This document shows, piece by piece, positions 1 to 26,671 of a DNA stretch of 26,671 bases. Made by a program: the position numbers and the translations under genes. The notes beneath the pieces were generated by a model. That model saw only the letters and a program-made list of their open reading frames with translations. It had not been told where the DNA came from and searched no databases. How positions within the stretch are numbered: the first letter of the stretch is position 1; each line of letters opens with the position of its first letter. Source of the DNA: Myxococcales bacterium (GTDB lineage Bacteria > Myxococcota_A > UBA9042); assembly GCA_037441385.1 (NCBI GenBank), contig JBBISH010000089.1, forward strand, positions 1-26,671. Direction: 5' to 3'.

Positions 1-1
1 C

Positions 2-1924
2 GGCCTGGACTGCAACGACGGCAACCCCTGCACTGACGATAGCTGCGACAAGACCAAAGGCTGCACGCACACCAACAACGGCGCGCTCTGCGACGACGGC
101 AACCAATGCACCGAGCAGGATCGCTGTGCGGGGGGCACCTGCTCGGAGTTCACGCCCAAAGTGTGCGACGACGGCAAGGTCTGCACGGACAACGCCTGCG
201 ACCCCAGCAGCGGCAACTGCTCGTACCCCAACAACACCGCGAGCTGCGACGATGGCAGCAAGTGCACGACCATCGACACCTGCGCCGACGGCGCGTGCAA
301 GGGCGCCCAAGATCTGGACTGCAACGACGGCAACCCGTGCACTGACGACAGCTGCGACGCCAACGCCGGCTGCAAGCACGCGAACAACACGGTCAGCTGC
401 GACGACGGCAGTGTGTGCACAGGGTTCGATACCTGCGGCGGCGGCAAGTGCAGCGGCACTGCGATCGTGTGCAGCGACGGCAACTTGTGCACAGACGACA
501 GCTGCGACGCGGTGACGGGCTGCGTGCACACCAACAACACGGTGTCGTGCGACGACGGCAACGACTGCACATCCAGCTCGACTTGCGCGGGCGGCTCGTG
601 CTCCGTCGTCGTCAAGGTGGCCGACGGGACCAGCTGCGGTGGGAGCCAAGACAAGGGCTGCAGCGCTGGCGTCTGCAAATGCAAGCTGTACGCCGCGAGC
701 GAGCCCAATACGTCTTCGGCGTTCTATGCCGTGGCAGCCGACTCGTCGGGCGGCGCGTTCGTGGCCGGCACGTACAAGGACATGACGCTGGGAACGGTTG
801 GTTTCGTGGACCACCGCAACGCGTTCAACGTCTCGACCTCCGGGTGGCCACTGAAGTTGATCTCGTCGGACAAAACCGGCCTGATCACGGTCAACAGCAT
901 CGCGGGAACCTTGACAAAAGGGCAGCCATTTTGGGCCGTCGCGGCCAACGAGGTGCCCAAGGTCAGCACGCAGGCGATCGTCTACTCGATCACCGACACG
1001 GGAATCTCGACCGTGGGCAAGCCGACAGGCGCTGGCTATGGCGACACGCTGTACGGGGCCGCGATGCTCTCGGACGGGTCGGCGGTGATGGTCGGGGTGG
1101 CGTCGCCAACCTACGCGGTCAACGGCTTGCTGCCAAGCGGCGACTCGAAGTTACCGCAGGGCTGGATCTTGAAGTACGCCAAGGGTGGCACCACGCCCTC
1201 GGCTAGCAAGCTGTACAAGTCTGGATTTGGCCTGGCGCTGCGTAGCGCTACGCGACTCCTGAGCGACGCCTATGTGATGGCCGTAGGGTGGCAGTACATT
1301 ACCGATAGCAAGGGATCGCCGGCCACTACGCCCACCTCGGTCATCGACCAGGCCTGCGCCGTCATCATCGACACCTCGACCGGTGTCCCGCAGGCCATCA
1401 ATGGCGGCGCGGCCATCCAAGTCGCGAACCACAACACCACCGGCAACAGTCAGACCGAGCTGTACTCGGTCGCGCTAGAGAGTGCGAGCGGCTCGACCGC
1501 GAAGGTGGTGGCGGCCGGGCAGACCATGGTCAACGGGACGTGGCGGCCGCTCTTGTGGCGGGCCACCTTGACCTACTCAGCGGCGACCGGCGCCTGGTCG
1601 GTGACCCAAGACTCGAGCGCAACTCTTTCGGCCACAACGGGCAAAGTATGGTCGGTGGTGGGTCTGGGCGGGACCTACGACGCGGTGTTTGGCAACACGG
1701 CCGGGAACCCGTACGGCGGTCGCGTAGACGGCTCTACTTGCGGCTTTGGCGGGAGCGGGCCGGTGTGCGGAGCTGCTACGTGGAGCAAGACTTCAAGTTC
1801 GGTCGGCGACGTCAGGGCCGCCACACTGCTGTCTAGCGGATACTTGATGGCGGTGGGCCAACTAAGTGGCATTGGCTCGCTGACGGTCATGATCGCTTCC
1901 ACGGGTTCAACCACCTGCCCGTAG
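2..1924 (+). CDS. 5'-truncated Cys-rich repeat (CDDGNxCTxDxC) surface/secreted protein with a C-terminal beta-rich, propeller-like domain
   Basis: The frame is open from position 2 (GLDCNDGNPCTDDSCDKTKGC...) into the 161..1924 ORF. About 8 alternating C(D/N/S)DGxxCT modules run to ~680, followed by a Ser/Thr/Gly-rich region with repeated xxAVG/AAG strands. TAG stop at 1922-1924. Confidence 0.85.
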   Translation, partial: GLDCNDGNPCTDDSCDKTKGCTHTNNGALCDDGNQCTEQDRCAGGTCSEFTPKVCDDGKVCTDNACDPSSGNCSYPNNTASCDDGSKCTTIDTCADGACKGAQDLDCNDGNPCTDDSCDANAGCKHANNTVSCDDGSVCTGFDTCGGGKCSGTAIVCSDGNLCTDDSCDAVTGCVHTNNTVSCDDGNDCTSSSTCAGGSCSVVVKVADGTSCGGSQDKGCSAGVCKCKLYAASEPNTSSAFYAVAADSSGGAFVAGTYKDMTLGTVGFVDHRNAFNVSTSGWPLKLISSDKTGLITVNSIAGTLTKGQPFWAVAANEVPKVSTQAIVYSITDTGISTVGKPTGAGYGDTLYGAAMLSDGSAVMVGVASPTYAVNGLLPSGDSKLPQGWILKYAKGGTTPSASKLYKSGFGLALRSATRLLSDAYVMAVGWQYITDSKGSPATTPTSVIDQACAVIIDTSTGVPQAINGGAAIQVANHNTTGNSQTELYSVALESASGSTAKVVAAGQTMVNGTWRPLLWRATLTYSAATGAWSVTQDSSATLSATTGKVWSVVGLGGTYDAVFGNTAGNPYGGRVDGSTCGFGGSGPVCGAATWSKTSSSVGDVRAATLLSSGYLMAVGQLSGIGSLTVMIASTGSTTCP

Positions 1925-2013
1925 CGCATGGGCTATCGGCCAAGGGGGGCCAATTGAAGTTCCAAGTGTCCAAGCTGTTCGATCTAGCCAGCTTCTGCTG
2001 GGCGGCGCCCCGC

Positions 2014-2895
2014 ATGTTGGCTTGGGCGTTCCTGGCGCTCTTCCTGGCAGCGCCGGCCCCCGCGTGGGCCAAGGGCGAAGCGGCCAAACCCGCAGAGGAA
2101 ACTACGGCCGGCAAGGCGACCACCAAGGCCGGCCAGGCCATGCTGGAGGTGGCCACGGCGGAGTACAAGGCGGGCGATTTCAAGAAGGCGTCCGAGCACT
2201 TCCACGCCTGCTTTGACGTGGACCCCAAGAATCTGGTGTGCCTGTTCAACGCCGCGCGCTCCGAGCAGCGGGCCTTCATGCTGGACAAGGCCGAGGAAGA
2301 CTTCAACCTTTACCTAAAATTGGCCCCCGCATCCGACGAGCAGGGGCGCAAGCGCGCCAGCGTCCACCTGGACGAAATCCGCGACTTGAAAGCCCAGCTC
2401 GCCAAAAAGGAAGAAGAAGCTCGCAAGGCCGCTAATCCCACCGGGCCCGTGGGGCCCGCTGGTCCACCCGTTGAGAAGAAGGTGGACGCCAAGCCACCTG
2501 CGGGCAACGTGGTGCGCGAAGTACCCGCTCCAGAAGGGCAATGGAAGCGTACCGGGCGCTGGGTAGCCCTGGGCGGCGGCGCGGCCCTGGTGGCGGCAGG
2601 CGCGGCGATCTTGGCCAGCGCCTCGGGCGCGCAGAGCGACCTAGAGGCCGAAATGGGCCCCGCCAACAGTTCTGGCAAGTTCACGGGCGTGGGCTATGCC
2701 GACTACAAGTCGCGGCAAGAGTCGATCAACAGCAAAATCGTGATGGCGGATGCGCTGTTGGTTGGCGGCGTGGCCGTCGCAGCGGCAGGTGCCTGGATGG
2801 CTTTGACCGCTCCCGACGCGCCCGCTCCCCGCGCCACGCTGCAATTCGCGCCGCAACCTGGGGGCGCGGCTGCCTTGCTGGCGTGGCGGTTCTAG
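2014..2895 (+). CDS. Secreted TPR-repeat protein, myxobacterial type, with two hydrophobic helices and a C-terminal ...LAWRF tail
   Basis: Signal peptide (MLAWAFLALFLAAPAPAWA), TPR-like helices (AEYKAGDFKKASEHF...DPKNLVCLFNAAR...AEEDFNLYLKLAP), Pro-rich linker and Gly/Ala-rich helices. The start could instead be TTG 1954. Confidence 0.8.
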   Translation: MLAWAFLALFLAAPAPAWAKGEAAKPAEETTAGKATTKAGQAMLEVATAEYKAGDFKKASEHFHACFDVDPKNLVCLFNAARSEQRAFMLDKAEEDFNLYLKLAPASDEQGRKRASVHLDEIRDLKAQLAKKEEEARKAANPTGPVGPAGPPVEKKVDAKPPAGNVVREVPAPEGQWKRTGRWVALGGGAALVAAGAAILASASGAQSDLEAEMGPANSSGKFTGVGYADYKSRQESINSKIVMADALLVGGVAVAAAGAWMALTAPDAPAPRATLQFAPQPGGAAALLAWRF

Positions 2896-2938
2896 AGACC
2901 CGACCCGACCAGGCACGCGCGGTCGCCTCCATCATCGC

Positions 2939-4513
2939 CTAATCGACCAGGCCACCCGAGTCGTCCTTGGCCTTGCCGGGACGGGATTTTGGCTTGCCTT
3001 GTGCTGGGTTGCGCGGTGCCTTGGGAGTTTCTGTGGCGACTGGCGCCGGATCCGCGGCCGGAACGGCGGCCGGGACTGGGGCCGGAGCGGGTGGCGGAGC
3101 CGGAGCGGGAACCGGAACCGGAGCGGGAACCGGAACCGGAGCCGGAGCCGGAACCGGAGCCGGAGCGGCGGCCGGAGCCGGAACCGGAGCTGCGGCCGGA
3201 ACCAGAACCGGAGCGGCCGCCGGAGCCGGAGCCGGAGCCGGAACCGGACTGGGAGCCGAACCGGAGGACGTGAGCGCGATGGCAACGGCGACCGCTGCGC
3301 CCACCACGACCACCGCCCCCACGGCCAGGATCGGCAGCTTGGACTTGGCCGGTTCTGCGGCGGGAACTGGCACTTGGACCGCTTGGCCCGCGGGCATGGT
3401 GGCCGGCCCAACCGGGGCCGCGCGCATGGTCGCATCGGCGCGCGCCGCCACATCGCTGGCCCGCAGCGCCGTGGTGGCCGCTTCAGTGTCCGTGGCCGGT
3501 GGTCGCGGGCGGGGTGCAGGCCTGGGCGCGGGCGCAGGCGGAACCACCGCGTCGCGGCGTTCGGTGACGGCGGTTTGGCGCGCGTCGTCGAGCACAGACT
3601 GCAGGGCGGCGGCCATCTCGTCGGCGGAAGCAAACCGCTCGCCGGCATCGGTCTGGATGGCGCGAAACACGATATCTGTCAATGGATTGGGGCATGGCCG
3701 CCGCAGCGAGCTGCGCGGGTGCGGTGGCGGTTCGGTCAAGCGCCGCAGCAGCATGTCGATGGGCGACTCGCCGGGGAACGGCGGCGTGCCGCACAGGCCC
3801 TCGAACAAGATGCTCCCCATGGCATAGAGGTCGGTGCGGGCGTCGACCCCTTTGCCGCGGGCCTGCTCGGGGCTCATGTACGCCGGCGTGCCGATGATCA
3901 CGCCCGCGCCGGTCAGTTCGGATGTCTGCTGGTCGCCCACGGTTTTGGCGATGCCGAAGTCGAGCACCTTGACGAAGTCATTCTCGCCGTGGACTTGCTG
4001 CAAGAAGATGTTGTCGGGCTTGAGATCGCGGTGCACCAGGCCGCGGCTATGGGCCTCGGACAGCGACTTTAGGACCTGTACGGCGATATGCACGAGGCGT
4101 TGCCAATCCAGCGGCCCTTCTTTTTCCAGGTGCGAGCTGAGCGGGCGACCGTCCAAGAACTCCATCGCCAAGTACATACCGCCGCTGGGCAATTCGCCAA
4201 AGTCGAACACGCGCACGGTGTTGGGGTGCTTGAGCGCGCTCGTCGCCTGGGCCTCGCGGATGAAGCGCGCCGCCATCTCTTGGTCGGACTGATTGCCGGC
4301 GTGGAGCACTTTGACGGCAACGATGTCGCGGGTGGCCGTGTGGCGTGCTTTGTACACGGCCCCAAAGCCGCCAGCGCCGATTTGGCCCAGGATTTCGTAG
4401 CGGCCGCCTACGGTGCTGCCCAGCAAGGGGTCGACCGCGTCGGTCTCTGTGCCGCACTGCGGGCAGCGCGACTCGGGCGTGGAAGTGTGGCACTGGGGGC
4501 AAGTGCGGGCCAT
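2939..4513 (-). CDS. Hanks-type Ser/Thr protein kinase with N-terminal double-CxxC zinc ribbon, one TM helix and a Pro/Ala-rich C-terminal tail
   Basis: Motifs [27 protein letters not shown] and [18 protein letters not shown] follows the ATG at 4513. TM segment [20 protein letters not shown]. Confidence 0.95.
3070..3266 (-). repeat. Hexamer-periodic (GGAGCC/GGAACC on + strand) low-complexity tract encoding (PA/PV)n of the kinase tail
   Basis: Tandem ccggag/ccggaa units are directly visible and translate to [13 protein letters not shown]. Confidence 0.9.
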
Positions 4514-4771
4514 GCGGGTCCTTGGGCTGCGGCACAGAGGCGCCGCTGAAATAGTGCGGCAGATTCGGCCGATTGGCAAAGGCGCCGTGACAGAGACGCA
4601 ACAGGAGGCAGGGGCAACACCGCGCCTGGACCGGCCCGCGGCGACGACCGGCAGTCCAGATGGTGGTCAGCGCTGCGGAAACCCTTTGTTTTCGGCCAGT
4701 AGAAAATGCCCCCCAACTTGCGCAGCGGTCTTGGCTTGCATCACCTGCAGGTTCCAGGGAGACTGCCATCC

Positions 4772-6586
4772 ATGAAGACTGCTCGCCTTGTACGTACCCC
4801 GTCTGATTCACGCCTGCGCGGTCTCTCTGACCCGGTCTGCAACCGGCGAGGATCAGGCGGGGCCCCCGGTTCGGGCCCGGAGAATTGCCGGAGTTTTCGG
4901 GCCGAATTGGACGGATTCCGCATTACCCTGCTTTTCCATTTCCTATGCGCCGTGTTGCTAGCCAGTTCCGGTGGTTGCGGCAGCTCGGACAGTGCCAAAA
5001 CCAGCACGGCCAGCGACGTGGTCGCCGATAGCAGCAAACCGGACGACGGGGCCAGCGCAGATGCGCCGGACGCGGCCACCACCACCGCCAGCGGCGCGCC
5101 GATCCTGCCGCCTGGGGCGCCGTTGCCGACCGAACGCGGCTGGCAGTGGGGGCGCACGGTGGTGCACATCCACAGCGCGTTTTCGCACGATGCCTGCGAC
5201 GGCGAGATCGACAAGACGGGCAAGGCCAACCCCGAGTGCCTGCAGCAGTTCCGCGATGCGTTGTGCGCCTCGACCCTGGACGTGGCCTTTGTCACGGATC
5301 ACCCGGCGCACATGGGCGAATTTCCTTTCGAGAAATTGCTCAATTATCGTGCAGATCTAGGTGACAAGCTGCTAGGACCTGCCGGAGCGCCGCGGGCCAA
5401 CCTGATCCAGTGCCCGGCGACCAAAGAAGTGCCCGCGCACCCGCTGCTGGTGACGGTGGGCTTCGAGGCGACGCACTTGATGCCCGTGGGCCTGCAACGC
5501 CATATATCGCCAACCGAACTAGAGGGCGGCGACCTGTCGGACGAAGTGAGCTTGACCACTGTGCTGGCCCGCGTGGCGGCGGCCAAAGAGGCCGGAGCAC
5601 TGATCGTCAACGCCCACAGCGAGAAGACCGAAATCTCGGCCAAGCGGCTCGTCGACGCCGGCATCGACGCGATGGAGATCTACAACATCCACGCCAACTT
5701 CTTGACGGTCATCGGCGGCGAGGGTGGCAAGCCGAAGCTGGGCAAAGTCTTTGAGCTGGAGCACTTCTTGGGGCCCAAAGAGTCGTCGCCGTGGCCCGAC
5801 CTGGTGCTGATGATCATGCTGGACATGCAGCCCGAGGCCGCGTTCACCAAGTGGCACGAAGTGCTGGCGGCCAAGCACGTGACGGCGCTGGTAGGCAACG
5901 ACGTGCACCGCAACGTGAAACTAGAGGCCTATTGCGGTCCGGGCGGCCAGTTCGAGGGCCTGTGCAAGCCGTTTGCCGACAAGTACCCGCATCTGGTCAA
6001 GCTGCTGACCGAGGGCGGGATTCCGCAGATGGCCGACGGCGACCGGCTGGACAGCTACAAGCGGATGCTGCGGCAAATCAGCGACCGCGTGTTGGTCAGC
6101 GCCGGGACCACGGACGAGGCGCGGGTCGGGGTCTTCCAAGACGCGCTGCGCGGGGGCCGCAACTGGGTCGTGTTCGACCTACTGGGCGAGCCCGACCACT
6201 TTGACCTAGTGGCGAAGTCGGGCGGCAAATGGGTCGAGATCGGCGGCACGGCCAAGGTTGGCGACGAACTGTGGATCCGCACGCCGCAGCGCGCCTTCCC
6301 GGCAACCTGGATGCCGTGGCAAGAGGCGGATACGCGCAACCCGGCCGATCCCGTAGAGATTCGGACCCTGCTCTGGCGCACCACGGCCGACGGCAAACCC
6401 GCCGAAGTGCTGCAGGAATACAAGGGTTTTGCCCAGTCCGCCACCTACAAGATGACCCAGCCCGGGCGCTACCACTTGGAAGTGCGGATGATTCCTCGCC
6501 ACTTGCGGCCGTGGCTGAAGGCGCTGGGCCAGTACGCCGACATCGAGCAGCGCTGGGTGGTCGGCAACCCGATCGCCGCGCAGTAG
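4772..6586 (+). CDS. PHP-like (CehA/McbA-type) metallohydrolase lipoprotein
   Basis: [21 protein letters not shown] and GNDVH metal-ligand motifs typical of the PHP fold. Lipobox-like [12 protein letters not shown] lies upstream of ATG 4772. The N-terminus is interrupted in frame by repeat copy A. Confidence 0.75.
4791..4923 (+). mobile_element. Palindromic MITE-like repeat, copy A (long form, 133 nt)
   Basis: About 77% identical by hand alignment (about 103/133 positions, one 1-nt gap) to the reverse complement of 12841-12973. Two hairpins (4797-4809/4850-4862 and ~4866-4878/4899-4910). Flanked by (T)TG and (T)TA. Confidence 0.75.
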
Positions 6587-6599
6587 CGACCGGCCAGGA

Positions 6600-6732
6600 A
6601 ACCGGAATCCGTTCGAGTCGGACGGTCAGAGACAGGAACCCTCCAGAGCTGTCTCGGGGTTCCAGCCTGATTCTCGCGTGTTGCGGGCCGGATCTTGGAA
6701 CTCGTGCCGGCACGGATCGCCAGCGGAGCGCG
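6600..6732 (-). mobile_element. Palindromic MITE-like repeat, copy B (degenerate long form, 133 nt)
   Basis: Gap-free alignment to the reverse complement of copy A at roughly 60% identity. Shared blocks include CGGAATCCGT, CGGGG..CC.GCCTGAT.CTCGC..GTTGC and CCGG.TC. Confidence 0.6.
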
Positions 6733-6833
6733 GCACCCCCATGCACGGTACCTGCCGTGATCCGCCAGCCAGTGCGCCAGGCCCGCCCATCGTATACACT
6801 CGCAGCGCTGCCTGTCTTGGCCCGGAGTCCCCC

Positions 6834-8858
6834 ATGAATCCACCTTTTCCGCACCTGCTCCAGCCGTTGGATCTGGGTTCGATCCGCCTGCGCAATCGGG
6901 TCATGATGGGCTCGATGCACACGGGACTAGAGGACCGCTTCTGGAATTACCCCAAGCTGGCTGCCTACTTTGCCGAGCGCGCGGCGGGTGGGGTGGGCCT
7001 CATCGTCACGGGCGGCATCTCGGTGAATCGCCGCGGCTGGCTGCTCCCCGGCGGCGGCACCATGAACAACTTGGGCGACGTGGTGAACCACCGCGAGGTG
7101 ACGCAGGCCGTCCACGCCCGCGGTGGCCACATTTTCATGCAGCTCATCCACGCCGGGCGCTACTCGTACCACCCGTTCAGCGAGGCGCCGTCGGGCATTC
7201 AAGCCAAGATCAACCCGTTCAAGCCCAAGGCGATGAGCAACCGCCGGGTGTGGCAGGTCATCGGTCATTTTGCGCGCGCGGCCAAGCTGGCCCGGCAGGC
7301 GGGCTACGACGGCGTGGAAGTCATGGGAAGCGAAGGCTATTTGCTTTGCCAGTTCCTGTGCCGACGCACCAACAAGCGGACCGACGAATTCGGCGGCGAC
7401 ATCCAAGGCCGCAGCAAGATGCTGGTCGAAGTGGTCAAAGCGATCCGCCGCGAGTTGGGGCCCGAGTTCCCCGTGATGGTGCGGGTGTCGCTGCTCGACC
7501 TGGTCGAAGACGGCAACACGCAAGAGGAAATTCTGGCGACGGCGCTCGCGGTGCAAGACGCTGGCGCGACCCTGATCAATACCGGCATTGGCTGGCACGA
7601 GGCGCAGGTCCCCACGATCGTGACCTCGGTGCCGCGCGCGGCGTTCCGGCAGGCCACGGCGACCATCAAGCGCCAGCTGAAGATCCCGGTGGTGGCTTCG
7701 AACCGCATCAACACCCCTGAAATTGCAGAGGATATTCTGGCGAGCGGCGATGCGGACATGGTCTCGATGGCGCGGCCCTTGTTGGCCGACCCGGACTTTG
7801 TCAACAAGGCGGCGGCGGGCCAGGCCGATCGCATCAACACGTGCATCGCGTGCAACCAGGCGTGTCTGGACCACACGTTTTCGAACAAGCGCGCCTCGTG
7901 CCTGGTCAACCCGCGCGCCTGCCACGAGACGGAGTTGGTCTATGCGCGGACGGAGAACCCCAAGAAGATCGCCGTGATTGGCGGCGGCATGGCCGGACTC
8001 TCGGCGGCGACGGTGGCGGCCCAGCGCGGCCACGACGTGACGCTGTTCGAGGCGAGCGATACGGTCGGCGGGCAGTTCGACATGGCGGCGCGCGTGCCCG
8101 GCAAAGAGGAATTTCGCGAGACGATTCGCTACTTCACCAACTTGTTGGCGGCCACCGGCGTGCGCGTGGAACTGAACCGGCGCGTGCAAAGTGGTGAATT
8201 GGACGGCAAGTTCGACGCCATCGTGGTCGCCACCGGCGTCCGGCCGCGCTTGCCCAGCATCGCCGGCATCGATCACCCCAAAGTGTTGAGCTATCCCGAC
8301 GTTCTGCGGTTTGGCAAGCCGGTAGGCGGCAAGGTGGCGGTCATCGGCGCGGGTGGCATTGGCATCGACGTGTGCGAGTACCTGCTGGCCGAGCACAGCC
8401 CGCAGCTCGTGGACGAGTGGACGGCGCAATGGGGCGTGGACTTGCAGTCGCGCACGGCGGGCGGTCTGGTGCCCAAGGCCAAGCGGACGCCCAAGCGGCA
8501 AGTGTGGCTGCTGCAACGGAAAACCGGCAAGATGGGCAACGGCCCCGGCAAGACCACCGGCTGGGTGCACCGCGCGGCGCTGCAGCAGCACGGGGTGACG
8601 ATGCTGAGCGGGGTCGAGTACTTGCGCATCGACGACGCGGGGCTGCACATCCGCGAGGGTGGCAAGGAGCAGGTGCTGCCGGTCGACCACATCGTGGTCT
8701 GCGCGGGTCAGGAGTCGGTGCGCGACACCGTGACGTTGGGGCCCGAGGGCAAACCAGTGAACCCGCTGTATCACGTGATTGGTGGAGCGGATTTGGCCGC
8801 AGAACTGGACGCCAAGCGCGCGATCCGCCAGGGTGCAGAGCTGGCTGCCCGGCTATAG
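6834..8858 (+). CDS. fadH: NADPH-dependent 2,4-dienoyl-CoA reductase (FMN, FAD, 4Fe-4S)
   Basis: [23 protein letters not shown], 4Fe-4S motif [11 protein letters not shown]...[15 protein letters not shown] and GAGGIG dinucleotide-binding loops, GKTTGWVHR. About 674 aa from ATG 6834, which has GGAG upstream. Confidence 0.95.
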
Positions 8859-8927
8859 GCGTCACCGCATCGGCCAAGGCCTTGGCGGCATCCAAAGCAT
8901 GCGGCGCGGCGCCGCCCAAGGAACACC

Positions 8928-9542
8928 ATGCGCGGCAACCCCTTCTTTGGCCTCCGACTCAGCGCGGCGACCGTGGCGGCGCTTGGCGTGCTCGGCACAG
9001 TCAGCGCCTGCGGCTGGCGGGAGGTCCATGTGAAAAGCGACACCACGGCGGCGGCCAGCGGGCCGATCATCGATCATCAAGTCAAGGACCTGCATGGCGC
9101 GACGGTGGCGCTCAGTCAGTACCGCGGCAAGGCGATGCTGATCGTCAACACGGCGAGCGAATGCGGTTTCACGCCGCAATACAAAGGCTTGCAGACCCTA
9201 CACGAGCGGTATGCCAGCAAGGGCCTGGCGGTGCTCGGCTTCCCGTGCAACGACTTTGGCGGCCAAGAGCCGGGCACTTCCGAGCAGATCCAGACGTTCT
9301 GCGCGACCAAGTACGCGGTCACGTTCCCGCTGTTCGCAAAGGTGCGAGCGAAAGAGGAAAAGTCGGCACTGTACAAGACGCTGACCGAGGATCTGGAACC
9401 GGCATTGCGCGGCGAGATCAAGTGGAATTTCACCAAGTTCTTGGTGGGTCCAGACGGGCGGGTGGTCGCGCGCTTCGAGCCGGCGGTCGACCCGCTGGAC
9501 CCACAGGTAATCGCCCAGATCGAGGCGAATCTGCCCAAGTAG
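8928..9542 (+). CDS. Cys-type glutathione peroxidase (Gpx/BtuE family) with a putative lipoprotein signal
   Basis: VNTASECGFTPQY, GFPCNDFGGQEPG and IKWNFTKFL. The N-terminal hydrophobic stretch ends in TVSA-C. Confidence 0.92.
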   Translation: MRGNPFFGLRLSAATVAALGVLGTVSACGWREVHVKSDTTAAASGPIIDHQVKDLHGATVALSQYRGKAMLIVNTASECGFTPQYKGLQTLHERYASKGLAVLGFPCNDFGGQEPGTSEQIQTFCATKYAVTFPLFAKVRAKEEKSALYKTLTEDLEPALRGEIKWNFTKFLVGPDGRVVARFEPAVDPLDPQVIAQIEANLPK

Positions 9543-9557
9543 TTCTGGACCAATTGA

Positions 9558-10757
9558 TCACTTTTGCGTGGCCGTGACCATGCCGGGCGGCTCCGCGGCC
9601 ACGATCTGCGCATTCGCCTTGGTGTCGCCCAGCAGGTTTTCGGCAAAGAACGCGGCCACGACCCGCGCTGCGATCTGCCGGGCCGCGTCGTTGTCCAGGT
9701 AAGTAAAGGGCGATTGGTCGGCCATGCGCTTGCCGTCGCCGCACCCCGCGTCAAAGTTGGGGATGATGCCGGCAATGTCCGCGAACGAGAAGTGCCCCGC
9801 ATCGGCCACCTGCACGAGCCAAGCCGGTGGGTTGGCGTCGGCAAAGTTCTTGAGCAAAAAGTTGTTGCCGATCTGCAGGATCGAGTTGTCTTCCTGGGCC
9901 AGCAGGAAGCCCACGGGGACGTGGATGTCGGCCATCTTGACGCCGGGCAGGATCGGCTGCGCCATCGGGACGGCCATGGCGAAACCGCACTTGAAGCGCG
10001 GGTCGTCTTGGATGGCCTTGCCGATGGTCACGCCGCCAAAGCTGTGGCCCAGGGCGGCGACGCGCACCGGATCGAACTTGCCGCGGATCACCTGCGGAAT
10101 AGCGGGGTTCTGTGGGTCGAGCGCTTGGTCGACGACAAAGCGAAGGTCGTCTTCGCGGGTCTGCAAGAAGGGCGTGCCCAGGGTCGCGGACTTGCCGGCC
10201 AAGAAGTCGAACAGCGTGTTGCCGGTGTGGTCCGGTGCCACCACCGCGATACCGTGACTGGCCAACCGCTCGTTCACCGTAGTGTTTTCAAAGCGAAGGC
10301 ACGTGTGGCAGTGCGAAAACGCCACGAGCGGCCAGGCGTTGCCCGCCGGTTCCGCCCCCGGGGCCGAGTGCGTCTGCGGGCGCACGCACTTGGGCGCCTT
10401 GGCCAGTAGCTGGGTCAGCGTGGCGTGTTCGGGCGAGTCCACGGGGTAGAAATCGGCAAGCGAGATGCCCTTTTGAGCCGCACCCTGTGCCGAGGCCGCC
10501 GCTGGGTACCACGCCGTCACGCGCAGGTCGCGGTTGCGCGCCGCGTCGTGCAAGACGAAATCGACGTGGCCCACCGGATGCGGCCCGTCTTTGCTCCAAT
10601 CGCTTGCGGTTTGGGTGTCAGCCGTCCCATCGGCAGCCGCGGCGGCGTCCGACGTTGTCTTGACAGATTCAGCACTTCCACAGGCAGCCAGCGCCAGAAG
10701 CAGCGGAAGAATGGCCAAGCTGTAGCGACCAAGCGACGGCCAAAGGGTGTGCCGCAT
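9558..10757 (-). CDS. Alpha/beta-hydrolase lipoprotein (PAF-acetylhydrolase/dienelactone-hydrolase-like)
   Basis: ATG 10757 with AGGAG RBS, lipobox LALAA-C, PLVAFSH, APDHTGN, nucleophile elbow GHSFGG, AQED and AGHFSF. Confidence 0.88.
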   Translation of the reverse strand: MRHTLWPSLGRYSLAILPLLLALAACGSAESVKTTSDAAAAADGTADTQTASDWSKDGPHPVGHVDFVLHDAARNRDLRVTAWYPAAASAQGAAQKGISLADFYPVDSPEHATLTQLLAKAPKCVRPQTHSAPGAEPAGNAWPLVAFSHCHTCLRFENTTVNERLASHGIAVVAPDHTGNTLFDFLAGKSATLGTPFLQTREDDLRFVVDQALDPQNPAIPQVIRGKFDPVRVAALGHSFGGVTIGKAIQDDPRFKCGFAMAVPMAQPILPGVKMADIHVPVGFLLAQEDNSILQIGNNFLLKNFADANPPAWLVQVADAGHFSFADIAGIIPNFDAGCGDGKRMADQSPFTYLDNDAARQIAARVVAAFFAENLLGDTKANAQIVAAEPPGMVTATQK

Positions 10758-10866
10758 CCTGCTCCTGGCGTGCCGCGAGTGCGGCGTTTGCGGGCTACGG
10801 TGTGGCGCAGTTTGGGTCGCGCCGTCAAGGGCCCGGAGGTTGGCCGGGCAAAACTCCCGATCCGAC

Positions 10867-10894
10867 TTGACACTTGCAGCGAGGTCCCTATCCT
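10867..10894 (+). promoter_or_regulatory. Putative sigma70-type promoter for the DEAD-box helicase gene
   Basis: TTGACA (10867-10872), 16-nt spacer, TATCCT (10889-10894). It lies directly before a structured block starting at ~10901. Confidence 0.55.
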
Positions 10895-10900
10895 GACGGC

Positions 10901-11237
10901 CTCTGGTCGCTGCGCCCAGGCGTTGGGTTCGCGCGCAGCTCCGGGCGCAAGCTCGGCCTCCTCCTACGGATTTGCCGGTCGAAACGACGGTAGGCCCAAC
11001 AGGGACCAGACCTTCAGGTGCTTTGCCCAAGTGGGCCAGTTGCGGCGCCCTCCCCGTGGGACGGACAGCCGAACCGACTCTTGCAAGTAACTGGAATTTC
11101 TGCTCGATCGCCCGCTCCGAGAGGCGGCGGCGAGCACTGCGTGCGTTCGTCCCTGGCAATGGGCCACGGCGAGCGGCGCGGACGGGTGCGCTTCGCGCGG
11201 CGAGGCGGCGCCGATGTGTTGGATAGAGAAGGAATAG
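10901..11237 (+). other. Long structured 5' leader (or small ncRNA plus leader) upstream of the helicase
   Basis: Closing stem TCTGGTC/GACCAGA encloses three hairpins. Further stems at 11036-11043/11087-11094, 11101-11106/11131-11136 and 11189-11196/11200-11207. Confidence 0.5.
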
Positions 11238-12812
11238 ATGACGGATATCATGATGAAGTTTGAGAATTTGCAGCTGGACGCCAAGCTGTTGCGCGCGCTG
11301 CAGACTCTGCACTACGCGACGCCCACGCCGATTCAGCAGCAGGCCATTCCGCCGCTTTTGCAGGGGCGCGACGTGCTGGGCTGCGCCCAGACCGGCACCG
11401 GCAAGACGGCCGCGTTCGCCCTGCCGTTGCTGCAGCACCTGCTTCGCCAAGAGCGGCCTGCCGCGGGTCAGCGGTTGCGGGTGCTGGTGCTCGCACCCAC
11501 GCGCGAGTTGGCGCTGCAGATCGACGAATCCTTTGGCCAATACGGCCAGTTCACGGGGCTGAAGTCGGCGGTAATCTTTGGCGGCGTGGGCCAGGGCCCG
11601 CAGGTCGACGCACTGCGGCGCGGGGTGGATATCTTGGTGGCGACACCGGGGCGGCTGCTGGACCTGCAAGGCCAGGGGCTACTGAACCTGAACGCCGTCC
11701 GCCACTTGGTGCTGGACGAAGCCGATCGCATGCTGGACATGGGCTTTGTGCGCGATGTGCGCAAGATCGTAGCGATGCTGCCCAAGCGCGGTCAAACGCT
11801 GCTGTTTTCGGCGACGATGGCACCCGAGATCCGCGAGCTGGCGAGCGAGTTGCTCAAGACGCCCGTTGAAGTGGCCGTCGCGCCGGCGGCGACCACGGTG
11901 GAGCTCATCGATCAGGCCGTGCTGCATGTGCACAAGGCACAAAAGCGCGCGGTGCTGGAGCGGCTGCTGGCCGATCCGGCCGTTACGCGCTGCGTGGTGT
12001 TCACGCGCACCAAGCACGGGGCCGACAAGGTCGCCCAGGCCCTGGACAAAGTGGGCATCAAGTCCGCCGCCATCCACGGCAACCGGTCGCAAAACCAGCG
12101 CGTGCGGGCTCTGGACGGCTTCAAAAGCGGCGACGTGCGCGTGCTGGTTGCGACCGATATCGCGGCGCGCGGCCTGGACATCGATGGGGTGAGCCACGTG
12201 ATCAACTTCGAGCTGCCGAACGAACCCGACAGCTACGTGCACCGCATCGGCCGCACCGCCCGCAACGGAGCCAGCGGGGTGGCCTGGGCGCTGTGCGATC
12301 CCGAGGAGCGGACGCTGCTGCGCGACATCGAGCGGCGCATCCAAAAGCCGGTGCCCGTCTTGCTGCCGTCGACCTTGGGCATCGAGCTGGCCGACCTGCC
12401 GCAACTGCCCGTTGAGATTCGCGAACCGCCACAGCGACGCCACCCGCAGGCACGCCGCGGCCACGAGCCCAAGCACGGTCACGACGGCCGGCACAGCCAC
12501 GAGCCCAAACACAGCCACGAGCCCAAACACAGCCACGAGCCCAGGAACAGCCACGACGGCAAACCTGGCTCGGCCAAGCCGGCTGCCGGACGCGAAGCGC
12601 CGCGCGACGAGCCTCGCGGCAGGTCCGGAAGGGATACGGGGCGCAGCGGGCCGCCTCGGCAAGACCATGGCCGGCCAGCGGCGCGGACGGACGCGCAGCG
12701 GCATTCGGGGCAACCGCGGAATTCTTCGGGCGTTCCGGCACCGTACGCGCCGCGGGCCACAGCTGCGCCGACCGGGAACCCGACCCAACGTGTCGAGCGC
12801 GACTGGTACTGA
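11238..12812 (+). CDS. rhlE: DEAD-box ATP-dependent RNA helicase, RhlE-like, with a long basic/His-rich disordered C-terminal tail
   Basis: Q motif (YATPTPIQ), AQTGTGKT, PTRELALQ, TPGRLLD, DEAD, SAT, ARGLD and HRIGRTAR. No DbpA-type C-terminal domain is apparent. GAAGGA RBS. The start may be 11238, 11250 or 11253. Confidence 0.9.
   Translation: MTDIMMKFENLQLDAKLLRALQTLHYATPTPIQQQAIPPLLQGRDVLGCAQTGTGKTAAFALPLLQHLLRQERPAAGQRLRVLVLAPTRELALQIDESFGQYGQFTGLKSAVIFGGVGQGPQVDALRRGVDILVATPGRLLDLQGQGLLNLNAVRHLVLDEADRMLDMGFVRDVRKIVAMLPKRGQTLLFSATMAPEIRELASELLKTPVEVAVAPAATTVELIDQAVLHVHKAQKRAVLERLLADPAVTRCVVFTRTKHGADKVAQALDKVGIKSAAIHGNRSQNQRVRALDGFKSGDVRVLVATDIAARGLDIDGVSHVINFELPNEPDSYVHRIGRTARNGASGVAWALCDPEERTLLRDIERRIQKPVPVLLPSTLGIELADLPQLPVEIREPPQRRHPQARRGHEPKHGHDGRHSHEPKHSHEPKHSHEPRNSHDGKPGSAKPAAGREAPRDEPRGRSGRDTGRSGPPRQDHGRPAARTDAQRHSGQPRNSSGVPAPYAPRATAAPTGNPTQRVERDWY
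12459..12566 (+). repeat. Six 18-bp tandem units encoding (G/S)H(EP/DG)(K/R)(H/N/P)
   Basis: AGCCACGAGCCCAAACAC units translate to GHEPKH GHDGRH SHEPKH SHEPKH SHEPRN SHDGKP. Confidence 0.9.
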
Positions 12813-13014
12813 TGCGAACCCCGGTTCGGCCCTACTATCCGTTCCGTCCGAATCGGACCGAAAAACGCGGGCAATTCTCACGGCCCAAATCGGGGTCCCC
12901 GCCTGATTCTCGCCAGTTGCACAAGGGGTCAGAAGAAGCGTATAGGCGTGAATCAGGTGGGGTGCGCATAAGGAATCGCCAGGGTTCTCGAGCCAGTTCA
13001 GACGGGTTCCGTGG
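12813..13014 (+). mobile_element. Palindromic MITE-like repeat, copy E (short form, 66 nt), split by nested copy C
   Basis: Joining 12813-12834 to 12971-13014 gives 66 nt that align without gaps to copy D (24860-24925). Flanked by GA (12811-12812) and GA (13015-13016). Confidence 0.6.
12835..12968 (-). mobile_element. Palindromic MITE-like repeat, copy C (long form, 134 nt)
   Basis: Its reverse complement matches copy A at about 77%. Stem CCCCGCCTGATTC (12897-12909) pairs with GAATCAGGTGGGG (12950-12962). Flanked by TA (12833-12834) and TA (12969-12970). Confidence 0.75.
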
Positions 13015-13115
13015 GATACCCCCAGCTTGACTCGCCGGTCTTGCAGGACGATCCTCTTGCCACCGAGTGCAGTCGCCGTGGCGTGTGGGCATTCGGCTGC
13101 AATTCGCGAGGATTC

Positions 13116-13484
13116 ATGCGAAGTTCTGTCCTGTTGGCCCTGGTCATGCTGGGCAGCGCGGCATGTGGCAGCGCGGCGTGTGGCAGCGGCGCGGCCAACC
13201 CAAGTTCGGGCGGCCCGGACGCCAAGGCGGGCGACAGCGTGGGCGAGACCGTGTCCGACGCTGCGGCAGCCGACGCGACCGGCACCCCGTGCAAGAACGG
13301 CAACGAATGCGGGACCGAGGGCTCGTGCGTGCCCGATAGCACCGGCACGTTGCGCTGCGCCCCGATGCCCGGCGCCGGCCAGAACTGCCTGTTCGAGTGC
13401 CAGACCGGCCTGTACTGCAACAAGGGCGTCACCGCGGCCACCTGCCAGCCGCCGATTTGTGAATACTTCTACAAACTCAAATAG
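13116..13484 (+). CDS. Small Cys-rich lipoprotein
   Basis: ATG 13116 follows GAGGA. Signal MRSSVLLALVMLGSAA-C (lipobox duplicated), Ala/Asp linker, then a 9-Cys domain. The stop is 14 nt before the next gene. Confidence 0.7.
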   Translation: MRSSVLLALVMLGSAACGSAACGSGAANPSSGGPDAKAGDSVGETVSDAAAADATGTPCKNGNECGTEGSCVPDSTGTLRCAPMPGAGQNCLFECQTGLYCNKGVTAATCQPPICEYFYKLK

Positions 13485-13498
13485 TTAAGGAGCGTCCC

Positions 13499-15472
13499 AT
13501 GACGGACGGCCAGTTGGGTACCCTGTTGTTGTGCTCGCTTTTGGCGACGCCCGTGCTGGCCCGGCTGGCCGGCGTGGCGACAGCGCGGGCGATGCGGGTG
13601 GCACCGGGGCGCGCGGCGGTGCAGATGCCCGGCCTGCCGGCACGCGCGGACGCGACGGGCGAACCGGCGACCAAGTTCGAGGCGCGGGTGCAGCACTGCG
13701 AGGCGTTGGTCTTGCGCGCCCTGGCGACCACCCCCGGGCCGTACGAAGAGAGCGCGCTGGCTGCGCAGCTGGCCCAAGATCCCGAGGTGGTGGGCGAGGT
13801 TCTGGCCCGTCTGCGCCAGCGGGTGCCGTGCCGGCTGCAGGTGACGCGGACGGGTCAGCTGCTGCACCACTTCCAAGCCGCTGATGTGGCGACGCTGCGG
13901 CGGGCGCGGGTGCTGGGTTGGCCCCGGCGGCTGGTGTGGTGGATCTTTGCCTTGCTAGCGAACCTGGGCGCGACCTGGCTGGTTTTCGTGGGTATTTTTG
14001 CCGGCCTAGAGACCCTGCGCGAAGTGTGGAAAGCGGCCGAGGACGACCGCTTGGTCACCGCGGCAGAGGGGTTGGGAGCGATGCTGCTGGTCATTGGCCT
14101 GGGTGTGCTCGCCGGCTACGTGGTCGAACTGCTGGTGGCGCCTTGGCAATCGGGGCCCAAGCTGGCGCGGCCCTTGCGCGAAGAGCCCAAAGACGCCGAC
14201 CAAGGCGAGTTGGACGAGGGTGCGGCAACCGATGCCGAAGCCGAGCGACCGGTCAGCAAGCGCGGCGGCCAGGGGTCAAGCAGCTCGAAATCGTCTAAAA
14301 GTTCGGGGTTTGGCTGGCTGGATGGCCTCAGCTTGGACGCCGACCTTGGCGAAGGGTGCGGCGGCGTCCTGCTCATCCTGGTCATCGCCGCGATCCTGGC
14401 GCTAGTGGCCGGCGGCCTGTGGCTGGTGGTGGTGTGGGCGCGGGCGCTGTGGCGGGCGGTCGCGCGGCTCGGCGAACCGGAACGCGACATTGCCCCGGCG
14501 CGCTGGGTGGCCGTGGCGCGCAAGTCGCCGATGATCGAGAAGTTCGTGCCCACCAACGATCTGGCGATGCGGATCATCCGGGCCCTGCGGCGGACGCTGG
14601 CGGGCGTGTATGCCGACGAAGCCCTGCCCAGCCGCATCTTGCAGTTGGCTAAGGGACGTGGGGGGCGCGTGGCCGTTGTGGACCTAATGCTGAGCGAAGG
14701 CTTGAGCGCCGATGCAGCCCTGAGCGCGGGCGCCCACTTGTCGGGTCGGCTTGGCGGCGAGTTGCAGGTCAGCGAGGCGGGCGATATTGATTTTCATTTC
14801 CCCGAATCGGCCTTGCGCGGGCAGGCGCCACGGCGGCAATTCCGGCCTGGTTACGAATACCTTCAGCTTGCTGGCGGCAATCCGCTCCAAAGCCTGCCCG
14901 TGAATCTGCCCGGCCTGACCTTGGACCATGTGGTGGGCGCGGCGCGCTTGGCTGGTGGCCCCTTCGCCATGGTCGCCGGGCTGTACGTGGCCACGCAAAT
15001 CGCCGACAAGACTACACGTTTGAGCGCCATGGAGACGGATCTGGCAGCCGTGTTCTGCGTGCTGGCGCCGGCGACGATGATGCTGGCGGCGGCGACGCGC
15101 TATGCGGTGGCCGAGTCGGCGCGGACCGGGCTGCTGCGCGATGCCCGGCGCGCGGCGATGGCGGCGGTGCAGCAAGCGCTAACGGGCAAGGCCGAGTGGC
15201 TCGACGCGGCGCGGGTGGCGGCCGAGACGCACGCGCGCATGGCGCTTGCCGATCCAGGCCTGGCGTTGGCCGACGTGGAGCGCGAGGTCCAGATCGCCAT
15301 GGATGACCTGGGCATGGCTCTGCATGCCGATCCGCACGCGGCCCAAAGCGGGCGACTGCCGCTCAAATTGACGCCGCTGCGGGCGCGGTTGCAGTCGCTG
15401 CAAGCCCTGCGCGATGCCGAGCCGAGCCACGCGACCGAGGCGGATCCGATCGTGTTCGACACGGCGACCTAG
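13499..15472 (+). CDS. Multi-pass membrane protein of unknown function with two repeated helix-then-(L/E)QVxxxGxxxxHF modules
   Basis: 657-aa ORF with AAGGAG RBS and several TM segments. Repeated motif RLQVTRTGQLLHHF / ELQVSEAGDIDFHFP. Confidence 0.75.
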   Translation: MTDGQLGTLLLCSLLATPVLARLAGVATARAMRVAPGRAAVQMPGLPARADATGEPATKFEARVQHCEALVLRALATTPGPYEESALAAQLAQDPEVVGEVLARLRQRVPCRLQVTRTGQLLHHFQAADVATLRRARVLGWPRRLVWWIFALLANLGATWLVFVGIFAGLETLREVWKAAEDDRLVTAAEGLGAMLLVIGLGVLAGYVVELLVAPWQSGPKLARPLREEPKDADQGELDEGAATDAEAERPVSKRGGQGSSSSKSSKSSGFGWLDGLSLDADLGEGCGGVLLILVIAAILALVAGGLWLVVVWARALWRAVARLGEPERDIAPARWVAVARKSPMIEKFVPTNDLAMRIIRALRRTLAGVYADEALPSRILQLAKGRGGRVAVVDLMLSEGLSADAALSAGAHLSGRLGGELQVSEAGDIDFHFPESALRGQAPRRQFRPGYEYLQLAGGNPLQSLPVNLPGLTLDHVVGAARLAGGPFAMVAGLYVATQIADKTTRLSAMETDLAAVFCVLAPATMMLAAATRYAVAESARTGLLRDARRAAMAAVQQALTGKAEWLDAARVAAETHARMALADPGLALADVEREVQIAMDDLGMALHADPHAAQSGRLPLKLTPLRARLQSLQALRDAEPSHATEADPIVFDTAT

Positions 15473-15628
15473 CGACGGAACCGCCGTAGTTGTCGGCAGC
15501 CACACCGGCAAGCTGGACATGGACGGACCGCCCACCTAGCTTGTCGTCCGCCGCGACGTGGGCGGGCGCACACCATCCTGGCGCGACCGCAGCGGCTGAA
15601 TTGCCCAACCCAACGACACGAGGACACG

Positions 15629-16231
15629 ATGGCGATCTCTTTGACCTACTTTGACTTTGACGGTTCGCGCGGCCTGGAGTGCCGCCTGGCGCTGACGGTG
15701 GCCGGCGTGCCGTTCGAGGACGTGCGGCTGTCGCGCGAGCAGTGGCTGGCGCTCAAGCCCAACACGCCGTTTGGCGCGCTGCCGATCCTGGCCGACGGCG
15801 ACCGCCAATTGGCCCAAAGCAACGCGATCTTGGGCTACATCGGCCGCAGCTATGGTCTGCTGCCCAGCGACGCATGGGACGCCGCCCAGCACGAGTCGAT
15901 CCTTTTGTCGGTAGAGGACTTGCGCGCCAAGCTGCCCGACGGCAAGGGCCAGACCGAAGACGAGAAGAAGGCCGCGCGCGAGGCGTTCGCCGCGGGCTGG
16001 CTGAGCCAGTGGGCCACGACGATTTCGTCCAAGATTGCCGGACCTTTCTTGTTCGGTAGCCAGCTGACGGTCGCCGACCTCAAGCTGTACGTGATCCTGC
16101 GCTCGTATCTGGCCGGGACCTACGACCACATCCCGGCGAGCACGCTCGATAAGTTCCCCAAGCTGCTGGCTTTGCACGCGGCCGTGGCGGCCTATCCGGC
16201 GGTGGCGGCGTACTTCGCGGCGCGGAAGTAG
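15629..16231 (+). CDS. Glutathione S-transferase, Tyr-type (sigma-class-like)
   Basis: LTYFDFDGSRG...RLAL...GVPFEDVR, TPFGALP, QSNAILGYIGR and N-cap motif LTVADL. GAGGA RBS. Confidence 0.92.
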   Translation: MAISLTYFDFDGSRGLECRLALTVAGVPFEDVRLSREQWLALKPNTPFGALPILADGDRQLAQSNAILGYIGRSYGLLPSDAWDAAQHESILLSVEDLRAKLPDGKGQTEDEKKAAREAFAAGWLSQWATTISSKIAGPFLFGSQLTVADLKLYVILRSYLAGTYDHIPASTLDKFPKLLALHAAVAAYPAVAAYFAARK

Positions 16232-16403
16232 GGGCTCGGGTTCCGGCTCCGGCTCCGGCTCCGAAAAAGATGTCAAGTGTCAATACCTGACACCCCTTGC
16301 TGAGCTGGCGCCGCAGGCGGCGGGGTGAGGGCTAAGTGCCGCGGTTCGCACAGGTTTCCAATACGCTTAGGGTGCTAGTAGCTATCCGGCAAGGCAGGTC
16401 GGG

Positions 16404-17408
16404 CTAGCCGTTGGCCAGGTGCTGCAGCGCGGCGCTCAAGCCCTTGTGAATCTTGGCAACTTCGTCGGGCTGCCAATCGGCCCGCGCCTTACGGACAAAG
16501 GTGGTCAGGTCCTCGCGGTTGTCAAAGCGCGACACCGGCAGGTGGTAGACGCGGGTATCGAAGACGCGCTGGCCCTTTTGGTCCACGGCCTCGACCACCT
16601 TCTCGATTTGGATGGTACCGGGCTTGCTGGCCTGGCCCAGCAGGTACTCCATGTCGTCGCAGCCGTACTGGCCCAGCATGACCTCCAGCGGCACGCCGTG
16701 GTTCAGGATCGAGCTCTGGCCATCGGGCCGGGCGCGCTCGTAGTTCTTCTTGCGGCTCTGCTCGGGCGTCACCCACACGTACAACACGCCGGCATTCTTC
16801 AGGATGTCGTTCGACAGCATGGTGATGGTGTACTGATAGCCCTGCGGCGGGGTCAGCGGGAAGGCCGAGCCGTGGCCGCCGCCGCGCGCCATCTCGATGA
16901 TCACGGTCTTGCCGGTCTTGTCCTGAGCGCTCACCGCGTTCTTTTCGTCTAGCTGGGCGCGGGTTTCGGCCTCCATTGCTGCCGCGACGTCGCGGCGCAT
17001 CCAGTAGGGGATGCGGTCCAGGGCGCGGCGCTGGCCGACCTTGGCGCGGGCGAGGTCCAAGCGGTCGAACAGGAATTGCGCGGCCGACTCGACCTTGTGC
17101 ACGCGGTGATTCAGCAGGTCGTCGTAGTCCTCGTTGATCAGCGCGACCAACGCGCCCCAGGTCAGCCCGTCGATGAAGGGCCGCTCGGGGCCAAAGTAGA
17201 AGATCGGCTCGCCGCCGCGCGCCACCAACTCGTCGTCGATGCGGTGCATGAAGTGCACGTAGGGATAGTCGTCGAGCTGCAAGGTCGGGCCCATGCACAT
17301 GTCGGCGCGGCACTGCTCGGGGGTCAGATGCTCCATGTAGCGGCGCACTTCCGACTTGCCGGACGCCGGCAGGGCCAGCAGCAGCACGGTATCAAGAATC
17401 TTGGACAT
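16404..17408 (-). CDS. P-loop NTPase / NMP-kinase-like protein of unknown function
   Basis: VLLLALPASGKS Walker-A-like loop at the N-terminus, VIIEMARG and LYVWVTPEQSRKKN. AAGGAG RBS and strongly GC3-biased codons. Confidence 0.8.
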   Translation of the reverse strand: MSKILDTVLLLALPASGKSEVRRYMEHLTPEQCRADMCMGPTLQLDDYPYVHFMHRIDDELVARGGEPIFYFGPERPFIDGLTWGALVALINEDYDDLLNHRVHKVESAAQFLFDRLDLARAKVGQRRALDRIPYWMRRDVAAAMEAETRAQLDEKNAVSAQDKTGKTVIIEMARGGGHGSAFPLTPPQGYQYTITMLSNDILKNAGVLYVWVTPEQSRKKNYERARPDGQSSILNHGVPLEVMLGQYGCDDMEYLLGQASKPGTIQIEKVVEAVDQKGQRVFDTRVYHLPVSRFDNREDLTTFVRKARADWQPDEVAKIHKGLSAALQHLANG

Positions 17409-17640
17409 GGCGGTCTCCTTTGGACTCGGCAGTGGAATTCAGGCGTTGAGTGGCGCGCGGATGATCCGGGTACGCGCTGGCGAGGCTACGCTGCCGCCCG
17501 ATGGGCGTCAACGCAGCGGCGCGCCCGATTGTCATTGGAGTACAACAGGATGGCTGCGCGCTTAGGTGCCTACGGGCACTGGGCTTTGGCGGCTGTGCCG
17601 GCTTGCACTACCATGCAAAAAGTCGAACGGAGGACTTGCC

Positions 17641-18366
17641 ATGCTGCGCCCCGCCCCAGCCCTGGTGTCTGCCCTGGTGTCTGGCCTGGTGGTGTCTGTG
17701 CTGGCGGCCTGTGGGGCCGCGCAACGCGACGGCGCCGACCTGGAGCCGACCAACCGCGCGACCCGCGGCGCGCCACCCGAGCACGCAGGCGAAAAGTGCC
17801 AACGTCCCAGCGACTTGACGCCGGCTGAGCGGGGTGTGATCGAGCAGACCAATGCGCTGCGCAGCAACCCGGCGGCGTTTGCCGCCCACCTAGAGGCGCT
17901 GCGGCCACGGTTCGACGGCAACCTGCTTTTGCTCAGGCCGGGCGAGTACTTGCGCACGCACGAGGGCCTTGCGGCCGTCGACGAAGCCATCGCCGCCCTG
18001 AAGGCCCAGGCGCCCCTGCCGCCACTGCTCGCGTGCCAAGGCCTGGTGCGCGCCGCCCGCGACCACAGCCACGACAGCGGACCCACCGGCCGCGTCGGCC
18101 ACCAAGGCAGTGACGGCAGCTGGCCCGAAGAGCGCGTGCGCCGCTACGGCAAATGGGTCGCGACCACCGGCGAAAACATCTCGTACGGCTGGGACGACGG
18201 CCTGATGGTGGTGCTGCAGCTCCTGATCGACGACGGCGTGCCCAGCCGCGGCCACCGCAGCAACTTGCTCAGCCCCAGTTTTGGCGTACAGGGCGCAGGT
18301 TGCGGGCCACACCAGGGCTTTCGCCACCAATGCACCATCGAGTACGCGGGCGATTTCGTCGACTAG
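17641..18366 (+). CDS. CAP (SCP/PR-1) domain lipoprotein
   Basis: TNALRSNP, AARDHS, GHQGSDGS, GENISYG and LLIDDGVPSRGHRSNLL. Lipobox VLAA-C. GGAGG RBS. Confidence 0.9.
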   Translation: MLRPAPALVSALVSGLVVSVLAACGAAQRDGADLEPTNRATRGAPPEHAGEKCQRPSDLTPAERGVIEQTNALRSNPAAFAAHLEALRPRFDGNLLLLRPGEYLRTHEGLAAVDEAIAALKAQAPLPPLLACQGLVRAARDHSHDSGPTGRVGHQGSDGSWPEERVRRYGKWVATTGENISYGWDDGLMVVLQLLIDDGVPSRGHRSNLLSPSFGVQGAGCGPHQGFRHQCTIEYAGDFVD

Positions 18367-18414
18367 TACGCCAAATCTCAAATTCTTTCGGGGTTGCCGT
18401 CGTTGGCGTACTAG
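18363..18414. repeat. Perfect 12-bp inverted repeat CTAGTACGCCAA/TTGGCGTACTAG
   Basis: Arms at 18363-18374 and 18403-18414. Overlaps the TAG stop of the CAP gene. Confidence 0.8.
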
Positions 18415-18474
18415 GCGGCACGAGCCGCACGCGGGGGTCCCAGGGGGCGGCGCGCCCCCTTCACTTGCTGAAAA

Positions 18475-18539
18475 GGCCAGTACTACAAACCATTCGAAAG
18501 GCATAACCCTGAATGAACTTCGGGTTTGTAGTACTAGCC
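18475..18539. repeat. Inverted repeat GGCCAGTACTACAAACC/GGTTTGTAGTACTAGCC (16/17)
   Basis: Arms at 18475-18491 and 18523-18539, with an AT-rich spacer. It abuts the stop of the convergent phosphoesterase gene. Confidence 0.8.
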
Positions 18540-18540
18540 G

Positions 18541-20025
18541 CTACTCGTCCAGCAGCACCACGTCCACCGGCTGACTCCGCGCCGGATGCCAGCTCAGCAA
18601 CTCGCCCTGATGACGGCGAACCCGCAGAAACGTGTATTGAACCCGATCGCGCGGCAGCAGCACGTCGTGCGTAAAGACCGCGATCCACGTCCCGGTGTTG
18701 TAGTACCAGCCGCGCGAAGTGGGGTGCGGCAGGCGCGCAACCGTTTCGTCGTGCGTGTGCCCAAAGGCGACCAGAGGCACCTCGATCTGGGCGGCGATGC
18801 GGGCGGCCGCTTCGGGCAGCGGATTCGGCTCGTCTGCCGGGCGCTCGCGCAAGAGCAGCAGGGTGCCGCCCAGGGTCAAACCGCTGAAAAACACAAAGGT
18901 CATCACCACGAACCACAATGTCTTGATCGGCGCACTCAAGTCCGCGTGCTGCAGCAGGTCCAGGGCGAAAAACCACACCGCGGCCACCAACAGCGTGCCC
19001 AAAATCGCGATCCCCATCGCGCGCACCAGGTTGCGGGTCAGCGTCTCTACGGCGGCCACTACGTCGCCGCGCAGCTGTTTATGCGCCTCGATGCGGTGCA
19101 ACTGCTCGCCCAGGCCGCTCTGTTCGGCCAGGGCCGCCAACTCGGCCTGGTGCACTTGCGGCAGCGCACTGGGGGGCTGCAGCTTGCGCAAGGCCAGACG
19201 CCGCAACCACCGGAAGGCAAATGGCAACTGCCGGGTCGCCGCGTGAATGAGCAAGGTGGGGTTGTTCAGCAACAGCCAGCGGCCATTGCGGAAATTGGCC
19301 CGCGACGACGGCACGATAAACGTGATGGGGCCAAAGCCGTTGTAAAGATAGCGCTGAAAGAAGTTGCCCAGTGGCTGATCCACTTCGGTGTCGTCGGCAT
19401 CGGCGGGGTTCAGGCCTCCGCGCAAGTACCATTGAAAAGCATTTTCAGGATCGTACTGGCAACCGTGCTCGATCCACACCCGGCCTGGCTCGTAGTAGAA
19501 CCACGGATGGAAGCTGAGCAATTCCGCGGTGAGCTCGTTGCCGTTGCCGTCCATGCCGTCGATGGCGCTGGCCACGGCCCGCCGCAGTACCTCTTGCACC
19601 TGCGGCCACTGCAGCTCGATGTCGTGATTCCCCGGCAAGAACACCAGCGGCAAGCCGCCCAGCAGGGCCGCGGCCAGGGCGTGCACAAAGGTGGGGTGGC
19701 CGTCCAAGATGCACTGCAGCGTGCGCGTGGCCTGCTCGGGGGTAAGGTACGGCGGAGCCTGGCGATTCCCAGCCTCGGGCTCGACGCGCAACAGGTCAAA
19801 CGTGTCGCCGTTGAAGATGAGGCGCGGCTTGTGCGCCTGCCCCTGGGCCGACCGGCACAGCCACTCGACGAACCCCAGGAAGTCCTTGTCGTAGAAGAAC
19901 GCTTCCAGCGCCCAGAACCGCCCCGAATCCGGGTTCTTGCCGCGGCCCAGGTGGAAATCCGAGACCACGATCAGATCGCGCAGCGCGTCCGAGTCGGCCC
20001 GAAGTGGTAGAGGGGATGGATTCAT
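18541..20025 (-). CDS. Calcineurin-like metallophosphoesterase (LpxH-like motifs) with a two-TM insertion
   Basis: SDFHLG, NGDTFD, PGNHD, EHG, FGHTH and YYNTGTW. Two hydrophobic helices lie before the last motif. ATG 20025. Confidence 0.88.
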   Translation of the reverse strand: MNPSPLPLRADSDALRDLIVVSDFHLGRGKNPDSGRFWALEAFFYDKDFLGFVEWLCRSAQGQAHKPRLIFNGDTFDLLRVEPEAGNRQAPPYLTPEQATRTLQCILDGHPTFVHALAAALLGGLPLVFLPGNHDIELQWPQVQEVLRRAVASAIDGMDGNGNELTAELLSFHPWFYYEPGRVWIEHGCQYDPENAFQWYLRGGLNPADADDTEVDQPLGNFFQRYLYNGFGPITFIVPSSRANFRNGRWLLLNNPTLLIHAATRQLPFAFRWLRRLALRKLQPPSALPQVHQAELAALAEQSGLGEQLHRIEAHKQLRGDVVAAVETLTRNLVRAMGIAILGTLLVAAVWFFALDLLQHADLSAPIKTLWFVVMTFVFFSGLTLGGTLLLLRERPADEPNPLPEAAARIAAQIEVPLVAFGHTHDETVARLPHPTSRGWYYNTGTWIAVFTHDVLLPRDRVQYTFLRVRRHQGELLSWHPARSQPVDVVLLDE

Positions 20026-20074
20026 CGGCGCCCGTGGCTGCGCCGCAGTGCGGGATCGGTCAGCCAAAGGCAGG

Positions 20075-21253
20075 CTAGTCCGCACCGGCAAGCCCGTCAA
20101 CCGCGGGCGCGATCTGGCCAATTCGCCGATAGCCGCGCGCAATACCCAGGCCACGCAGGGCCAGCCAGCAGGCCAGCGCCGAGCCCAAGATGAGCGCCAA
20201 GAACAGGGCCCGCGCGTACACCCCCATGTCGTCAAAAAACGTAGGCAGGGCGCCCACCACCAAGCCCAGGCACGGCAATCCAAACGCCGTGGCCGGATAG
20301 CGCGGCATCAGCAAATAGGCCGCCGTCAGGGTCACGGGCATCGTCGCCTGAAAAATGACCAAGCCGGGCAGCAAACCCCACGGCGTAGCGCCAGTGAACG
20401 CGATCATCGGCGCCGACAGCAAAAGCGCGCCCACGCTGGTTTCGAGCCAACCGATGCGGTCCGAGACCAGCCCACCCAGCGTCTTGCCCAAAAAGCCCGC
20501 GAGCGGGATGCCCATCAGCAAAACCAACGACTTGGGGCAGCCGCGCGCACCGGCAAAACCCACGAACGACCGCACCATGACCGACGCGAGCAACAGGCCC
20601 AGCACCGTCCACCACAGCGCCGCCCGCTCGTTGGGGATGAAGGTGGTCGCGGCGGGATCATTGAACTTCAAGGGGTTCTGAGCCCGAGGATTGCGGACGC
20701 GCCAAGCCGTGACCATCGCAGCTGCCAGCGCCAAGAAGAGCGGCCACGTCGGCAGGTCGGCGGCTCGCCCCAGCGCCATGCCCAGGCCCAACCCCAGCGC
20801 CCCCGGTGCCACGAACACGCCGGCCGGCGCGGCCCGACCGCGAGCGCCCACCAGCACCAAAGCCCCGGCGCCCAAGTGGAAAAGCGCGTTGCCCACGCCG
20901 GCCACCACCATCGTCGCGGCGGCCGAGTGCGGCACCAGCGCCAGCCCTACCCCCGACAGCATCAGTCCAGCCAGCAACGCGCCGCGCAACGCCCCCAGGC
21001 GGTCGACCACGTAGCCCAGCGGCAGTTGCAGACCAAAGGCCAACAGGTCGTAACCCAGCACCAGCCCAAAGGGACCGAGCACGTCGCCCTCGGCAAAGCC
21101 GGCGGCGCGGGTGATCGCCGTCACCGTGGTCAAGTCGACCAGCAAGTGCATTGCCCCGTACACGATGGGCAGTCCGGCGGTCACGGCCGGCGCGGGCGCC
21201 ACCTGGGCCGGGGCAGCGGAACTCGGGATCGGGACGGCAACAGCGGTCGACAT
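20075..21253 (-). CDS. MFS-like multi-pass membrane protein
   Basis: About 12 hydrophobic segments. Motif-A-like loops GYVVDRLG and GLVSDRIG. Ends 49 nt upstream of the phosphoesterase on the same strand. Confidence 0.8.
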   Translation of the reverse strand: MSTAVAVPIPSSAAPAQVAPAPAVTAGLPIVYGAMHLLVDLTTVTAITRAAGFAEGDVLGPFGLVLGYDLLAFGLQLPLGYVVDRLGALRGALLAGLMLSGVGLALVPHSAAATMVVAGVGNALFHLGAGALVLVGARGRAAPAGVFVAPGALGLGLGMALGRAADLPTWPLFLALAAAMVTAWRVRNPRAQNPLKFNDPAATTFIPNERAALWWTVLGLLLASVMVRSFVGFAGARGCPKSLVLLMGIPLAGFLGKTLGGLVSDRIGWLETSVGALLLSAPMIAFTGATPWGLLPGLVIFQATMPVTLTAAYLLMPRYPATAFGLPCLGLVVGALPTFFDDMGVYARALFLALILGSALACWLALRGLGIARGYRRIGQIAPAVDGLAGAD

Positions 21254-21408
21254 GGCGCGGGTTCCCCCAAAGGACAGACACCTGGGCCCCGATTGCAGCA
21301 CAAGGCGCGCCGGCCGTCACGCGCATTCCAGGTTGCCTGGCACGGCGGGCGTGGTGTTCAATGGGTCGCGACTGGCGGCCCGCGTCGCCCCTGCTTAGGA
21401 GCTCGTCC

Positions 21409-22506
21409 ATGCAGCCCGTCCGGCTCGATTCCCCTGGCCTGCACCTGCGCGGGTTCGCCGGCCCCAACCGCGCGGAGCTGACCGCGGTGGCGCTGCCCTT
21501 GGCGACCGACACGCCCGGCGCCGTGGTCCAGCGGTTGCGGGAGGCCCTGGCTCCCTACGCCGCCAAGGTCGTCAAGGCCGACGTGTTTGGCGCACTGGGC
21601 CTGCGATCGACCCTGGGCGCCGAGTTGCAGGCCTGGCTGGGCGACGTGCCCGTGACGTGGGTGGCCGGCGAGGGCTGCGGAGTCGAGGCCATGGCCGGCC
21701 TTACGGTGCAAGCCGTGACCGGCGACCCGGCGCGCGTCCTCTGGGCCAGCGGCAAGCCAGTGGGCGTGCTGACAGACGATGGCGAGTGCACTTGGCTGTG
21801 GCTGGGGGATCTGCATCCGGCGCCTGCGCCGCAGCGGCCGGCCGACCAGGCCAAGGACCTGTTCGATCAGGTGGCGGAAGCCATCCGCGCCGCCGGGCTC
21901 CCGTCGGCCAGCCTGGCCAGAACCTGGTTCTACTTCGAGAATTTGCTCAGTTGGTACGGGGACTTCAACGCCGCCCGCACCCACTGCTTTGTCGAGCGCG
22001 GTTGGCTCGCGCAACTTCCGGCGAGCACGGGCATCGATGCCGCCAACGCCCACGGCAGCGCGCTGGTCGGCGGAGCCCTGGCGGTGGCACCTACCGCGGC
22101 AACCGCGAGCGTACAAGTGCTTGAATCACCGATGCAAGGACCTGCACCAGCCTATGGCAGCTCGTTCAGCCGGGCTGTCGAAGTGCGCTCGGCCGGCCTG
22201 CAGCGCGTGTGGATCTCGGGCACCGCCAGCATCGACCGCTCTGGCGTCACCGCACATGCGGGCGACCTGGAAGGACAAATCAGCCTCACGTTTGCGGTGA
22301 TTCGCGCCCTGCTCCGCTCGCGCAGCCTGGACTGGCCAAACGTGACCCGCGCGGTCGCGTACGTGGACCAGCCCAAGTACGCGGGGCCGTTGCGAGCCTG
22401 GTTGGCGCGCGAAAATCTACAGTTGCCGCTGGTCATTTGCCGGGCCGGCATTTGCCGCGACAACCTACTCGTCGAAGTTGAGCTTGACGCCGCAATGGCC
22501 ACCTGA
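21409..22506 (+). CDS. Multi-domain YjgF/Rid-fold enzyme, FkbO/Hyg5 chorismatase-like
   Basis: RTWFY...FNAAR, PASTGI, YGSSFSRA, ISGTASID..G...H.GD...Q and ICRDNLLVEVE. ATG 21409 follows AGGAG. Confidence 0.8.
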   Translation: MQPVRLDSPGLHLRGFAGPNRAELTAVALPLATDTPGAVVQRLREALAPYAAKVVKADVFGALGLRSTLGAELQAWLGDVPVTWVAGEGCGVEAMAGLTVQAVTGDPARVLWASGKPVGVLTDDGECTWLWLGDLHPAPAPQRPADQAKDLFDQVAEAIRAAGLPSASLARTWFYFENLLSWYGDFNAARTHCFVERGWLAQLPASTGIDAANAHGSALVGGALAVAPTAATASVQVLESPMQGPAPAYGSSFSRAVEVRSAGLQRVWISGTASIDRSGVTAHAGDLEGQISLTFAVIRALLRSRSLDWPNVTRAVAYVDQPKYAGPLRAWLARENLQLPLVICRAGICRDNLLVEVELDAAMAT

Positions 22507-22616
22507 ATTGGAGGTGGACGGATCCGCCGCATCTGGGCAAAATAGCGCCGTGCTGCCAACCCGGTAGCGTCGTGCGTCCGTGGCGGGCGCGCGCAGCCCC
22601 AACTGGAGCCCGACTC

Positions 22617-24812
22617 ATGAGTGGAATCAAGTGGATAGCTAGCACTCTGGCCACACTGGCGGCGTGCCTCGCCCTGACCAGCATCGCCTCGGCGGCGGTC
22701 CCAACGACCATCGGGATCGAAGGCGTGGTCACCTCTGCAGGCGGTGGGGCTGCGGCCGATGGCGCGTACGGCGTCGCCTTTGCCCTTTACCCCCAGGCCA
22801 GCGGCGGCACCGCCGTCTGGAGCGAGACCGGCGGCCAGATCACGGTCAAGTCAGGGTCGTTCACCTACGCCCTGGGCGCCAAAGCGCCGCTGTCGGCCGC
22901 GACTTTGGCCGCCGCCAGCGACTTGTACCTGGGCATGTCTGTGGGCAGCGACCCCGAGCTGCCGCGCGTTCCGCTCCGTTCCGACGCCTATGCCCTGGTC
23001 GCCGACACCGCGCTCAAGGCCAACGGGCTCGAGTGCTCGGGCTGCATCAAGGCCGGTGCGCTGGACAGCGCTATCCTGCAACCCTATGCCAAGACAAGCG
23101 ATCTAAGCACCTATGCCAAGGCCGCGGACTTGACCGGTCTAGCCAAGACCGCCGATTTGGCCGCGTATGCCAAGTCCAGCGACCTGGCGGCCTACGCCAA
23201 GTCCGCGGACCTGAGCGCCTATGCCAAGTCGTCCGACCTCAGCGCCTACGTCAAGGCCGCGTCGCTCGCCACGGTGGCCGGCACCGGCAAATACTCGGAT
23301 CTGACTGGGCTGCCGGTGCTGGCGGCGGTGGGTTCGGCGTGCGGCAGCGGCCTGGTGGTCAAGGGCCTCAAAGCCGACGGCAGCATGGACTGCATCAACC
23401 CCTTTGACGCGGCCGGGCCAGACACGCTCAGCAAGCTGTCGATGGGCCTGCTCAGCAACAAGTATGCCGAAGTGGTGCCCAGCGCGGCCGCCTTTGACAT
23501 CAAGGACAACGACCCCACGGGTTCGTCCAACGGCATCATTGCGGTACCCGACCTGGGCAACGCGATCGACCTCACGGTCAGCATCGAGCTGACGACCAAG
23601 GACGCGTCGGGGCTGATCTTGCGCCTGTACGACCCCAACAACACCGAGTATGTGCTCTACAACAAGACCAGCACGGGCACGACGCTCAAGCTCACCCTGC
23701 CCACGCCGGACAAGCTGGCCTCGGGCGACTTGACCACTTGGGTTGGCAAGAACCCCAAGGGCAACTGGCAGTTGGCAGTGGCTGATACCAAAGCCAATGG
23801 CGGCGGTATCGACGGACAGGTCAGCAAGTGGTCGATCAACGTGGGCATCTGGTCCGACAAGAAGGTCGCCCTGGGCGGCAATCTGGTCTTTACCGCCAAC
23901 AGCCAGGCCTGCAACGCCTGGCAGAAAGGTGCCGTCCGCTGGAACGATCTGGTCGCCGGCCTGCAAATTTGCGACGGCAGCAACTGGTTCCCGCGCCTGC
24001 TCGGCACGACCCAGACCGACCCGGGCCTGACCTGCCTGGACATCAAGACGCAAGCGCCCAACGCCAAGTCCGGCACCTACTGGATCGACCCGGACGGCTC
24101 GGCCAGTACCATCGCGCCGTTCCAAGTCTATTGCGACCAGGAAACCGGCGACGGCGGCTGGACGCTGGTGGCCAAGGTCAAGGGCAAGGACGCGACCATG
24201 AACCGCCTCAACACCGCACAGTGGCGCACCAAGACACCGATCGCCAACCAAGACTGCACCACCACCAAGGACGAGAACGCCCTGTGCTCGGCCTACGACA
24301 AGGTGCCGTTCCAAGACGTGATGATCCGTTCGCTGGCCAAGCCCAACCGCAACCTGGCTTGGCGCCACCGCGACACCTACGCCAGCGCTTGGGCCGTGGT
24401 CAACGCGGGCGCCCGCGTCATGACGCAGAACAAGCTCTTCGGCTCGGTGAACACGCTGGACTACAACGGCGACCAGTTCTACTTCCGCGACTGCGGCGAT
24501 CTGGCCTACGGCTGGTTCACCGCGGACTGGTCGCAGAACTACAACGGCATCGCCGGCCACGCCTTGGTCCACGGCCACTCGGGCGGCGTGGTGGGTGCCT
24601 CGCTCTTCGATCCGGGCGCCTGGGCCAACGGCAAGACCTACGGCCCCAGCAGCTACTCAACGGTGCACTGCGTCACCGACTTTTCGCTGGGCAGCTGCTA
24701 CGACAACTGCAACAACGGCGGCAACGATACCTACTCGATCAATGCCCACTGGTGGGGCAACGGCAACGAGTACACCTGGGACTGGAACAGCCACGGTCTG
24801 TTCGTTCGGTAG
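22617..24812 (+). CDS. Secreted mosaic fibre/adhesin-like protein: N-terminal domain, 9-aa repeats, proprotein-convertase P domain and fibrinogen-like domain
   Basis: Signal peptide ending ASA-A. P-domain-like segment DIKDND...DLTVSIEL...L.LYDP...NPKGNWQLAVAD...WSI. Fibrinogen-like CLDIK..SGTYWIDPDG..FQVYCDQETGDGGWTLV. GGAG RBS. Confidence 0.85.
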   Translation: MSGIKWIASTLATLAACLALTSIASAAVPTTIGIEGVVTSAGGGAAADGAYGVAFALYPQASGGTAVWSETGGQITVKSGSFTYALGAKAPLSAATLAAASDLYLGMSVGSDPELPRVPLRSDAYALVADTALKANGLECSGCIKAGALDSAILQPYAKTSDLSTYAKAADLTGLAKTADLAAYAKSSDLAAYAKSADLSAYAKSSDLSAYVKAASLATVAGTGKYSDLTGLPVLAAVGSACGSGLVVKGLKADGSMDCINPFDAAGPDTLSKLSMGLLSNKYAEVVPSAAAFDIKDNDPTGSSNGIIAVPDLGNAIDLTVSIELTTKDASGLILRLYDPNNTEYVLYNKTSTGTTLKLTLPTPDKLASGDLTTWVGKNPKGNWQLAVADTKANGGGIDGQVSKWSINVGIWSDKKVALGGNLVFTANSQACNAWQKGAVRWNDLVAGLQICDGSNWFPRLLGTTQTDPGLTCLDIKTQAPNAKSGTYWIDPDGSASTIAPFQVYCDQETGDGGWTLVAKVKGKDATMNRLNTAQWRTKTPIANQDCTTTKDENALCSAYDKVPFQDVMIRSLAKPNRNLAWRHRDTYASAWAVVNAGARVMTQNKLFGSVNTLDYNGDQFYFRDCGDLAYGWFTADWSQNYNGIAGHALVHGHSGGVVGASLFDPGAWANGKTYGPSSYSTVHCVTDFSLGSCYDNCNNGGNDTYSINAHWWGNGNEYTWDWNSHGLFVR
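23082..23270 (+). repeat. Seven 27-bp tandem units encoding xYAKxxDLx
   Basis: PYAKTSDLS TYAKAADLT GLAKTADLA AYAKSSDLA AYAKSADLS AYAKSSDLS AYVKAASLA. Confidence 0.9.
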
Positions 24813-24859
24813 CGCTGCGCGAAACGCTCGTCCAGCTGCAGGCACGTGGCCCTGCCTTA

Positions 24860-24925
24860 TACGCACCCCGGTTCGGGCCCAAAGAATTGCTCGAGTTTTC
24901 GATCCGATTCCGACGGAACTGGGAT
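24860..24925 (+). mobile_element. Palindromic MITE-like repeat, copy D (short form, 66 nt)
   Basis: TACGCACCCC joins directly to GGTTCGGGCCC..AGAATTGC..GAGTTTTCG..CCGA.T..GACGGA. This is the layout of copy A minus 4801-4867. Flanked by (T)TA and (T)TG. Confidence 0.7.
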
Positions 24926-25245
24926 TGCCGGTCGCTTACTCTGCCGCCGCGTCGAATGGCCCTGTCGGGTAGCGGCGCCGGTTGCCCGACGCTCATCGGC
25001 ATCTCGGCGCAGGCCATGGTTCGCCGCGCTCGAGCTACCTCGCCGCGGTCCAGCCGGACTTGGCGCGAGGCGCTGGCAACTGCGGGCCCACCTTGCAGGT
25101 CGGGCTAACCTCGCGCGATTTCGCGCGCAAGGGCCCCACCGCGGCCACATCCCCTGAGCCAGAAAGGCGCCCTCGCCGCGGTTGGTGAGGAATAGACAGG
25201 GCGCCAGCCCTGTTGGGTTGTTTCGTACCTCAGGACGTGTGAAGC

Positions 25246-26394
25246 ATGGACCCAACCGCGAACCCCAACGAACTAGCCGACCCGCCACCGTCGGCGCTGC
25301 TCCCCGTGCCCGTCGATCCTTTGGCTCAGCCGTCTTCGCGCGCGTGCCGCGCCAGCCACGACCGCCGCCTGGAGCGGATCGCCAAGTCGCCGCGCTGGCT
25401 GGGCAAGACCTTTGCCAACACCAACCGCGTCGAGCTGTCGGTCAACCCGCTGGACTTGCGCATGGCCGCCGACTTCGCCTTTGGCGGCAAGAAGCGCGCG
25501 CCCAAGGGCACGATCCCCCTGGATCCCACCACCAAAGTGCGACTGGACGGGGCGCCGGCGCGCGGCCTGCGCCTGACTTGGCTGGGGCACTCGACCGTGC
25601 TGATCGAGATCGACGGCCTGCGCCTGCTGACCGACCCGGTGTGGGGCCTGCGCGCCAGCCCGGTTTCCTTTGCCGGCCCCAAGCGTTACCACCCCATGCC
25701 GCTGGCGCTGGCCGACCTGGGGCGCATCGACGCCATCGTGCTGAGCCACGACCACTACGACCACCTGTGCGCGTCCACTTGGCGCAAGCTGGCCCGCGGC
25801 GAGGCGCCGGGCTGGAGCGGCCGCGTCATCACCGCGCTGGGCGTGGGCGCGCACCTGGAGCGGCTGGGCCTGAAACCCGAGCAAATCACCGAGTTGGACT
25901 GGGGCGACGGCACCTGGGTCGAGTCTGCCGGGCAGCGCGTGCAGGTGCTGGCGACTCCCGCGCAGCACTTCAGTGGCCGGGCAGCGACCGACCGCAACCG
26001 CACGCTGTGGGCCGGGTTGGCGGTGCTGGGCCCCAGGCATCGCGTGTTCTTTTCGGGCGATACGGGCCCCACCGCCGAGCACGCCGACATCGGCGCCAGC
26101 CTGGGGCCGTTTGACGCGGTGCTGTTCGAGATCGGCGCCTGGCACCCGGCCTGGGGCGTCATCCACATGGGCCCGGCGGCCGCGTTCCAGGCGTTTGCCG
26201 CGATGGGCGCCCGCGCGCTTCTGCCCGTGCACTGGGGCACTTTTGACCTGGCCCTGCACCACTGGGCCGAGCCGGCCGAGACGCTGTGGCAGCTGGCGCA
26301 AGCGCAGCAGGCCCAGGTCTGGCAGCCGCGGGTGGGCGCGAGCGTGGAGCCGGGGGCAGTGGTGCAAGAGGCTTGGTGGCGGGAAGTCGGGTAG
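25246..26394 (+). CDS. MBL-fold metallohydrolase (RomA / NAPE-PLD-like)
   Basis: TWLGHSTVLIE, LTDPVW, LSHDHYDHL, PAQHFSGR, FFSGDTG, HMGP and PVHWGTFDL. Confidence 0.92.
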   Translation: MDPTANPNELADPPPSALLPVPVDPLAQPSSRACRASHDRRLERIAKSPRWLGKTFANTNRVELSVNPLDLRMAADFAFGGKKRAPKGTIPLDPTTKVRLDGAPARGLRLTWLGHSTVLIEIDGLRLLTDPVWGLRASPVSFAGPKRYHPMPLALADLGRIDAIVLSHDHYDHLCASTWRKLARGEAPGWSGRVITALGVGAHLERLGLKPEQITELDWGDGTWVESAGQRVQVLATPAQHFSGRAATDRNRTLWAGLAVLGPRHRVFFSGDTGPTAEHADIGASLGPFDAVLFEIGAWHPAWGVIHMGPAAAFQAFAAMGARALLPVHWGTFDLALHHWAEPAETLWQLAQAQQAQVWQPRVGASVEPGAVVQEAWWREVG

Positions 26395-26566
26395 CTCGCT
26401 GAGGCGATGGGGCGCCTGCCAGAAAGCGCAGCGGCTTGATGGCTGTTTGACCCGGAGCGCCTCCAGGCAGAGCTGCCTTCGGGCCGCGGCGCCTAGAGCA
26501 CCAATCATGATTCTCAAAGCTCCAGAGCAACGGGACAACTCGCAGGCAAAAACTCGTTGCTGCTCA

Positions 26567-26671
26567 GAGGGTGTGTACAAAAATTTTGACAGATCGCCGG
26601 ACCGTGCGAAACCACCGCCAGACGAGCGGAGGTCAACATGGGCAAGGCGTACACGCAGGAGCAAAGGCAGG
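26567..26671 (+). mobile_element. Possible left end of an insertion sequence with the first 11 codons of an ORF (MGKAYTQEQRQ, 26638..>26671)
   Basis: AT-rich GAGGGTGTGTACAAAAATTTTGACAG is atypical for this DNA. GGAGG (26628-26632) precedes ATG 26638. The peptide resembles the YxxExR start of transposase HTH domains. Truncated by the window edge. Confidence 0.35.

Follow-up and report, generated by a model that had tools for sequence, protein, structure and literature searches.

A 132-nt MITE-like repeat lies in frame within the signal peptide of a predicted lipoprotein gene in a myxobacterium-like genome, where it adds 45 codons and leaves the host frame open. The orthologues from two other genomes have an empty site at this position, purifying selection acts on the host gene along its own branch, and further copies of the same repeat family occur open and in frame within other genes. 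The most probable course, in our reading, is that ribosomes translate through the element from the original start codon and that the inserted residues leave the protein together with its signal peptide.

The window, that is, the whole stretch of DNA analysed here, is the complete 26.7-kb contig JBBISH010000089.1 (C89) of a draft genome (G000) of 6.6 Mb in 221 contigs, with 67% G+C and 91% completeness. The closest named relatives of this genome are MAGs labelled Myxococcales or Deltaproteobacteria. By translation, the host gene comprises one open frame of 604 codons, running from ATG 4772 to a stop codon at 6584-6586. Its N-terminus reads, in a single frame, MKTARL, then 45 inserted residues (VRTPSD...DGFRI), then 17 residues and a cysteine (TGC 4976-4978). 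The features of the gene, and the repeat copies found in the window, are as follows.

4757-4761, forward strand: GGGAG, Shine-Dalgarno-like, 10 nt upstream of ATG 4772
4772-4774, forward strand: ATG, ancestral start and likely present start; the orthologues start at the aligned ATG (MKNAR.., MKRTP..)
4772-4789, forward strand: six ancestral n-region codons, MKTARL, from the translation and the homologue alignment
4788-4790, no strand: left copy of the target-site duplication, TTG, with one mismatch to TTA
4791-4922, forward strand: copy A of the 132-nt MITE-like repeat, with a stop-free +2 frame (nhmmer score 124.8)
4797-4862, forward strand: hairpin 1 of copy A, predicted fold
4866-4910, forward strand: hairpin 2 of copy A, predicted fold
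4907-4909, forward strand: in-frame TTG, alternative start, in the 3' arm of hairpin 2; nearest GGAG 13 nt upstream
4923-4925, no strand: right copy of the target-site duplication, TTA
4925-4975, forward strand: hydrophobic core and lipobox region, 17 residues, aligning with the h-regions of 28 homologues
4976-4978, forward strand: codon of Cys +1, the predicted lipidation and cleavage site, conserved in homologues
4976-6586, forward strand: mature lipoprotein of an uncharacterised family, with the stop codon, from the translation
6603-6718, reverse strand: degenerate copy just past the host-gene stop (nhmmer score 42.9, model positions 15-130)
12839-12968, reverse strand: copy B, downstream of the ORF at 11238-12812 (nhmmer)
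24865-24922, forward strand: partial copy C, the right half with the second hairpin only (nhmmer)

The 132-nt element and the 3-bp duplication together give a net addition of 135 nt, or 45 codons, the figure put forward in the original prediction; 4790-4924 is an equivalent way of cutting the same addition. The segment 4788-4925 has a predicted fold of -65.3 kcal/mol (z = -2.2), with 7 of 200 shuffles folding as well. It is the element alone that stands out in this way, whereas the fold of a wider 231-nt region, 4760-4990, is no better than that of its shuffles (z = -1.3). A scan of 4400-5100 for promoters and terminators found none.

The site of copy A is empty in both G007 and G005. The orthologue in G007, a genome of the same genus (locus L002, 87% protein identity), is without the 135 nt and starts MKNARHPLSSLLAAAALLVGSAG|C (MKNAR...), with 23 residues before the cysteine, which is also the length of the host-gene leader after excision of the insert. 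The G005 orthologue (locus L001, 78% identity) is likewise without the 135 nt and starts MKRTPSRFLSSVLTAAVALSA|C (MKRTP...). In the G007 genome, the distance between the matches to query positions 188 and 484 is 161 nt, not 296, and the stretch ahead of the ATG, GGTTCC.G..AGACTG, is conserved at the G007 and G005 loci. None of 28 homologues from the protein collection (P0002-P0029) carries the insert; the calls for 27 of them give short leaders of lipoprotein type, about 11-27 residues long, and P0019 was probably called too long, from a start too far upstream. According to the original prediction, the element interrupts a lipoprotein signal peptide without a change of frame, and the 604-codon frame and the two empty sites bear this out. 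It had also set a test beforehand, namely that orthologues without the element should begin with an MKTARL-like n-region, and it proposed looking for a 45-aa gap in their alignment. Both the MKTARL-like starts and the gap are present in G007 and G005.

As read from the translation, the predicted signal peptide has a 13-residue hydrophobic core and an SSGG|C box, and its n-region is now 51 residues long. The cysteine of the host gene aligns with a cysteine in all 28 homologues, most of which have boxes of the L-x-[AG]-C type. Searches of the host protein against Pfam and NCBIfam gave no family match.

The host gene is intact and constrained, with purifying selection acting on its own branch. 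With G005 as the outgroup, and single-nucleotide codon changes counted over 550 aligned codons, the branch of the window genome carries 4 nonsynonymous and 40 synonymous changes, compared with 9 and 45, respectively, on the insert-free G007 branch (Fisher p = 0.37). Between copy A and the most similar copy in the genome there are 13 differences over 132 positions, where the median for the family is 4 and copy A ranks 142 of 188; the insertion is therefore probably not recent.

By BLASTN, positions 4780-4935 gave 368 matches in the genome. A profile built from genome copies (nhmmer, 6.6-Mb assembly) gave 433 hits, of which 233 are full length and 194 of these 233 are exactly 132 nt long. The repeats are small, dispersed and present in high copy number, and they lack a transposase gene, all of which is characteristic of MITEs; filled and empty sites are also found, with the site of copy A empty in G007 and G005 and four further loci empty in G007. 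Identical 3-nt flanks occur in 119 of 227 copies, compared with 4 of 227 for neighbouring control triplets, and 109 of the 119 read TNA (TGA 49, TCA 38, TTA 12 and TAA 10). As a 132-nt element duplicates this target, each insertion adds 135 nt, that is, 45 codons. A 3-bp TNA target is also a trait of MITEs from IS5-family elements (IS1031 group). The terminal inverted repeats are weak, with TAC...GTA tips and 13 of 40 positions matching between the consensus ends. Searching the 221-contig draft for an autonomous partner with the same ends gave no pair of left and right ends 0.1-5 kb apart around a gene, the single pair found being 286 nt apart; at 91% completeness, the assembly may lack such a partner.

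Four of the six frames of the repeat are stop-free, each of them open in 87-94% of the 188 copies of 132 nt. The frame of copy A is open in 91% of these copies, so no adaptation was needed for it to be read. Among 5000 dinucleotide shuffles of the consensus, at least four open frames arose with P = 0.055, and the excess of open frames, taken together with the odds of one in three that a length is a multiple of three, is suggestive only. At most positions of hairpin 1, 83-98% of 180 distinct copies retain the base pairs of the consensus fold. RNAalifold returned no structure for these 180 copies, and only 7 of the 44 consensus-fold pairs have at least three doubly compensated copies; with so few compensated pairs, nothing argues for structural selection over and above shared descent. 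An Rfam search of the whole window at gathering thresholds gave 0 matches. With a TGA target, an ATG is restored at the junction by the ...GTA end of the element, and some genes downstream seem to begin with it. This arrangement differs from that of copy A, whose ancestral start lies upstream.

Further in-frame copies elsewhere in the genome had been anticipated, and seven stop-free intragenic copies besides copy A were found. The surroundings of the copies were classed with a codon-usage score trained on 1569 long ORFs. By in-silico excision, a coding signal on both sides in one frame was seen for 2 of 216 full-length copies, and a scan of the native sequence, covering 386 of the 433 hits, added a third gene-internal copy. 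Of the 73 copy-and-orientation pairs beside gene 5' ends, 31 keep an open frame across the element, and excision of the open copies mostly yields signal-peptide-like N-termini. Six 5'-end copies were compared with orthologues, giving four clear cases and two ambiguous ones. The gene-internal copies and the four clear 5'-end copies are listed by contig.

C145, 6272-6403: in the ATPase domain of a CheA-like kinase (Hpt, HATPase_c, CheW, receiver)
C17, 40527-40658: between the N and G1 boxes of a hybrid histidine kinase
C10, 47751-47875: in the C-terminal linker of a Ser/Thr kinase
C25, 13538-13669: native N-terminus MRARV[45]TLAVLCLAG..; start context shared with G007, which lacks the insert
C45, 19265-19396: native N-terminus MMS[45]IPSSLVL..; start context shared with G007, which lacks the insert
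C5, 105754-105885: native N-terminus MPL[45]THQNSH..; start context shared with G007, which lacks the insert
C7, 66758-66889: native N-terminus MQV[45]RILAIQF..; start context shared with G007, which lacks the insert

The three kinase copies are all open and in the same reading frame. Homologues are without 44-45 residues exactly at the C145 and C17 inserts, the latter compared with a probable G007 orthologue, and without about 45 residues at the C10 insert point. The four 5'-end copies are also open; they lie 2-5 codons past a start shared with G007 and ahead of the signal-peptide core. The C25 copy has no in-frame start near its gene-proximal end, and read-through is therefore the simplest reading at that gene. 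Two copies, C40:17174 and C18:60571, were not counted, their comparison with orthologues being ambiguous: the G005 orthologue starts elsewhere, the G007 contig is cut, and C40 has no match in G007.

Verified intragenic copies make up 8 of the 386 evaluated hits (about 2%), three of them gene-internal and five N-terminal, and the family survives almost only outside genes or in permissive segments of proteins. The five N-terminal copies, all in signal-peptide n-regions, use three different frames between them. Each of the eight is open, where the frame frequencies would lead one to expect about 61% (0.615^8 = 0.02), but as a sign of selection for open frames this is only suggestive because most of the cases were found among open frames; 20 stop-containing cases at 5' ends were inspected by eye only and without orthologues. 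An in-frame start codon is present at the junction in 14 of the 73 copy-and-orientation pairs at gene 5' ends, and with a rough expectation of 8-9 we claim no enrichment.

We favour the following account of copy A. A non-autonomous MITE-like repeat inserted itself at a TTA triplet that straddles codons 6 and 7 and duplicated that triplet, and the frame stayed open because the element and duplication together make 45 codons and the frame that was hit holds no stops. The native ribosome-binding region and ATG 4772 are untouched, and ribosomes therefore most likely still start there. They would then translate through the element, giving a prolipoprotein whose positively charged n-region has 51 residues rather than 6. 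The hydrophobic core and lipobox would follow unchanged after the insert, and the longer, net basic n-region would still be accepted by Sec and Lsp. Signal peptidase II may then remove the whole leader, the 45 extra residues included; with the entire leader gone, the mature protein would be unchanged and the insertion nearly neutral. The start codon used, the export and the cleavage we infer from the sequence, and translation from ATG 4772 through the element, with the insert leaving as part of the signal peptide, is on this basis a probable outcome. The gene call for this contig in a public protein collection is the 604-aa form from ATG 4772, which is weak evidence for the start, as it reflects only the choice of a gene caller. 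Several features count against read-through. An n-region of 51 residues is unusual for a lipoprotein, and the leaders of all 27 well-called homologues are short; the last ten residues before the core hold two positive and two negative charges; the lipobox, SGG|C, departs further from the canonical form than the lipoboxes of the orthologues do; and TTG 4907 would give a conventional short leader.

This last feature leads to the main rival reading, in which translation begins mainly, or also, at TTG 4907, so that the leader would be short and most of the element would become 5' leader RNA. Such a shift of the start is conceivable, and we hold it to be somewhat unlikely. TTG 4907 is the only in-frame ATG, GTG or TTG between 4772 and the hydrophobic core, and its leader would be of normal length with an arginine ahead of the core. 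At four other copies (C7, C14, C3 and C18), this TTG, located 16 nt from the end of the element, likewise shares the frame of the gene downstream, and copies elsewhere supply starts through the ATG rebuilt from a TGA target and the ...GTA end; in 5 stop-containing cases, a junction start codon, whether rebuilt or kept from the gene, is the likely start. On the other hand, the nearest GGAG lies 13 nt upstream of TTG 4907, the codon itself is placed in the 3' arm of a strong hairpin, and MDGFR has a net charge of about zero. ATG 4772, by comparison, keeps its conserved upstream region, and nothing halts ribosomes that begin at it. The C25 copy, moreover, is without such an internal start and yet is kept open. 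With cleavage before the cysteine, the same mature protein is expected from ATG 4772 and from TTG 4907.

The remaining alternatives concern the fate of the gene, the value of the insert and the assembly itself. The two strong predicted hairpins, which begin about 25 nt after the ATG, and a leader far longer than in any of the 27 well-called homologues could mean that the insertion inactivated the gene, by loss of export or translation, and left a young pseudogene that is apparently intact. We consider this very unlikely, however, given that the 604-codon frame is intact, that the G000 branch, at 4 nonsynonymous to 40 synonymous changes, is no worse than the insert-free sister branch, that copy A is among the more diverged members of its family, and that four other genes for secreted proteins with the same type of insert are also intact. 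The insert might instead be useful, its hairpins or long basic n-region tuning translation initiation, the targeting route or the kinetics of export. Insertions recur in the n-regions of five secreted-protein genes, a hand calculation gives a net basic or neutral peptide for three of the four open frames, and N-terminal signal-peptide extensions, such as the ESPR of autotransporters, alter targeting. A tuning role for the hairpins had indeed been suggested from the window sequence, and the suggestion did not find support: no orthologue or homologue, and hence no relative, carries an insert at this site, and in the other four leaders the element varies in frame and orientation. The five genes are unrelated, three different frames are in use among their inserts, nothing beyond the family's own sequence shows a sign of conservation, and tolerance within a discarded segment explains the recurrence equally well, all of which makes a useful insert improbable. 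An assembly artefact, in which a repeat was mis-joined into the gene in a metagenome bin, is the least credible of these readings and highly improbable. The family has hundreds of copies, and Logan contigs break inside the element; among those of runs X1-X4, none spans the whole element and no empty-site joint is listed, such contigs being unable to show rare alleles. Among the listed runs that contain the stretch, none is recorded as RNA. In X1, the one run holding the stretch, both junctions of copy A are nevertheless covered without differences by separate, independently assembled contigs (4500-4885 and 4856-5300), with depths of 9.45 and 9.09 that equal the depth of the flanks, and the flanks correspond to the two parts of a single orthologous gene, separated by exactly 135 nt and bordered by a target duplication.

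Read-through from ATG 4772 thus remains our preferred account, and in it a mobile repeat was absorbed by a coding gene at no cost because it landed in a part of the protein that is discarded. Together with at least four more signal-peptide insertions and three kinase insertions, copy A forms a natural data set on the protein segments that tolerate 45 additional residues. There are also consequences for annotation, as leaders of this type will mislead or escape gene callers and signal-peptide predictors, and a start codon rebuilt where an element joins a gene can pass for a native one. We speculate, with considerable reservation, that the family is built to be harmless, colonising gene edges, with n-regions as its main refuge within genes, and that its long basic leaders may alter how a set of secreted proteins is exported. 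The build itself is suggested by the 132 nt plus 3 bp that make 45 codons, by the four stop-free frames out of six, and by the TNA target and ...GTA ends, which rebuild stop codons and ATG starts at gene borders. The idea of a refuge draws on the position of five of the eight intragenic copies in a segment that makes up far less than 1% of coding sequence.

The family had been likened to the Rickettsia palindromic elements (RPEs; Ogata et al. 2000, as covered by the review PMC10969869), and the likeness holds in part. In that review, nearly half of the copies of three RPE families are placed within ORFs. Like the RPEs of such accounts, ours is a hairpin repeat of about 130-150 bp that lies in frame and stop-free in unrelated protein genes, and the peptide is added at apparently tolerant sites, here the n-region, loops of histidine-kinase ATPase domains and a linker. 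Unlike RPEs as portrayed in PMC10969869, it is overwhelmingly intergenic, with about 2% of copies (8/386) inside genes. It is a target-duplicating MITE with a clear 3-bp TNA duplication, and its host, in contrast to those of RPEs, is a free-living, 67% G+C, 6.6-Mb myxobacterium-like genome. In its few genic copies the family acts like an RPE, and the high intragenic share that marks RPEs is absent from it.

The original prediction also spoke of an RPE-like protein-coding repeat in a different phylum. This is not a new principle, as passages of PMC10969869 and PMC3184786 describe in-frame MITE fusions outside Rickettsia. The former calls in-frame fusions of intragenic MITEs with host ORFs 'not unusual', at least in the passage concerned, with RPEs standing out by their frequency. 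A passage of the latter (PMC3184786) places RPE, BOX/RUP, ERIC and the BRE of Bordetella inside genes or describes them as extending gene 5' and 3' ends, and in-frame insertions are reported for the QMITE of Coxiella in the corresponding part of PMC5896051. A literature search of titles and abstracts, a weak negative, found nothing on Myxococcota MITEs or on MITEs in signal peptides.

As far as those accounts go, the 132-nt family resembles ERIC, BOX/RUP, BRE, QMITE and the Anabaena MITEs in being small and non-autonomous, in lying at gene ends or inside genes, and in having open frames unrelated to transposases. It differs from them in sequence and in phylum, and also in its signal-peptide insertions, which go unmentioned for those elements in the relevant passages of PMC3184786, PMC10969869 and PMC5896051. 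A 3-bp target duplication is described for PIF/Harbinger-like transposons in PMC2213677. With MITEs of the IS1031 group and of PIF/Harbinger, so far as such descriptions extend, the family shares the 3-bp TNA duplication, the small size, the many copies, and filled as against empty sites; it departs from them in its weak terminal inverted repeats, and no full-length partner was found in the draft. The principle of in-frame fusion by MITEs is thus already known in several phyla, and the interest of the present family lies in its being a clean and recurrent case.

The element occurs in frame and free of stop codons inside three genes of the source genome, and the three copies share one common reading frame, P.PSESDR...PDSRQLQN...RRESGG:

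C145:6272-6403, copy in a loop of a histidine-kinase ATPase domain
C17:40527-40658, copy in a loop of a histidine-kinase ATPase domain
C10:47751-47875, copy in the linker of a Ser/Thr kinase

The 45 residues are absent from histidine-kinase homologues, a comparison that covered the two histidine-kinase copies.

Across the source genome, copies adjoin gene 3' ends about twice as often as gene 5' ends. The triplet duplicated at 42 of the 214 full-length copies is a stop codon, TGA or TAA, in frame with the neighboring gene; the element there lies exactly at the gene end and has doubled the stop. Examples of these stop-duplicating copies have either a + strand gene on their left (22 copies) or a - strand gene on their right (21 copies).

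At seven loci in the same genome, the element is inserted into the TGA of an ATGA start context:

C15:73337-73468, ATGA-context insertion
C3:129021-129152, ATGA-context insertion
C78:20475-20606, ATGA-context insertion
C30:33892-34022, ATGA-context insertion
C180:1707-1839, ATGA-context insertion
C49:835-966, ATGA-context insertion
C194:2128-2259, ATGA-context insertion

Because the element ends in ...GTA, insertion into this context rebuilds an ATG at the junction on its far side. Five of the insertions (C3:129021, C180, C15, C78 and C30) have a stop within the element that closes the upstream frame, so that the likely start is a codon at the junction, either rebuilt or retained from the gene. 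One element end carries AGGTGGGG a little upstream of the junction ATG, a stretch that resembles a ribosome-binding site.

The lipoprotein that hosts the in-frame copy in the window belongs to a family without a Pfam or NCBIfam model. All of its 36 homologues derive from metagenomes or MAGs; the closer ones measure 534-593 aa, and a 21-residue stretch close to the N-terminus is conserved in the family. Besides the copy in its leader, this gene has a second, degenerate copy shortly after its stop. The surrounding features are as follows:

1-610, tandem Cys-rich units at the contig start, about 150 nt each, of the CxDGNxCTxDxC type
2939-4579 (-), Ser/Thr kinase gene whose tail, at 3018-3281, is a long run of PAPAPV repeats with a 12-nt period
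4690-4771, conserved region upstream of the lipoprotein start
4976-6583, mature lipoprotein
6603-6718 (-), degenerate copy of the repeat, 17 nt past the stop of the lipoprotein gene

Among the source genome, a same-genus genome (G007) and a more distant relative (G005), positions 4690-4771 are better conserved than the signal-peptide codons, with conserved stretches TTGCATCACC...GGTTCC.G..AGACTG and, farther upstream, GAGTAGAAAA. The region probably represents a promoter or an element of the 5' leader. It also gives rise to a spurious in-frame upstream ORF from ATG 4706.

Genome-wide, 100 of 200 partial matches reach the right end of the element and not the left. Some of these right-end partials, including the one at 24865-24922 in the window, consist of the second hairpin alone (about 55 nt), as if the right half of the element spreads or persists independently.
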